Virus record (IMG/VR): IMGVR_UViG_3300030376_004602 | Location: 19,268-83,267 of that record | Origin: a virus | Lineage: Duplodnaviria > Caudoviricetes | Direction: 5' to 3' (one strand) | Length of the DNA stretch: 64,000 bases | Part shown: one piece after another, positions 1 through 64,000 of the stretch | Layout of the letters: the number at the start of each line of letters is the position of its first letter | Position numbering within the stretch: position 1 is the first letter of the stretch | Position numbers and translations under genes: made by a program | Notes under the pieces: generated by a model | What the model saw: the letters and a program-made list of their open reading frames with translations, nothing else | Databases searched by the model: none | What the model was told of the DNA's origin: nothing

Positions 1-2
1 AA

Positions 3-647
3 GAAGAGTTTAGAGGTCTAATGGAAACAGCCAATACTAAAGACGGTAAGACAGATCTAACTCTAGAAAAGTTTAACAACCCATACAGAGGTCAAATTTT
101 ATCTGATTCAGCTGCAAAGTTCCTACAAGGTATTAAGGATATCAGAGAAAGAAAAGCAGCAGATTATATGCTGCACTCTGACTATGACCCAATGTTTTTC
201 CCTATCGAAGAACAGAGAAAGGCAATATCTAATATGAGCGCTGCTACTAGAAAGCAACTATCTAGAAGAGTAAATAACCCAGCATTGTATCTAGCTATGG
301 CAGGCACCATTAATGCTCAGGAGTCTGCAGATACAGCTAAACTATTTGAGACTAAGTTCCAAGTAGAGGCAGCTGATAATGCTCGGATTAGAGATCTAAT
401 GAGACAAGATAGAGCAGCTAATGTTCAAATGAAGAGACTAGTCGATGAGCTCAACGAGAAGGATAAACAAGGTAAAGAACAACTTCTACTTGAAGCAGCT
501 AACTCATTCTCTAATGCTTACTCAGGATTCTCTAAAGAAGAATTCTATGCATTTATGGGAGATCAATATCTAAAGAACGCTGATATACTTGCTCTAAATA
601 CACCAAATACAGCAGGCGGAACAGGGACAAAAAAACAAGGAAAATAA
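3..647 (+). CDS. 5'-truncated virion/cargo-region protein, unknown function
   Basis: Frame stays open from the ATG at 21 back to the window edge (GAA GAG TTT AGA GGT CTA ATG), so the real start probably lies upstream. Ends 3 nt before the next gene. Confidence 0.7.
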   Translation, partial: EEFRGLMETANTKDGKTDLTLEKFNNPYRGQILSDSAAKFLQGIKDIRERKAADYMLHSDYDPMFFPIEEQRKAISNMSAATRKQLSRRVNNPALYLAMAGTINAQESADTAKLFETKFQVEAADNARIRDLMRQDRAANVQMKRLVDELNEKDKQGKEQLLLEAANSFSNAYSGFSKEEFYAFMGDQYLKNADILALNTPNTAGGTGTKKQGK

Positions 648-650
648 CCA

Positions 651-3600
651 ATGGCACAGTATATACAGACACCAGATTTTAGCTACGAGCCTATGCCTAT
701 GGAGGCATATATGCAGATGGCAAAAGAAGTAGCAGCAGGATACGCTGAAGGTATTAACTCAGCTAATGCATACCTAGCATCGTTGCCTATTGCTACGGGG
801 GCACTTGATGATCCTAATGGGGATAGAGCTGCTCAGTTTAGAGACCAGTACGGTTCTGAAGTAGAAGATGCTATCCAGTTGTATATGGACACTAAAGACA
901 AAAGAAGTCTTGCTAGTGCCCTAACCAACGTTACTAGAAAAATGCAATCTGATGAACAGCTCTTGGTACATAACTATTTGGCAGCTAGCTCAGAAGATAT
1001 TCTTAAAAGGCATCAAGACAATCCTAATGGGTGGTTTGGATATACTTTAGATAATAGCGCTGACATAACAAAAAAGGACGAAAACGGAAACATAGTATCA
1101 AACCTTGTCTTACCTTCTGAAGGGGGAGGTCTTGGAGCTGCTAAAAGTCTCTATGGTAACTACTTATCTGGTTATGATATTGCTCAAGATACTTCTTGGA
1201 TAGATAAGTTTGGAACTAGTGCTGTTAAGTTTATAAATGAAGCTACTAGAACCTTTAACCCAGAAACAGGTAAGTATGAGTTTACTTTTCAAGAAAAGAA
1301 GTATTCCAATATTATGGATTACTTTAAAGGTAATCCCTCTAATGAGTTTATGGAATCTGCTAGAACTCTATACAATAGCCAATCTAATGCTATGACTAGG
1401 GCTTACAGAGGTAAGTATGGATATGAAGAAGGTCTAAATAAATTTATTGAAGACTCATTTTCTTACAGACTTCCTATGGAATACAGTAGAGGTATGGGTT
1501 ATGATGAAACAACACCTGGTCAGTATGCTAATACAACAGGACAAACACAAACTCCTACAACTGAACTATATTCAGCAGATGTACTTGCTAATGTTTTCGG
1601 AGATTTTGGAGACGCCCTAAGCCCAGCTGCAAGAACACTTGTAGATGAAACATTAAAAGAAGCAAGAAGAAGAGAAAGAGAAACAGGAAAATCTCTTAGA
1701 GATATTGCTATGGAGGACGCTGAGTTTGGAAGAAGGCTAACAGAAGCACAACAAGCTTTAATGGCTGAACAAATTAGAGTAAATTATGATCAATCTGTAG
1801 AAGGCGGAAAACTTAAACAAGAATATACTCAAAATATAACAAACTATTTTGATATAGATAAAACAGGAATTTGGCAACATGCTCAGGATTATGGAATTGA
1901 TGCAGAACAACTCATAGAGTTTGATAGCAGATTTGAAATTCCGTTTATAAATCAAGATGTTAATGGTATAGGAGTTCCAAAGCCTATTGGTATGAGCATG
2001 GTAGACGGAAAATATCAAGTTTTGACAGATGAGGGAAAAAGAATAGCAAACGAAGTATCTATTCTTGGGAAAGGCTCTCAGTTGGCAGCTATGTTTTTTG
2101 GAGAGGATTTTCAAGTAACAAACGCTAACAAGTATTCACAGAATGCAACATATTTACGGAACCTAGGTAGAACTCCTGGAGATTCTCCGCTACTTCCTAC
2201 AAGAGAAGTAACAGTAGATGGTTTATTTACAGAAGGTATTTTAGATCCTGATAACCAAAAGGATAGGAATATGTATAACTTTCTTAAAGACCTACCCTCT
2301 CTCACAGTAAATAACGATGTTAGTGCGTATGAGGCTATGGCAGATAATTTTGATGAAGGTGTTTCAAATAAAACTCTTAAAACTCAAAAACGAGATATTT
2401 TTGAGGGAACCCCTAATCCCCTGTACTCTTTATCTTTAGGTATAGCGCCTAGTGATGAAAGATTTTACAATGCTGGGCTTTACTTTGATGCTTTACTAGA
2501 ACAAACAAAAATAACAGGTCTAAAAGCTACTGACTATACTGAAAAACTAGCTGACTATATGAGATCCGGCAATGTAGCATCAGGAGAAACTCTTGTAACA
2601 GCAAATGCACAATATCAAAAAACACTAGATGAAACAGAGGGAGTACAACTTGCTAAGGATTTATATGAAGCATCTACAGATAAAGATGCAGTATTCTTTT
2701 CACAGTATGACGTCTATAGACTTGATGATACAGATGCAGAAGCAACCCCTTTTAGTAGATATAAGCAAAGTAAAATTGCTCCAGGTGATGACATTTTAAA
2801 GGAAGCACTAGACGATAAAGGAAGATCACAAGTACGAATAAATGGATATTCTATTCCTAGCAGTGACAAACTAAGAGGCGGCATAAAAGCTACTATAGGC
2901 ACTACCCCTATATTAGTAATTCCTAAAAACTCTGGACAGCCAGATAAATACACAGACTGGTTAAACAAAGGTCAAACTAGCTTAACAGGACCGAAAGTAT
3001 ATCCACAGGTTTTTTCCGGTCCTTTTGCAGGCATAAGCGGGAGAGATGTGCTAGCTTACTCTGACTTTCATAATGTTATAGTAGAAACAGGAGTAATAGG
3101 ATTTGGCTCGCCTAATAAGGGTGGATTTGACTCTAGACTTGCTAAAACCATAGCAGCGTCCCCTAATCTAGATAGCTCAGGAAAAAAACTAATTGATGGC
3201 AGAAATAATACTGCTCTTGAAAATGCAATACCTGTATCAGACCTGGACGATAGTGATCTTATATCTATACTTAACGAAGGAACAGCTGTAGGACAATCTG
3301 CTACTATATCTTTAAATTTAGGTTATGGGTATAGAAAAGAGGACGAGTCTATTTTTTCTTGGGACGATTACTTCGAAGGGTTTGATCAAAATAACTTTAT
3401 TAGTTTAAGAGAGGCTGATGCTATTGCCCAGTCCCAACAAATTACTGATGATGTAGAAATAGGAAAAATAGCTGAGCTTATGAGTAAGGTTCAGACAAAT
3501 CTAAAAACTAAACAAGGAGAAGACGGAAACTCATACTCTGTAATTAAAGGTAAAGACTTTATAGATATGTATGAAGAGGTTGTAGGTAAGGAACCTGATT

Positions 3601-3695
3601 TTAGTCAACAAGTTAGATTTACAGATGCTAATGATGCCATATTGATGTACGGTCTAAAGGTAGATCAATATAGGGGACCAGAGTCGGGAAATTAA
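651..3695 (+). CDS. Large ejection/cargo protein (1014 aa) of the virion RNAP locus
   Basis: Long ORF just upstream of the RNAP gene, where crAss-like phages encode co-ejected proteins. No catalytic motif recognised. Confidence 0.7.
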   Translation: MAQYIQTPDFSYEPMPMEAYMQMAKEVAAGYAEGINSANAYLASLPIATGALDDPNGDRAAQFRDQYGSEVEDAIQLYMDTKDKRSLASALTNVTRKMQSDEQLLVHNYLAASSEDILKRHQDNPNGWFGYTLDNSADITKKDENGNIVSNLVLPSEGGGLGAAKSLYGNYLSGYDIAQDTSWIDKFGTSAVKFINEATRTFNPETGKYEFTFQEKKYSNIMDYFKGNPSNEFMESARTLYNSQSNAMTRAYRGKYGYEEGLNKFIEDSFSYRLPMEYSRGMGYDETTPGQYANTTGQTQTPTTELYSADVLANVFGDFGDALSPAARTLVDETLKEARRRERETGKSLRDIAMEDAEFGRRLTEAQQALMAEQIRVNYDQSVEGGKLKQEYTQNITNYFDIDKTGIWQHAQDYGIDAEQLIEFDSRFEIPFINQDVNGIGVPKPIGMSMVDGKYQVLTDEGKRIANEVSILGKGSQLAAMFFGEDFQVTNANKYSQNATYLRNLGRTPGDSPLLPTREVTVDGLFTEGILDPDNQKDRNMYNFLKDLPSLTVNNDVSAYEAMADNFDEGVSNKTLKTQKRDIFEGTPNPLYSLSLGIAPSDERFYNAGLYFDALLEQTKITGLKATDYTEKLADYMRSGNVASGETLVTANAQYQKTLDETEGVQLAKDLYEASTDKDAVFFSQYDVYRLDDTDAEATPFSRYKQSKIAPGDDILKEALDDKGRSQVRINGYSIPSSDKLRGGIKATIGTTPILVIPKNSGQPDKYTDWLNKGQTSLTGPKVYPQVFSGPFAGISGRDVLAYSDFHNVIVETGVIGFGSPNKGGFDSRLAKTIAASPNLDSSGKKLIDGRNNTALENAIPVSDLDDSDLISILNEGTAVGQSATISLNLGYGYRKEDESIFSWDDYFEGFDQNNFISLREADAIAQSQQITDDVEIGKIAELMSKVQTNLKTKQGEDGNSYSVIKGKDFIDMYEEVVGKEPDFSQQVRFTDANDAILMYGLKVDQYRGPESGN
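3686..3692 (+). promoter_or_regulatory. Candidate -1 ribosomal frameshift heptamer G_GGA_AAT
   Basis: X_XXY_YYZ pattern in the zero frame directly before TAA (3693-3695). The -1 frame is open from here to 4492. Confidence 0.65.
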
Positions 3696-4492
3696 CGGCG
3701 GAGACTGAAGAGACAACAGAATCCGCTGAGCCTACACCAGTCTCAGAGCCAGAACCAGAGCCTACTATACCAGAGGTGCCGGCTGTAGAAGAAGTAGTTA
3801 TACCTGTAGAAGAAGCTATAGAAACAGCTGAAGAAGTAGTACAAGCAGTTCAAGAAGATTCAAACCCTGCAACTAATGAAGAAGTAGCAGCAGAAGTATT
3901 AGAAACTACTCCAGAGCTGCTTACTAATCCTATATCAGCTAGCCTTGACTTCTTAGGCATTACAGAAACAGATCCTACTCAGTATGATACAATAGCAAGC
4001 TTTTATCAGTCAGCCATTTCAGATACTACTCTCTTAGCAAAGACTAAGAAAAAACTTGCAACTGAAGTTGCCTGGTGCGCTGCTTTTGCTAACTATATTC
4101 TTAATGATGTAGGTATAGAAACTAAGCAAATGCTTGAAGATTATGATACTAAATATGCAAGAGTAAGGGCTAAAAACTTTATAGATTTAGGAACTCCTGT
4201 ATATAACTCTTCTAAGAATACTAAAAAAGATTTGCAGTCTGCTAAGATTGGGAGCCTTGTAGTTAAAAAAGGAGAAGAGGGGTACCACGTAGGATTCTTT
4301 GCAGGTATCAATCCAGATAACGAGGATGAAGTTCTTATACTAGGCGGTAACCAAAACGATGAAGTAAATGTTACAACCTATCCTCTCAAGCAAATTGTAA
4401 CTATAAACAGCTTAGAAAATGTTCAAGAAGCAGACTCTAAGGTAGTTGAAAAAATCAGTAAAGATATTAAAGAAAGCGGCGCTACTAGATAA
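3692..4492 (+). CDS. Acidic Pro/Glu linker plus CHAP/TIGR02594-like cysteine peptidase (peptidoglycan hydrolase); probably a -1 frameshift extension of the 1014-aa protein, alternatively starting at GTG 3776
   Basis: Motifs TEVAWCAAF (Cys at 4076-4078), YHVGFFAG (His at 4286-4288) and LILGGNQNDEV. Stop-free linker-like codons run from 3692 to the GTG. Confidence 0.8.
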   Translation, partial: LTAETEETTESAEPTPVSEPEPEPTIPEVPAVEEVVIPVEEAIETAEEVVQAVQEDSNPATNEEVAAEVLETTPELLTNPISASLDFLGITETDPTQYDTIASFYQSAISDTTLLAKTKKKLATEVAWCAAFANYILNDVGIETKQMLEDYDTKYARVRAKNFIDLGTPVYNSSKNTKKDLQSAKIGSLVVKKGEEGYHVGFFAGINPDNEDEVLILGGNQNDEVNVTTYPLKQIVTINSLENVQEADSKVVEKISKDIKESGATR

Positions 4493-4496
4493 ATCT

Positions 4497-4504
4497 TATC
4501 TTTG
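4497..4504 (+). promoter_or_regulatory. Bacteroidota sigmaA-type -7 element TATCTTTG
   Basis: Exact TAnnTTTG match in the short gap 17 nt before the RNAP ATG. No clear -33 element. Confidence 0.6.
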
Positions 4505-4521
4505 CATAATATAATTTTCCC

Positions 4522-7500
4522 ATGGCTAAGAAAAAAAAGACTCCTCCACCAATAACTTCTTTAGATAATAGCAGAGGGTACTCTGGCAGATTACATGCAG
4601 GAACCTTTTCAGGAGCTACTAGAGATGCTACAAGTCTTTTTGGAAATGCTGTATTTGCTGAAACTCTTAAGGGCCTTCAAGAAAATGCCGAGTCTAGATC
4701 TAATGACTATAAGATCCTTAGACAACAGGCTGCTAATGAACAAGGTGGATTTGAAAAGTTTGGAACTGCTTTAGTATCAGGAGTATCAAAAGGCCTTGTT
4801 AATGGTGTAAATGGAATTGTTTCTCTTGTACCCTACCCAGATGATGTATCTGCAGAAGGACTGCAAAACTGGAACTGGGATATTATGTCAGATGATTTTT
4901 CTGACAGATCTATGTTGTCTAATTATTTAGATGAAGGCTCTAAGGCTATAGGACTACAAATGCCTATATATGACGAAAATCCCTATAACTTCTATGCAGG
5001 TATGGACGCAGGTCTTACAAGTATTGGAGAGTTTGCTATTCCCGGTAAAATTATTAGTAAGGGAGTAGGTCTTGCTGCTAAAACAGTAGGAAGAGCACTT
5101 AGGGGAGTTGGTAGAGGTGTAAGAGGAGCTACTTCGTTAGGCAGAATGTCTACTAGATCTAGACTTGCAAAGTTTGGAGCTAGGACAGATGACTTTCTAA
5201 CTAGGATGTCTATGAGTCCTAAAAATCAAGCTTTTCTACAAACCGGTGCTTCTGGTTTTGCTATGAATAGATTTGAGGGTACTGTTATGGGCCACCAGGT
5301 TTATGAAGAAACAATGCAAGAGCTAGCACCTGCAGTAGCAGCTGGCCAGCTTACAGAAGAAGAAGCTCAAAGCTATGCCAACCAAGCAGCATTATCTGTA
5401 AGAAATAAGAATGCTGGAATGATGATGACCGACATGTTTGCTATGTATGGCATCTTTAAGGCTAAAGGTATGACTAGGAATCTTCTTACTAAACCTGGTT
5501 TTACTTCTGCTGTTAAAAATAATCTTCTTAGTGCAAAAGCTTGGAATCCTCTTAAGAAAGCTGCAGCTACTAATCCTTTTTATCAAGCACTAGTAGAAGG
5601 TGGAGAAGAGATTATTCAAAGTAATATTCAAAAGCAATCTCAATATGATGCTTTAAAAGGAGCTGAAGCTTTAGCAGCATCTAGAGTAGGTAAAGAAGAA
5701 GAACTTGTATATGTTCCTGACTCAGACTCTTACTACGAAAGATTAAAAGATAATCTATTTAGTAAGGATGCTGCTTTTGAAGGCGCTATTGGGTTCTTTT
5801 CCGGTCCTATACAAAGTGTTGCCCTTGAGCAAGGTATGGGCATAAAGCCTCTACTAGATAATCGTAAGTATAAAAATTACACTAAGGAAATTAATGCTCT
5901 GCAACAGAGTATTAAACCTGGAGGATCTGTAACAGGATTAGCAAAAAAATTAAAAGTCCAGGAGCAGATTGAAGACCTTAAACTAAAGCGAGCACAAGAA
6001 ACATCTAAAGGAGCATACGAAGAGCAGCAAAGAGTTATAGGCGAAGTTAAAGCTGATGTTAAAAATGCTCTGAAAGAAACTGTAAACATGGAGGACCTTA
6101 TAGAAGAGGTTCAGGAAAAAGGAGTTGAAGGGGTAGAAGAGTTGCTAGAAGGAACTGCATTTGTAAATACTGCAGTAAAACATTTTCAGAATGGTACTAC
6201 AGAAAATCTAGAACGTATGTTAAAAGACCTTGCAGAAGGCAAGGGAGACCCAGCTACGTTTGGAGAAAACACTCAGCAGAAAGCAGCTGATCTTTTAACT
6301 GAAATGTTAGAAATGGAGAAGCAATGGCTGCGTTACCATGACTTTGAAAACAAAGCATCTATTTTTGCAGCAATTCAGAATGAAAAAGAGATTGATAAAG
6401 CTATTAATCGTACACAGTCTCAGAAAGAAAATGCTCAAGCTAAAATTCTTACTCAGCTAAACGAGTATGCGCCTAGTAATAACTATGGTTTTGATGAGAA
6501 TGGTAACCTTACTATTACCCCAAAGTCTGAAGAAGAGAAAAAGTTAGACGATGACCTACCCGGTCAACAAACATCTTTGTTTCCAACAAACGATGAAGTC
6601 CGTGCATTTTATGAAAGAATGCCAGAAAAAAAGGAACTGGATGAGGTTAACCAAACTCAAAACACTTTTAGAGAGGTTAAAGGCGAAGTATCAAAGTTCC
6701 TCAATAATATTGCTTCAGGCAAAGGACAGAGAGCTGCTAAGAAGCTTAGAAAGCAAAGAGAAAAAGCTGCAAGAAGAGCTGCAAAAAGAATTATGGCTAC
6801 TAATAAGGTTGAGGCTGGAGAAAAAACTAAAGCCAAAACTAATTCTGAAAAGTCTGCTATATCTAACGCTCAAGCTAAGGTAAATTCTGACTCTAAGATT
6901 GTAGTAAAAAAAGTAAAGCCTAAGGCTCCTACAGCCCCACCGCCGCCTACTTCTGCTGAAAAGAAGTCAAAAGAAGAAAAAGAAATAGAAAAAGGGAAAG
7001 CTGCAGAAACAAACAGGAGAACTACTGCTAAAAATGGCGAACCTCTAAAATCAGTTTTTGCAAAGGCAATAGCAAAAGCTGCAGCAAAGTCTAAAGAAAA
7101 AGAGCCTGTAAATGATGATAGTGCTTCCGAGGGGGAAAATTTTACAAAGTCTACAGAAAATAAATCTTCTCATATTCAAGGTAGAACAGACGGTGTTACT
7201 AATGATTCTGAAAATGCTTTCTGGACTCTTTCTGATCCTAGTCTTACAGCTGAAGGAGATGTAATAACTTTTCAGGTAGAGGACCAAAATATTGGGGCTG
7301 CAAATGACCCGACTAGCCCTACAAGAGGTCTTAAAGTAATTGATGTAAAAGGTCGTAAAAAAGAAATAGCAAAGCACGAAAACTCTACGTACGGATCTAA
7401 TATTTCTGAGGACCAAGCTGCAGATGATGCCGAGGCTATTGCTATTTATAATGAAAGAGGCGACAGAATAGGGTATGTGGGATCTCCATTAGCTATTTCT

Positions 7501-10500
7501 TCTAAAAGAAGAAATATGACTACGGAAGAGATGCTAGAGGAAAAAGAAAACCTTCGTACAATAAGAGCTCAGATCCTATCTAAAACTCGTAATGGAGAAG
7601 CTGCAAAAGGTAAGATTAACTCTATAACCAAACAGTATACTAACTTCAAAGAGGAAGGGTCTCCAGACTCAAGATCCATAGACGTATTTGGAACAGATGT
7701 TATTATTGGTGTTGCTACTGCAGAGGGAGTTACATTTGAGGGAGGCTCTAATAACCTTACTCAAGCTGCAGGCTCAAAAATAGAAGCTAAAATGGAGGAC
7801 TCTGAAAGACTAGACGACCTTACACCAGGTCTTCCTTATGCTTTTGTCCCTGTTAGAAAAGATAACAAAGGAGCCATCTACTATGAGGCATTCCCCCTAT
7901 TACCTCAGGATCTAAATGCAGGTTTTATTAATACAGTTATCTATGCCCTAAAGTCTTGGGCAGGCGGTATCGATGCTAATATTGATAAACAAAATAGAGA
8001 CGAGGCTTCAGCAACATTAGGGCTTAATCTTAAAAAGAATACTAAACTTCGCAGCTTGTCTATGCTGTTAGAAAGATTCTTTTTACCACGTACAGAACAT
8101 CCTTACGTAGCAGATGATGAGACTAGAACTTATATCTATTTAAACCAATCTAATTCAGAAAATGAAGTAATTGAGCTTGTTGAAAATGTTGGAGGACAGC
8201 AGTTCGTAAGAGGGACAATTAGAAGAGGGGAACAGTTAACTGAGGATACTATTGCTACCTTAGAACAGTTTCTTGCCAATGAGCAGGTACAGATTGACCT
8301 AAGAAATATTGATGGAATACCTTACATCATTACAGACCGTGATGGTAATGTAAAAGAGTCAATCGAGTTGGCCGACTTTAAAACCCACGTTCTAAAGAAT
8401 ACTACTACAGGTCTTAATCCTGTGGAGTCTGTACTTAACGCTACAGGCCGTACTATTTTTTATAAATCTCCTAAAGTTACCTTTTCTGTAGAGAGTGATA
8501 GATCTTTAGATACCTCAGCACCTGAAAATGAACAGGAAGAAGAAAAGCCGCCATGGGATACTTCTAAAGAAAGTGACCTAACTATAGAGCAAATATCTAA
8601 ACTACCATTTGTAGAAAGAATACCAGCCCTTATTAAAGCAGGTATAATTGCATCTGATGTAACATATAACGTAGGTAAAAGATTTCCTATAATAGTAAAT
8701 ATTGGAGGAGTAAAAGTAGGATTCTACAGAAGCTCTGAAGGAACAGGAGGTAAGAAAAAAGGTGCTTGGACACCTATGTTTGGATACGGCGAGGATGGAG
8801 GTAATCCTTGGTTAATTAAAGGAAATATTGCTACACAAGTAAATGTTAACTATGGCAGCAGTGCTATACAAGAGTATGCGGATATACTTAACAAAACTCT
8901 TAATTGGGACCTTAGTATAGATAAAGGACAAGTAAAAGATCACCCTTTTTATAAAGAACTTAGACTAGTTGAGAGCACGCAAGCATTTAACAAGGAGTTA
9001 TATGGGGTGGAAAATCTAGGTATTATTAATGGTGAAACAGATGTTAGCGGTTTTATTAATTCTAAAGTACAAGAGATTAACGCCGCTACAGGTAAACCTT
9101 CATACGATGAGGCCGATCAAGTAGATCCTGATATCCTAAGCGACCTAGAAACAGACGATGATTTGCCATCTTCATCCGAAGACTCTTTTATCCGAGGTAT
9201 TGAAAAAGAGGAATATACGGAAGAAGAGAGGAATGAATTAGAAGACATTATTTCAAGGTATGTTAAAGATCCAGAGGACGGTTATGATGCAGTAATATAC
9301 TTTACCCAAGGGACTACACCCCCTGGACGCGGAATAGAGGACTTTTTATCTGTTGAAGCTAATCTTAATAGAGACCCCCTCTATAAAAAATGGCAGGAAA
9401 AACATACTGAACGTATAAAAAAAGAATCAACTAGGGATACAGCTCCAGATGTTGACGATTTAGTAGGAGACGCTGTACCACCTGAAGTAAAAGAAGAGCA
9501 CAATAAACGACATATTAAAGGCCTTACTCCTACTCAAAACTTTGAGATAGTAGGGCACTTGGCTAATACTATGTTCAGAAAGCTAGTAGAGCTTACTACT
9601 GATCAAAGAGTTAAGAAAGTATCTAGAAATAAACTATATCAAGAAGCGCTAGAAGAAACTATGGCTTCTTTTGATAAATATATTGCAAGACTAGAAAAAA
9701 ACTTAGCCAGAAAGCAAGCTCAAGAAAACGAGGCTTTAAAGAATAAGATGGAGGCTAGAATAGCAGGTCTTAAAAAGTACAAGCAGGCTGTAGAAAACGA
9801 AGCTGCAAAGACTAAAGAGCTTGCTACTCAGAAGCTTAATCAGTTTGAGGGTGTTAAGGGCCAAAGGTCTGAAGAGGATTTAGAAAATATAGAAGAGACT
9901 GCACACGAAAGAAGAAACTTTAGCGAGGACTTTTTCTTGACTGTAGACAGTAAGAAGAGCACATCTAAAGCTCTAAGAAAGTTCCTAAGCAGCATACCTT
10001 TAATCAAGACTAAGACTCAGACTATTAAGAAGGGCGATGATAACATTACTGTGTCTAGTAAAGCTATGCCTGCCCGTACTACATTTGGTGCTCCAAAGTA
10101 TGCAGACTTTGATTCTGTGTATAATAAACTACACTCTCTTGAAGTAGGATCAGATGCTAATTTATCTAACCAACTTACTAAGCTAGCACAGCTGTACGTA
10201 GACTATCCAGGTATGAAGCAGGAGCTCAACTGGCTACCAGGTCTAATAGTAAGTCTAGGAATAGATAACTTGCAAGGCACTAAGAAAAATAATAGAGGAG
10301 AAGAAAAAACCCTAGCAGATGTATTTTTGGAAGAAGCTTTAGGGCCAGACGATGCTGACCTTAGTAATCTAGTTAAGCTTATGGCTTCTACTGACTTTGG
10401 AGTTCCGGCAGGAGAAAAAATCCAAAGACAGTTTGCTATTAATATGTCTAAGGCTAAGGTAAAGGCTCCACTAGTTCTTTATCGTGCTGTACAAAAAGGA

Positions 10501-13500
10501 GGCAAAATTAAGTTTGAGGTAAACCTTACAGACCATAATAATACTGATAACTCTAAGCAGATCATAAATGAAATGCAGGAAGGCTTCCTAAATAAGCTGT
10601 ATACATATAATCCTGAAACAGAAGAGTACGAGCCAGATGAGACTGCTTTCGAGAGAGCTATTCAGCTTTTAGAAAGCTACAAGAAGACTCCTCCAACCCA
10701 GAAAAATAGTGATAACTACAAGGACCTTAGAAAGCAACTACAAGAGGTCCTAGGTATATCCATCTCTACTCAAACTTTCCATACTCTTGCTACAAAAGGA
10801 TATAGACTTGGAAGGCGTAAAGTTCTTCTTAATAGAAAAAATAAGAACGTATTTAGTATTGACGGGGCTCCATTTAGAGTGTTATTAGACGCTCTTAAGA
10901 GTTCTAAAGGCAAGCCATTCAACCCTGAGGTAAATGTCTTTACAGATAATGCTATTAAGAATCTAGCACAGATGGAATCTCTATCTCAGACAGCTACTCT
11001 TAGTAATGCTTTCCGTGTAGGCGATAAGACTATCTATACATATACAGAGCATAACTATGCTACCTCTCAGATTCAGACTATTCTAACTGATCCAAAGTAT
11101 AGAGAGCAGCTACAGAACACTGTCTTTGCAGGTGAAAGTCTTTGGCTACACATGATGTCTCCTATGGGAGGACAAGTCCTAGAGATAGACGGAGATGTTG
11201 ATGCTGGTTCTAGTATTGAACTAGGTATTCTAAACTTCCGCCCTGTCAAAGAAAGAAAGGAATCTAACCTAACTACTGATGACCTAGATGGTCAGAATAT
11301 GGACGATAACCTCTTTACAAGGTTGGCTCTATTTACTGCAAATGCTAGTGCTAGTAGAAAGTCTATTGTAAAAAAGGACGAAAACAACAAAAATATTTAC
11401 TCTTTTAAAAGCCGTAAAAGCACTACTGTACCTCTTGCTTACTCTGATAAACATTCAGTACTAACAGTAACAACAGCAATGCCTGTCTTTACTATTGGTA
11501 AGGGGGACGGGGTTACCTCGGATACCATTAATATTTTTTACGAACATGTATTGATGGCAGAGATCTCTCGTATTCAAAATATGTTTGATATCGATGGAAC
11601 TAACGATGCTGCATATGATGCCGGTAAGTCTGCTTTCCACCTAATGCCTGAGATGAATACTACTACGGTAAAAGATAGAGGTGGAGAAACAGACACTGTT
11701 GCAAACTATGCTGCTAGAGGAGCTTTTGATCCAACATCTGTTAATTATGATGAAAAGGTTGTAGGAGCAACAAAGAGAGCACTGGGAGATCAACTTAATG
11801 TTCTTATTAATGAGCAGATAGAAGACTTTGCAAAAGCAGGTATTAACCAAGTAGCAGGAAAGAGTGAGGCTACTTTTGTATCTAGCGAGTACATCAAGAT
11901 GCTAAAAGCCCAGCATAAAAATGCAGGAGTAAAATTAGAAGGAAATAAGATTACTAAAGCTGTAGCTGCTGATTATGTGCTTAATCATATGCTGTCTACT
12001 GCAAACATGTTCCAAATGTTTGTAAAAGATCCAGCACTGTATACTAAAACAGATGGTGAAGGAAATGTAGACGCTGCTTCTACCTTAGAAAATATTCAGA
12101 AAAGACTTGCTGCAGTCATTGCACCAGGTACTGCTACTGCTATAGAAGAAGGTAATGATGCATATGTACAACTCTTTGCTAATGATGTTAAGTATTCTGA
12201 GTTCTTAGGAGAAGGAATTAAGGAGTACTTCAAAGGCATTAAGAATAAAAAGCACAGAGAGTCTTACAAGGGCGCTGAGATTACCGATGGTCAGGAGTTA
12301 ATTACCTACCAGGAGTATCTAGGCACAATGGTTAGCCAAGGTCAGATTACAAAAGCAGAAAGAGCTCAGATAGAAGCTGTCGTAAAAGATCCAAATAAAA
12401 AGATTCCAGAGTGGATGATGGACGTTCTTTTTGGTGCAGAAAAACCAGTTGCTGTAGCTGATAAGTTCGTCACACTTAAAGATGGTCAGAGAATAGAAAA
12501 ACGTGTCTATGTTAAAAGCTCGGGTCTACCTTTAATTCCTAAATTTACTAAAGGTACAGAGCTAGAAAATCTTAGAAAAGCTTTAGAACAAATACAAGAA
12601 AAAAGCGGTCTTCCGGTTAGACTTGCATTTAGTTCAGCAGTAAAAGTAGGATTGCCTGAAACTGCTAAAAACACTAATATCCAATATACAGAAAAGGATA
12701 TAGAATCTCTAAAAGAGGAACTACCTGAAGGACTATCTGCTGAAAGAAGGAATGAAGAAGAAGAAAAACTAGATGCTTTACTAGGTACTATTAAGCCTGT
12801 TAAGGAACTAGTGTCTATGTTTAATGGAGACCTTACAGAAAAAGAACTTAATAGTGATGAGGCTTTCTTAGAAGATGAATCTCTTCGACCTCCTAGGCAG
12901 ATTCTACAACGTAAGTATTGGAGAATCCAGCAAGCTACTCCTAACAAGAATAAAGACATAGCTACTAGAGGTACTCAGGAGTCTAAGATTATTCTGTCTG
13001 AAGTAAAAGAAGCTTTTGGAGAAGAAGCAGGTACTAAGCTTATTGAAGATTGGAACAGCCTACATAGTAAACTATTTGGTCTTCGTATTCACGAACTAGA
13101 AAGAGAGATTCTAAACCCAGACGGGTCTATAGACAGAAAGGCCTTAGCTGAGTTCCTAGACAGAGATGCTAATGAAGGAGGAGTTAGTGTCAATACTAGA
13201 TATGGATTAGAGGTAGATCAAAACGGAAAGTTCGTTATACCTCTGGATCTATCCGCTGGTACATTAGAATATCAAACTCTTATTAATGCTATAGCTAATA
13301 AGAGGATTGCTCAGAAGAAAGTAAAAGGACAGTCTACTGTATTAATGACTGAGTTTGGCTTCTCTATTAGAGAGGGCCAAGATCTATCAGACAGTGGTAT
13401 TGTTTGGACTCAAGGGTTTGATTTTCAACATGGTAAGCTTAAGCCTGCTAGAGTAGAAAACGGAGTTGTTAAGCCTGCTCAGGTTATCGTGCCTAACAAG

Positions 13501-16500
13501 TTCTTTGTAAACGGTAAGAGGGTAAATCTTAAAAAGTACATTATCAAAGGTGAGCAAGGCCAGATGATTCTGGATACTAATCGTATGCCTGCTGAAATAC
13601 TAAAAGGGTTTGGATTCCGTATTCCTACTCAAGGGTATAACTCTATGGCAGGTATTGAGATCGTAGGTTTCTTGCCAGAATCTATGGGAGACGTTGTCGT
13701 AGCCCCAGGTTCATTTGTAAACCAAATGGGATCTGACTTTGATATTGATAAAATGTTTAACTACTTCTATAAGCTAGAAAGAAGTACAATATCTCGAAGA
13801 GCGGTTACGGATGCAACTATTGCAATTAGTGACGAAATAGCGGCAATAGAGTCTGGTAAGTCTAGCCTAGAAGACTTTAAGAAAAGAGGAGATAGTGAAG
13901 AAAATTACCAAGCTTATTTAGAAGATATTAATGATCAGATAAAGTCTTTAGAAGAAGAGCTACAAAATCTGAAAAGTAAGAGTACTACTTTTGTAAAAGT
14001 AACAGCGGATGATTTAAAAGATAAACCTTTTAATGAGCTTACTGAAAAGGAGATTGCTAGACTAGAAGATGCCTTGCTTAATGAAGGTCTCGACATGAGA
14101 CTAAAGATTATGGGCAAGAATGAAATCTACCAGACTATGTCTGCGCCTCTTGACTTTGGTCTATTAAAGTATAAAGACGAAGAAGGAAACGATACAGGTC
14201 TTAAGTTCTACTTTAAGGATAAGAGGATGTCTACTAGAGCATCTAGCCGTAACCCTCTTGCACCTGGATATCATACACAGAAGTATCAAGATGCTAGGGG
14301 AGCAGGAGCAGGAGTTGGTGTATTTGCTAGAGGTATTACCTTCCAGTCAATGGCTCAATCAGGTGTAGATGTAATTCCAGGAGCTGACTTTAAGCTTGGT
14401 AGATTTAAGTCAAATAACATTACTGACTCAAAAACTGTTACTAATAATAAACGCTCTAAGATAGAAGTCCTTACAGCATTCTTATCTGCCTCTCTTGATA
14501 ATGAAAAAGAGCAGATCATGAACTACCTAAATATTAATGATGATACTTTTAGTACAGCTACAGCTATGATTCACTCTGGCTTTGAGGAGGATCTTGTTTT
14601 GGCATTCTTGGAAAGTCCTGTTTTAAGACTACTAGCAGAAAATAAAAGATCAAGAACTAAAAAAACTCAGATAGCCTCATTTTCAATATTTAATAGGCTG
14701 GTATTAGACTTAGTGCCAAAAGATTATAAAAACCTGACCGAAAAAGAAAAGGAAGAAGAAAGAGAAAAAATAATAGACGAGGCACGTAAAGAGCTAGCAG
14801 GCTCTTCTTTTGAAACTAAAGAAGAAACTTTTAACAGGTTAATCCAAAACTCTGATGTTACTTTAAAATATACTCCTCCTAAGATAGGAGTAAGTAGTGC
14901 TAAAATACAGTTCTTAAATGAGGAAGGGAAGCCTTTAGAAAAAGATGAATTAAAAAGAGCAAAACTTTTAGCTATTGGGTCGCTAGATTTAACAGGACAA
15001 TTCAAAGATATATCAACGGATATACTTGCAGCACAAAGACTACTAAATGTAGATTCAGGAGGACTTGGTAAAAATGCTTATGAAGCGTATTCAAAACTAG
15101 AAGACTATATAGGCTTAGCAGATTTACAATTTGGAATATCGTTTCCTCACCCTATTTTTAAAGCTCTTATAGGAGAGCACAGGACTCTGGTTTATCCTGC
15201 AAAGATGGAAGGACAAGAAGAAGTAAATGCTGAAGAACTTGCAGAATATTTAACAAACGAAACTGAGCTAATAAATCAAGGCTTCATTAGGATAGCAAAA
15301 GCTCCAGGTAATACAGACGTATACTTTTTAAAACCAGTTTCAACTCCAGCTACTATTTTTGCAGAGTCTATGGGGCTTACATCTCGTATATACGAGGATA
15401 CAATGCCTGTATTAGTTGACTATGTTTTAAATAATGTAGACCTATCCTATCCAGCAATTCCTAAAAGTCTTCGAAATCAGTTTCGTGCAGACAAAAAGGC
15501 TAAGATTGTACATGATACTCTTAGATCCATTCTATTCTCTTCTACCGAAAACTGGATATCTGGTCAGTTTGAAGAGGCTACGGGACTAAGTACTCAGCCA
15601 ACACAGCAAACTAGTGATACAATAAATATATATGCAGGAACAAATGAGAATGCTGAGTTAAGTAATTTTGCTAACAGACCTGTAATGGATCCGTTAGGGG
15701 CTGAGTTCAAAAATGTAGAAGCAGCATTTCAATATGCTAAAACAAATTTTGCAGACGGAGACAATGAGTCTATCAAAATGAAACTCCAAAATGCTACTGG
15801 TGCACAAGCTAAGGCATTAGGTAGAAAGATTAAAGGTTTAGATGTAAAAGCTTGGGATGAAAACTCTGCAGCTATAATGAAGGGCCTCATAAAGGACTCT
15901 TTTGAGCAAAATCCTAAAGCTCTTGAAAAGCTATTAGCTACAGGTAATGCTACATTAACTCATACACAAGATAAGACTAAGTACCGCGAATTGTTTCCTA
16001 AACTATTAATGGAAGTAAGACAGGAGTTAGGCGGTTCTCAATCAACAGCCTCAAGCCTGGTGCAGATTCGTAGAGCACTTATGTATGGAGATAACACTCT
16101 AGCACTGCGGGTTAAGGAAGCTATTAAAGATCGTAGACTTTCTAAGAACCCATTCCTAAAGTCTCTAGTTCTATCTACTAAAGCAGGCGAACGTCATAAG
16201 GTGACCTTTGCAAACTTTACTCCTGATGGTATGATGGATGAGGACAAAGCAGATGCATTTGCTCAACTCTTTCTTATGCCTGACCAGAGTCCAATAGAGG
16301 GATTAAAACTAACTCCCGCACAGCTAGGAGCTCTTCTTGTAACTTACTCTATGGTAACAGGAGGTAACCAAAAGGCTCTGGAGTTTGTTAGGTTTGTTCC
16401 TAACTCTTATCTAGTAGGAACAGGTTTCTATAAAGCTATCAATGATAAGCTTACTGAAACTTTATCAACTCGTTCTGGAAAAACAAATCTTAGTATGTCT

Positions 16501-19500
16501 ATTATGTCGCAGCTTGTTCAACACAATCCTACGTTAACTTATAGAAAGAAAAGAACTCAAACAATTAAGAAAATAGAAGGGTCAGATAACTTTACTATTT
16601 CTGGTTTAAAAGTAGAAGGATCAAAAAGTTTAGGCACCTTAAGAGCTGTTGATAAAAGCCAAAGGGTACCAGAAACCGTTCCCTTTTTACATACTATTTC
16701 TAAAAAAGGAAACATTTCCTTGTATTACTTTGATGAAGATCTTAACACTCCTGGTAATAAAGCTATATATACTAAAATTGATGTTTTAGGAGATGGAGGA
16801 GACTTAAACGAGTTTTCTGCAGGTCTAATTAATGCCCAGTCACAAAATGCATTTGGTATTTCTGTTGTACCGTCTAATAAAAAGGCATACGTAGAGGAGT
16901 CTCTTCAGCAAGAGGAAACTTCTGAGCCAGATGCTAAAGGAAAAATAGACTTAGAATCTCTTATACAGAAAGTAGTAAATAAAACAGTAGAAAAAGTAAT
17001 CAAAGTAAATACAGAGCCTGGAGTTAAGGTATCAAGAAAACTAGAGTTAAATTCAAATGGAGAAAGTGATCCTATAAAAACTATAGAAGCAGTCGCTACA
17101 GGCTCTGACAGTCCTATGTTTAGACAACTTGCTGCGGCATTCTTAACTAGAAAAGACGATCTTAAAAATATAACGTTTAAAACCAAAGCTCTTAAAGATG
17201 GTAAAGATGCTGGAGGATCTTATACTTATGATAGCAAAACTATAGAGCTAAGCTACTCTAACGACAAGTTATATAATGAATATGCTATCCTTCATGAGTT
17301 TGGACATGCTTTGACTAAAGATGCTATAGTAGCATTTGAAAAGGGGGGTACCTACCCTAATGCTAAGGTTAAGCAGGCAATGAAAAATATTGCCGAAGTT
17401 CAGAATCTATATGTTCAATACCTAGAAGCACTAAATCCTGTAGAGCTTGAGGCTTTCAAGAAAAAGTATGATGAGTATAGGAGAAGAAAGGGACTAAGCG
17501 GTAAAGATAGAGCTAAACTACCTCCTCTAGACTTTAGTAATAAAAAAGAACTAGGTAAGTACTACGGAGGTCTTAAGCTATCGGAGTTTGTTACTATGGT
17601 ACTATCTGATGAGGTATTGCAAGCAGAGCTTGATAAAGTAATGCCTACGTTAGAAGGAGCAGCTGCTGCATCTGAAAAGAGTTTGTTTAGAGAACTACTA
17701 GATGCTATTAAAGAAATTCTTGAAGGTCTTACAGGAGTTAGCCTGTCTAAGTATACTGTCGAGCAAGCAATGACTATTGTCACTCAAGGTATGGATACAA
17801 AAGTTCAAGGTAATCCTGGGTCTACTGCATCTACAGATACTACTAATGATAGTGCTAAAGAATTTGCTAAAAAGTTTGCGCCTAAGATAAATCTTAAAAT
17901 AAAGGGAGATAAGAATAAAGATTTATTACCAGGAAGTGAAGCCTCTAATGTGTTTGACTCTAATCCTAAACTAGCCAATCAAGTATATGGAGCTTTAGGA
18001 CTTACTGTTGTGAACGAGTCTTCTACTAACATAGCTTCTACAATTTATGAGTTGATCCCAGATATTACAGAAAGCAAAATTGATGAAATATATAATAACT
18101 ATGTTTCACTAATAGGAAAAGCCAGAAAGGATAAAGAAATATCTAAAGATGCTTTCAAAAAATTATTGAGAAAGTACCAAGTCTTTAACTACAAGGATAC
18201 CTACATATTTGGGCAGTATGATATGGACAATGGGCTATTTGTAACTAGAATAAACTCATCTCCTACTTCTAAAGAGCTACTAGCTGAAGCTTTACCTACA
18301 TTAGTAAAGCAAGGGATTGATTTTGCATCGTTTGTGCCTAAGGATGTAGCTCAGAAATATAAGAGAAGTGGGTACTCTCTAAGTAAAGAAGGTTTTGCCT
18401 ATAACTTTAAGGGGGAAGATATGGTTAAATACCTAGCTGTTTCTAATCCAAACATATCTCTAAAAGTCTTTGGTAAAACTTTAGAAGAAATCTCTGCTAA
18501 AGAAATAAAAGACTTTAGCAAGGATCAGACACTAAGCTATAAACCAGTGGAGATAAAAGGAGAGCTAATAGAAAAGGCAGGTAATGATTTATCTAAGATA
18601 CTAGAAACATACCTTAATCAATTTGGTATAGTAGTAAAGGATGTAAGTACTATAAAAAATGCTCTAAATATTGATGAATTAGGATTTGCTGATATCTTGT
18701 CTAAAGTTGCTTATGTAGAAAACAACAAGGATCTTCCTCCTATTGCAGGAGAGTTTATTGCCTACATGATGCAGTATAACCCTCTAGTATCTGAGATAAT
18801 AAAAGAGCTATCACAAACAGAAAACTATAAAAAATTAGACAAGTCAGAGTATTTTAAAATTGTAGGAGGATTAATCTCTGATGATCTACAAAATAAACTA
18901 GATGAAAATTATTCTCAGTCTTTACTACAAAAGTTAAAGCAGTTAATACAAGAGTTTTTCAGCCTACTAAGAGGTACTCGTATAGATTTAATAAACAAGA
19001 ATGTAGGTATCATTTCTAACAATATTCTACAACAAAATAAAAAGCTAATTACAGCTTCTTTGTATAAGCCTGGAGCTTATGGAAAGCCTACTAAACAAGT
19101 TAGTTTAAAAGAGGCAATGGCTTCTGATAAATTTGGTTCTTCTATCATCAACAAGTTAGCTAAGGAAGGCTTTATATTAACAGGTTCTACCTCTCTAGGA
19201 GAACAAGGTACTATACAAAGACCAGATGAAAATCTACTGCATGATATTGACTGGGTAAGTCCTTTTAATAGAGAAAAGACTGCTGAAAAGTTTTTAAAAC
19301 AGTATCCAGATGCTATAAAAATTAGAGACATACAAGGAGATAGTTTTGTTACAGATACTTGGATTATATCCCCTGAAGGATATAGTATAAAAAATCTAAA
19401 CAAACAATCTGATTACAATATAATTACTTCTTACGATGTTGTTGATAACAAAGGAAATATTGCAGGTACATACAGACTAGAAAAAAAGGCTAAACAAAAA

Positions 19501-19959
19501 AGAAAAGAAGAAGTTGTATCAGGAGTTGAAGCTAAAGTTATAGACTTCTTCTCTTATGATGACTTCAATCAATTAACGCCTTTTGTAAAAGATAATGTGG
19601 AGCTTGCTAATTGGAAAGAAATTTTTAAAGCCAAGCTGCAGTTTGGAAGATATAAAGATATTTGGGACTTCAATAGATTTATACCTAATGAAAATCTTTC
19701 TGAAATAACTCCACAACAAAAGCAAATAGCTCAACAAAGATATTCTGACTATGTAGCTCAGACTGGGAAACAAGATATAGAAGGGTTTAAAGACTTTGTC
19801 AGAGAACCAGCCCAGCAAAGAGATAGTTTACCAACTTCAAATACTGTAGATTTGGGGGTAGATATAGTAGATTTCTTAAAACAACTAAGCCCAGAAGAGC
19901 GTAAGTTCTATAACAAGCTATTCCAAGAAGGACAGTTCACAGTAAAATGTAGAAAATAA
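4522..19959 (+). CDS. Virion-packaged two-barrel RNA polymerase polyprotein (5145 aa), crAss-like
   Basis: GFRIPTQGYNSM (RxP at 13618-13626) followed by GSDFDIDK (DFDID at 13735-13749), the crAss/phi14:2-type RNAP catalytic motif. Size and context fit. Confidence 0.92.
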   Translation: MAKKKKTPPPITSLDNSRGYSGRLHAGTFSGATRDATSLFGNAVFAETLKGLQENAESRSNDYKILRQQAANEQGGFEKFGTALVSGVSKGLVNGVNGIVSLVPYPDDVSAEGLQNWNWDIMSDDFSDRSMLSNYLDEGSKAIGLQMPIYDENPYNFYAGMDAGLTSIGEFAIPGKIISKGVGLAAKTVGRALRGVGRGVRGATSLGRMSTRSRLAKFGARTDDFLTRMSMSPKNQAFLQTGASGFAMNRFEGTVMGHQVYEETMQELAPAVAAGQLTEEEAQSYANQAALSVRNKNAGMMMTDMFAMYGIFKAKGMTRNLLTKPGFTSAVKNNLLSAKAWNPLKKAAATNPFYQALVEGGEEIIQSNIQKQSQYDALKGAEALAASRVGKEEELVYVPDSDSYYERLKDNLFSKDAAFEGAIGFFSGPIQSVALEQGMGIKPLLDNRKYKNYTKEINALQQSIKPGGSVTGLAKKLKVQEQIEDLKLKRAQETSKGAYEEQQRVIGEVKADVKNALKETVNMEDLIEEVQEKGVEGVEELLEGTAFVNTAVKHFQNGTTENLERMLKDLAEGKGDPATFGENTQQKAADLLTEMLEMEKQWLRYHDFENKASIFAAIQNEKEIDKAINRTQSQKENAQAKILTQLNEYAPSNNYGFDENGNLTITPKSEEEKKLDDDLPGQQTSLFPTNDEVRAFYERMPEKKELDEVNQTQNTFREVKGEVSKFLNNIASGKGQRAAKKLRKQREKAARRAAKRIMATNKVEAGEKTKAKTNSEKSAISNAQAKVNSDSKIVVKKVKPKAPTAPPPPTSAEKKSKEEKEIEKGKAAETNRRTTAKNGEPLKSVFAKAIAKAAAKSKEKEPVNDDSASEGENFTKSTENKSSHIQGRTDGVTNDSENAFWTLSDPSLTAEGDVITFQVEDQNIGAANDPTSPTRGLKVIDVKGRKKEIAKHENSTYGSNISEDQAADDAEAIAIYNERGDRIGYVGSPLAISSKRRNMTTEEMLEEKENLRTIRAQILSKTRNGEAAKGKINSITKQYTNFKEEGSPDSRSIDVFGTDVIIGVATAEGVTFEGGSNNLTQAAGSKIEAKMEDSERLDDLTPGLPYAFVPVRKDNKGAIYYEAFPLLPQDLNAGFINTVIYALKSWAGGIDANIDKQNRDEASATLGLNLKKNTKLRSLSMLLERFFLPRTEHPYVADDETRTYIYLNQSNSENEVIELVENVGGQQFVRGTIRRGEQLTEDTIATLEQFLANEQVQIDLRNIDGIPYIITDRDGNVKESIELADFKTHVLKNTTTGLNPVESVLNATGRTIFYKSPKVTFSVESDRSLDTSAPENEQEEEKPPWDTSKESDLTIEQISKLPFVERIPALIKAGIIASDVTYNVGKRFPIIVNIGGVKVGFYRSSEGTGGKKKGAWTPMFGYGEDGGNPWLIKGNIATQVNVNYGSSAIQEYADILNKTLNWDLSIDKGQVKDHPFYKELRLVESTQAFNKELYGVENLGIINGETDVSGFINSKVQEINAATGKPSYDEADQVDPDILSDLETDDDLPSSSEDSFIRGIEKEEYTEEERNELEDIISRYVKDPEDGYDAVIYFTQGTTPPGRGIEDFLSVEANLNRDPLYKKWQEKHTERIKKESTRDTAPDVDDLVGDAVPPEVKEEHNKRHIKGLTPTQNFEIVGHLANTMFRKLVELTTDQRVKKVSRNKLYQEALEETMASFDKYIARLEKNLARKQAQENEALKNKMEARIAGLKKYKQAVENEAAKTKELATQKLNQFEGVKGQRSEEDLENIEETAHERRNFSEDFFLTVDSKKSTSKALRKFLSSIPLIKTKTQTIKKGDDNITVSSKAMPARTTFGAPKYADFDSVYNKLHSLEVGSDANLSNQLTKLAQLYVDYPGMKQELNWLPGLIVSLGIDNLQGTKKNNRGEEKTLADVFLEEALGPDDADLSNLVKLMASTDFGVPAGEKIQRQFAINMSKAKVKAPLVLYRAVQKGGKIKFEVNLTDHNNTDNSKQIINEMQEGFLNKLYTYNPETEEYEPDETAFERAIQLLESYKKTPPTQKNSDNYKDLRKQLQEVLGISISTQTFHTLATKGYRLGRRKVLLNRKNKNVFSIDGAPFRVLLDALKSSKGKPFNPEVNVFTDNAIKNLAQMESLSQTATLSNAFRVGDKTIYTYTEHNYATSQIQTILTDPKYREQLQNTVFAGESLWLHMMSPMGGQVLEIDGDVDAGSSIELGILNFRPVKERKESNLTTDDLDGQNMDDNLFTRLALFTANASASRKSIVKKDENNKNIYSFKSRKSTTVPLAYSDKHSVLTVTTAMPVFTIGKGDGVTSDTINIFYEHVLMAEISRIQNMFDIDGTNDAAYDAGKSAFHLMPEMNTTTVKDRGGETDTVANYAARGAFDPTSVNYDEKVVGATKRALGDQLNVLINEQIEDFAKAGINQVAGKSEATFVSSEYIKMLKAQHKNAGVKLEGNKITKAVAADYVLNHMLSTANMFQMFVKDPALYTKTDGEGNVDAASTLENIQKRLAAVIAPGTATAIEEGNDAYVQLFANDVKYSEFLGEGIKEYFKGIKNKKHRESYKGAEITDGQELITYQEYLGTMVSQGQITKAERAQIEAVVKDPNKKIPEWMMDVLFGAEKPVAVADKFVTLKDGQRIEKRVYVKSSGLPLIPKFTKGTELENLRKALEQIQEKSGLPVRLAFSSAVKVGLPETAKNTNIQYTEKDIESLKEELPEGLSAERRNEEEEKLDALLGTIKPVKELVSMFNGDLTEKELNSDEAFLEDESLRPPRQILQRKYWRIQQATPNKNKDIATRGTQESKIILSEVKEAFGEEAGTKLIEDWNSLHSKLFGLRIHELEREILNPDGSIDRKALAEFLDRDANEGGVSVNTRYGLEVDQNGKFVIPLDLSAGTLEYQTLINAIANKRIAQKKVKGQSTVLMTEFGFSIREGQDLSDSGIVWTQGFDFQHGKLKPARVENGVVKPAQVIVPNKFFVNGKRVNLKKYIIKGEQGQMILDTNRMPAEILKGFGFRIPTQGYNSMAGIEIVGFLPESMGDVVVAPGSFVNQMGSDFDIDKMFNYFYKLERSTISRRAVTDATIAISDEIAAIESGKSSLEDFKKRGDSEENYQAYLEDINDQIKSLEEELQNLKSKSTTFVKVTADDLKDKPFNELTEKEIARLEDALLNEGLDMRLKIMGKNEIYQTMSAPLDFGLLKYKDEEGNDTGLKFYFKDKRMSTRASSRNPLAPGYHTQKYQDARGAGAGVGVFARGITFQSMAQSGVDVIPGADFKLGRFKSNNITDSKTVTNNKRSKIEVLTAFLSASLDNEKEQIMNYLNINDDTFSTATAMIHSGFEEDLVLAFLESPVLRLLAENKRSRTKKTQIASFSIFNRLVLDLVPKDYKNLTEKEKEEEREKIIDEARKELAGSSFETKEETFNRLIQNSDVTLKYTPPKIGVSSAKIQFLNEEGKPLEKDELKRAKLLAIGSLDLTGQFKDISTDILAAQRLLNVDSGGLGKNAYEAYSKLEDYIGLADLQFGISFPHPIFKALIGEHRTLVYPAKMEGQEEVNAEELAEYLTNETELINQGFIRIAKAPGNTDVYFLKPVSTPATIFAESMGLTSRIYEDTMPVLVDYVLNNVDLSYPAIPKSLRNQFRADKKAKIVHDTLRSILFSSTENWISGQFEEATGLSTQPTQQTSDTINIYAGTNENAELSNFANRPVMDPLGAEFKNVEAAFQYAKTNFADGDNESIKMKLQNATGAQAKALGRKIKGLDVKAWDENSAAIMKGLIKDSFEQNPKALEKLLATGNATLTHTQDKTKYRELFPKLLMEVRQELGGSQSTASSLVQIRRALMYGDNTLALRVKEAIKDRRLSKNPFLKSLVLSTKAGERHKVTFANFTPDGMMDEDKADAFAQLFLMPDQSPIEGLKLTPAQLGALLVTYSMVTGGNQKALEFVRFVPNSYLVGTGFYKAINDKLTETLSTRSGKTNLSMSIMSQLVQHNPTLTYRKKRTQTIKKIEGSDNFTISGLKVEGSKSLGTLRAVDKSQRVPETVPFLHTISKKGNISLYYFDEDLNTPGNKAIYTKIDVLGDGGDLNEFSAGLINAQSQNAFGISVVPSNKKAYVEESLQQEETSEPDAKGKIDLESLIQKVVNKTVEKVIKVNTEPGVKVSRKLELNSNGESDPIKTIEAVATGSDSPMFRQLAAAFLTRKDDLKNITFKTKALKDGKDAGGSYTYDSKTIELSYSNDKLYNEYAILHEFGHALTKDAIVAFEKGGTYPNAKVKQAMKNIAEVQNLYVQYLEALNPVELEAFKKKYDEYRRRKGLSGKDRAKLPPLDFSNKKELGKYYGGLKLSEFVTMVLSDEVLQAELDKVMPTLEGAAAASEKSLFRELLDAIKEILEGLTGVSLSKYTVEQAMTIVTQGMDTKVQGNPGSTASTDTTNDSAKEFAKKFAPKINLKIKGDKNKDLLPGSEASNVFDSNPKLANQVYGALGLTVVNESSTNIASTIYELIPDITESKIDEIYNNYVSLIGKARKDKEISKDAFKKLLRKYQVFNYKDTYIFGQYDMDNGLFVTRINSSPTSKELLAEALPTLVKQGIDFASFVPKDVAQKYKRSGYSLSKEGFAYNFKGEDMVKYLAVSNPNISLKVFGKTLEEISAKEIKDFSKDQTLSYKPVEIKGELIEKAGNDLSKILETYLNQFGIVVKDVSTIKNALNIDELGFADILSKVAYVENNKDLPPIAGEFIAYMMQYNPLVSEIIKELSQTENYKKLDKSEYFKIVGGLISDDLQNKLDENYSQSLLQKLKQLIQEFFSLLRGTRIDLINKNVGIISNNILQQNKKLITASLYKPGAYGKPTKQVSLKEAMASDKFGSSIINKLAKEGFILTGSTSLGEQGTIQRPDENLLHDIDWVSPFNREKTAEKFLKQYPDAIKIRDIQGDSFVTDTWIISPEGYSIKNLNKQSDYNIITSYDVVDNKGNIAGTYRLEKKAKQKRKEEVVSGVEAKVIDFFSYDDFNQLTPFVKDNVELANWKEIFKAKLQFGRYKDIWDFNRFIPNENLSEITPQQKQIAQQRYSDYVAQTGKQDIEGFKDFVREPAQQRDSLPTSNTVDLGVDIVDFLKQLSPEERKFYNKLFQEGQFTVKCRK
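8572..9093 (+). other. Inserted domain of unknown function within the RNAP (from about aa 1351)
   Basis: Globular-looking segment (VGFYRSSEGTGGKKKGAWTPMFGYG) between two acidic low-complexity linkers. Confidence 0.4.
15616..16035 (+). other. NADAR (YbiA-like) domain within the RNAP (aa ~3699-3838)
   Basis: LSNF, VEAAFQYAK, AKALGR, W....IM, FEQN, LLATG, THTQD and LLMEVRQEL appear in the order seen in YbiA/NADAR. Confidence 0.8.
17060..17790 (+). other. Zincin-like metallopeptidase domain within the RNAP
   Basis: AILHEFGH (HExxH at 17293-17307) and a later LSEFVT glutamate. Confidence 0.75.
19150..19680 (+). other. Pol-beta superfamily nucleotidyltransferase domain (MenT/AbiEii-like signature) near the RNAP C-terminus
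   Basis: ILTGS (GS at 19183-19188), HDIDW (DxD at 19243-19251) and KAKLQFGRYKDIWD (19627-19668). Confidence 0.65.
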
Positions 19960-22900
19960 TGAGTAAGAAATGCAGCATAGACCATAAGAAGCCAACACTA
20001 GCCCGACTAATGCACAAGTTTGGGGATGTAAGAGGCTTTTCTATCTATTATAAAGAAAGTGCTAAGAATGGCCAACTAGACGATTGGATAGAAAATAAGT
20101 ACTTGAAGGAGTATAATGATGCTACAGTAAACTCAAGAAATAAATATAAGACCCACCCAGAATCTGCTAGGGGGTATAGCGCACAAACAGAAGCCATAGA
20201 AGAAGCTCTTGGCCTAGCTAGCTGGACTGCTAAAGGAGGTTTAAATAAACGCTCTTACGATGAGTCTAACTCTGATCGTAAGATTAATGACTCTCTGCTA
20301 AAGGCTAGACAATACTTAGTAGAAGAAGGATTACAAGATCAATATGAAGCTGTAAAAGGTTTAGCCAAAACTAGAGGAAAGCTACAGGTAAGGATTAGGC
20401 CTAGACAAGATTCCGACTTCTTAGTAGAAAACGCTAATGTACCTTTTGTAGATGAGCTAAGACGCCGTGCTCAAGCCCTTACTAGAGAAAATCAGAATCT
20501 TACTAATAAAAGAAAATCTGAAGGCATTACTGAAGCTGAAGAACGAAAGATTATTGCTAGACAACAAGTCCTAAATAACGAGCTAGAACAAATTGATCAA
20601 GAGATTTATAATTTTCATAAAAGCTTCAACATCAATAATTTGATGAAACAACTAGATGAAGATCATGCTTTTATGGAGGACTTTTTATCTCAGGAAGAGT
20701 TTGAATCTGATGAGTTTTATGAGAAGGTACGTCAGGCTGTAGATAAGTTAGAGGTCTGGGAAGCTGCATCTCAAGCTCCTATCCAGGGGGTACACCCATT
20801 TCTTGATGAAGCAGAAGTAAAAAATGAGAATGCAGTAAAAGAAGTTACTAGTAAATCAAGAGACTTCTATTTAAGATATGCTGACGCTATTGCTGAGAGA
20901 AGAAACACTGCTATTGTAGAATTTACTCGAGAGCATACTATTAGCGATAACATGAGTGATCAAGAAATCTTGTCTATTGTTGAAGATATGACGGGTTTAA
21001 GAGCTGGTGTTTTAAACCTTGGACAGGCTGAACAGCCTTTACTACAAGGTGTATTTGCTGCTGTTACAAAGGCTAACCTAAAGTTTCAGCAACAAGCAGA
21101 CACAGATTTACAAAGATTGTCTGAGCTGGCTAAGAATATATCTCAAGATACCCTTGACGCTATGTATCAAAAAGATGCTCAAGGTAGACATACTGGTAGA
21201 CTAGTAAACCCATACTCTCTAGAATACTATAATGAAAGACAGGGTGTAATCTCTGCAGTAGCAGATGCTAGGGCTGAGTTAGACTCTCTACCTGAGGATA
21301 CTCCTGATGTTGTCTTTAACACAGTAAAGAAAAAACTACAAAACGCTTTTAAAAAGCAGGCTGCTTGGTATAAAAAGAATCAAATGAGTCTTAGTCCTGT
21401 AGGTATTATTGCAGATGAAGATACCACGGATGGTACTCTACCTGCTGAATATCTAGACGATAGAGCTGTAGATGATGATAGTGAAACCAAGATAAGAGAA
21501 CAACTAGTAGAAAGAGTAGGAGAAAGACAGACTAATAATATTATCAAGAATATAAAGAAGAGGACTATACAGTTCCAAGCTGCGAGAGATGCTTACTATC
21601 TTGACCTGCTAGGTTCTCGTTCCCCCGAACAAGGACTTGATGAATATAGCAAACAACTATTCGAGTTTTGGCTTGAGCAAAATTCTCCATATAAAATACT
21701 AGAGCCGGGAAGAAAGCTAACCTCCTTCAAGGATATAGACGGATTCACTCAGAAATCATATGCTAAGTATAAGTATGTATCTGCCATACCTAATCCAAAT
21801 GAAGAAAGATTCTACGACCAGAACTACCAGGCTGTACTAGCTGATCCAAATGCTGCAGAACTATATGATATGTTCCGTACGTTTATGGCAGAAGGTAGAG
21901 ATATGCTAGGAGATGTTGACGGATTTTTAACAGGTCTGTCTATTCCGCTTCTTGAAGAATCTCTACGTAAGCAGATGTTCCAAGAACAAGGCCTGATGGC
22001 AGCAAGAAGTTTTCTAACAGACTCAATTATAAAAAGTCTACGAGAAGCATCTAGCTCTAGCAACCAAAACCAAAGAATCAATCCTGCTACAAACAGGGAG
22101 ACTAAGGTTATTAATGTATCTAATCTTTCTCAAAATATTATCTCTAAACAAGTAAAGGTTAGACAAGAGGAACTAATTGATGAGTATAAGCAGAATAATC
22201 CAGGTAAGCCTATTACACTGGAGCTAAAAAGAGAACTCAAAAAAGACGCACTCGATGATGTATACCGTAAATCTGCTACCAACATTATTGGAGCAATGGC
22301 ATACTATAGAGTAAACTCTCTAATGGCAGGTAATCGCCGTGTACTAGAGCCTCACATGGCTATCATTAAGAACTTTGTAGCTGAGCAGATGGTAGAGGAA
22401 AAGACTCTGGGTATAGTAGATAAGGTAAAACAAGTTACAGGTAAGCCTACAACTAAAGAAAAACAACAGGCTAACAATATGATAAAGGCGCTTGACCATT
22501 ATCTAGATGAGAGCTTGTATGGAATTTCTACAAAGAAAAAAGGCGCTACTCTAGGTAAAGTACTTACCTCAGAAGAAAAGCAGAGAGCAGAGTCTATAAA
22601 AACTAGACTTGAAGAAATTAATGAGCAGTTAGATAAGCTAAAGAAAAAACTAGCTACAGGAGAATATTTAACTGGAGAAGAGGAAGCTCTGTATGATAGA
22701 CTAGAAGAGCGTAAGAATTTTCTAGAAAAAGAGTTTGAAAATATAGGAGGGGAGATATCAGCAACGAAAGCTGCAGACGGCTTGTTAAGATTAACACAAG
22801 CACTTGGTATTGGTTTTTCCGTGCCGTCAGCCGTTGCTAACACTGGGTTCGGATATATAGCCAATATGATTGAAGCAGGTAGGGGAAGAGATTACAATGT

Positions 22901-24269
22901 TCGTAACCTACAAAGATCGTATGCAATGACTATGGGCTCTGTATCTACATCACCTGAAACATATTCAGGGGATAGAGTAGCTACAAAGAATACAATTACT
23001 GAACTTTCTAAAAAGTACGCCATTGGTACTCCACCTGTAGAGCAGAGACCACAAACCAACTATAGAAAGTTTGGTAAGAAAAATATCTTTGGAAGAGTTA
23101 AGTCTGGTAAGAGTCTGGAAGAAAGAGCTTACGTAATGATGGAGAAGACTGAGTACATAAACCAAGCTACTCAGATGGCAGCCATAATGCTTTCTACTAA
23201 AGTCATTATGAAAGATGGTACTGAAACTAATCTTCTAGAAGTCTACAATAACTCAGACCTATCTATAGATGATGTTACTCAGTATAAAATTTATGGTGGA
23301 GATAACTTTAGAGACTTTGAGGAATTACAGTTTATTGTCTACGTCAAGAATGTAATCCACAGAACTCATGGTGACTATGAGAATAAAATCATGTTCAAGA
23401 ATAATCTACTGGGTAGGGCTCTATCCCAGTATAGAACTTGGATGTATAGAACTGTAGCTGATAGATTTGATATTGAACGCTATGATGGTATTGGAGGTTA
23501 CACAACTAAAGGCCGCTATCGCTCAGCTGTACCAATGGGAGTAATGCCATTCTTTAATGCGCTTATTCCTCCGGTAATCTTTGCTCGTACTAAAGATCAG
23601 AAAAAGAAAAAAGAGGTGTCTATGAAAAATAAGGCAGGTACTACTTTAAGAAATACCCTGTCTACTACTAAGACATTTGCTTCATCTTTCCTTAGAAACC
23701 CTTTCAAGTTCAATAAGATCATGAAGGAAAAGCTACAGGATGAGTATGAAAAAGTAGATGCAGAAAACATTGCCGCAGCATACACTGAATGGATAGCATA
23801 TCTTACAATTTCTCTAATGAGTAAGTTATTAATACTCTGGGCTAACTCTGCACTAGACGATGAGGATGAACTTACTGCACAGAAAGGAGCAGTAATCTTT
23901 GCACTAAATATGCTAAAGAGATTTGAAAACGACCTTGGGTTCTATGTAAACCCACTAGAAGCTAGCCGTCTTGTAGATAATCCTATACCTGCGTATTACT
24001 TGCAGGAAAAAGGAACTAGACTATTTGATTCTATTGGAAGAATCTTTGATGACAGACCAATGGAAATTCAGTCTGGTATTTATGAAGGTTGGAACTGGAT
24101 AGGAAGAGATGCTTTAAAAGTTATTCCAGGCGCAATCGGAGTAGATAAAATTTACCGTAACATAACTGCAGATCTAGCAACAGGTAAGAAGGTTGAAGAT
24201 GACTACAGCGTATTTTCTAGAGGAGACATCTACGACAAGGCATTAGGTATAGATAAAAAAGAGGACTAA
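19959..24269 (+). CDS. Large ejection/cargo protein (1436 aa)
   Basis: Coupled to the RNAP gene (TAATG). Coiled-coil rich, with GRALSQYRTWM and a hydrophobic helix near the C-terminus, as in crAss-like ejection proteins. Confidence 0.75.
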   Translation: MSKKCSIDHKKPTLARLMHKFGDVRGFSIYYKESAKNGQLDDWIENKYLKEYNDATVNSRNKYKTHPESARGYSAQTEAIEEALGLASWTAKGGLNKRSYDESNSDRKINDSLLKARQYLVEEGLQDQYEAVKGLAKTRGKLQVRIRPRQDSDFLVENANVPFVDELRRRAQALTRENQNLTNKRKSEGITEAEERKIIARQQVLNNELEQIDQEIYNFHKSFNINNLMKQLDEDHAFMEDFLSQEEFESDEFYEKVRQAVDKLEVWEAASQAPIQGVHPFLDEAEVKNENAVKEVTSKSRDFYLRYADAIAERRNTAIVEFTREHTISDNMSDQEILSIVEDMTGLRAGVLNLGQAEQPLLQGVFAAVTKANLKFQQQADTDLQRLSELAKNISQDTLDAMYQKDAQGRHTGRLVNPYSLEYYNERQGVISAVADARAELDSLPEDTPDVVFNTVKKKLQNAFKKQAAWYKKNQMSLSPVGIIADEDTTDGTLPAEYLDDRAVDDDSETKIREQLVERVGERQTNNIIKNIKKRTIQFQAARDAYYLDLLGSRSPEQGLDEYSKQLFEFWLEQNSPYKILEPGRKLTSFKDIDGFTQKSYAKYKYVSAIPNPNEERFYDQNYQAVLADPNAAELYDMFRTFMAEGRDMLGDVDGFLTGLSIPLLEESLRKQMFQEQGLMAARSFLTDSIIKSLREASSSSNQNQRINPATNRETKVINVSNLSQNIISKQVKVRQEELIDEYKQNNPGKPITLELKRELKKDALDDVYRKSATNIIGAMAYYRVNSLMAGNRRVLEPHMAIIKNFVAEQMVEEKTLGIVDKVKQVTGKPTTKEKQQANNMIKALDHYLDESLYGISTKKKGATLGKVLTSEEKQRAESIKTRLEEINEQLDKLKKKLATGEYLTGEEEALYDRLEERKNFLEKEFENIGGEISATKAADGLLRLTQALGIGFSVPSAVANTGFGYIANMIEAGRGRDYNVRNLQRSYAMTMGSVSTSPETYSGDRVATKNTITELSKKYAIGTPPVEQRPQTNYRKFGKKNIFGRVKSGKSLEERAYVMMEKTEYINQATQMAAIMLSTKVIMKDGTETNLLEVYNNSDLSIDDVTQYKIYGGDNFRDFEELQFIVYVKNVIHRTHGDYENKIMFKNNLLGRALSQYRTWMYRTVADRFDIERYDGIGGYTTKGRYRSAVPMGVMPFFNALIPPVIFARTKDQKKKKEVSMKNKAGTTLRNTLSTTKTFASSFLRNPFKFNKIMKEKLQDEYEKVDAENIAAAYTEWIAYLTISLMSKLLILWANSALDDEDELTAQKGAVIFALNMLKRFENDLGFYVNPLEASRLVDNPIPAYYLQEKGTRLFDSIGRIFDDRPMEIQSGIYEGWNWIGRDALKVIPGAIGVDKIYRNITADLATGKKVEDDYSVFSRGDIYDKALGIDKKED

Positions 24270-24284
24270 AATAAGTCCTCTTCC
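24255..24284. terminator. Hairpin at the convergence of the + and - blocks
   Basis: GAGGAC (24261-24266) pairs with GTCCTC (24275-24280), with an A-run on the left. Confidence 0.45.
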
Positions 24285-24427
24285 TCGTCTCTCTTAATCA
24301 ACAGTCTGGGCCTAGTAGACTTTGCATCAGCTGCGTCAGTCATACGTTGACTCATATCATCAGTATCTATCTGAGTATTCTTAACGGGCTTACCGTTAAA
24401 GATGTATCCTTTCTTTAAATGCTTCAT
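24266..24427 (-). CDS. Small hypothetical protein (53 aa, MKHLKKGYIFNGKP...), not in the ORF track
   Basis: ATG to TAG ORF that fills the gap, starting 2 nt after the upstream stop. Confidence 0.55.
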   Translation of the reverse strand: MKHLKKGYIFNGKPVKNTQIDTDDMSQRMTDAADAKSTRPRLLIKRDEEEDLF

Positions 24428-24429
24428 AT

Positions 24430-24657
24430 TTAATAGTTTGGGGTATAAAACTCTCCAGAGGTATCTCTTAGCATTACGTCAATCTCTGTTCTATTGTACA
24501 CTGTCTTAGAGCTAAACTCTGCAGGTACAGTTTCAAAACACATGAGTATATTCTTATCAACTCTACCATCAGTGCTTATTGCAGCAAGTCCTTTTACTCT
24601 TTCTATAGCATCAACAGAATGAAACTCTGATTCTGTTAGTATAATATAATTATCCAT
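24430..24657 (-). CDS. Small protein accompanying the LamG gene
   Basis: 75 aa, coupled to the LamG stop. Resembles the short acidic ORFs often found after LamG genes in aquatic phages. Confidence 0.6.
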   Translation of the reverse strand: MDNYIILTESEFHSVDAIERVKGLAAISTDGRVDKNILMCFETVPAEFSSKTVYNRTEIDVMLRDTSGEFYTPNY

Positions 24658-25445
24658 TATTCAGGTACATCAGTTGTGAATGTAGGAGAGTTTACACCAG
24701 TACCGTCACTAGTTCCAGTAGTATCTGTAAAGTCATCCTCAAATCTATAATAAAGTTCTAGGTTAGTAGCAGAGAAGTTGGACCCACCTAGAGTCAAATC
24801 AGTAGGAACTCCGCTATTATAAATCTCACTAATACCACTTGCGGAAAGAGCTTCTCTAAAGAAAGCAAATTCATCCATTTCTCCACCGTAAAAAGCAGTT
24901 GGAGATGTGTTAGTTGTATCCATATATCCTATATTAAACTGTCCACTAGCACCAAAATCAGCACCATCTTGTTCAGATCCCGTTATTCCGCCATTACCAA
25001 GAACAGTTTGAGTAGCTATTGCTGAACCATTTACATAAATATCAACTGTACCAGCATCACTATCTCCAACTCTTGTCCAAACAAATGCTATATGTGTCCA
25101 ACTACTAGCGGGTCCGTCAGCAAATATTGTAGAAGTTGAGGCTTCAGTATGGGTATCGCCACCAATAGCAAACTGAAAAGTTAATTTGCCAGTATTACCT
25201 GTAGTTATGGATATGAGAAAAATCGGTGAAAAAGATGGTAAACTACCAAGAAAGGTACTAGTCGCTGTAGGTATACCATCGGCAGGTTTAACCCACATGC
25301 TAAAAGTAAAAGACCCTCTTACAGCGGCATCTACACCATAACCTGTGTCTATCCCTTGGTTAGTTCCATTAAAGGTGACCGACTTAGTGTTTGTAAATCT
25401 CTCTATAAGTTTTTCGAGAGTTAATAGTTTGCCTAATCCTAACAT
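24657..25445 (-). CDS. LamG/concanavalin A-like lectin domain protein (probable virion surface)
   Basis: KSVTFNG, FTFSMWVKP, WTHIAFVW, IYVNG, GEMDEFAFF, ISEIYNSG and LYYRFED follow the LamG_3 pattern. Confidence 0.85.
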   Translation of the reverse strand: MLGLGKLLTLEKLIERFTNTKSVTFNGTNQGIDTGYGVDAAVRGSFTFSMWVKPADGIPTATSTFLGSLPSFSPIFLISITTGNTGKLTFQFAIGGDTHTEASTSTIFADGPASSWTHIAFVWTRVGDSDAGTVDIYVNGSAIATQTVLGNGGITGSEQDGADFGASGQFNIGYMDTTNTSPTAFYGGEMDEFAFFREALSASGISEIYNSGVPTDLTLGGSNFSATNLELYYRFEDDFTDTTGTSDGTGVNSPTFTTDVPE

Positions 25446-25447
25446 TG

Positions 25448-25900
25448 TTATCTACGATCTTGAGCACTTGTTCCATAATAGTAAGCAAAGATGTTACCGA
25501 TAACAACTCCTTCGATCATACCCATAAGGTGAACAAATAGGTCATTATCAGTAACGCCTTCTACATATACCACAGCATAAATTAGAAATACAAAAGATGC
25601 TAGGCCTATAAGACCTGTAATAAACATCATCCAGTCTTGCTTGCCTGCTTTCTTAACTTCTACCTCTCTCATACGGGCAGAGTCTCTATCAGCTACTTCT
25701 AGCTCATACATCTCTTTTACCATAGATTGGGCAGCAGCTCTGTCTTCAGAACTCAGGTCAGGAGTCTTGTCAATAATCTTTTTGACTATTCCAAGTGCAC
25801 CTGCCTCTGGCAAAAAGTCTCCAACAGTATCTAAAATATCTGGAGCTTTGTCTTTTAGCCACTTACCTAGCTTTGTATCTTTAAATTTCTTCTTAGCCAT
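25448..25900 (-). CDS. Holin-like membrane protein (3TM holin family-like)
   Basis: DRDSARMRE motif, then two hydrophobic helices ending YYYGTS. Confidence 0.6.
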   Translation of the reverse strand: MAKKKFKDTKLGKWLKDKAPDILDTVGDFLPEAGALGIVKKIIDKTPDLSSEDRAAAQSMVKEMYELEVADRDSARMREVEVKKAGKQDWMMFITGLIGLASFVFLIYAVVYVEGVTDNDLFVHLMGMIEGVVIGNIFAYYYGTSAQDRR

Positions 25901-25911
25901 AGACTACAAAG

Positions 25912-26598
25912 TTACCATAAAATGCGGTATTCTCCACCATTTGACTTCTCTAATATAGAATTAGCTTGGTCAAAGTTTGGACATTTCCAATCTATTTTCT
26001 TATAGCTAGCATATGCTGGATGCACAAACTCAAGAACATTGCAGTTCTTTATCAAAGGCTTGTACGCTTTAGCATGTCCACCCCATAGCATAAAGATGCA
26101 ATCAGGTCTGTGCTCAGCTATAGTCTTCAACACACCTTCAGTAAACTTCTTCCAATACTTTGTATGAGAACCAGCTCGTCCTCTCTCTACAGTCAGAGCT
26201 GTATTAAGCATAAGCACTCCTTGCTCAGCCCAAGACTTCATAGACAGATCAAGCACAAAGTGAGAATGGCCAATAGCACCACTATGATGATAGTCCTCTA
26301 TCTTTTTTAAAGATGGACTTACTTTTACATTACTAGGACTCCAGGTATTAGCAAACGCTAGACCTGTAGCAGAACCATCGTGGTACGGGTCCTGACCTAG
26401 TATTACTACTCTTAGATCTTCCCAAGGGGTTTCTCTAAAAGCACGGAAAATATTCTTCTTACTTGGGTAGATAGTTTTCTGGGCCGACTCGCTCTTAATC
26501 TTATTAACAAGCTTATCAGCATACTCAGAAGAAAGAAGGTCAGCTAAAGCAGCTGACCATCCATCTCCGAGTTGTTTATTCCAAAACTCAGTTTTCAT
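25912..26598 (-). CDS. ung: Uracil-DNA glycosylase, family 1
   Basis: VVILGQDPYH, QGVLMLNTALTV, FMLWG and HPAYAS motifs. Confidence 0.95.
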   Translation of the reverse strand: MKTEFWNKQLGDGWSAALADLLSSEYADKLVNKIKSESAQKTIYPSKKNIFRAFRETPWEDLRVVILGQDPYHDGSATGLAFANTWSPSNVKVSPSLKKIEDYHHSGAIGHSHFVLDLSMKSWAEQGVLMLNTALTVERGRAGSHTKYWKKFTEGVLKTIAEHRPDCIFMLWGGHAKAYKPLIKNCNVLEFVHPAYASYKKIDWKCPNFDQANSILEKSNGGEYRILW

Positions 26599-27179
26599 TC
26601 ATTAAACATTTTATTAGGAGATAAAGAAGTAGCCTTGCTCTTAGCCCGTAAATAATCCTTCAAGTCTGGAGTTATTATATCATATCTGGGATTCCAGATA
26701 GACCATAACTCCTGCTCTTTAGATAGGCTAATACCAAGATTTTTTTCTTTTAACTCTCTTAGTTTATCACTCTTTTTAAATACATGGTGTAGTACTCTGT
26801 TATCTTCCATAACTCCAAACTTAAAACAAGATCCTTTGGAGATAAGATCAAACGAAGAGTATTTACCCTGCTTAAAAGCTTCATAAGCATTCTTATATTT
26901 TTCATTAATACTAAAGACTTTAACACCAAAGAAAGTATCTACTATGTCGTAGCTGTTTACAAAGTTGTCTCTGTCTTCTAAGTACTTTTCAAATACATTA
27001 AAATGATTATCCTGCTTGTTACTATGTATAATAAATAGATGATCCTTCTTATACTTCATTACGTCTTCGTCGTACATATAAGCATTGATAAGTCTATTCT
27101 TAAACACTTCGGCAGGTATTTCTAACATTGGAAGAAGAAATACACTACAAGTATTTATATTACTATATTTCGAACTCAT
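26595..27179 (-). CDS. Hypothetical phage protein (194 aa)
   Basis: Intact ORF packed within the operon. No motif recognised. Confidence 0.7.
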   Translation of the reverse strand: MSSKYSNINTCSVFLLPMLEIPAEVFKNRLINAYMYDEDVMKYKKDHLFIIHSNKQDNHFNVFEKYLEDRDNFVNSYDIVDTFFGVKVFSINEKYKNAYEAFKQGKYSSFDLISKGSCFKFGVMEDNRVLHHVFKKSDKLRELKEKNLGISLSKEQELWSIWNPRYDIITPDLKDYLRAKSKATSLSPNKMFNE

Positions 27180-28098
27180 GGGTTTCTCCTGCTTCTATAT
27201 AATCCATACTATGATCCCACTTATCATGTGTTGTATGATAAGCAAGAAGGTCAAAAGCATCGCTTACACCTTTGTAAGTTCTACCATTAACCTCAAAAGA
27301 ATCGAAATTAGTTGGAATCGTATAAACTTCAGGAGAAAAGAATGTGTTTGAATCGAGAACAAGAAGCTGAGGGTCTAGTACAGTATAACCAGGTAAGCAC
27401 TCTTCCATCAAAGCTATCGTGTAGAAAGCTAGCTGAAAGTCATAACGATACCTAAGTATTGAACTCTTGAAGCCTAGAAACTGGCTAGTAGTTTTAATAT
27501 CGACTACCCGCATTGTCTTAGCCTCATGATCAATATGTACAATATCTATCTCACCCTTACAGTTAAACCCTTTATAAAGAAAGGTAACAACATGTTTGAA
27601 CTTATTATCCTTAGACAGATACTTAACCATACTAGGGTTTGATTCAACCATGATTGCAAGAGACTGAGCTTTATCATAGTCTTCCTGAGAGATAATAATT
27701 CTATCTCCAGTAGACGCAATAAAGTCTAGATAGTCAGAGCCCAATGCCTTAAGTTTATTGTAGGCAGTCTCTGCTTTCCACTTAGTCTGGTAGCCTGCTT
27801 CCATACGTATCTCATCTACAAGTGTAGCTTCAATACTATCAAAGTCAGCAACTCCTCTAGCGGCATACAGTGCTTCAACAACCTCCTTGACTTTATCTGT
27901 AGGCATATCAACATCGCAGATAATATACTTATCATCTATTTCTTCAGGACTCATTAACAAGACATCCTCTACAAACTGACCAAAAGTAAAATAGGACTTC
28001 TCCTCTCTTTCTTCTTGATGCATATACAACTTCGGATGTATAAGTATCTTCTTTAGGCGGGATTGATTAACCGCGTCTATCTTTCTATAATCACTCAT
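27163..28098 (-). CDS. PD-(D/E)XK exonuclease (RecE/DUF3799-like)
   Basis: NQSRLK at the N-terminus, KGEID, VVDIKTT and YRYDFQLAFY. Confidence 0.85.
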   Translation of the reverse strand: MSDYRKIDAVNQSRLKKILIHPKLYMHQEEREEKSYFTFGQFVEDVLLMSPEEIDDKYIICDVDMPTDKVKEVVEALYAARGVADFDSIEATLVDEIRMEAGYQTKWKAETAYNKLKALGSDYLDFIASTGDRIIISQEDYDKAQSLAIMVESNPSMVKYLSKDNKFKHVVTFLYKGFNCKGEIDIVHIDHEAKTMRVVDIKTTSQFLGFKSSILRYRYDFQLAFYTIALMEECLPGYTVLDPQLLVLDSNTFFSPEVYTIPTNFDSFEVNGRTYKGVSDAFDLLAYHTTHDKWDHSMDYIEAGETHEFEI

Positions 28099-28573
28099 CA
28101 GTGTTGTATTTTATTTCATAAACTAATTTTCTCTGCTCAAAATTCTTAACATAGTGAACAGAGTACGCCGTACTATTGAGATACTCTACAGTATCATCAG
28201 GCAGTACACCTGCCTTGACTAGACCGTCGTTCAAAGACTTTAACCATATGAACGCAAGGTTGTCAAGGTCCCAGTTGGGCTTATACCTATCATGGGGAGG
28301 TTTCCAAGTAATGTTTCCTTTAACCATTCTAACAGATCCATAATTAATTGGGACATAGATTCGCAGATGCGTACCCACAGGAGCCGGAACTTCCAGCCCT
28401 GTAGGTATATGTGCATCTACAAAATCATGAATCTGTCGAATAGTCTTCTCTCGAACGAAATGATTAATGCCCGCATAAATCTTGTTGTAACCAAGCTTCA
28501 TGCTTTTAGTCTTAGAAATCTTTACGTGAGAAGGAAACTTAGGAAGAACGATTTTAGTTTTCTTCCGAGCCAT
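28091..28573 (-). CDS. RusA-like Holliday junction resolvase
   Basis: KPNWDLDNL...LNDGL...LPDD motif. Start moved to MARKK (28573). Confidence 0.7.
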   Translation of the reverse strand: MARKKTKIVLPKFPSHVKISKTKSMKLGYNKIYAGINHFVREKTIRQIHDFVDAHIPTGLEVPAPVGTHLRIYVPINYGSVRMVKGNITWKPPHDRYKPNWDLDNLAFIWLKSLNDGLVKAGVLPDDTVEYLNSTAYSVHYVKNFEQRKLVYEIKYNTDE

Positions 28574-29822
28574 ACAGACTATAAACTCTACCATCGGTGC
28601 GTCCCATCAACTCCTCCGGATCAATCTCAATAATATTATTGAAGATAGATTGAATACTAGATTCGGTAATCTCGGTAGGAATTAGGTATTCATCGGAACA
28701 TTCAGTAGTGTTTATATTCTTTAACATTGCCGCAATCTCGCTAGCAGTGATAGTCTGATAATCATGTTCGAAAGTTCTGGTTGGTACACCAATGATCTTT
28801 CCTTGATCGTCATACTTAGCTACACCAACAGCCATGTATTCTTTGACACGCATTTTACCACGGTCAGCATAAGGAATAGCACGAACATTCATTGGGTTAA
28901 CAAGACAGATCAAACCAGAATTACCAAAGTAGTTCTTAGTCAACCAGTTCTCACCAGCTACATGTAGACCTCTAGAACACTCATTACGAGGGTTGCTATC
29001 GATCTGAGACTCAGGTAAACTTACAGGCTTACCAAACTCAATATGAGTACGACGAGAGTAATGGTCAGTGTATACAACCTTTTGACCACTGTTCTCAAAG
29101 ACATCTACAAGCTCAGCAACGTTACCAATAAAGGAACCGCCGTCTGTACCGCCTTCAGAGTATCCTGTATCCTCATCATGAACCTCGAACTTACCATCGT
29201 AATTACGAGAGATATTCATGTTGCTGATATCAAGACCCATACCTTTCCATACAGGTAGAGATGCATAGATAAAGTCATGAAGGTTGATGTCACTTACCAT
29301 AGCATCTTTCTTGTCAGCGTTACGATAAACAACCAAGTAACCTTTATCGGTTAGCTTGATACCATGCTTATCGCAGAACTCGAACAAACGATCTCTGGTA
29401 TCTGGATTAGGGTTAAGACAAGCAAGGCTCCAGAACTTCATCAAAGCAGAAGTATCTTTCTCATTACCCTTACGAGCCATAAACTCTCGTACTACAGTTT
29501 CAGGCATTGCTATATCTATACCTCTAGCATAGACACGATTGCCTTTGACTTCTAGATACTCATGACCATTCTGACGAATGTCTGTCATAAGTTCTACAAT
29601 GTCTCGTTCTTCTTCGACCTTAGCATGTGCTTCAAGAGCCTGAGAGATTTGAGACTCAGCAGAGTAGCTGAATATTTCAGCTACTTCTACCAAGTTTAGA
29701 TCCTCAGAGTCCTGTAATTTGCTAAGAGCAGATTCAGTTTCTTCACCATTGGTGAAAGTCTTTTGGAAGGTAGTCCCTTCCACGACGGCAATCAAAGTAT
29801 TGCCACTTCTAAAATACTGCAT
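28554..29822 (-). CDS. rIIB: rIIB-like protein
   Basis: FWSLACLNP, LTDKGYLVVY, CSRGLHVA, LVNPMNVRAIP and KMRVKEY match the rIIB pattern. Adjacent to rIIA. Confidence 0.85.
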   Translation of the reverse strand: MQYFRSGNTLIAVVEGTTFQKTFTNGEETESALSKLQDSEDLNLVEVAEIFSYSAESQISQALEAHAKVEEERDIVELMTDIRQNGHEYLEVKGNRVYARGIDIAMPETVVREFMARKGNEKDTSALMKFWSLACLNPNPDTRDRLFEFCDKHGIKLTDKGYLVVYRNADKKDAMVSDINLHDFIYASLPVWKGMGLDISNMNISRNYDGKFEVHDEDTGYSEGGTDGGSFIGNVAELVDVFENSGQKVVYTDHYSRRTHIEFGKPVSLPESQIDSNPRNECSRGLHVAGENWLTKNYFGNSGLICLVNPMNVRAIPYADRGKMRVKEYMAVGVAKYDDQGKIIGVPTRTFEHDYQTITASEIAAMLKNINTTECSDEYLIPTEITESSIQSIFNNIIEIDPEELMGRTDGRVYSLYGSEEN

Positions 29823-29826
29823 AGTA

Positions 29827-32061
29827 TTACAGATTATTGATTAATAAATAAGATTTAATTTTACGATACTTAAGAGCCACAGGGCGATTTGGAAACATCC
29901 TACATGCAATGATTACTTTAGCATCAGTATTATGTGCTCCTAGTCTATTACATGTATTCTCCAAAATAACATGATCCTTGTACCAAGACCTAAGAGCTGG
30001 AAACTTATCCATCTTCAGTTCCTTACCTTGAAGTTCAAAGATCTTAAGTAAGTGATCTATGAACTCTTTCGGCAACCTCCTCATATAGTCTCTAGAATAT
30101 TTAGCATGTTGATGATACGGAATCTCACTAGGCTTCCTGAAGACAGAATGGATATTCCACAGATCCACTAATTTACCAAATTTACTGAAGAAAACAAAGG
30201 ATTCAAGTATCTCATTTTCAGATAAATACCAGTTATTTAGGCTGATGATATTCTCATTCTGTTCCTCCAAGATCTCCATGACCTCAGCATCTTTTTTAGC
30301 TACCGAGATGAGCTTTATTCCAGCCCTAGCATGAAAGTTTTGGAGCATCCTATAGGTACACTTAAGAGCAAGATCGTCACTTCTAGTAGACCATATTACA
30401 AGATGCTTAGACTTGAGCTCATCTATCTTACTCTTTTCAAGGTCAGCAGTAACATGTATGTTTTCAAGCTGGCCCCAGCTAGTAGTCTCAGTCTCACGAT
30501 AGTTCTTGTATCTGATCTCACCAGATCCTACAACTACACGAGAAATACTAGCCTTAGCCTTCTTCTCAAAGTCATCAGGTACTTCGATCTCAGAATACTT
30601 GTAGTCAAAGAACAACTCAAAGTTCTCCTCTGCCCACTTCTGATGCCACTGTATCTGTTGTCTCCAAGTTGCCTTAGGAACAGCTTTGAGTTGTAACATA
30701 TACTTGTAGTCAGCAAGCTTTAACTGATCACGGTTGTCTACAAATAAATCTGCATAGGGTGATATAAACTGAGAGATCCATCTGTTCTTTCTAGGATCAG
30801 AGGGCTCATCCATAAGGATTCTCTTCGTATGTTGATGACGACTTGTAGTAGTAGTCTTACGATACCTGTCAGCCACATTGTACCAGTTGCAAGATATGTT
30901 CCTACCATTCTGAAGCCTTCTAAGATTGGACACAACTCTAGCAAACATGGAGCCTATAACAGTAGAACTATAATACTCTTTCTTCAAACACTTACTACTC
31001 AGATAAGGGTTAGGCCCATAAGTAATTCCAGAAATATCTACCTGATTTGCTAAGAACTCGGGTAACACCAAAGAGTAAGAGTCGCTAAACCTTACTTGAA
31101 CATTACCAGTCTTAGCATCGATATACGCTTGTAGATCATCTATCTCCTTAGTCTTAGGAGTAGCCAGGTCTATGAGCTCTTTCTCTGCTGCAGCAATCTT
31201 ATTTCTAATCTTACTAACAGCATCATCAGTGTAACGAATATCTTCACGAGTAAAGATTACAGGTAGATCCCCAATCTCAAATATAAGTGCTATAGGTATG
31301 TCTATCTCAGTCTTACCTATCGCTTCCCAGTTAATAGGATAAGCTACATTGCCGATAACAAGATGCATAGCCTTCAAAGTACAGCTAGGCTTTACTTGAA
31401 AGTTTCTGCCCTTGTATACAACAAAGTCTTCGTTTAGTGAGTCAAGCTTACCGCCATAGTGCACATTGTCGAAGTAAGTCAGCTGTTGTTCAGTCTTACG
31501 AACAAACTTATCCTGCTCATCCCAGTTGTCTTTCAGGTAGATTTTAATCTGAGTACCATTACGCTTGTCTGTAGGATAGAAATCCATAAGAGCAAGGGTA
31601 GGAGCATCAGTAGTTTTGTGCAACATGTATCTGTACTCTGTTCCATCGAACCTAGTACGGATGTGCACAACATCAGTATAACCAAGACCAGACTTAGAGC
31701 CCATACCAAAGGCACCGATCTGATCATTAGTTTCTTCTTTAGTAGAAGTCAAATACTTCATGAAGATATTCTTGCACCTATCTTCCGATAGACCTACACC
31801 GAAATCTTCACAAGCCCAGTACCAACCAGACTGATCTTCTTCTAAAGTAACATAAACAGGAGTGTTGACCCCAGCTTCTATGTGAGAGTCGAAGCAGTTG
31901 CTTACATACTCTCTAATCAAAGAGGCAATAGGATCTCTGTACGGAGACTGTAGCAAGTCCCACATCTTGTGGAGTTTATCTTGCGCTAGTTCCGCTTTAA
32001 TAGATGTCATCTGCATGTTCGTCTTTACGTCCACTGCAGCTGACGAGGATTGTAGTTTCAT
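29827..32061 (-). CDS. rIIA: rIIA-like protein with N-terminal GHKL ATPase
   Basis: IREYVSNCFDSH, EDFGVGLS, STKEETNDQIGAFGMGSKS and NGTQIKI. Confidence 0.88.
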   Translation of the reverse strand: MKLQSSSAAVDVKTNMQMTSIKAELAQDKLHKMWDLLQSPYRDPIASLIREYVSNCFDSHIEAGVNTPVYVTLEEDQSGWYWACEDFGVGLSEDRCKNIFMKYLTSTKEETNDQIGAFGMGSKSGLGYTDVVHIRTRFDGTEYRYMLHKTTDAPTLALMDFYPTDKRNGTQIKIYLKDNWDEQDKFVRKTEQQLTYFDNVHYGGKLDSLNEDFVVYKGRNFQVKPSCTLKAMHLVIGNVAYPINWEAIGKTEIDIPIALIFEIGDLPVIFTREDIRYTDDAVSKIRNKIAAAEKELIDLATPKTKEIDDLQAYIDAKTGNVQVRFSDSYSLVLPEFLANQVDISGITYGPNPYLSSKCLKKEYYSSTVIGSMFARVVSNLRRLQNGRNISCNWYNVADRYRKTTTTSRHQHTKRILMDEPSDPRKNRWISQFISPYADLFVDNRDQLKLADYKYMLQLKAVPKATWRQQIQWHQKWAEENFELFFDYKYSEIEVPDDFEKKAKASISRVVVGSGEIRYKNYRETETTSWGQLENIHVTADLEKSKIDELKSKHLVIWSTRSDDLALKCTYRMLQNFHARAGIKLISVAKKDAEVMEILEEQNENIISLNNWYLSENEILESFVFFSKFGKLVDLWNIHSVFRKPSEIPYHQHAKYSRDYMRRLPKEFIDHLLKIFELQGKELKMDKFPALRSWYKDHVILENTCNRLGAHNTDAKVIIACRMFPNRPVALKYRKIKSYLLINNL

Positions 32062-33053
32062 ATCAGTAACTTTTGTAAAACACTATTAGCATTATACTTA
32101 CCGTGTGTTTTAATCAGATCACTGAAATCCTTAGACTTGTAGTTGTCAGGTATTTCAATCTGAGTTAGATTAAACTCAGACGCTATCTTTTTACCTAAAG
32201 TTCTACCAGGGTTATTAGGATTATCAAAGTCATTGTCGTATAGGACATAGACTTTATCAAACCTATCTTTTAATTGTTGAACGACATGTTGCTTAGGTTT
32301 CATAGCTTCGCCTTGTAGGGCTACAGCATTCATACCTGCAACATTTACGATACTCATTGTATCTTTTCTAGATGATGTGATGATCAAATGATCACCTGTC
32401 TCAGGGAGCTGAGACCAACCCTCCCATACGGATTGGTTGTTATTACTTATCCATTTTCGTTCTTCACTAAAAGGCTGATAAATCTTGAAGGTCAAGACTT
32501 TGTCTTTGAGTTCACGGTAAACATACGAACAATGGTCCGCCTTAACAGGATGACCATTGAAAAACATAAAATCAATAGGAGAAACCAAATATCTTTCAAG
32601 CGTTGGTTTATTAATTCCGAATTGCGTCCAAAAATCTTTATCACGAGGCTTCCATTTACGAGTTCTTATTCCAATCTCTACCTGCTTTTTTTCTGGAACA
32701 GGTACTCTTTTGATGGAAGTTGCAATCTTTTTGAAATCAGCGCCTTGTCTGATTCCAAAATCTCTAGCTATCACTTGTAAAGCTCCGGTAAAATCGGTCC
32801 CCATAGACTGAGCTACAAGGGACCAAATGTTACCATACTCGCCACTAGCAAAGTCTCTCCAATAAAGAAACCCTGTCCTCATCGTTACGCCGAACGACGG
32901 GACAGAGTCTTCTCTAAGTGGTGATTTATTTGCTACATCTAGCTGAAGTTTTGGAAAATAGTATTTAAGAATGTCATACTCTCCAACATGTCGGAGAATA
33001 TCTTCTTTATATACTATAGGATCATACAGACTACTGTTTAGATCAAATTCCAT
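32058..33053 (-). CDS. dnaG: DNA primase (Toprim)
   Basis: SPLREDSVPSF, WRDFASG, LIITSSRKD, ALQGE and VLYDND. Confidence 0.85.
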   Translation of the reverse strand: MEFDLNSSLYDPIVYKEDILRHVGEYDILKYYFPKLQLDVANKSPLREDSVPSFGVTMRTGFLYWRDFASGEYGNIWSLVAQSMGTDFTGALQVIARDFGIRQGADFKKIATSIKRVPVPEKKQVEIGIRTRKWKPRDKDFWTQFGINKPTLERYLVSPIDFMFFNGHPVKADHCSYVYRELKDKVLTFKIYQPFSEERKWISNNNQSVWEGWSQLPETGDHLIITSSRKDTMSIVNVAGMNAVALQGEAMKPKQHVVQQLKDRFDKVYVLYDNDFDNPNNPGRTLGKKIASEFNLTQIEIPDNYKSKDFSDLIKTHGKYNANSVLQKLLI

Positions 33054-33058
33054 TGAGA

Positions 33059-33085
33059 CAAAAAAAGAGCCTAAGATAAGGCTCT
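33059..33085 (-). terminator. Intrinsic terminator after the SSB-like gene
   Basis: On the - strand AGAGCCT-6 nt-AGGCTCT followed by a T-run. Confidence 0.75.
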
Positions 33086-33092
33086 ATTTTGA

Positions 33093-33680
33093 TTAATCCC
33101 AATCGTCGTCATCTGATGTAGTAGACGTAGCTACAGCACCAGATGTCTCTTCAGCAGCAGGGCGTTGGAAGTTTTCGATGTTACTATTACGTAGTCTAGT
33201 ATCATCTTTAAGAACGCTCATTGGCTCGATGAACGGCACAAAGTTACGAACACTTAGGTAGCGCTTCTCGTAACCATTAGTACCGTAGTTAGTCATTACA
33301 CGAACTGGCATTGCTAGTCCAGTGTCTTTGACCATCTTCATAACTCCGTCAAGGATAGCTTTCGGATTACCTGAAGGAAGCTGAGCATCATCACCACAGA
33401 AACAGTGGGCAATATGCTTAAGCTTTTTCAAGAAACGAATAATATTCTCGTCAGAGTCATCCTCTTTTGGATACCAGAAGGCCATGTTTACTTCTGCTCC
33501 GGCTGAATCAGCAAAGAAGATCTTGTAATCAGGAGCATTAGGATTCTCTTTATCGTCCTGCTTTGTACGCTCTAGTCGAGCCTTACAGTTATCAACTACA
33601 CCAGCAACTCCATTGTTAAAGATTGCTGAATTTGAACCTGCATCATAAGATGCGTCGTTAAGATTGAATGTCTTAGCCAT
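33093..33680 (-). CDS. Putative single-stranded DNA-binding protein
   Basis: Beta-rich aromatic core, acidic tail (SDDDDWD), position between the AAA and primase genes, own terminator. Confidence 0.6.
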   Translation of the reverse strand: MAKTFNLNDASYDAGSNSAIFNNGVAGVVDNCKARLERTKQDDKENPNAPDYKIFFADSAGAEVNMAFWYPKEDDSDENIIRFLKKLKHIAHCFCGDDAQLPSGNPKAILDGVMKMVKDTGLAMPVRVMTNYGTNGYEKRYLSVRNFVPFIEPMSVLKDDTRLRNSNIENFQRPAAEETSGAVATSTTSDDDDWD

Positions 33681-33699
33681 TCTTGTTAAAATTTAAGGA

Positions 33700-34233
33700 T
33701 TAATAATTATTAGATGTATAAGATACATCCGACTCATTAGTTTGAGTATCTCCGTTAGAAGAGTACAAAGCTTCTTGAGGGATGTCTAAAATAGAAAGCT
33801 GATCTTCATTAGCCTTTTCTTCCAAACTAACTTGGATAGCTTTAGGATCATTGCTTAGCATATCTCCAAAGATAAAGTTGCTATCAGCAGTTTCATCTAA
33901 GTTGTATGTCTTTACAAAGTAAGCCCATAGCTTGCTGTCTCTCATAGTCAGACCGCCATATTCTTTCTTAGACTTGACAGTGTAAGCCTGACCCTTAGGT
34001 AGTTCCATACCAGTAGTATTAACTACAACTGGAGAAGACTTAGTAAAGTCAAAAGCAATACTGCCTCCGTCTTCCAAACCAAGGGACTCACATGCTTCAG
34101 CATTAAGAACCATTACTTTGCTAGTACGAGGACCAGCATTCTTAAGTACTACAAGAGCTGGAGTACCTGTACAAAAATTAGTTGCAGCTGTTGATTTTCC
34201 CCGCTGCGAAGGGATTCCAAATGAAAACTCCAT
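33700..34233 (-). CDS. Hypothetical protein (177 aa)
   Basis: Intact operon ORF. Confidence 0.7.
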   Translation of the reverse strand: MEFSFGIPSQRGKSTAATNFCTGTPALVVLKNAGPRTSKVMVLNAEACESLGLEDGGSIAFDFTKSSPVVVNTTGMELPKGQAYTVKSKKEYGGLTMRDSKLWAYFVKTYNLDETADSNFIFGDMLSNDPKAIQVSLEEKANEDQLSILDIPQEALYSSNGDTQTNESDVSYTSNNY

Positions 34234-34244
34234 TATTTAATTTA

Positions 34245-34946
34245 TTAGAGGTTATAGTATGTACGAATAGACTCATCAACTAGACCAAGGTCATTGGCGA
34301 TAAAGTCGTCTTCGAATAATCCAATAGGACTTTTGCAGGTGTCTGCACCACTGTTAATAGTACGGAACCCAAACTTGATTCCTTGCCCAGCCATCTTAGA
34401 AGGCTCAGCATATAGAACAATAGAACTGAAAGACTCAGGGACAAACTTCTTAAGTTGTTGACCTTGAACAGCAATACGTTCTTGAGGGAAACCATCCTCA
34501 TCAAAGGTAGTCTCTGGGTGAGCAAAGAGGTAGACAATGATATCATCTCTAAGCTTATCGTTTACAATGTTCAGTAGATCGTACTGAGCACCAGCAAACT
34601 CTGCCCACTTATCAAAACCAGAACGTTTGCGGAAACGAGTAGACATCACAGTGTCAGTCTGAAGACGAGACCAAGTATCGATAACAATACTCTTAACATT
34701 CTCCTTCTTATGACACGGCTTCAAGATGTTCTCGATAACCGCCAAGGTATCATTGGTTTTGTAATAGTTACCTTTATCCTCTCCATACATTTTTGTAAAC
34801 CCAGGAGCAGGTAAAGGCTTTTGGTCCGTATTAACAATCACAGTAGACTTAGGGTCAAGACCCTTGATACCTACTTGATCAATAGGACAAATAGAAGTAG
34901 ACTTGCCGGAGCCAGATCTACCTACAACGTACACTAGTGTAGCCAT
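34245..34946 (-). CDS. AAA ATPase (Sak4/AAA_24-like recombination protein)
   Basis: Walker A GRSGSGKST, Walker B IVIDT, AHPE. Confidence 0.85.
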   Translation of the reverse strand: MATLVYVVGRSGSGKSTSICPIDQVGIKGLDPKSTVIVNTDQKPLPAPGFTKMYGEDKGNYYKTNDTLAVIENILKPCHKKENVKSIVIDTWSRLQTDTVMSTRFRKRSGFDKWAEFAGAQYDLLNIVNDKLRDDIIVYLFAHPETTFDEDGFPQERIAVQGQQLKKFVPESFSSIVLYAEPSKMAGQGIKFGFRTINSGADTCKSPIGLFEDDFIANDLGLVDESIRTYYNL

Positions 34947-36022
34947 TATGTATTTATATTAAAATAGTTTAGAACTTTTTTCACAAGATCAGGTCTTGCT
35001 TTTAACTCGTCTGCAGTTGGTAGCTCTTTTAGTTTACCGACTGCGCCAATAAAGCCCATGGCTATATCGACATTGTCTATACCGTCTCGATTCTTAAGGA
35101 CAGAGATACCTCTGTAGAAAGAACCGAAGGTATTCATATCATAGCCATTGTGATTAGCAAGCCTATGACGAATAGGATTGAACAAAGCAACAACAGTATC
35201 AGCATCTTGCGCTGGGTTACCACTGTCTTTGAAATCTGATAACTGAGGGTCAGGGTGCGAATTAGATTTTCTATCCATACCCTCGATAGATCTGTTGAAC
35301 TGACTAACCACAACAGGAGAAAAGCCACATCTGTTACGGAACTTAATAAGCATCTCCGATAAATCGTCAATAGCTTTCTTCTTATTTCCTCCATGATCTT
35401 TGTTAGGTGTAATCAAACCTACGTGGTCTATCACTACTACAACGATAAGGTTAGGATCATGTTGAACAAAATCCCAGTGACCATTCTGTTGTTTAGTAAC
35501 AGTACCAATCTCATTAGCTAGTTTAAGCAAGTCTTTGTAAACAAACAAAGGACTTACAGATCCATCCACAAACTCAACATGCTGAGTCAACATGTCAAAG
35601 TAATCTTGAGCTTCTCCTAGTAGTCTATCTTCTTCTGCAGATAGTCTATAGTTGCCTCGACCAAAGATTTTATTTACGCTAAGTAGATACTTACCTTCAG
35701 ACTGTTCGAAAACTCTACGAGCCATTAGCTTAGCCATAAGAGGCATAGTCGCCATCTCTAGGTTGTAATACTTTACTCTAAGCTTCAGTGGTTGTTCGTT
35801 AGACAACATGTACTCAATAGGGTTAATCACATATGCATCTAGGACAGCAGAAGATTTACCAGTACCAGTACCTCCGCCCCATAGATCATAGCGACCTCTC
35901 TGAACATTGCAAATAACTTTAGTCAGACGATTGAACCCCATAGGCAGACCCTCATTCAGGCCTTGCTTACCTCGTTCAACCTCTTTCCAAAAGCGATCTT
36001 TAGTTTTCTGGATATCGCTCAT
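34946..36022 (-). CDS. dnaB: DnaB-like replicative helicase
   Basis: GGGTGTGKS, VVIDHVGL, VVSQFNR, SDFKDSGNPAQDAD and LKNRDG. Confidence 0.9.
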   Translation of the reverse strand: MSDIQKTKDRFWKEVERGKQGLNEGLPMGFNRLTKVICNVQRGRYDLWGGGTGTGKSSAVLDAYVINPIEYMLSNEQPLKLRVKYYNLEMATMPLMAKLMARRVFEQSEGKYLLSVNKIFGRGNYRLSAEEDRLLGEAQDYFDMLTQHVEFVDGSVSPLFVYKDLLKLANEIGTVTKQQNGHWDFVQHDPNLIVVVVIDHVGLITPNKDHGGNKKKAIDDLSEMLIKFRNRCGFSPVVVSQFNRSIEGMDRKSNSHPDPQLSDFKDSGNPAQDADTVVALFNPIRHRLANHNGYDMNTFGSFYRGISVLKNRDGIDNVDIAMGFIGAVGKLKELPTADELKARPDLVKKVLNYFNINT

Positions 36023-36152
36023 GCTTTGACATCTGTAGTTCTTGATACTCTAGTTCTCGCTGCTGTCTTTCTGCAGCAACAATGTCAATAGCTTCATCAT
36101 AAGACCTCTGCTCTTCATGCATTAGTCTCCATACTTCCTTCATCCATCCCAT
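36000..36152 (-). CDS. Small hypothetical protein (50 aa, MGWMKEVWRL...), not in the ORF track
   Basis: ATG overlaps the upstream stop (TAATG) and the ORF fills the gap to dnaB. Confidence 0.6.
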   Translation of the reverse strand: MGWMKEVWRLMHEEQRSYDEAIDIVAAERQQRELEYQELQMSKHERYPEN

Positions 36153-36379
36153 TATTCTTTTTGTTTACCGGTTAATAATAATTCATAGACTATGTCCAAT
36201 ACTTCTCCATCGGATATATCTATATCGCTTTCTGTCATCTCCGTAAGAAAAGCTTTAGCTAGTTCAGTCTTAGCGTTATTCTCTAACGCGTTGGCTATTC
36301 TTTCTAAAGCTGTTATCATACGAGGAACGTCACCCTCTATGAGCTTTCTGCCCATAAGAGTTTCGTGTAACTCTGCCAT
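36152..36379 (-). CDS. Hypothetical protein (75 aa)
   Basis: Intact operon ORF. Confidence 0.6.
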   Translation of the reverse strand: MAELHETLMGRKLIEGDVPRMITALERIANALENNAKTELAKAFLTEMTESDIDISDGEVLDIVYELLLTGKQKE

Positions 36380-36385
36380 AATAAT

Positions 36386-36931
36386 CTAGATTGTCTGCCT
36401 TCCAGCAGGGTTAAACTTCTCTTGTTTGTCTTCTAGCTCAGCTACCTCTTCACAGAATGTAGCAAGCCTAGAGTTTACAGAGTCTACATCTTTCTTACTT
36501 ATTACATAGTCTGCTCTCTGCAGATATGTGTAGTTGTTACGACTCTCACTATTGATATACCTTTGGGCTGCCCCTAGTATCAAGTCTACACTAGCATAAG
36601 TAGGATATTCTTCTATAAACTTTTTCATCTTAAATACACAAGCTTTTCTAGAGCCCATTGCACCAGACTTTTTGTTCCTAAATAGTTTACGATAATCGTC
36701 TATCCAAGACTCAATGTCTTTTACATTGGACTTATCCTTAGTAGATAAGATAATCTTGCTGGGATCATCACTAGTATTCATGATGACCCCAGCCTCTACC
36801 ATACGTGTTAGATCAATAGGGTAGTCAAACTCTTGTAGTTTATCATAAGCTTTCTCCTGTAGTAACTGCAGGTATACTTGCTCATTCGGACTCAACAGTT
36901 TCTTTTGCGGAAATTCTATTGCATATCTCAT
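36386..36931 (-). CDS. Conserved replication-region protein, possibly helicase loader/replisome associated
   Basis: Intact ORF between the two helicases. Function is inferred from position only. Confidence 0.55.
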   Translation of the reverse strand: MRYAIEFPQKKLLSPNEQVYLQLLQEKAYDKLQEFDYPIDLTRMVEAGVIMNTSDDPSKIILSTKDKSNVKDIESWIDDYRKLFRNKKSGAMGSRKACVFKMKKFIEEYPTYASVDLILGAAQRYINSESRNNYTYLQRADYVISKKDVDSVNSRLATFCEEVAELEDKQEKFNPAGRQTI

Positions 36932-38084
36932 ATAGCTCTTCTGTCTTCAAGTAAGTAACATTTTTATCGTCCTTCTGCCTCTGCTCTAACCAGCGTTTCT
37001 CTTGTGTTCCCTCGCTATATAGATTAACTATGATAGCATCCTTACCTTCCTTAGCACGAACAGTACGACCTGTCCGTTGTATATTGGTAAGCTTACTACT
37101 ATAGCCAGCAGCCACAACAGCAAGAGAAAGATCTACAAAGTCAAAGCCCGCATCCAAAGCTTGGACGGAGGAAATAACACGAGTAGAAGAGTCCTGATCC
37201 ATGAAGTTCTCAAGGATCTCTTTCTGCTTTTTCTTTCCTAACTTACTGTGAAATGTTACAGCTTCTTCTCCGATGGATTCAGTGATCTCATCGGCGAAAC
37301 CGATTGATTGCGAGAAGATTATCCCGTATCTGTCGGGGCATAAAGATACAATATTTTTTACAATTTCTATCTTATTTGGGTTGTTGATACATAGCTTTTT
37401 TCTAGCATTCATATGCTTGTAATACAGAGCACTGAGCTGCCTTTGTTTACCGTCGCCGTGTATCCTCCAGGTGTTGGCTACAGTCATCGAGGGACCATGC
37501 TGACTAAGCTTCATAGCTATTCCTCTGAACTGTCTATCAGCCTTGCCATACTCAGCCATAAGATCAGCAGGCATTTCAACAGGTACATTGTAAATCTTGT
37601 ATGGACTAATCCATCCATTCTTTACACACTCGTCGAACTTAACCTCATCAAACACAGGATACCTATCTAGTATCTCTTGATGCCTACCATCTGTTCTCTC
37701 GATAGTAGCACTAAGACCTAGAAAGTATTTGTGCTTTATGTCTAGTATAACATCTCTAGTATCCGTCGGAACAGTATGTACCTCATCACAAATGAGAAGG
37801 TCACATGCGTATTCTTCAGGTCTCATAGCTGCTGTATTGTTTACCACTACAGTAGTAAAATCTTTGATTCCAAACTTTTGTAGTTCTTCTGTCCACTGAT
37901 CTTTCAATACTATAGTAGGTACAGTAACAGTAGCTGTATCTATTAGGCCTTTCTTCTTCAAGCCTTTGATTGCCATCATAGCTATTCGAGTCTTACCAAA
38001 ACCTGTTACAGCCTGTAAGCACCCTTGATAACCTTGTACGGTCCAAGCATTTAAAGACTGCTTTTGTCTTTCATCTCTAGTCAT
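36882..38084 (-). CDS. Superfamily 2 (DExH) helicase
   Basis: TGFGKT, CDEVH, LSAT, DAGFD and QRTGRTVR. Confidence 0.92.
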   Translation of the reverse strand: MTRDERQKQSLNAWTVQGYQGCLQAVTGFGKTRIAMMAIKGLKKKGLIDTATVTVPTIVLKDQWTEELQKFGIKDFTTVVVNNTAAMRPEEYACDLLICDEVHTVPTDTRDVILDIKHKYFLGLSATIERTDGRHQEILDRYPVFDEVKFDECVKNGWISPYKIYNVPVEMPADLMAEYGKADRQFRGIAMKLSQHGPSMTVANTWRIHGDGKQRQLSALYYKHMNARKKLCINNPNKIEIVKNIVSLCPDRYGIIFSQSIGFADEITESIGEEAVTFHSKLGKKKQKEILENFMDQDSSTRVISSVQALDAGFDFVDLSLAVVAAGYSSKLTNIQRTGRTVRAKEGKDAIIVNLYSEGTQEKRWLEQRQKDDKNVTYLKTEELYEICNRISAKETVESE

Positions 38085-38485
38085 TCTAATAGATTTAGGT
38101 AATGTTCGTATTTATTTTTGTAGGCAGGGTATACATCTATTCTACCCTCTATCTTTTGTACAGCATAGACAATAGTAGAATGATCTACAGAAGCAAAGTA
38201 TGTAGCTATCTTCTTGAAGGTCATACCTGTAAGTTTTCTTAACAAAAACATACACCAGTGTCTAGGTGCAACAAGATGTCCTTTTCTAGATATACTAAGT
38301 ACATCATCTACTCTTTCCTTATAGTCTCTACAGACAATAGTTATTATTCTACAGCCTTCATCGTCGGTAGGATTGAGCAAAAAAGCGGGAGGCAAAACCT
38401 CCCGTGCTTTTATATCATAAACTACTTCTAATCTATCTGGCTTAGCCATACCTACAAAGAAGTATGGGTGTATTACTTTTGCCAA
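38081..38485 (-). CDS. Protein with DnaA C-terminal (domain IV)-like HTH
   Basis: SRKGHLVAPRHWCMFLLRKLTGMTFKKIATYF...DHSTIVYAVQKI matches the DnaA_C signature. No AAA+ domain. Confidence 0.75.
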   Translation of the reverse strand: MAKVIHPYFFVGMAKPDRLEVVYDIKAREVLPPAFLLNPTDDEGCRIITIVCRDYKERVDDVLSISRKGHLVAPRHWCMFLLRKLTGMTFKKIATYFASVDHSTIVYAVQKIEGRIDVYPAYKNKYEHYLNLLE

Positions 38486-40458
38486 TGATCTGATATTTCT
38501 GGATCAGCAATCATAGGAATCCGTCGCATAAATTTATTAGCGCCTTCTTCCATAAACTGCTTGACCTTTGGTTCAACAATAGTTACTAGTTCTTCAGGGC
38601 ACTCGACAACTATCTCGTCATGGACTAGGTTAACAACCTTAACCACTCCGAAGTAATTATTGTCAAGTATCCATTTGAATAGCTTGATACCAGCATACTT
38701 AGTCTGAGAAGCAGCAGTACCTTGAATCACATAGTTCAAACCTTTACGCTCGATCATACCTTTTAGTTTAAAGTATTCTCTAACAGTAGGTTTGTAATGA
38801 TTCTTGAACTCTGCAGTCTCAAATGATTTATGCTGACGATAATCATCCCAGAAACCTGGTTCGTTTATAGTCGTATCTAGTTCCTGGTAGTCATCGAAGA
38901 AGTCGATGAATGACTTACGGCCACTAACAGAATCAATAAGAACATACCCAAACTCTAGTGGTTTCTTCTTAGCCATCTCAAAATAACTCTTAAGTCCACT
39001 GAAGGCAGCGAAGTAATCCTCCTCTGCTTTCTTAGCTATATCAATAGGAATGTTCAGGTTTCTACTAACTGTTTCACCTGTCCCACCATAAGCTAGTGCA
39101 AAGTTGAAGCCCTTCATTACCTGCCTCTTATCCTTATGGAACTTCTTGATGTCCTCCAGTGTGACAGATGCTAGCTCCTTGTATACTACCTGGGCAGCAT
39201 ACGAATGAAGATCAGCCCCACCAGTTGTGTAGAACTTCACAAGGTTAGGTTCATTAGATATATCAGCAAGTATTCTAGACTCTTGAGACGCATAGTCACA
39301 AACAATCATCTTGTTACCTTTCTCTGCAGTAAAACAACTCCGATGTCTATCGTCACTAGGTATCTGCTGTAGATTAGGACTATTAGTACGTCTATCCCCG
39401 CAAGACATACGACCAGTATCTTTGATCTGTCTAAATGTAGTATGCACCCTACCAGTCTCAGAGTTTATTGACTTCAGGATACTTTCACCAAAGGCACTTA
39501 CAAGCTTAGTAGCTTTACTGTAAGCACGATAGGTCTTCAGTATCTCGAACTTATCTATCTGAGATTCTAGTAGTCGTATATCTACACTGTGTTTGTTCTC
39601 CTTAGCATCATAGGTATCTATACCTACAGCCTTAAAGAGTTCCAACACTTGCTTATCAGACTTCCAGTTGATAGAGCACTTAAGTCCTTCAGAGAACAGA
39701 TCTAGTTGGTTATCTACGAACTTGCTGTTAGGATAATGTTTCATCACCCAATCGCCTAGTTCCTTTTCTAACCTAGCTTGTTCACTGCTATCTTCCTCCA
39801 TCTTCTTAGACCAGCTCTGTGAGTCAAGATAGATACCGAAGTACTCAATGTAAGCAAGAGCTACAACGAACTTATTCTCGAGAGCCATACATCTAGAAAG
39901 ATCATTGTTATCAAGGGCTAGTTCCTGTGATTCTTTCAGACTGTGCAGATATTGCACGTCGGCTGCAGAATACTGGATAACTCTTGTCGAGTATCTTTCT
40001 TTATGTATTAGTCCTCGGATCTCTTTTTGTAGCTGTACTTTTAAGTATCTTCGCAGACATCCATCAAGACCACGGTAGCCAGCAGGCTTCTTCATACCAG
40101 TAGTCAGGACAGTCTCGGCTAGGAAAGTGTCAAAGACTTTGGTACATATGAAACCTTGTTTGAATAGAAACCGGAGATCGAACTTAGCATTATGCATAAT
40201 AAGAGTTCGATTCTCCAGCACATTCTTAAGAGGGCTAATGTCTACTGTTGCAACATCAATCACATATTCATTAGTACCAGTGCCTATCTGTAAATAGATA
40301 AGCCCACAGGTATGAGGATCAAAGCCCTCAGTTTCTGTATCGACAGCGAGTACTCGGTAATCCGAGATATCATCTATCATAGCTGACAGAGACCTATGCT
40401 GAATAGTCGGGGGATAGGAACTAAAAAGCTCCATCTGATTTGTTACAAAGTAAGTCAT
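38473..40458 (-). CDS. polA: DNA polymerase family A with 3'-5' exonuclease
   Basis: VDTETEG and HNAKFD (exonuclease), PNLQQIP, CDYASQESRIL (motif A), KGFNFALAYG (motif B), VHDEI (motif C). Confidence 0.95.
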   Translation of the reverse strand: MTYFVTNQMELFSSYPPTIQHRSLSAMIDDISDYRVLAVDTETEGFDPHTCGLIYLQIGTGTNEYVIDVATVDISPLKNVLENRTLIMHNAKFDLRFLFKQGFICTKVFDTFLAETVLTTGMKKPAGYRGLDGCLRRYLKVQLQKEIRGLIHKERYSTRVIQYSAADVQYLHSLKESQELALDNNDLSRCMALENKFVVALAYIEYFGIYLDSQSWSKKMEEDSSEQARLEKELGDWVMKHYPNSKFVDNQLDLFSEGLKCSINWKSDKQVLELFKAVGIDTYDAKENKHSVDIRLLESQIDKFEILKTYRAYSKATKLVSAFGESILKSINSETGRVHTTFRQIKDTGRMSCGDRRTNSPNLQQIPSDDRHRSCFTAEKGNKMIVCDYASQESRILADISNEPNLVKFYTTGGADLHSYAAQVVYKELASVTLEDIKKFHKDKRQVMKGFNFALAYGGTGETVSRNLNIPIDIAKKAEEDYFAAFSGLKSYFEMAKKKPLEFGYVLIDSVSGRKSFIDFFDDYQELDTTINEPGFWDDYRQHKSFETAEFKNHYKPTVREYFKLKGMIERKGLNYVIQGTAASQTKYAGIKLFKWILDNNYFGVVKVVNLVHDEIVVECPEELVTIVEPKVKQFMEEGANKFMRRIPMIADPEISDHWQK

Positions 40459-40460
40459 AG

Positions 40461-40682
40461 TTATAAGTTTTGTGAGTCTTCTAACTCTTCATAAAGTTCT
40501 TCTTCCATTCGAGATATCACAATAGGTGATATAATCTCATAGATAGATTCTTCTTTATGAACTACGTCAATTATATCTACGTATCCATCTGACCCAGGAT
40601 CAAGATGAGTTTGAGGTATAAACTTGTAAAAATCAAGCTCGATGTCTAACTCTATGCCGTCGTATGTATGTGTTATTTTCAT
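40461..40682 (-). CDS. Small acidic hypothetical protein
   Basis: Intact, tightly packed ORF. Confidence 0.6.
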   Translation of the reverse strand: MKITHTYDGIELDIELDFYKFIPQTHLDPGSDGYVDIIDVVHKEESIYEIISPIVISRMEEELYEELEDSQNL

Positions 40683-40930
40683 AGTAGTTCAGCATTAGTT
40701 ATGTAAACAGCTCTACCTGATCTCTCTAAACCTTCAGCATACTCTATTGCATCTTCCATCTTGTAGAAGCAGGTCGAGTATTGTACGTCATCAAATTTTG
40801 TGTATGTAACTATATGTACATAATTTTCTCTGGTGACGTTTCTCCACCAACGTGCAATCCATCTAAACATCAGTATCATCCTTGATGAATACTCCATCGA
40901 CGGTTTTACCTGTACGATTCTTAATCTCAT
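40679..40930 (-). CDS. Hypothetical protein
   Basis: ATGA-coupled to the downstream gene. The start may be later than called. Confidence 0.5.
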   Translation of the reverse strand: MRLRIVQVKPSMEYSSRMILMFRWIARWWRNVTRENYVHIVTYTKFDDVQYSTCFYKMEDAIEYAEGLERSGRAVYITNAELL

Positions 40931-41177
40931 TCCAAGCTTGGTTTAAACATTCCTGAGGAGTCATACCCAACTGGTGAGCTAGGATAATAAGAGTAACAAA
41001 AGTATCTCCAATACCATCTTTGATCTCCTCTTCTTTATTTTTAGCAATAGCACCTGCAGTCTCACCAAGTTCTTCTACTACTTTTAGCATCTGATGAGGT
41101 GCATTAAACGAAAACAGAAGACGCTTGTCTTCTGCCCACTTGCGAACATTCTCGCACAGTTGATCCATATTTTCCAT
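40863..41177 (-). CDS. mazG: MazG-like nucleotide pyrophosphohydrolase
   Basis: KVVEELGETAGAI...IKDGIGDTFVTL (EExGE...DxxGD pattern). Confidence 0.85.
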   Translation of the reverse strand: MENMDQLCENVRKWAEDKRLLFSFNAPHQMLKVVEELGETAGAIAKNKEEEIKDGIGDTFVTLIILAHQLGMTPQECLNQAWNEIKNRTGKTVDGVFIKDDTDV

Positions 41178-41181
41178 AACC

Positions 41182-41349
41182 TTACTCTTCTTTTAGTGTG
41201 TATAACATATGTCCTAGCCAATCATGAATCTGTTCTAGAGTCATTACAGGCTTACCACCTTCATCTAAGAAGGCTAGATACTCGTAGATCTCCCTGCACA
41301 CCTGGTCTGGTGTACTAGGATACTTATCGACTTCATTTACTTCAGTCAT
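41182..41349 (-). CDS. Small hypothetical protein (55 aa, MTEVNEVDKY...), not in the ORF track
   Basis: ATG to TAA ORF with an AT-rich leader, ending 4 nt before mazG. Confidence 0.6.
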   Translation of the reverse strand: MTEVNEVDKYPSTPDQVCREIYEYLAFLDEGGKPVMTLEQIHDWLGHMLYTLKEE

Positions 41350-41358
41350 AATCTTAAT

Positions 41359-41460
41359 TTAATTGGTTGTTAAATAAATAAGTAACCTCATAATAGCAGC
41401 TATCGCTATTATAAAAGTTATTGCTTGAATAAGAACTATTCTATTCTCTTGAGGATTCAT
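41359..41460 (-). CDS. Single-pass membrane microprotein (33 aa, MNPQENRIVLIQAITFIIAIAAIMRLLIYLTTN)
   Basis: ATG to TAA ORF with one hydrophobic helix. Confidence 0.5.
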   Translation of the reverse strand: MNPQENRIVLIQAITFIIAIAAIMRLLIYLTTN

Positions 41461-41483
41461 CTCTAGTTTAGTTTAAAAATTTA

Positions 41484-41540
41484 GGGGAGGCTACTAAAGT
41501 ATAACCAGCGACTGTTTTAAATTAGTATATATTCCTCCCC
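41484..41540 (-). other. Intergenic stem GGGGAGG/CCTCCCC with a 43-nt loop
   Basis: 7-bp GC-rich inverted repeat starting directly after a stop codon. Confidence 0.45.
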
Positions 41541-41756
41541 TTATTCTAGTGTATCTTCTAATGCTTTACCAGCATTCGACAAATATAAGCTAAGCTCATC
41601 ACTTCCAATAGTTACATCTAACATCTTATCTAGATCTTTCTGTAAGGTATTGATAGTATGTTTCAGCCTATGTTTAAACCTCGTATCATAAGATGCTTCA
41701 TCTAACAGCTCTTGTAAGAGTGTAGATACTACGTATATTTTAACTTCAACGTTCAT
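41541..41756 (-). CDS. Hypothetical protein (71 aa)
   Basis: Intact ORF, ATGA-coupled. Confidence 0.6.
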   Translation of the reverse strand: MNVEVKIYVVSTLLQELLDEASYDTRFKHRLKHTINTLQKDLDKMLDVTIGSDELSLYLSNAGKALEDTLE

Positions 41757-42085
41757 ACTCTTAGTCCTATTTCTTTCATAAACTTTTTAATTTTTAAAGG
41801 CTTAACCCCTGAAAGTCTACGCATTTTATTTTCTCTACTAAGCTTTTTCCACGCACGAGTACTTCCAACTAACTTAATCAATGTACGATCAACCCTACTT
41901 TTCTTAACTCCAAAGTAGTCTGCTACTTCTTGCATAGTATATCCAGAAACATACATCCTAAAGTAGTTCTTAACCTCTTCAGGACTTCTAGGATCCTTTA
42001 TTGCCCTAGCATGAGTTCTTATAGCCTTTACAGCTAAGTCTCTTTTTAATTTTTCAGGTAATTTTACCAGCTTTACTCTTTCCAT
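41753..42085 (-). CDS. Basic HTH protein, sigma-70 region 4-like
   Basis: YVSGYTMQEVADYFGVKKSRVDRTL helix-turn-helix pattern. Confidence 0.65.
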   Translation of the reverse strand: MERVKLVKLPEKLKRDLAVKAIRTHARAIKDPRSPEEVKNYFRMYVSGYTMQEVADYFGVKKSRVDRTLIKLVGSTRAWKKLSRENKMRRLSGVKPLKIKKFMKEIGLRV

Positions 42086-42113
42086 AATATTTTAACTTCT
42101 AAGTTCGTTTTAG

Positions 42114-42121
42114 TAAATTTG
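42114..42121 (+). promoter_or_regulatory. Bacteroidota -7 element TAAATTTG
   Basis: Exact TAnnTTTG match 5 nt before the ATG at 42127. Confidence 0.55.
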
Positions 42122-42126
42122 TATTT

Positions 42127-42444
42127 ATGCCGAAAAACTCATTAGCTGGTAAGCGAACAGGTAAGTCTAAGACAGCCAAGCACTATGCAAAGAATGCAAA
42201 GTCAAGAGCAAAGAAGAAGAAGTATGACAGTGAATATAACAAGTCAAAGTCAGCTACCAAGAAAAGAGTAGAGGCCAACAAAGCTAATAAGAAAGCTGGT
42301 ACCTACGGCAATAAAGATAAAAAGGATGCGTCCCATACAAAGTCAGGACGTATTGTTCAAGAATCTAGATCCAAGAATAGAGCAAGAAATGGAGCGACCA
42401 AAGGCCGCCCCAAAACTGCTCGGAGAAAGAATACTAGGAAGTAA
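42127..42444 (+). CDS. Very basic small protein with an HNH-like C-terminal motif
   Basis: K/R-rich, with KDASHTK...KNRARN. Occupies a gap with no - strand gene. Confidence 0.7.
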   Translation: MPKNSLAGKRTGKSKTAKHYAKNAKSRAKKKKYDSEYNKSKSATKKRVEANKANKKAGTYGNKDKKDASHTKSGRIVQESRSKNRARNGATKGRPKTARRKNTRK

Positions 42445-42996
42445 TTACTTACCTACTATATCATCCAGATTCAAGGATTGTGGTACCTTACCAAACACAG
42501 CGTTAACTACATTTTGAGTAGGCGAGATAAACTTGTTCTCAGGCTGTCCTGCAACAAGATCAGTGTGACGATACACAGGCTCGTCTTCTCCTGTCTCAGC
42601 ATTATAAGCCGTTACAATCTCACCAGTACCTGGATTAATCTTAGGCTGATGAGAGTTAGAGTAAGGATTCGCAGTAAAGTTCTCAGTCACCTGAATATTT
42701 ACCTCCTGACCAAACATGTCATTAGCCAATATAGGCTGACCGTCTGTAACGAAGCTACCCTCCGTGCTGCCCAAGTGAGCTTGAGCTACATCAGAATTAA
42801 AACTAAAGATGGCAGTAACAGATTGCTTATTGCTACTACCTTGAGCAATAGCAAGCAAGCTATTATTTTCACCTTCTTTTTCTATCTGTTGCATAAACTG
42901 AACAGATACTTGATCTTTATCGCTGTTGTTATTATACCACCAACGACGAACGACTACTTTGCCTGAGTCCAAGGCATTTACGAACAATGGGTTCAT
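42445..42996 (-). CDS. Hypothetical protein (183 aa)
   Basis: Intact ORF with an A-rich leader. Confidence 0.75.
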   Translation of the reverse strand: MNPLFVNALDSGKVVVRRWWYNNNSDKDQVSVQFMQQIEKEGENNSLLAIAQGSSNKQSVTAIFSFNSDVAQAHLGSTEGSFVTDGQPILANDMFGQEVNIQVTENFTANPYSNSHQPKINPGTGEIVTAYNAETGEDEPVYRHTDLVAGQPENKFISPTQNVVNAVFGKVPQSLNLDDIVGK

Positions 42997-43021
42997 AGTT
43001 ATAAAAATTAAATAAATAAAT

Positions 43022-43054
43022 AAAAAAAAATGAAGAGGAACTTAATCCTCTTCA
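43022..43054 (-). terminator. Intrinsic terminator
   Basis: 9-bp stem TGAAGAGGA/TCCTCTTCA followed by T9 on the - strand. Confidence 0.7.
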
Positions 43055-43275
43055 AAATCATCATGATCTTCAAGACACGAAAGAACTTCAAGAGAGCTAC
43101 CATGTTCAAGTAGTTCATCTTCAGGTATAGTCCTATACATTTGATAAGTACGCACTAGATCATCATACTTGTCCTTAGCTGCCAGATACTTTAGTTCATG
43201 ATATCCCATATCATGCTTCAGTCTATCAGCTTCTTGCTTGAAGAGTTCTTTTAAAATCTCATGTGCTACTACCAT
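43042..43275 (-). CDS. Small acidic hypothetical protein
   Basis: Intact ORF. Confidence 0.6.
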   Translation of the reverse strand: MVVAHEILKELFKQEADRLKHDMGYHELKYLAAKDKYDDLVRTYQMYRTIPEDELLEHGSSLEVLSCLEDHDDFEED

Positions 43276-43279
43276 AGGC

Positions 43280-43588
43280 TTAGAAATAAATTGTTATACT
43301 TTCGTTTGACTTATTGATTACAGCTGTAGTAGCCTTATCGAGTATAGCATCCATAAACCTACTATACTCTGACTTTGTAATTGTTTGAGTACGAGGTACT
43401 TCAACAACCTTAGTCTCAACAGGCTTAGTCAGCTGTCTGTATCGATCTATTACAGATCTCTCTGTACGTCCCATGCTTCTAGCAAATCTATAACGTTGCT
43501 TAGAAGTCATGTTATCTAGTCCAGACTCAGCTAATACTTTGAGGTCTGCGTTAGACCATCTTCTCTTAAAGGATTTTTTAGTTCCCAT
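43280..43588 (-). CDS. Myb/SANT-like HTH protein
   Basis: RRWSNADLKVL...FARSMGRTERSVIDRY. Confidence 0.55.
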   Translation of the reverse strand: MGTKKSFKRRWSNADLKVLAESGLDNMTSKQRYRFARSMGRTERSVIDRYRQLTKPVETKVVEVPRTQTITKSEYSRFMDAILDKATTAVINKSNESITIYF

Positions 43589-43619
43589 AATAAATAAAAA
43601 TTAAATGTTAATTAAAAGA

Positions 43620-43892
43620 TTAATCGTGGTCCCAGACCAAGTGATATTTTACACCGTTTAATAGGTGACTCCCATAGCTTGTACCTTCAGGCTTATCTCC
43701 ACAATAGAATCTGAAGTTCCTAGCATTAGGATAGTTGTGGTCAAAAGACTTCATTGTCATAGGACAAGTCTGTGAATTTTTGACCTGGTTAAACATAGTG
43801 ATCAGATAATCTTGATCACATTTCTCGAGGCTTGCGAATTTAAAGTTCTTACACATGCCTACAAATTTTCTCTCGAAGTATGTACCTTCCAT
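43620..43892 (-). CDS. Hypothetical protein (start moved to MEGTYF)
   Basis: The longer call runs through an intergenic hairpin and T-tract. Confidence 0.55.
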   Translation of the reverse strand: MEGTYFERKFVGMCKNFKFASLEKCDQDYLITMFNQVKNSQTCPMTMKSFDHNYPNARNFRFYCGDKPEGTSYGSHLLNGVKYHLVWDHD

Positions 43893-43920
43893 AATAAGAA
43901 AACTATATAAAAAAAGTAAC

Positions 43921-43943
43921 GTCCCCACTTGATGGCAGGGGAC
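43921..43943 (-). promoter_or_regulatory. Conserved-loop hairpin 1
   Basis: On the - strand GTCCCC-TGCCATCAAGT-GGGGAC. Confidence 0.6.
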
Positions 43944-43956
43944 TTCTCCATAACTA

Positions 43957-44433
43957 TTAAGCTGATGCCTTTTCTAAGAAAGGCTGTTCGACTTCCTGAT
44001 CATATGGAATGCCTTCGATATCAAACAATACCTTTAGTACTGCTTGAAGTCTTATCCATTGTGATTTATGTATAGGCATATGCTCATCAAGTTCCGGCTC
44101 TATAGCACTCTCAAAAGCAAACTCAATGCGAGCAAGTTCTTTAACAGAGTAACCTGTTGCTGCTACTGCACATAACCCCATATTATATAAATCCAGCTCA
44201 TACTGTAATTCCTCACAATCCGTCGGTTTATCATAAAAGGTTTGATGAGGACCACCTATATCATCTCGCAAGTCAGTGCAAAATATATACCTCCAATCAC
44301 TAGGTGCATTTGGATAACTTGAAGCTTCTACAAGATTCCCAACTGCACAAGCATCACAGTTCCCTGCTTTTAGTGTTTCTGTAAGGTATGCTCTTTGCAA
44401 TACCTCAATACTTTTCTTTAGCCTACTATTCAT
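43957..44433 (-). CDS. Hypothetical Cys-containing protein (start moved to MNSRL)
   Basis: GNCDACAVGNL motif. The TTG start at 44499 would read through a hairpin. Confidence 0.65.
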   Translation of the reverse strand: MNSRLKKSIEVLQRAYLTETLKAGNCDACAVGNLVEASSYPNAPSDWRYIFCTDLRDDIGGPHQTFYDKPTDCEELQYELDLYNMGLCAVAATGYSVKELARIEFAFESAIEPELDEHMPIHKSQWIRLQAVLKVLFDIEGIPYDQEVEQPFLEKASA

Positions 44434-44453
44434 AATGTAATAATATAAAATAC

Positions 44454-44476
44454 GAGGACACTTAGTGGTAGTCCTC
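44454..44476 (-). promoter_or_regulatory. Conserved-loop hairpin 2
   Basis: On the - strand GAGGAC-TACCACTAAGT-GTCCTC. Confidence 0.6.
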
Positions 44477-44488
44477 CTCACCATTAGT

Positions 44489-44656
44489 TTAATCTTCAAC
44501 TACACCAATAGTAATAAAGAACATAGGAGATTCCTCCCCATATTTTTCTTTTTCAGATGCAATTTTATTTACAGCTCCCTCCATTGTTTTATGGTAAGAG
44601 AGTATAGCAGAATCATCATCATAATGATACTGACTATGGGCAATGTATAGTTCCAT
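44489..44656 (-). CDS. Small hypothetical protein (55 aa, MELYIAHSQY...)
   Basis: ATG to TAA ORF with a T/A-rich leader. Not in the ORF track. Confidence 0.55.
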   Translation of the reverse strand: MELYIAHSQYHYDDDSAILSYHKTMEGAVNKIASEKEKYGEESPMFFITIGVVED

Positions 44657-44674
44657 ATCTTTTATGTTTTAGTG

Positions 44675-44803
44675 TTAATTAAATCGTGCTAGATATCTAT
44701 ACATCCAGTCAATTCCAGCATCTCTACCCTCATGGTCTTGCACAGCCCATATAATATCCTGTGCATCCTCAAGAGGTATAGTATACTCAATAGCCTCAAA
44801 CAT
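44675..44803 (-). CDS. Small hypothetical protein (42 aa, MFEAIEYTIP...)
   Basis: TAATG-coupled to the upstream gene. Confidence 0.55.
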   Translation of the reverse strand: MFEAIEYTIPLEDAQDIIWAVQDHEGRDAGIDWMYRYLARFN

Positions 44804-45138
44804 TAATTCTTCCATATCTTAAGTTTTTGTATTGCTTCCATAATAAGAGTTACTTGTTCTGCACTACAACGATGCGCTGAATGACCGTATATCTCGAAAG
44901 TTGTAGGATGACATATTTCGTCCAGCCTTACGTCAGTACCGTCAATACTCAATCCACCAACGTTGTTACAGTTATCAAAAAAGGAAACTGTATAAGAGTC
45001 GAAGAAACCATCATCGCTGACAGAAACAGCCCTTTCATTGTCAAACTTAAGATAAGCTGAGGTTACTACTTTCTCACATTCGTCAATATAATCATTGACT
45101 ACATGAGGTATGAATGTTAAGTCGTCAAACGTTTTCAT
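44803..45138 (-). CDS. Hypothetical protein (111 aa, MKTFDDLTF...)
   Basis: Intact ORF. Confidence 0.7.
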   Translation of the reverse strand: MKTFDDLTFIPHVVNDYIDECEKVVTSAYLKFDNERAVSVSDDGFFDSYTVSFFDNCNNVGGLSIDGTDVRLDEICHPTTFEIYGHSAHRCSAEQVTLIMEAIQKLKIWKN

Positions 45139-45168
45139 ATGCTTTAGTATTGGTTAGTAATGTTAAAA

Positions 45169-45289
45169 ATATTTACTTATCTATCATATCTCTTTGGTAG
45201 CGAACCGTTTCTGCAGTCGAAACAAGATACCTTGCACTCTAGAATACTGGGGATCCACTCGTTGGCTTCCTCCCACGATAAGTAAATAT
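45169..45289 (-). ncRNA. Structured RNA candidate A
   Basis: Perfect 13-bp closing stem (45169-45181/45277-45289) around 95 nt containing several hairpins. Confidence 0.55.
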
Positions 45290-45292
45290 AAG

Positions 45293-45403
45293 TTTGTAAT
45301 ATGTAAGCGCTGAGAGTTTTAAAGTTGTCTTACACACAGGTCACAGTATTTCCTATCTCCTTACCTTGTTCGAACCTCAGGTTACTGCTGCACTTATTAC
45401 AAA
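45293..45403 (-). ncRNA. Structured RNA candidate B
   Basis: 8-bp closing stem (45293-45300/45396-45403) extended by stems that need G-U pairs on the - strand. Confidence 0.45.
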
Positions 45404-45416
45404 TAATAAATAAAAA

Positions 45417-45522
45417 TACTTTCTTATATCTCCACAGCTATAATCACCACTAAGCGTTTGAGACCTCGCTGTTAGTTTTGGGTAGCATAGGTTTACTACT
45501 GCTTCAACGATATAAGAAAGTA
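45417..45522 (-). ncRNA. Structured RNA candidate C
   Basis: Perfect 14-bp closing stem (45417-45430/45509-45522) around 78 nt forming a three-way junction. Confidence 0.55.
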
Positions 45523-45528
45523 ATAGCC

Positions 45529-45720
45529 ACCTGGTACTAGTAGACAACTAGTCCAGGATTACAGTTCCTTGTCTTGGCACTGTTAAGCATTATTGTGCGG
45601 TCAACTATGCTGTACTTACACATAGCCTAGTGGTTAGCTTGACCCTTGTTACTACCTACAATAACCAACTGTAGTAGCCCCTGACTAGACTCGTCAGAGG
45701 TTTTTAACAACAAGCATCCT
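45529..45720 (-). ncRNA. Multi-branched structured RNA candidate D
   Basis: Stems CCTGG/CCAGG with ACTAGT/ACTAGT, ACAGT/ACTGT, GGTCAA/TTGACC, CTGAC/GTCAG and TGTTAA/TTAACA. No ORF of 60 aa or more. Confidence 0.45.
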
Positions 45721-45767
45721 CAGTTAAGGCTTAAGGCTGCTCAACTTTTGGTATATAGCTCGTTGTC

Positions 45768-45929
45768 TTAATGATGCAGATCTCGCTGGTTAACGGATGG
45801 AGATTTTTGCCGTAACTGCATCATATCTTCATAGCACTGTTGACAAGTATGAACTTCGTCACATGTGCACGTTAGCTCAGGAGATATCCTAGACATCTCC
45901 CAAGCAAATTGTGCATCTTCAAACATCAT
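45768..45929 (-). CDS. Small putative Zn-binding protein (CxC...CxxC)
   Basis: LTCTCDEVHTCQQCY. Start moved to the ATG 2 nt after the upstream stop. Confidence 0.55.
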   Translation of the reverse strand: MMFEDAQFAWEMSRISPELTCTCDEVHTCQQCYEDMMQLRQKSPSVNQRDLHH

Positions 45930-45931
45930 AC

Positions 45932-46186
45932 TTAATACATATTTGCCCAAGGACTATGGTACGTAACCTGGTCCTTGGTAGGATCAAACATTTCAAAGGT
46001 AGCTGTATTGTCATCCATCATACGATAAGATAACTTCAACAGTCTTACAGATGGAGTATGATAAGTATTAATACTTTCATACCCAGTACCACCAAATGTA
46101 GATACAATTACCCGCTTGTCTCCGTCAGGAACACAAGTCAGGTAATTGAATAAGGCACTACCTAAACGATATCTAAAGTTCTTCAT
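45932..46186 (-). CDS. Hypothetical protein (84 aa)
   Basis: Intact ORF. Confidence 0.65.
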   Translation of the reverse strand: MKNFRYRLGSALFNYLTCVPDGDKRVIVSTFGGTGYESINTYHTPSVRLLKLSYRMMDDNTATFEMFDPTKDQVTYHSPWANMY

Positions 46187-46299
46187 AGTACTAAGTAATT
46201 ATAAATGAATACTGCGGTATAACCAATCCCCATAACTAAGAGGAATACCATTAATGAATCAGAGCCATGTTGCTCTGCGTCTGTCTTTCTACGTTTCAT
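46183..46299 (-). CDS. Single-pass membrane microprotein (38 aa, MKRRKTDAEQHGSDSLMVFLLVMGIGYTAVFIYNYLVL)
   Basis: ATGA-coupled to the next gene, with a basic N-terminus and a hydrophobic helix. Confidence 0.55.
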   Translation of the reverse strand: MKRRKTDAEQHGSDSLMVFLLVMGIGYTAVFIYNYLVL

Positions 46300-46334
46300 A
46301 ACTTATTGTATTAAGAGGTAAAAGAATTAAGTTA

Positions 46335-46452
46335 ATGCCTAGACGTACGCCAGAACCGTGGTATCTCACGGACGGTTCCACACCAGCTATCGCCAATGCT
46401 TCAAAACCTCCCACGTATCCTGATGATCCGTTAACACGTACGTCTTCGGCAT
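46335..46452 (-). ncRNA. Structured RNA candidate E
   Basis: Closing stem ATGCC+AGACGTACG / CGTACGTCT+GGCAT (14 bp with an internal loop), inner CCGTG/CACGG stem and a G-U rich hairpin on the - strand. Confidence 0.55.
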
Positions 46453-46520
46453 GCTTTCCACTACAGCCATCACACTGTTTCTCTCATGGGTGGCCCACTA
46501 TCGGCTAATAACCGCATGTG

Positions 46521-46672
46521 TACTCTCACAAGGTTGCAACCCTTGAACTTATTAGCATTCCTGAAGCACTGTTCTAAGGATACACTAGATGAACTATGTA
46601 TCTTACTCCACTCAGAATTAACTCCTTGCTTAGGAAGCAGTCACCTTCCATTCCTGCAATCGGATGAGAGTA
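46521..46672 (-). ncRNA. Structured RNA candidate F, with an acceptor-stem/T-arm-like 3' end
   Basis: 8-bp stem TACTCTCA/TGAGAGTA directly adjacent to a 5-bp/7-nt hairpin, with nested inner stems. Confidence 0.5.
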
Positions 46673-46679
46673 TATAAAT

Positions 46680-46703
46680 GGGAGAGCTTACAGGTGCTCT
46701 CCC
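46680..46703 (-). terminator. 8-bp hairpin, terminator or processing site
   Basis: GGGAGAGC/GCTCTCCC followed by ATTTATAT on the - strand. Confidence 0.5.
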
Positions 46704-46719
46704 TTAACCTAAACGTTTA

Positions 46720-46999
46720 TACTCTGTTCAGGAGTACAAGACTTAAGCATTCTCGTTGAGAAGCCAATCTTGAATGGTCACACAACCATTAGATGAAATC
46801 ACAAATGTCTTCACGGTTAGAAGGATTTAGTGATGATCTGTCTGTTGATGGTCATAGACAGAAAGAACCATATATAAAGATAGCTCACGTATTAGATGAG
46901 CTTAGAACACAGGATAATATGCAGGTTAGGGATTGGTCCCATAACCTACATAGTCAGAGTATATATTACATAAGATGACAGTGAACCCTCTTGCGAGGG
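46720..46999 (-). other. Non-coding run of hairpins
   Basis: TACTC/GAGTA, TTCTC/GAGAA, AATGGT/ACCATT, CTGTCT/AGACAG, AGCTCA/TGAGCT, AGGTTA/TAACCT and CCCTC-GCAA-GAGGG (GNRA loop on the - strand). Confidence 0.45.
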
Positions 47000-47014
47000 C
47001 CCGAGGAGAGAAGC

Positions 47015-47335
47015 TTAGGCTTCTTCTCCGTCGGTGAGGTCTGCAGGAACATAGGCAACGAAGGTGTCCATGTCCGAGTCATGACCGAACTCGAGGTCCT
47101 TAAGGGACATACCTGGCTCGACCGAAGGTCCAGCCGGAGTTGTCACGTAAGTACCGTCGGCGAGCGTCCAAATGCAGAATGCATTGTCAGCGTCTTCAGA
47201 CTGCGAAGTCTTAATACGCTTGACGCTCTGTCCGGTGAGCTCTTCAACAACGGCTTTAGCCTGTTGATAGGTCAACACGGTTTCGTAGAAATCGTTGTTG
47301 TTACCGGACTTAGGAGTAAAAGATAAATTAGACAT
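47015..47335 (-). CDS. Acidic hypothetical protein (106 aa) with elevated GC
   Basis: Intact ORF with an AT-rich leader and a GNRA hairpin after the stop. Confidence 0.75.
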   Translation of the reverse strand: MSNLSFTPKSGNNNDFYETVLTYQQAKAVVEELTGQSVKRIKTSQSEDADNAFCIWTLADGTYVTTPAGPSVEPGMSLKDLEFGHDSDMDTFVAYVPADLTDGEEA

Positions 47336-47373
47336 AATTTAGATTTTAATTTAGTGAATGAAATGAACTAATA

Positions 47374-47410
47374 AGATTAGAGGGGGGACGTAGTCCCAAC
47401 TCTCTAATCT
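47374..47410 (-). other. Long hairpin upstream of the 106-aa gene
   Basis: AGATTAGAG/CTCTAATCT plus GGGAC/GTCCC. Confidence 0.5.
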
Positions 47411-47480
47411 AGGGAAGGGTCAGCTTTAGGGAGTCCCAGCCTCTCCTCCCACAGAAGTTTAAAACATTAACAGGGGGGAT

Positions 47481-47511
47481 AAAGAAAAAGCCCTGCATTA
47501 AAACACAGGGC
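47481..47511 (-). terminator. Intrinsic terminator
   Basis: On the - strand GCCCTG-10 nt-CAGGGC-TTTTTCTTT. Confidence 0.7.
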
Positions 47512-47635
47512 CTATCTAACCAAAACAAAAAAAATTATGAAAACCTGATCACATCAGAGGTAGCTAAAAAAAGTAACCAAAAAAAAGTAGTACCGTTTAG
47601 TTGAGTTACTGTAGCTACGATGTCAATCAGTAGCG

Positions 47636-47666
47636 CAAAGCTACGGAATTATTTTCATGAAGTCAA
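47636..47666 (-). promoter_or_regulatory. Full Bacteroidota sigmaA-type promoter
   Basis: TTG (47666-47664), 20-nt spacer, TAGCTTTG (47643-47636). Confidence 0.7.
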
Positions 47667-47680
47667 TACCTATATTGTTA

Positions 47681-47708
47681 AAAGCAACTAAGACCAGTCT
47701 CCTGGTCT
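47681..47708 (-). terminator. GNRA-loop hairpin ending the exonuclease operon
   Basis: On the - strand AGACCAG-GAGA-CTGGTCT followed by TAGTTGCTTT. Confidence 0.55.
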
Positions 47709-47737
47709 CAGTTAGTAGATAGATACCTCCTTTTTCT

Positions 47738-48004
47738 TTACGACTTTGTAGAATACAACCTTTTTACAAGGTCGCCTAAGTAGTGCTCATCCAGTAGGCC
47801 GTTAATCTTGTCACGAATATCTTCGCTAGTAGCACCATGCAGTCCTTCGTCTTCTAAATCCTTAGTCCACTCAAGCAGCTCAGCTAGAACTAAGACAAGG
47901 TGTGGACCATGGACACTGCATAAGTATTCGAACTCTTCTTCTGGTAGAGGGTAGACTATGAGACCTCGAGTCTCTTCTCCTAATGGATGTCTCATTTCTG
48001 ACAT
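47738..48004 (-). CDS. Acidic hypothetical protein (88 aa)
   Basis: Intact ORF. Confidence 0.6.
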   Translation of the reverse strand: MSEMRHPLGEETRGLIVYPLPEEEFEYLCSVHGPHLVLVLAELLEWTKDLEDEGLHGATSEDIRDKINGLLDEHYLGDLVKRLYSTKS

Positions 48005-48060
48005 ATTATAAAGATACGAATGATTAAAGCTGATTGCTAATCTAATTCAGCGTAAAAAAA

Positions 48061-48819
48061 CTAGCAGTTATTCTTCATCCTGTATTCTAGATACTTAGAG
48101 TATACTTTAGTAGAGATTCTGTAGCACTTCTTACAGGACTTACACTGCATCTTCTGAGATTCAGTCCCTGCTCGTGTAACATCAGTGCCGTTACGTATGA
48201 CTGTCATGCCTCCACAGTGTGGACATGACCACTTTGGGCCTCCGTTAACTACACCTACATGTGTTTTTTCAGGAACAACCTTTACTATCTTCTCGTATAT
48301 CTGCTGTAATAAGACGACATCCTGTTCGCAGTAGTCAATCATTTCGTTCATACGGCTAGCATCTCCGAATACAATGTTCTGCCATAGGTCTCCGTCTACT
48401 TTTATCTTCTCTCCTAAACCAAAATACCGACCAATATCAGTTAGTCTGTTAGATGGCAGTCTCAGGTTAGATCGGACGGACTTTAGTGTATCGAGAGTTC
48501 TCCAGCGGGGTACACTTTCAATGCCATGGTAAAGTGCTCTTGTTCTGACCCAGGGTATATCGAAGCGATCTCCGTTATGTCCTACAATCTCGTTAGCTTT
48601 ATTCATTATCTTAACGAACTCCTTGATCAGTTTCTTATCGTCTTTCTTTCTACCCCAGTCTAGTGTAGATACTTTGTCTTCATCTTGCCACTTGTACGAT
48701 ATACATATAATTTTTGCATCTTCTATTACATTATTGTAGCTTAATCGGGTTTTATAACCTGGACGCCAAAACCAACCTATGCAAGGGCTAGTCTCAATGT
48801 CAAAAAATAATCGTTTCAT
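48061..48819 (-). CDS. DnaQ/RNase H-like (DEDDy) exonuclease with C-terminal Zn ribbon
   Basis: FFDIETS, GHNGDRFD, DTLK, YCEQDV and CPHC...CKSC. Start moved to MKRLFF. Confidence 0.85.
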   Translation of the reverse strand: MKRLFFDIETSPCIGWFWRPGYKTRLSYNNVIEDAKIICISYKWQDEDKVSTLDWGRKKDDKKLIKEFVKIMNKANEIVGHNGDRFDIPWVRTRALYHGIESVPRWRTLDTLKSVRSNLRLPSNRLTDIGRYFGLGEKIKVDGDLWQNIVFGDASRMNEMIDYCEQDVVLLQQIYEKIVKVVPEKTHVGVVNGGPKWSCPHCGGMTVIRNGTDVTRAGTESQKMQCKSCKKCYRISTKVYSKYLEYRMKNNC

Positions 48820-48951
48820 ATAAAAGTATGTTAGTAGTTCTTCCAGGTAAAGATACAATAGTATTTAAAGTAGTCTCAGACGACTTACTAGAGCTATTAG
48901 TATTTGCAGAAGAGGTTGAGTTTTGTTTTGAATGGATCGCAAACATTGACA

Positions 48952-48959
48952 CAAAGCTA
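48952..48959 (-). promoter_or_regulatory. Bacteroidota -7 element TAGCTTTG (leftward)
   Basis: Exact match in the divergent intergenic region. No -33 at the expected spacing. Confidence 0.5.
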
Positions 48960-48979
48960 GGTATAAATTTTCACACGAC

Positions 48980-49011
48980 TTGTTATGTACAAGAAGAAAT
49001 GTATATCTTTG
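48980..49011 (+). promoter_or_regulatory. Bacteroidota sigmaA-type promoter for the packaging/capsid operon
   Basis: TTG (48980-48982), 21-nt spacer, TATCTTTG (49004-49011), 22 nt before the ATG. Confidence 0.7.
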
Positions 49012-49033
49012 TACTTGAAACAGAGCTAGAGTA

Positions 49034-49564
49034 ATGAGATACCCATTAAGAGTTCCTACCTCTAAGGACAAGATTTACAATCAATTTTTACGGATAGTAA
49101 ACTTTCTTGTCTATGAGAAGGACACAGAAGGTGATGTACAGAGATCCCCTCTTACAAACAAAGAGCTGGATGTCCTGGCCTCCATGATGTATTATAATGA
49201 TAGATACAGAAACCTTCCGCCAGTAGAAAGAGCAGAGTATATAATGTCGTCAGACATACGGAAGAGGATTAGGGTCAAACTGGACATCAAAGCAAACCAT
49301 CTTAATAACGTTATATCCCGTCTCAAGACTAAGTACTACATGGGAGCCCCTATTCTAGACGACGGTAAGTTGTGCCAGTCCCTTAACATATATCTAGATA
49401 ATGATACTACAATAGAATTTAGCCTCTCATATGAAGAACCTACCCCAAAGCCAGATAGACCTGCTGAAGAACCTAGCAGAAAAGTACAACTTAAAGTACG
49501 AAAAAGTGAGGGAGCTCCTAGGACAGGTGGGGATGTGGTCAAGCCGTTCAATCTCGACGATTAA
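49034..49564 (+). CDS. Hypothetical protein, first gene of the rightward operon
   Basis: Intact ORF after the promoter. Its tail overlaps the next gene. Confidence 0.7.
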   Translation: MRYPLRVPTSKDKIYNQFLRIVNFLVYEKDTEGDVQRSPLTNKELDVLASMMYYNDRYRNLPPVERAEYIMSSDIRKRIRVKLDIKANHLNNVISRLKTKYYMGAPILDDGKLCQSLNIYLDNDTTIEFSLSYEEPTPKPDRPAEEPSRKVQLKVRKSEGAPRTGGDVVKPFNLDD

Positions 49565-49709
49565 GAAAGCAGAAGACAAGCTATACGATCCAGAATCAGC
49601 TTCTACCATTCATATAACTAGATTCGGTAAGCTGATTCCTGACAAAGCTAGAATGAATAAAGTGCGTGAGTACGTAACAAGAACAAAGAATGCTAAGCAA
49701 AAGGACTGA
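49431..49709 (+). CDS. IHF/HU-like DNA-binding protein
   Basis: Short basic protein with LAEKYNL helices and IHITRFGKL (VxIxGFGxF-like). crAss-like phages carry such genes near terL. Confidence 0.55.
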   Translation: MKNLPQSQIDLLKNLAEKYNLKYEKVRELLGQVGMWSSRSISTIKKAEDKLYDPESASTIHITRFGKLIPDKARMNKVREYVTRTKNAKQKD

Positions 49710-50205
49710 GGTATTTGATGTAGACAAAAATTACTGGGAGATCTTTCCAGAGATGCGTCAACATCCATTGTTTTCTAAATACTATAAAGAAGACAAGGCA
49801 AAGACTAAGAGTAAGTCGTCTAAAATTATGTGGGCACTGCATTTAGTTTGCCACCCTAAGTCTATGATGTACCATGATCCTAATAAACTAGACAATGTAA
49901 AAGGATTACTGCCTAAGACCTGGGACTGGGGACTTAAATCTACAGTAGTAGACTTAGAAGAGTACAAAAATGTAATGCTTACAGAGGCTCAACGTGCACT
50001 AGTAGACTGGGATGACATGATCCGTAAGCGTTCGGCGTACCTTAAACAACAAGACTATAATCTAGAAACGGGTAACGATCTAGATAAGTTACACAAGAAC
50101 ACATATTCTATTTATAAAGACTATCAGAAAGTGTGTGACGAATTACAAACAGAAGAAAACTCTAATTTACAAAACCTAAGCCTGTCAGAGTCAGGCGAAA
50201 TATAA
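49690..50205 (+). CDS. Conserved protein upstream of terL (small-terminase candidate)
   Basis: Helical protein. The call rests on position only. Confidence 0.5.
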   Translation: MLSKRTEVFDVDKNYWEIFPEMRQHPLFSKYYKEDKAKTKSKSSKIMWALHLVCHPKSMMYHDPNKLDNVKGLLPKTWDWGLKSTVVDLEEYKNVMLTEAQRALVDWDDMIRKRSAYLKQQDYNLETGNDLDKLHKNTYSIYKDYQKVCDELQTEENSNLQNLSLSESGEI

Positions 50206-50210
50206 AAGCT

Positions 50211-50654
50211 ATGAGCAATCCAAATCATCAGAGTCATCAGTTGACTCTACAGAAAATCAACAACAACAAGCAAGAGTCTGAAAAAAACTTTCAGCTTGTA
50301 TTTAGTTCTTTACAGATGCTGAACCAACAGTTCCAAGCAATGGAGAACTTATTCTTACTTACTCTTAACCAACTGGACATTCCAGGAGATAGTGAGATTA
50401 AATACTCACAAGAAGACTTTGAGAACAAATACGGTCATCTTATTGGAGAGTACTTTATAGAGAAAGAAACAGGTACATTCTTTAAGATTGACCTTATTCT
50501 TAAAGACTGGGACTTGACTAGTAATGACGACAAGACTTGGAAGTTCTCTCACCCAAGCCTAGGCGAAAAGATTATCGTAGCAGACGACGAGTATGCGGCA
50601 TATGATAAGCTTGTAAATGAGATTCGTAACCCACTAGTTCCTGTAGAAGATTAA
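50211..50654 (+). CDS. Hypothetical protein (147 aa)
   Basis: Intact ORF coupled to terL. Confidence 0.65.
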   Translation: MSNPNHQSHQLTLQKINNNKQESEKNFQLVFSSLQMLNQQFQAMENLFLLTLNQLDIPGDSEIKYSQEDFENKYGHLIGEYFIEKETGTFFKIDLILKDWDLTSNDDKTWKFSHPSLGEKIIVADDEYAAYDKLVNEIRNPLVPVED

Positions 50655-52858
50655 TGAACTTTTGGACAACAGTAAATAACTCCTCTTTTGTTCTGCCTGA
50701 AATCCCTAGCCTCCATCCTATAGCTGATCGTTATGAGTATCGAGACTTTTGGAAACAGCAGAAAAAAAGAATGATCGAAGGGCATTGGGAATCTGGTAAG
50801 TGGATTCCCGGCCCTTTGTATTATTATGTGAACTTCCACAATATACTTGTAGAGGATCCAAAGACACTTGCACAAAAGCCTGGTAAGCCTTGGCTACGTG
50901 ATATAGACTGGGAGTTGTTTTTGTTGTACGAAGAATGCAGAGGTTTCTCAGGTTTCGAAAAAGATGAGAACTACACATGTAATAGATTCCTAGGGCCAGA
51001 CCGTGATAGGATAGAACGTCTAAACATGATGGAGCAGTACATCAGCCTAGGCGTAATAAACAAGGAAGATCTAGACAAAGAGTATGTAGATGCTAGATTA
51101 TACTTACGAACTATCCATGAGGATAACCTAGGAAAACCATTATACCAAAACTCAGCAAAGAATCTAATCTCTATCCAAGCCAGGGGTGGAGGTAAGTCTT
51201 ATGGGTCTGCAGGTATTGGAGCACACAACTGGCTAACAGGTGGAGCCATATCCTATGATGAATACCTAAAAGCAAAGAAGAGTAGACAACCACTGACTTC
51301 AGACACTGTTGTAGGAGCAATCGATGCTAAATGGTCTGGGCCGTTACTAGATAAAATACTATTTGGTATAACTAACTTACCAGGAGAGTTTGAGTACGAG
51401 TCTACAATATTCCCTAGCCCGCTGTATAAGTCATGGTCAGGATCTAAAAGAGAAGGTTCGTTCCTTAAGAACGTAGATGGATCTTACCTGTACCATAGAA
51501 CATTTAAGAATAACCCACTTGCAGGTAACGCAGGTCGTCCTAACCTAGTAATGTTGGATGAGGTCGGCTTCTTTGATATACTTGTAGAAACAATCGGTGC
51601 ACTAGAAGGAGCAGAGGCATCTAAGATGTTTAAGCGTCAGGTTATCTGGATGCTAGGTACTGGTGGTTTTACCAGAGGAGGATCTGTACTATTTGCAGAG
51701 AACGTGTTCCGTAACCCAGACCAATACAACTGTCTAGTATTTGAGGACGAGTTTGAGTCTAGAGGCTCAATAGGATACTTTGTTCCTGTAATCAAAACCC
51801 GTAACCAGCATAAGAAAGGCGACAACCTAGTCACCGATACGTTTACAGCTAATGCAGAAGAAGCAGAGATACGGGAGGGTAAAAAGAAAGACCTAACTAG
51901 ATACCAGGTACACATAATTAACAACCCTTTGTATCCTTCCGAAGCATTCCTTGTAACAGAAGGTACTAGGTTCCCAACTGTACTACTAAAAGACCAACTA
52001 GCAGAAGTACTAGGCGGAAAACTTAAAAGATTCTCTGATGCATCCTACAAAGGTTGGATAAAGTTTAACGACAGATCAGAGCTGTACTTTGATACAGTAC
52101 AAGACAAGACTCCTATCAGGTCCTTTCCTCTAGATAAATACGAAGATAAGAGAGGCCTGGTAGAACTATTTCAAATGCCAAGGAGAGATGAGGATGATAC
52201 TGTAATTACCAATAGGTATATTGGCGGTATCGACGTAGTAGACAAAGCTAGAGCAACTACGTCCTCACTCCCTTCTATTATTATCTTCGATAGAATTACA
52301 AGAACAATCGTAGCAGAGTACACAGGCCGTACTGATGACCCTAAGTACTTCTATGAGGTCTGCCGAAGAATGCTAATGTTCTACAAAGCTACAGCTATGT
52401 ACGAGCAGAACTTTATTGGGCTGTTCAATTACTTTGTTCAGCATAATGCTTCCTATCTACTAGCAGAGACTCCCTACCAACTTAGAAACTCGGACACATA
52501 CCGTCCTGGAACTAATACATCTAAAGGTATCTTTAACTCTGGTAGGATTAACGATACAGGTATAGACTATATCTCTTCGTGGTTGCTTAATCCTATTAAC
52601 CCAGAGTCAGAAAAGCTAATGTTAAATACAATATATTCTCCAGCTATCTTAAAAGAGCTTATCTCATGGAATAAGAAAGGAAACTTTGACCGTGTATCTG
52701 CGTTAATTATGCTTTTTTGGTACGAAGAGACCCTTCATAAAGTTAAAACGGAGATGTCAGAAGCAAAAGTTAGCTTTTTAGAGTCAAATTACTTTGCAAA
52801 GAGAGGATTACTACCCAAAAAGAGATTTGATTGGCAAGATCCGAAAGATTTTATCTAA
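50654..52858 (+). CDS. terL: Terminase large subunit
   Basis: QARGGGKSY (Walker A), MLDEVG (Walker B), GTGG, GGIDVVD nuclease motif and NFDRVSA. Confidence 0.93.
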   Translation: MNFWTTVNNSSFVLPEIPSLHPIADRYEYRDFWKQQKKRMIEGHWESGKWIPGPLYYYVNFHNILVEDPKTLAQKPGKPWLRDIDWELFLLYEECRGFSGFEKDENYTCNRFLGPDRDRIERLNMMEQYISLGVINKEDLDKEYVDARLYLRTIHEDNLGKPLYQNSAKNLISIQARGGGKSYGSAGIGAHNWLTGGAISYDEYLKAKKSRQPLTSDTVVGAIDAKWSGPLLDKILFGITNLPGEFEYESTIFPSPLYKSWSGSKREGSFLKNVDGSYLYHRTFKNNPLAGNAGRPNLVMLDEVGFFDILVETIGALEGAEASKMFKRQVIWMLGTGGFTRGGSVLFAENVFRNPDQYNCLVFEDEFESRGSIGYFVPVIKTRNQHKKGDNLVTDTFTANAEEAEIREGKKKDLTRYQVHIINNPLYPSEAFLVTEGTRFPTVLLKDQLAEVLGGKLKRFSDASYKGWIKFNDRSELYFDTVQDKTPIRSFPLDKYEDKRGLVELFQMPRRDEDDTVITNRYIGGIDVVDKARATTSSLPSIIIFDRITRTIVAEYTGRTDDPKYFYEVCRRMLMFYKATAMYEQNFIGLFNYFVQHNASYLLAETPYQLRNSDTYRPGTNTSKGIFNSGRINDTGIDYISSWLLNPINPESEKLMLNTIYSPAILKELISWNKKGNFDRVSALIMLFWYEETLHKVKTEMSEAKVSFLESNYFAKRGLLPKKRFDWQDPKDFI

Positions 52859-52863
52859 ATTTG
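52856..52863 (+). promoter_or_regulatory. Bacteroidota -7 element TAAATTTG upstream of portal
   Basis: Exact match overlapping the terL stop. Confidence 0.55.
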
Positions 52864-52885
52864 CATAACTTAAAGAAATGTATTA

Positions 52886-55354
52886 ATGGCTGAAGGTAAA
52901 TACACCGGAGAAAGTCTTTCTTCGGACTACAAATCAGGATATAGCTATCCTAATCAAAAGCTACCAGATTCGAAGAAAAACGAAAAGTGGTACAAAAGTA
53001 ATGTAGACTATGCCGAAAAGCTAATTGGCCATAATGAGTTCTACCGTAACGAATACGGTAATAAAACAGAGAACTATAACCTACGTTCTAACATTGTAGA
53101 TATACGCAACTTCGAAAAGTATATCAATCCAGGACAATTAGACATTGATAAGTTCCCTGCAAAGTTTCAACACATAGGTATTGGTAATGCAAAGATAGAT
53201 CTTCTTATAGGAGACTACATTGGCCGCAAGCATGACTACCGTGCTTACATCTCTTCCTCTGACTCAGACGGTAATACTCGTAAAGAAGAAGCCCTAAAAC
53301 GTCAGCTCTTAGAAAGGGTAGCGGAAAACTTAGGTAACCCAGAAATTGGAGAAGAAGAAATACAAAAGCTAGTTAAAGAAATAGACGAGTACGCTAAGTA
53401 CGACTTTCAAGACATTGCAGAGCAAACAGCTAACTCTATCCTTAAGAAAGAGTCTATACAAAACAACTTTGACTTTACATTTACTAGAACATTCGAAGAT
53501 CTTCTCATAGCAGGAGAACAGGTTATGTATATGGATGTACTAGGTGGTAAGCCAGTTATGAGACGGGTAGACCCTAGAAAGGTATTTACTGCAGGTGGAG
53601 GTAACTCCCTATATCTTCATGATAAAGATATTATTGTCCTATACGACTACCATTCAGTAGGACAGATTGTTGACGACTACTGGGACGAGCTTAGTGACAA
53701 AGACGTAAAGAAACTAGAAAGACGAGTAAAGTATGGATCTGACTACGGCCTAGACTATGCTATGGCTAACAGAGGCGCTTCAGCTATACTTGTAAATGAT
53801 ACTGACGGTATTACAGGTAGCGATATCGGATCATCAGACGACGATACAATCAGACTGATGTCTCCATCTAATCTTCAGAAGCATGCCTTTGGAGGAGACT
53901 ATAATGAAGACGGAGAGCTCAGAGTTGTTACAGTATTCTGGAGATCTCGTAGAAAGATTGGCAAACTCAAGTACTTAGATGAGTTTGGAGAAGAACAAAT
54001 AACATATGTAAACGAGCACTACGTCCCTAAGAAAGAAGAGGGGGAGGTAGTTACATACATGTGGATTAACGAATGGCTACGAGGAACAAAGATTGGATCT
54101 GATGTCTATGTAAAGATGCAGCCAGTAGAGCACTCTATTAAGTCTCTTACTAATCTATCTTCAGGCCTACCGCCAATCATTGGTGTTACTATGAATACAA
54201 ATGGTTACAAGATTCAATCTATGATGGACTTGTTAAAACCATTTGACTATGCATATGATATTGGATTCTGGAAGAGAGAGCTAGAAATTGCAACCTTCAA
54301 GGGTACAGCAACAGCAGTAAACGCAGCTCTTATCCCATCAGGCTTTGATCCACAGGAGTGGTTACACTATACATCTGTAGATAAACTGATGTTCCTAGAT
54401 CCTACTCAAGAGATTATGAAGGGACCTTCTCAAGGTAAAGCTGCAGGTACCTTCAATACCTTTATTACTCAAGAGGTATCCATGGGTGCTAATACCCAAG
54501 GTATACAGATGCTTACTAATTATCTAGCATCTATCGAAGGTACTATGGGTAAGATAGCTGGTATCTCTGGAGCAAGAGAAGGAGAGGTTGGTGTACGATC
54601 TTCTGTTAAGACTGTGCAAACTTCTATCGAGCAGTTTACTAAAATTACAGAACGTTGGTTCCAAGTAGACGCAGAGTTCCGTCGTCTATGTTTGACTAAG
54701 TATCTAGAATGCTGTAAGATTGCATACAAGGATAATCCTGCTAATGGTATGTTCTTCCTTGATGATATATCACAAGAGTATATTAATATGTCTGCTGACT
54801 TCTTAGAGTCTGACTTCGACGTACATATCTCTAACTCTACTAAAGACAAAGAGCTATTCGGAGATCTACGCTCGTTAGCTCAAGCAGCTATTCAGAACGG
54901 TCAGGCTACTATAGCAGATCTTGTTACTATTTACTCGACTAACTCTCCTGCTAAGATTTCTCGTAAGCTTAAGGAGTCTATGAATAAACTTAAGGAAGAG
55001 AAACAGCAACAGCAGCAAATGACTCAACAGTCTCAAGAAAGACTTAAGCAGATGGATATGCAGAACAGCGAATTACAACGTCAGTTCCTTGCAGACCAGA
55101 ATCAAAAAGATCGTGACTCTGCAGAACGTATTACTGTTATGAGAGCCCAAGTAGAAGATATGGCATCTCAAAGAAAAGAAAACGTCGATTTAAACAAAAA
55201 CGGAGTTCCTGACGACATAGATCTACTTAAAGCAGAAACAGATGTCGAAAATCGTAAAGAAAGATTAAAATTAGATAAACAAAAACTAGACGAACAGATC
55301 AGACACAATAAAGAATCAGAAAAGATTCAGAAACAAAGGGCGAAAAAACAATAG
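52886..55354 (+). CDS. Portal protein
   Basis: 822 aa, after terL, crAss-type features (IDLLIGD..R, EDLLIAGE, GKIAGISGAREG, Q-rich coiled tail). Confidence 0.9.
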   Translation: MAEGKYTGESLSSDYKSGYSYPNQKLPDSKKNEKWYKSNVDYAEKLIGHNEFYRNEYGNKTENYNLRSNIVDIRNFEKYINPGQLDIDKFPAKFQHIGIGNAKIDLLIGDYIGRKHDYRAYISSSDSDGNTRKEEALKRQLLERVAENLGNPEIGEEEIQKLVKEIDEYAKYDFQDIAEQTANSILKKESIQNNFDFTFTRTFEDLLIAGEQVMYMDVLGGKPVMRRVDPRKVFTAGGGNSLYLHDKDIIVLYDYHSVGQIVDDYWDELSDKDVKKLERRVKYGSDYGLDYAMANRGASAILVNDTDGITGSDIGSSDDDTIRLMSPSNLQKHAFGGDYNEDGELRVVTVFWRSRRKIGKLKYLDEFGEEQITYVNEHYVPKKEEGEVVTYMWINEWLRGTKIGSDVYVKMQPVEHSIKSLTNLSSGLPPIIGVTMNTNGYKIQSMMDLLKPFDYAYDIGFWKRELEIATFKGTATAVNAALIPSGFDPQEWLHYTSVDKLMFLDPTQEIMKGPSQGKAAGTFNTFITQEVSMGANTQGIQMLTNYLASIEGTMGKIAGISGAREGEVGVRSSVKTVQTSIEQFTKITERWFQVDAEFRRLCLTKYLECCKIAYKDNPANGMFFLDDISQEYINMSADFLESDFDVHISNSTKDKELFGDLRSLAQAAIQNGQATIADLVTIYSTNSPAKISRKLKESMNKLKEEKQQQQQMTQQSQERLKQMDMQNSELQRQFLADQNQKDRDSAERITVMRAQVEDMASQRKENVDLNKNGVPDDIDLLKAETDVENRKERLKLDKQKLDEQIRHNKESEKIQKQRAKKQ

Positions 55355-55404
55355 CCCTTGAGATAAATTGTGTAAGACTATTAGAAAGTTTGTGTTTAAC
55401 GTGT

Positions 55405-55412
55405 TAATTTTG
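55405..55412 (+). promoter_or_regulatory. Bacteroidota -7 element TAATTTTG
   Basis: Exact match in the portal-scaffold gap. Confidence 0.55.
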
Positions 55413-55432
55413 TACCTGAAAACATAAGAGCA

Positions 55433-56563
55433 ATGGCAGATGAATTTGAAGGGGTAAAACTGGTAGTACCAGGCCAGCCCCAAAAAGAAGAACCTCAAGC
55501 ACCCACAGAGGGAAAGGAAAACGTTCCAGTAGGAGTAATAGATATGGGAGGAGAAGCCCCAACCAAACAAATGTTTGAAGAGGCTCCAACAACTCCAGAA
55601 ACTACAGAACCTACCTCAACCCCTGAAGCGCCTGAGAAGAAAGACACAGTTTACTCAGCACTTGTAAAAGAGTTAGTAGACAATGGGATTATCGAGCTCC
55701 CAGAAGGTAAAACAATAGAATCTTCAGAAGATCTCGTAGAACTTTTTGATAGCACAGTCAACAATAGAATTAACAACTCTATTAATGATTTCAAAGGTTC
55801 GTTTACAGGAGCAAAGAAAATGTTCCTAGAAATCGAAGATTACTTCGATGATGAGACGGTCGCTATGAGAGTAGCAAAAGACCTTGATTATTATAACAAG
55901 GTAAACGATAGTGTAATTCGTGAGAATGCTAACGTTCAGAAAGACCTCTTATCTCGTTATCTCAGAATGAAGGGTATGAACCAGGATGAGATAACGGAAG
56001 CTTTAAGCGAAGCTGAGGCACTAGCAAAACTCGAAGACAAAGCTTTGCAAGCCTTTCCACAACTTAAGCAAGCAGCCTCCCAGTTTATAGAGGGAAAAAA
56101 ACAGGAAGCAGCTGTTCGCCAACAAGAAGTAGAAAAGCAAAACGAAGAGTTCTTTAGTAATATGCTAAATGCCGTTGACGAAGCTGACGAGCTTGTACCT
56201 GGGGTTTCCTTGACCAAACGTCACAAAGATGCCATTAAAAAAAACATGGTTGATGTGGTGTTCGAAGATCCGGATACAGGCCAGCAACTAACAGAGTTGG
56301 GTTACAAACAGTATAACAACCCTGAAGGTTTCGAAAGGCTGATACAGTTTTACAACGTTCTTGGTTTGTTCAACTCCTCAGATAAAGGAGAGTTCAAGCC
56401 AGATCTTAGTAAACTTGTGAAGCTCACAGAAAAGCAGGTTAAGAAAGGTCTTGACCAGTTAATCCGTGAGCAGCAACAAAGCTCCAACTTTGGCGATGAA
56501 AAATCTGGCGACGCTAAGAAGCTAGATATGTCGTTCTGGGAGGATGCATTTGGAAATGAGTAA
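55433..56563 (+). CDS. Scaffold-like conserved protein preceding the MCP (crAss gene 77 position)
   Basis: Acidic Pro-rich N-terminus, helical body, located between portal and MCP. Confidence 0.7.
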   Translation: MADEFEGVKLVVPGQPQKEEPQAPTEGKENVPVGVIDMGGEAPTKQMFEEAPTTPETTEPTSTPEAPEKKDTVYSALVKELVDNGIIELPEGKTIESSEDLVELFDSTVNNRINNSINDFKGSFTGAKKMFLEIEDYFDDETVAMRVAKDLDYYNKVNDSVIRENANVQKDLLSRYLRMKGMNQDEITEALSEAEALAKLEDKALQAFPQLKQAASQFIEGKKQEAAVRQQEVEKQNEEFFSNMLNAVDEADELVPGVSLTKRHKDAIKKNMVDVVFEDPDTGQQLTELGYKQYNNPEGFERLIQFYNVLGLFNSSDKGEFKPDLSKLVKLTEKQVKKGLDQLIREQQQSSNFGDEKSGDAKKLDMSFWEDAFGNE

Positions 56564-56584
56564 TAAATTTATAAAGTAGCTAAA

Positions 56585-58099
56585 ATGGCTCAGAAACTTT
56601 TTAATACTCAGCTGTACAGACCAAAAGATTTTAAGGGTCTGATTGCTGATAATCACTTTTACGAATTGTACCAACAGAAGCCACAGCTTCTAGACAAAGC
56701 AATTCAACAGATTTACCAAATGAACCTACAAGGTTCAATGGTGAACTTCGTTAACCGTTTCCCTACTATGGAAGTAGATTTGGAGAACGGATTCTACCAA
56801 TGGATGCTCAAAGGTCAAGAGGACAAAAACGTACCTCTTGTTGAGATTCAATCAGGCGCAGGTGGCGCAACCTCTACTGGAGATTCGTTAGGTTCTCAAC
56901 GTCAAAGAGTTCGTCTTGTATTTGATGAGCCTATGTTTGAAAGAACTAACGTAATCAAAGGAGAGACTGATGACTACCACTTCCTTGTAAAAGAAGTACA
57001 TGATGATGGCGGACGTTACGCTTATGAGTGTGAGCTCTTAAACGATGACCTAGCTGTTTCATTTGTAGTAGGTACTGATATTTCAGTTGGAGATCGTTTC
57101 TCTAAGTTCTATGACTTAGTACCAGGTACTCTTTCTTACGAAGGTGCGGAACCTTATTTTACTTCTCCATTCAAAATGCAGAACCGTCTGTCTATGTGCC
57201 GTATGCAGTACAAAGTACCAGGTTCAAGCATTGAGAAAGGTCAGAACGAACCATTGGAGTTCCCATTCATGTACAGAGGCCAGACTGAATCAGTTTGGAT
57301 TAACTACATCGACCTTGTAGTAATGTATCAAGCAGAAGAGCTTATGGCTCGTGCAGCTTTATACGGAAAGAAAAACTGGACAGTTGATTCAGGTTACTTG
57401 AACTTTGACGATGTAACTGGTTTCGAAATCGGTGCAGGTTCTGGATTCTTCGAGCAAATTGCTCCAGCTAACCGTCACATGTATAACACCTTCGATCTTG
57501 ATTACTTGATGGAAGTTGCTCTTGACATGTCTATCGGTAAGATTGGTAGAGGAGATCGTCACCTACATATCATCACTGGTGAGAGAGGTGCTATCGAGAT
57601 CCACAAGCAAATCCAAGCGAAAGCTAACGGAGATACTATCTACAGCAACGTAACTACAGGTAATGGAGCTTACGGAGCTGGTGCTGCTAACAATACTGGA
57701 GCAATCAACCCAATGAGCTTCGGATACCAATTTGTAGAGTATAACTACTACAACGGTATCAAGTTGACTGTTGAGATTGCAGACTTTATGGATGATGATG
57801 TTTACTTCCCTAAACGTCACCCAGAAGGAGCTGGTATTGCTGAGTCACACAGAATGATTGTAATGGGCTTCGGAGAATCTGCAGAGGTTCACAAAGTTCG
57901 TCCAAGAGGTCGTGATGACATGTATGCATACATCGCTGGTTTACGTGATCCATTTACCGCAGGTGGTAAAGGGAAAACTTCTCCAAAGATGGTATCTAGC
58001 CCAATCGATGGATACGAAGTGCACTCCGCTAAGTTTGGTGGTCTAGTAATGAGAGACCCGACTAAGGTCCTTGACTTCCAACTTAACGTTAACCAATAA
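56585..58099 (+). CDS. Major capsid protein
   Basis: 504 aa, codon use typical of highly expressed genes, followed by a strong terminator. crAss-type features (FKMQNRLSMCR, TGERG). Confidence 0.9.
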   Translation: MAQKLFNTQLYRPKDFKGLIADNHFYELYQQKPQLLDKAIQQIYQMNLQGSMVNFVNRFPTMEVDLENGFYQWMLKGQEDKNVPLVEIQSGAGGATSTGDSLGSQRQRVRLVFDEPMFERTNVIKGETDDYHFLVKEVHDDGGRYAYECELLNDDLAVSFVVGTDISVGDRFSKFYDLVPGTLSYEGAEPYFTSPFKMQNRLSMCRMQYKVPGSSIEKGQNEPLEFPFMYRGQTESVWINYIDLVVMYQAEELMARAALYGKKNWTVDSGYLNFDDVTGFEIGAGSGFFEQIAPANRHMYNTFDLDYLMEVALDMSIGKIGRGDRHLHIITGERGAIEIHKQIQAKANGDTIYSNVTTGNGAYGAGAANNTGAINPMSFGYQFVEYNYYNGIKLTVEIADFMDDDVYFPKRHPEGAGIAESHRMIVMGFGESAEVHKVRPRGRDDMYAYIAGLRDPFTAGGKGKTSPKMVSSPIDGYEVHSAKFGGLVMRDPTKVLDFQLNVNQ

Positions 58100-58108
58100 T
58101 AACTAGAT

Positions 58109-58137
58109 AAGAGGGGGTTAATCCCCCCTCTTTCTTT
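58109..58137 (+). terminator. Intrinsic terminator after the MCP
   Basis: AAGAGGGGG/CCCCCTCTT stem followed by TCTTT. Confidence 0.8.
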
Positions 58138-58150
58138 AAAACTTATAACT

Positions 58151-58420
58151 ATGCCAGGAATGAGTAAAGGTATGATGAAAAATAGAGCAGCCGGATATTT
58201 ATACGGAGGCTCAATGGCAAAGCCTAAGAAAAAGAAAAAGCCAATGGCTATGGGAGGTGCTAAAAAAGCAACTGCAATGAAGCACGGAGGAATGAAGCCA
58301 GGTCTTTATATGATGGGAAAAGGTGGCTCATTAAAACAAGTTTACAAAGCTGGAGGTAAAAAACCTTCTCCAGGTGCTGTTAAAATGGCTAAAGGTATTT
58401 TAAAAGCTGCAGGCCAATAA
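58151..58420 (+). CDS. Small basic K/M/G-rich protein with five [MY]xxGG motifs
   Basis: YLYGG, MAMGG, MKHGG, MGKGG and YKAGG within 89 aa. Confidence 0.7.
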   Translation: MPGMSKGMMKNRAAGYLYGGSMAKPKKKKKPMAMGGAKKATAMKHGGMKPGLYMMGKGGSLKQVYKAGGKKPSPGAVKMAKGILKAAGQ

Positions 58421-58451
58421 AGAGTAAATAATAAACAATAAAACAAGAGAG

Positions 58452-59372
58452 ATGGAGCATCCATATTTAGAGAACAGAGTAGTAGAAGTAAAACCTATCG
58501 AAGCCGGAGGCAAATGGAAAGGTATTGTTTCAAACTACAAAGAGAAGGAGAACGATCCTTTTTTATTTAAGAAAGTAGTAAAGTCTTACGAGTTGCCACT
58601 TAATACGGCATCTAAAGGAGGAGGAGTAGTTATCATTCTAGATAACACTATGAAGAGCCTTTGTAAAGATGTTATAGAAGACGGCAAGCCGCAGGAGCTT
58701 ACTGAACAAGAATACTTTGAAGCTATTATTGGTAAGAGCTTGAATCCATACTTGCCTTCTGATACTAACTTCTGGAGAACTGATTCAAGGTCTCGTGTAC
58801 AAATTAGAGACGCTCGCTTACGTCTTGACCTAAACAATCCTATGGATATGTTGAAGTTTAAGATTTTGCAAGCAAATCAAACACGTTTTGCACCTTCTAT
58901 TCAGTCTTTAAAAGAACTACGTAGAGCAAGCTATGAGTGGGTATTTACTTCTGTAGAAGAAGAACGTAACGATACTTTAGCAAGACTCGAAATGGAGAGC
59001 CAAGTATATGCATTGTTTGCTAAGATCTGTACTACTGATCAAGACATGAAAGATTTCTTGAAAGTAGCAGGTAAGAGCCCGTCAGGTAACTCTACAAGCA
59101 AACAGCTTAAAGCAATGGTTGGTAAGATCATGGAGAAAGACAAAGCAACATTTATTGAAATTGCTGCAGATCCTCTCTATGATGATAAAATCTTTATTGC
59201 CGACGCTCGTAAAGCTGGGTTAATTAAAGAGTTTAGAGGTAAGTATACACTCGATACTGGCGAAGAGCTAGGACAAATTAGAGATGTTGTTGCTTATCTA
59301 AATAGAGAAGAAAACCAAGAAGTCAAGATTCGCTTTCAAGCAATCGTAGACTCTAATAAGATTGTAGAATGA
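58452..59372 (+). CDS. Conserved crAss-like protein downstream of the MCP (gene 75 position)
   Basis: LDLNNPMDMLKFKIL-type motif and synteny. Confidence 0.65.
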   Translation: MEHPYLENRVVEVKPIEAGGKWKGIVSNYKEKENDPFLFKKVVKSYELPLNTASKGGGVVIILDNTMKSLCKDVIEDGKPQELTEQEYFEAIIGKSLNPYLPSDTNFWRTDSRSRVQIRDARLRLDLNNPMDMLKFKILQANQTRFAPSIQSLKELRRASYEWVFTSVEEERNDTLARLEMESQVYALFAKICTTDQDMKDFLKVAGKSPSGNSTSKQLKAMVGKIMEKDKATFIEIAADPLYDDKIFIADARKAGLIKEFRGKYTLDTGEELGQIRDVVAYLNREENQEVKIRFQAIVDSNKIVE

Positions 59373-60124
59373 CAGCTAACCAGATGGCAGATGATTTAGA
59401 GATAAGGCTCGACAGAGCCCTATCTTTTGGTTCTCCTGGTTACGAGGACTTTGAACTGAGCAGGGTACTGACTCAGGCAGAGTTCATGTATGTCAAAAAA
59501 TATATATCGGGATTAACAAACCCGAAAAGTTATGGTTTCGAAGAGACAGAGGCCCGTGGTCAGGGTCTCAGTGCTCTTATATTAGATTCGGGTCTTCTAC
59601 CTGTATCAGCCGATCAAACCGGAACGTTAGAAAACGGTACCTTCTTCGACCTTCCAGAGGACTTTATGTTCACTATTCTGGAAACCGCCGATACAGATGC
59701 TGTTGACTGCCGTGCCAAAGACGGCTCGACTCTATTTGCTGAAGTACGAGTTATATCACATGACGAGTTCAACAGATTTAAGAGAAATGTTTACAAGAAA
59801 CCTTATGCCAATGGTTATGATGCCACTGTGTTTAGAATGTACTTTAGCCCTCAAATCAACAGTCTAGATCCTACAGTAGCCGCTACAGCCAAAAGGCATG
59901 AACTAATAACCGACGGTACTTTCAACGTAGTTGATTACCGTATGCGTTATTTACAAAACCCACCTGATATTGTAGTTGATCGTAGTAATACAGATAATCA
60001 GAGAAACTGCATATTGGATGAGTTTACCCACGATGTTATCGTGGACCTTGCGAGAGATTTAATGCTTGAAATTGTTAAAGAGCAAAAACTCGACGCAGAA
60101 ATTGATATAGATAACTTTGAATAA
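59369..60124 (+). CDS. Head-tail ring/adaptor-like protein (gene 74 position)
   Basis: EISxxLTQA-like N-terminus, YRMRYLQNP and CILDEFTH...IVDLA, plus synteny. Confidence 0.65.
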   Translation: MTANQMADDLEIRLDRALSFGSPGYEDFELSRVLTQAEFMYVKKYISGLTNPKSYGFEETEARGQGLSALILDSGLLPVSADQTGTLENGTFFDLPEDFMFTILETADTDAVDCRAKDGSTLFAEVRVISHDEFNRFKRNVYKKPYANGYDATVFRMYFSPQINSLDPTVAATAKRHELITDGTFNVVDYRMRYLQNPPDIVVDRSNTDNQRNCILDEFTHDVIVDLARDLMLEIVKEQKLDAEIDIDNFE

Positions 60125-60135
60125 ACTTTTGAATT

Positions 60136-61440
60136 ATGGCATTTATGAGAGACGCCAACAATTTAAACTGGGCGTTCGTTTGCGCACGTAACCAAGCTGC
60201 TAAAACAGGAACGGTTGATGCAGCTGGCGACCTTTTGGAAGACCAAGTAGTAGTACTTAACGAAGCTAACGCTATCGTTACAGGTGCTCTTACTGCAGGT
60301 ACTCAGTTTAAACTTGCTCAAAACTACGGAGGAGAATTAATTATCTCCCCACTATTTACATTCCAGTCTGCTACGGGTGATAACTATGCTGCCCCAGCAG
60401 AACAGGTAACTACTATTGGTTCTAACGGAACTACAGAAGTATTTTTAGATCCTGCTATTACAGACACTACTGCAGTTGCTACTGTAGGAGATAGCTACTA
60501 CATTCTTATTGAAAAAGAAGATAATGATGAAGCTAACCGTTCAGGCTATGAACCAGCTATTACAGCTCAAGCTAAACTAACTAACCCTAACGGCATCACA
60601 GATGGTGGAGAAATGAACATCAGACTAGCAGAGTTGCTAGCTGAGTCTCTTCGTGCTAATGATGCTTTGGAAGCAGCTAAGCCTGCTGCAAGAGGTCCTA
60701 AGTACCTACAGGTAAAAGTAAAAGTAGTTGCTTCAGGCGCTACTGCTGCTGGTGAAGCTGTTGCAGTAACTCACGGCTCTAAGACTATTACTTTCGCTAA
60801 CAGTGGATCTTCACTAGATGGGTCTGTTGTTGCTGGGTCTTACCTATCAATCGCAGGCGATATTTATAGAATGGCTACAGACCACGCTTCGGGAGTAGTT
60901 ACTCTAGATCGTCCTTTTGCAGGTACTACTAATGCTGCAGTTGCTTCTGGAACAGGTGCTGCTCAAGTATTTGCTCTAACAGCTGCTGAAGCCCAAGGGT
61001 GTACAGGTGTTGGTCTAGAAATTACAGGTGTTGCACAACATAGCTTCGATGTAACAAGAGAACGTTTATACGGGGTATCTCGTTTTAATGTTCGTTTTGC
61101 TAAAGATGGCGAAAATGTAGGCGGAACTATTGCAACCGGTACTTTACCTAGTAATGGTGTTGGAGACTACAAGCAAGTTTTGACCGACGTTTACAACTCT
61201 ATGGGTAACCAAGGACAACGTTGGGTATCTGATACTCCAGCTGTAGAAAGAAAGGCTCCTGCTTTTGTAAACTCTAGCGCTGCTGGGTTTGGAGTTATTA
61301 CTGTTTCAGTTGAGGCTGATAAGAAAACTTTGCTTAGTAGCTCAACTGCTAAACAAACTATCCGAGTTTACCTTGAATATGCTATTGCTGGTGCAGGTAC
61401 TGCACAGTTACAGACTGTATTCGGTACTTCTATTAGTTAA
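60136..61440 (+). CDS. Structural protein, auxiliary-capsid-like (434 aa)
   Basis: A/G/T-rich beta protein with strong-expression codon use, followed by a terminator. Confidence 0.6.
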   Translation: MAFMRDANNLNWAFVCARNQAAKTGTVDAAGDLLEDQVVVLNEANAIVTGALTAGTQFKLAQNYGGELIISPLFTFQSATGDNYAAPAEQVTTIGSNGTTEVFLDPAITDTTAVATVGDSYYILIEKEDNDEANRSGYEPAITAQAKLTNPNGITDGGEMNIRLAELLAESLRANDALEAAKPAARGPKYLQVKVKVVASGATAAGEAVAVTHGSKTITFANSGSSLDGSVVAGSYLSIAGDIYRMATDHASGVVTLDRPFAGTTNAAVASGTGAAQVFALTAAEAQGCTGVGLEITGVAQHSFDVTRERLYGVSRFNVRFAKDGENVGGTIATGTLPSNGVGDYKQVLTDVYNSMGNQGQRWVSDTPAVERKAPAFVNSSAAGFGVITVSVEADKKTLLSSSTAKQTIRVYLEYAIAGAGTAQLQTVFGTSIS

Positions 61441-61445
61441 GACCT

Positions 61446-61518
61446 TGAGATAGAAATATCTCATGCTCTAGCTCTTTTGTTTAATGGAGGGGGGAGGTAT
61501 CCCCTTCCCCTTCTTTTT
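61446..61518 (+). terminator. GAAA-loop hairpin plus G/C-rich terminator
   Basis: TGAGATA-GAAA-TATCTCA (61446-61463), then a G-run/C-run stem and TTCTTTTT. Confidence 0.65.
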
Positions 61519-61529
61519 ACCTTTAACCC

Positions 61530-61907
61530 ATGAGTTCAAATAAAAAAAACATACCAACAAACCATCAAGTAATTGATAGAGGTCTACAGAATGATCAAGT
61601 AAAAAAAGCAGATACAGCTCTTGGTCAACTTGGTAACACTTTTGTAGATTCTACAGGTGCAGTAACTCCTCCAACAGGAAAAGTATTCGTAGCGCTATCA
61701 TTCTTAGCAGACACTAGCCTTTCAGCTCTAGTAGCAGAAAACACAACTTTTTGTTCTACCTCAGCAGGTGGTTCTGGTTCAGGCGGAGACGCTATTGCAG
61801 CTGCACAAGTATTCCCAAAAGGATTTACTCTGTACGGAAGATTTACCTCATTCACTCTTAACGCAGCAGACGCCGATGGTGGAGTCGTAGCTTACGTAGG
61901 AGAATAA
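61530..61907 (+). CDS. Small virion accessory protein, paralog 1
   Basis: FVALSFLAD...FPKGFTLYGRFTSFTL...VVAY, similar to the next ORF. Confidence 0.65.
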   Translation: MSSNKKNIPTNHQVIDRGLQNDQVKKADTALGQLGNTFVDSTGAVTPPTGKVFVALSFLADTSLSALVAENTTFCSTSAGGSGSGGDAIAAAQVFPKGFTLYGRFTSFTLNAADADGGVVAYVGE

Positions 61908-61917
61908 AAAATATACT

Positions 61918-62211
61918 ATGTCAAGAATTAGAGACTTTTTTCTAGGAGAAATCAGCAAGTCCCACAATCAGTCTTTAGGACAGTGTGGTTCTATTATTAT
62001 TGATGATACTAACGAACATACAGGTCCTTTTGTAGCTATTACAGCTATTGGAGCTGCAGATGCTGTTATCGACACATCCGAGTGTAACCTAGGATCTTTA
62101 GAAGATCAACCAGCTACTATTACAATCCCAGAAGGGGTAACAATCTTTGGAGACTTTGCATCTATCGAGCTAGACTCAGGAGTTATTATCGCTTATAGAA
62201 AATGTAACTAG
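61918..62211 (+). CDS. Small virion accessory protein, paralog 2
   Basis: FVAITAIG...IPEGVTIFGDFASIEL...IIAY. Confidence 0.65.
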   Translation: MSRIRDFFLGEISKSHNQSLGQCGSIIIDDTNEHTGPFVAITAIGAADAVIDTSECNLGSLEDQPATITIPEGVTIFGDFASIELDSGVIIAYRKCN

Positions 62212-62214
62212 GCT

Positions 62215-62739
62215 ATGTTGAGAATGGGCGCTAGTGCACAAAAGGTTACTGGTAGGAAAGGTAAACAAAGACGAAGAATTACATACCTATACGAATCTAA
62301 CTTCGCAGGAAGTGTTGATAACTGGCTCGAACTTTCAGGTGTTCTTAGTTTAGATCATAGTCAGTCTGTTGGTGGGGAAAGCAATGCCTTAAAGATTACA
62401 GCTGAAGCTGCTACTGGTAAAGCAGTACAAACTTTAATAAGAAACATAGCATCTCTTTCTTCTGGAGATATTGTAGCTGGAAATGACTATGAAATTAGCT
62501 TTAAATACTACATTGACTCAGCTAACGATGAAATTTTTTATGTAGATAGAGTTAGTCTAGGAGGCAGAGCTACCACTGTAGACACAGGCGCTGTATCTAC
62601 AGATACTTGGCTTAGTAGATCTGTAACATTTACTGCGGGCGCAACAGCAGACGACATTATTATTATTATGAATGAGGACCACGAATCTGGGACTGTAGAC
62701 CAAGTTTATTTAAAAGACATAAAAGTTAGACAAGTTTAA
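62215..62739 (+). CDS. Carbohydrate-binding-module-like beta-sandwich protein
   Basis: ALKI, GNDYEISFKYYI, DTWL and VYLKDIKV follow a CBM4/9-like pattern. Confidence 0.55.
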   Translation: MLRMGASAQKVTGRKGKQRRRITYLYESNFAGSVDNWLELSGVLSLDHSQSVGGESNALKITAEAATGKAVQTLIRNIASLSSGDIVAGNDYEISFKYYIDSANDEIFYVDRVSLGGRATTVDTGAVSTDTWLSRSVTFTAGATADDIIIIMNEDHESGTVDQVYLKDIKVRQV

Positions 62740-62741
62740 TT

Positions 62742-63314
62742 ATGCAATTAGGATTAGGGCCAACCAGAGTACACCAAGATATGCAGGACTACTGTGTACC
62801 ATTAGAGGACGAGTTCGATTTTGGTAGCTTTACAAATTCAGACGTTAGCAGCTCTATAGTTGATGCATCTGGAGCAAATATAAGTTTTACAGTTACAGGT
62901 GGTCATGACTCTATTGGAGGATTAAATGATAACCTAAAAGTTGTAGTTAATCTTCCAGATCCAAGTCTACAGACTGCCGATCATCAGCCTATAAGAGGAA
63001 CAGATAGTGAGATAGCAGTAGCAACTGTAGGCTGTCGTTATCAGCTAGATCTTAAAGTATTCTTTCCTACAGGTAATACACTGACAGGCATTTACCGCTG
63101 CCGTCTTAATGGAGGAGATCTTGTATTAGCATCAGGAGCTGGTTTCGCTCTTAATACTTGGCATACTATTACTGGAATTAATTTAGTTGCTGGAAACACT
63201 CCTGGAGATGGGCTAGAGATTGGAATTGTCCCTGGTGATATCGCCTCTCGCAGTGAATTTGCTAATTCCGATATAGTATATTTTAACGAAATTACAGTAA
63301 AGAACATTACTTAA
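62742..63314 (+). CDS. CBM-like beta-sandwich protein, paralog of the previous gene
   Basis: NLKV, GCRYQLDLKVFF, NTWH and VYFNEITV. N-terminal MQLGLG. Confidence 0.55.
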   Translation: MQLGLGPTRVHQDMQDYCVPLEDEFDFGSFTNSDVSSSIVDASGANISFTVTGGHDSIGGLNDNLKVVVNLPDPSLQTADHQPIRGTDSEIAVATVGCRYQLDLKVFFPTGNTLTGIYRCRLNGGDLVLASGAGFALNTWHTITGINLVAGNTPGDGLEIGIVPGDIASRSEFANSDIVYFNEITVKNIT

Positions 63315-63323
63315 AATTTAATT

Positions 63324-63533
63324 ATGGACATGATAAGCATATATGAGGCAATAGTTCTAGTGGGGGGCCTCATAGGAGTATATGTAAAACTCCACACTGA
63401 AGTAGGTAAACTTAAAAGTAGAGTCCACGTTCTTGAACAAAGCAAGAACGACGTTACAGAGATGCTACAAAAGTTATCTGACGATATACAAGAAATCAAG
63501 CTTTTATTAGCTAGAAAACAAATAGACCAATGA
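63324..63533 (+). CDS. Small membrane protein with coiled coil (holin/XhlA-like)
   Basis: N-terminal hydrophobic helix followed by a heptad pattern. Confidence 0.55.
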   Translation: MDMISIYEAIVLVGGLIGVYVKLHTEVGKLKSRVHVLEQSKNDVTEMLQKLSDDIQEIKLLLARKQIDQ

Positions 63534-63745
63534 ACTGGATAATAATCACACTAATAGGAGTACTAGCACTAGCTGCTATTTACTTCGTATCTCTACATCT
63601 ACAAAAGATTGTAGACAAAGACAAAGACTTAATTCCTGACGCTGTCGAAGATGCTGCTAAAGAAATTGCAGAAAGAGTTGACGCTGTAGCTGAAGAAATC
63701 GCAGAAGCTATCGATGCCGCTAAGGGTAAAAAGAAAAAGAAATGA
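63530..63745 (+). CDS. Small single-pass membrane protein
   Basis: N-terminal TM helix, DKDKDLIPD, acidic helix and basic tail. Confidence 0.6.
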   Translation: MNWIIITLIGVLALAAIYFVSLHLQKIVDKDKDLIPDAVEDAAKEIAERVDAVAEEIAEAIDAAKGKKKKK

Positions 63746-63894
63746 AAATAAAAGCTCCAAAAGGATACCACTGGATGAAAGCCGGTAAAGGAACTCCTAA
63801 ACTCATGAAAAATCCTCCAGGAGGATACAAGCCGCACAAAGGTGCTAGTTTAAGTTTTAACTTTCCAATTCAGAAAGTTCACAAGAAAAAGTAA
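63742..63894 (+). CDS. Small basic protein (50 aa, MKIKAPKGYHWMK...)
   Basis: ATGA- and TAATG-coupled on both sides. Not in the ORF track. Confidence 0.65.
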   Translation: MKIKAPKGYHWMKAGKGTPKLMKNPPGGYKPHKGASLSFNFPIQKVHKKK

Positions 63895-64000
63895 TGAAGG
63901 ATTCTCTATTTGTATTTCAGAATGGTACTATAGACTCCAACTCTGTTACAGAGCATGCTTCAGGTACAAACTTAGATTTTTTTGCAGTACCAACAAGCAG
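63894..64000 (+). CDS. 3'-truncated ORF (MKDSLFVFQNG...)
   Basis: Coupled start, open to the window edge. Confidence 0.55.
   Translation, partial: MKDSLFVFQNGTIDSNSVTEHASGTNLDFFAVPTS

What the first reader, a model, noticed from the sequence alone, without database searches (positions are those of the whole stretch)
45140..45530. Tandem array of three ~110-nt RNA-like units, each closed by a long AU-rich stem
Seen: units A (13-bp perfect stem), B (8 bp plus extension) and C (14-bp perfect stem) sit back to back with 3- and 13-nt gaps. Each encloses a GC-richer branched core, and G-U pairs favour the - strand. A and C both start their core with ATC-GT and contain GAAGC. The units are not sequence repeats, so repeat or CRISPR finders would miss them. 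Inference: a polycistronic precursor cut at the long stems (RNase III-like) into small structured RNAs, possibly decoys for defence proteins, antitoxin mimics or unrecognised ribozymes.
Basis: partly seen in the sequence, partly recalled or inferred. Interest (0 to 1): 0.75.

Follow-up and report, generated by a model that had tools for sequence, protein, structure and literature searches.

The report
Three tiled long-stem units, phage RNA island
Three neighbouring stretches of about 110 bases in a marine crAss-like phage are each closed by a perfect A/T-rich stem; the pattern is real and not chance, and they are most likely small RNA cassettes cut from a longer transcript, but nothing like them was found elsewhere, so this is unproven.

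Summary
A (45169-45289, 13/13 bp), B (45293-45403, 11/12) and C (45417-45522, 14/14) lie back to back with 3- and 13-nt gaps. No such chain of three appeared in 300 composition-preserving shuffles of the 83-kb genome.

- The cores fold no better than shuffles (z +0.4 to +0.7).
- The shared ATC-GT/GAAGC motifs are within chance.
- There is no Rfam, tRNA or ribozyme hit.
- No homolog turned up in about 300 related phage loci, and ten marine contigs are identical, so covariation cannot be tested.

Context favours RNA:
- The block is non-coding and lies inside a minus-strand operon.
- The adjoining domain D folds better on the minus strand.
- It lies in an island that holds a conserved, uncatalogued tRNA-like RNA (unit F, at least 119 viral contigs).
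- In relatives, long-stem units cluster 4-6 fold around F.
- Two of those unit families show compensatory or G-U evidence for their closing stems.

Best reading (0.42): lineage-specific stem-closed small-RNA cassettes, excised at the terminal duplex. Rivals: mRNA processing or stability sites, DNA-level elements, or non-functional quasi-palindromes. The scan had noted comparable "handle plus cargo" RNA arrays in other phages, but their Ro60-like partner gene is absent here.

The parts
45169..45289 (-). Unit A: 13-bp perfect A/T-rich closing stem (45169-45181 / 45277-45289) around a 95-nt core. Strand is inferred from context.
45293..45403 (-). Unit B: 11/12-bp closing stem (45293-45304 / 45392-45403) around an 87-nt core. 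The arms contain TTGTAAT/ATTACAA, the core of the family G handle.
45417..45522 (-). Unit C: 14-bp perfect closing stem (45417-45430 / 45509-45522) around a 78-nt core.
45523..45767 (-). Domain D: adjoining 245-nt non-coding multi-hairpin stretch. It is about 10 kcal/mol more stable on the minus strand (z -2.5 against -1.5), with G-U pairs in its helices.
45768..45929 (-). Upstream gene: conserved 53-aa CxC..CxxC (zinc-finger-like) ORF. It bounds the non-coding block and is a marker of the RNA islands in other phages.
44803..45138 (-). Downstream gene: 111-aa ORF of unknown function, starting 30 nt after unit A.
46516..46675 (-). Unit F (context, not part of the array): member of a widespread, uncatalogued tRNA-like phage RNA family. 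It marks the island.

Best explanation
A, B and C are three lineage-specific small-RNA cassettes in the phage's RNA island. They would be transcribed on the minus strand with the flanking small genes, as one polycistronic RNA running from the zinc-finger ORF through D, C, B and A to the 111-aa ORF. In that RNA each unit's flanks pair into a 12-14-bp A/U duplex that sets it off from its neighbours. A double-strand-specific host nuclease (RNase III type) or flanking single-strand cuts would release about 80-120-nt RNAs that carry fast-evolving, weakly structured 'cargo' on a terminal stem.

Shown: the tiled stems, the lack of coding potential, and the RNA-island context.
Inferred: transcription, strand, cleavage, and any function of the cargo in trans.
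For: 1. The tiling is not chance.
2. No ORF of 60 aa or more under table 11, TAG=Q or table 4 beyond overlapping shadows. No coding homology by tblastn of all six frames against 2.4 Mb of related loci.
3. Flanking genes are all on the minus strand with no convincing terminator between them. The adjoining domain D has z -2.5 on the minus strand against -1.5 on the plus strand.
4. Cores are 44-47% GC in a 38% GC genome.
5. The same island holds unit F, a real RNA: 68.8 bits to a model built from 60 sequences, including unit F itself, and compensatory changes at 4 of 8 closing pairs.
6. In 136 F-bearing loci, inverted-repeat units with arms of at least 11 bp and loops of 50-130 nt reach 0.5-0.78 per kb within 500 nt of F, against about 0.12 per kb elsewhere. 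Tight pairs also occur there, for example L104 with a 3-nt gap directly after the zinc-finger gene.
7. Analogous units are demonstrably base-paired. Family H has an 11-bp A/U-rich closing stem with compensatory changes at 5 pairs among 5 sequences, and in the crAss-like relative L008 it sits in the slot syntenic to D-C-B-A. The family G handle tolerates G-U over A-C by 38:15 on the strand of F.
8. Weakly structured cargo is normal in these families: mean z -0.6 for G and -1.0 for F.
9. Hatchet ribozymes and tRNAs lie in the same islands. A true tRNA-Asn is enclosed by a 10-bp stem identical to the inner part of A's stem in L307/L309.
Against: - No homolog of A, B or C by blastn, nhmmer or the covariance model R1. 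Ten independent marine contigs are identical, so there is no covariation.
- The cores fold no better than shuffles, and slightly worse than G or F cargo.
- The stems of A and C are purely Watson-Crick with no G-U pair, which suits DNA as well as RNA.
- No promoter, terminator or transcript data.
- No phage RNase III gene.
- 12-14 bp is short for classical RNase III substrates (general knowledge).
- The handle matches in IMG/VR number about what chance predicts (my own estimate).
Confidence: 0.42

Rival explanations
1. Cis-acting mRNA elements only. The three duplexes are processing, stability or insulation sites in the polycistronic early or middle mRNA. Like RNase III sites in phage T7 early RNA, or Correia elements in Neisseria transcripts, they would uncouple the upstream genes from the 111-aa gene block. 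The excised cores would have no function of their own.
For: - Position between cistrons of one strand.
- All the statistical signal lies in the stems and none in the cores.
- No conservation of the cores anywhere.
- Correia elements show that inverted repeats of about 100-150 bp in transcripts bind RNase III and are either cleaved or protected by it (PMC2649163).
Against: - Three adjacent sites plus a 245-nt structured domain are more than insulation needs.
- The close relatives L008 and L001 manage without them.
- The cores are richer in GC than typical spacer DNA.
- Relatives' units in equivalent slots have conserved interiors (family H).
Confidence: 0.22
2. DNA-level elements: MITE-like insertions, invertible segments (invertons), or cruciform or hairpin sites for replication or recombination in a hyperplastic genome region.
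For: - The long arms are perfect Watson-Crick and A/T-rich, as expected of DNA inverted repeats.
- The region is a variable slot that relatives fill differently.
- TAnnTTTG motifs are enriched in the window (85 against 62 +/- 8). That motif is, from general knowledge, the Bacteroidota -7 promoter box, and invertons are common in that phylum. Two copies lie on the plus strand inside the array.
- Two scaffolds have assembly gaps at 45407 and 45231.
Against: - No second copy of any unit or arm in the genome beyond chance 11-13-mers.
- No target-site duplication seen by reading the flanks.
- The three arm pairs differ, unlike sites for one recombinase.
- No resolvase/invertase or tyrosine recombinase gene in the record.
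- All contigs from separate samples that cover the array (window plus eight) have the same orientation.
- The array lies about 3.5 kb from the cumulative GC-skew minimum and strand switch at about 48.9 kb.
- Analogous families show an RNA-type G-U bias.
Confidence: 0.16
3. No function: quasi-palindromes made perfect by template-switch repair in a non-essential spacer, or decayed remnants of former RNA genes such as G-type units.
For: - No conservation outside one clonal population.
- Unstructured cores.
- B keeps only the 7-bp core of the G handle and lacks its CAG/CTG and AGUG flanks, as a decaying copy would.
Against: - Three perfect or near-perfect 12-14-bp stems tiled without overlap are very unlikely without selection or a common mechanism (0 of 300 shuffles).
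- Decay should erode the stems first.
- Phage genomes rarely keep 630 nt of inert DNA (general knowledge).
Confidence: 0.2

Closest known systems
Phage tRNA / small stable RNA gene arrays (T4 tRNA cluster with its species 1 and 2 RNAs; general knowledge)
   Same: Tandem units of about 75-140 nt, only a few nt apart, each closed by pairing of its own ends, and processed from a polycistronic precursor. In L307/L309 a real tRNA-Asn sits inside a 10-bp A/U leader-trailer stem.
   Different: No cloverleaf, T-loop or anticodon arm. ARAGORN and Rfam tRNA find nothing. Closing stems are 12-14 bp instead of 7.
Y RNAs / YrlA with Ro60 (Chen et al. 2014, PMC4201824), and the 'handle plus cargo' phage RNA arrays noted earlier in this scan
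   Same: Small RNAs whose 5' and 3' ends form a terminal stem that carries a variable module, and that occur in clusters in phage genomes.
   Different: No TROVE or DUF2828 gene in this phage or in five complete genomes that carry unit F. No conserved handle sequence is shared by A, B and C. No Rfam YrlA hit.
RNase III processing stalks (rRNA operon spacers; T7 early RNA sites; general knowledge)
   Same: Complementary flanks pair over a distance to mark an internal RNA for excision.
   Different: The stems here are 12-14 bp, against roughly two helical turns in classical substrates. No cleavage data.
Correia repeat-enclosed elements and other bacterial MITEs (PMC2649163, PMC10969869)
   Same: Units of about 100-150 bp bounded by inverted repeats, lying in transcribed intergenic DNA. 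CREE hairpins are RNase III targets.
   Different: MITEs are multi-copy with shared sequence and target-site duplications. A, B and C are single-copy, unlike each other, and show no duplications.
Uncatalogued phage families F, G and H found here in related loci
   Same: Same island and same slots next to the zinc-finger gene. A/U-rich closing stems of 8-17 bp, interiors of 45-200 nt that are hypervariable or weakly structured, and tight tiling.
   Different: A-C lack the conserved handles. Model R1 gives unit C 9.7 bits (E = 1.4) and does not list A or B at E up to 10. B shares only TTGTAAT/ATTACAA with G.

Membership tests
tRNA / tmRNA genes | Cloverleaf with T-loop and anticodon arm, detectable by ARAGORN or Rfam RF00005 | tested here: not met
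   ARAGORN finds 0 genes in the window and genome, and only implausible intron-bearing calls at relaxed settings. No Rfam hit.
Known self-cleaving ribozymes and other Rfam families | A match to a covariance model at or near its gathering score | tested here: not met
   No hit at gathering score in the 64-kb window. In 44900-46300 at E up to 10 there are only five noise hits of 18 bits or less, one of them partly within the array.
Structured ncRNA in general | Folding energy clearly below dinucleotide shuffles, beyond the closing stem | tested here: not met
   Cores: z +0.67, +0.68 and +0.39 on the minus strand; +0.43, +1.47 and +0.04 on the plus strand. With stems included: -2.0, -1.4 and -3.8 on the minus strand.
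Structured ncRNA in general | Compensatory base changes among homologs | not testable with these tools
   No diverged homolog found. The contigs that cover the array are identical to the window. The look-up of encoding contigs closed.
Family F (tRNA-like phage RNA, model R1) | UACUCUCA/UGAGAGUA stem, UCCAA(UU)GCAGG junction, CAAGGRUUGCAACCUUG hairpin | tested here: not met
   Unit F scores 68.8 bits. Unit C scores 9.7 bits (E = 1.4), with an equal score on the other strand. A and B are not listed at E up to 10.
Family G (CAGUUGUAAU handle) | Invariant 10-bp handle plus a nearly invariant 3' AGUG | tested here: not met
   B has TTGTAAT/ATTACAA only, with flanks TAT and ACT instead of CAG and CTG+AGTG. 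A and C are unrelated.
Y RNA / Ro60-type particle | A Ro60 (TROVE) or Ro60-like DUF2828 gene in the genome, usually adjacent | tested here: not met
   PF05731 and PF11443 are absent from the 83-kb record (74% complete). TROVE is absent from five complete F-bearing genomes; DUF2828 gives only one sub-threshold match (12.6 bits) there.
MITE / Correia-like element | Multiple related copies, and target-site duplication | tested here: not met
   Only chance 11-13-mers elsewhere in the genome. No similarity among the units. No duplication seen in the flanks.
Inverton (invertible promoter) | An invertase gene, and both orientations present in populations | tested here: inconclusive
   No PF00239 or PF00589 match. 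The window and eight contigs that cover the array share one orientation. However, consensus assemblies hide minority orientations, and a host enzyme is possible.
Direct-repeat RNA arrays (CRISPR, ToxI-type antitoxins) | Tandem direct sequence repeats | tested here: not met
   No significant similarity among the units in either orientation.
RNase III processing stalk | A long-range duplex that flanks the excised RNA, and staggered cleavage within it | not testable with these tools
   Duplexes of 12-14 bp are present. Cleavage cannot be assessed without RNA end data.

The most novel reading that the evidence does not exclude
A-C, together with families F, G and H, would represent an undescribed class of phage small RNAs. 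In this class a terminal A/U-rich duplex ('handle') presents a rapidly diversifying, mostly unstructured cargo of 50-130 nt. The units are excised from early polycistronic transcripts in dedicated RNA islands and act in trans as guides, sponges or decoys in phage-host or phage-phage conflict. A-C would be handles private to this lineage.
Probability: 0.22. Interest if true: 0.75.

Novelty: new variant of a known kind. Interest (0 to 1): 0.5.

Why it matters
If A-C are excised RNAs, abundant marine crAss-like phages devote about 1.3 kb of a tightly packed genome to small RNAs that no database recognises.

The surrounding families make this testable. Family F alone occurs in at least 119 viral contigs, with hypervariable interiors. 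That pattern suggests selection on the cargo of the kind seen in conflict systems.

If the units are only processing sites or DNA palindromes, the finding is a minor curiosity of one phage lineage.

Tried and rejected
- **Alternative genetic codes** (TAG=Q, table 4) open no gene across the block.
- **Six-frame tblastn** of the block against about 300 loci found nothing.
- **Similarity searches**: blastn against INPHARED phages gave no match. blastn and nhmmer of A, B, C, D and E against 2.4 Mb of related loci gave nothing.
- **Flanking genes**: syntenic relatives found through the exonuclease gene (L007-L013) and the 111-aa gene (L001-L006) lack the array. The 84-aa gene has no relatives in IMG/VR.
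- **Antisense or guide idea**: the cores have no matches in the phage genome beyond chance.
- **Shared promoter motif** (CACTRTCAT/CTATCAT): not informative.
- **Handle scans of IMG/VR** for the arms of A and C: 3 and 6 loci, about what I estimate chance would give. The cargo is unrelated, apart from the tRNA-Asn case.
- **The look-up of encoding contigs closed**, so contigs of the 41%-identical relatives P0002 and P0004 were not examined.
- **tRNA-part cargo** (T-loop-like GGTTCGAAC in B, GGTTCGCTA in A): rejected on reading, because the stems do not pair.

Full report
**Setting.** The window is 64 kb of an 83-kb linear viral record from a marine crAss-like phage.
- The same sequence occurs in many Tara Oceans and JGI marine assemblies.
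- The finding lies in a minus-strand block of small genes. A 53-aa CxC..CxxC ORF (45929-45768) lies upstream; I read it from the sequence, and it has 96 relatives in IMG/VR. A 111-aa ORF (45138-44803) lies downstream.
- The non-coding stretch is therefore 45139-45767, about 630 nt.

**Observation.**
- A and C are the only perfect inverted repeats of 13 bp or more with a 20-200-nt loop in the whole genome. Markov shuffles give about 0.65 per genome.
- I shuffled the genome within 400-nt blocks to keep local composition. A chain of three tiled units never occurred in 300 trials, and a chain of two occurred 3 times.
- Arms are 15-21% GC and cores 44-47% GC, against 38% for the window.

**What is not there.**
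- Rfam gives nothing at gathering score for the window and only noise at E up to 10. ARAGORN gives nothing.
- The cores alone fold no better than dinucleotide shuffles on either strand (z +0.04 to +1.47). All of the modest signal in whole units (z -2.0, -1.4 and -3.8) comes from the closing stems. The 391-nt region as a whole is unremarkable.
- The units are not related to each other, nor to units E and F of the second non-coding block (local alignments against shuffles, all p > 0.08). The motifs ATC-GT, GAAGC and CGTGGGAGG are therefore not evidence of kinship.
- No ORF explains the region under three genetic codes, and no reading frame has a homolog in related loci.

**Homologs.**
- The contigs from separate samples that cover the region are letter-for-letter identical, apart from two scaffold gaps at 45407 and 45231. 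The population gives no covariation.
- The nearest relatives are L007-L009, with 82-83% amino-acid identity in the neighbouring exonuclease. They share synteny up to about 46700 but lack the array. Relatives of the 111-aa gene lack it too.
- blastn and nhmmer against about 300 loci (2.4 Mb) find nothing for A, B, C, D or E.

**The island.**
- The same searches showed that window 46516-46675 (minus strand, unit F) belongs to a large phage RNA family. It has an 8-bp closing stem UACUCUCA/UGAGAGUA followed by a nearly invariant AC, a 5' junction UCCAA(UU)GCAGG, a middle of 48-205 nt that is hypervariable in sequence and length, and a 3' hairpin CAAGGRUUGCAACCUUG placed against the closing stem.
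Only three prokaryote assemblies out of 185,579 species have the pattern, all of them metagenome-assembled genomes.
- Four of the eight closing pairs show compensatory changes. A covariance model (R1) scores unit F at 68.8 bits. Rfam does not recognise the family.
- Complete genomes of 113-123 kb carry one or two copies and no TROVE gene; DUF2828 gives only one sub-threshold match of 12.6 bits.
- Model R1 gives unit C 9.7 bits (E = 1.4, with the same score on the other strand) and does not list A or B at E up to 10. A-C are therefore not members.

**Analogous long-stem units in relatives.**
- In F-bearing loci, inverted-repeat units of the A-C type (arms of at least 11 bp, loops of 50-130 nt) reach 0.5-0.78 per kb within 500 nt of F, against about 0.12 per kb further away.
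- Many belong to a second family, G: an invariant handle CAGUUGUAAU...AUUACAACUG, a nearly invariant 3' AGUG, and 43-136 nt of hypervariable cargo. G usually lies 150-700 nt downstream of F on the same strand. Variant handles show G-U over A-C by 38:15 on that strand, which points to an RNA helix.
- A third family, H, has five distinct sequences, including one in the crAss-like relative L008 at the slot syntenic to D-C-B-A. Its 11-bp A/U-rich closing stem has compensatory changes at five pairs, and one more compensatory change lies in an internal hairpin.
- In L104, whose zinc-finger gene is the closest to ours, H and another conserved unit follow that gene with a 3-nt gap between them. That is the same layout as here.
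- Cargo in G and F is only weakly structured (mean z -0.6 and -1.0). Unstructured cores therefore do not exclude membership of this general class.
- Hatchet ribozymes (79-82 bits) and tRNAs lie in the same islands.
- The inner 10 bp of A's stem also encloses a genuine tRNA-Asn at the head of a tRNA array in L307/L309. I estimate that the number of such handle matches is close to chance expectation, so this is an illustration, not proof.
- B's arms share TTGTAAT/ATTACAA with the G handle, and B is the only such pair in the window. B lacks the CAG/CTG and AGUG parts.

**Strand.** Within A-C the minus strand is only 4.5 kcal/mol better. Domain D is 10 kcal/mol better on the minus strand, with z -2.5 against -1.5 and G-U pairs in three helices. 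All flanking genes are on the minus strand, so the block is probably transcribed on that strand in any case.

**Rival DNA-level readings.**
- No second copies and no target duplications.
- No recombinase gene and no orientation variants among contigs.
- The array lies 3.5 kb from the GC-skew turning point.
- TAnnTTTG motifs are enriched in the window (85 against 62 +/- 8); from general knowledge this is the Bacteroidota -7 promoter box, which suggests a Bacteroidota host where invertons are common. Two copies lie on the plus strand within the array, but about 0.5 are expected there by chance.
- These readings are not excluded.

**Verdict.** The pattern is real and non-random. It most likely marks three lineage-specific stem-closed RNA cassettes of a phage RNA island (0.42). 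The rivals are plain mRNA processing or stability sites (0.22), non-functional quasi-palindromes or decayed units (0.20), and DNA-level elements (0.16).

Earlier notes of this scan describe 'handle plus cargo' RNA arrays with a Ro60-like partner in other phages. I tested that link, and the partner gene is absent here.

Noticed in passing
window 46516-46675 (-): Unit F belongs to a widespread, apparently uncatalogued tRNA-like phage RNA family: a conserved 8-bp closing stem plus AC, a UCCAA(UU)GCAGG junction, a hypervariable 48-205-nt middle and a CAAGGRUUGCAACCUUG hairpin. It occurs in at least 119 IMG/VR contigs, shows compensatory changes, has no Rfam hit, and has no Ro60-like gene in complete carrier genomes.
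   Followed up: partly
L150:3722-3805, L136:4452-4580, L280:9960-10079 and about 30 other loci: Family G: an invariant CAGUUGUAAU...AUUACAACUG handle with a 3' AGUG and 43-136 nt of hypervariable cargo. It usually lies 150-700 nt downstream of F on the same strand. The G-U over A-C bias (38:15) indicates RNA.
   Followed up: partly
L104:4192-4280, L008:7667-7753, L120:4490-4580, L124:5035-5125, L127:4415-4501: Family H: a small RNA of about 90 nt with a conserved interior and an 11-bp A/U-rich closing stem that covaries at 5 pairs. It sits after the zinc-finger gene or in the slot syntenic to the window's array.
   Followed up: partly
window 45768-45929 (-): A 53-aa CxC..CxxC ORF not listed with its ATG start by the ORF tool. 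Its first 104 nt are 80-89% identical at the DNA level in many otherwise different phage contigs (65-245 kb), while the C-terminus diverges. This suggests a mobile or recombining small gene.
   Followed up: partly
L269:8591-8727, L149:3164-3330, L289:4453-4619: Hatchet ribozymes (Rfam RF02678, 79-82 bits) lie 1-1.5 kb upstream of the F/G units on the same strand in three phage contigs.
   Followed up: no
L307:1730-1843, L309:2643-2756: The first tRNA (Asn, GTT) of a phage tRNA array is enclosed by a 10-bp A/U leader-trailer stem, UUUACUUAUC/GAUAAGUAAA. This is identical to the inner 10 bp of unit A's stem.
   Followed up: partly
window 46335-46450 (-) and 46680-46990: Unit E (9-bp stem AGACGUACG/CGUACGUCU) and further hairpins of the second non-coding block. 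Parts at 46679-46751 and 46836-46874 are conserved with the relatives L008 and L009, including a terminator-like hairpin at 46680-46703.
   Followed up: no
whole window; 48952-48959 (-) and 49004-49011 (+): The TAnnTTTG motif, known from general knowledge as the Bacteroidota -7 promoter box, is enriched (85 against 62 +/- 8). A divergent pair lies at the strand switch near the GC-skew minimum, which hints at a Bacteroidota host and the main divergent promoters.
   Followed up: no
L090 and L095 (contigs of the same phage), at window 45407 and 45231: Two independent scaffolds have runs of N exactly inside the array. This may mean that the palindromes disturb sequencing or assembly.
   Followed up: no
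L211:3121-3230, L165:5893-6050: Rfam tRNA hits of 110 and 158 nt in F-bearing contigs: tRNA genes with long inserts, or tRNA-like elements.
   Followed up: no
L093:7192-9177: In one contig of the same phage the family A DNA polymerase gene is called as two pieces (176 + 471 aa) instead of 661 aa. This is either a strain variant or an assembly error.
   Followed up: no
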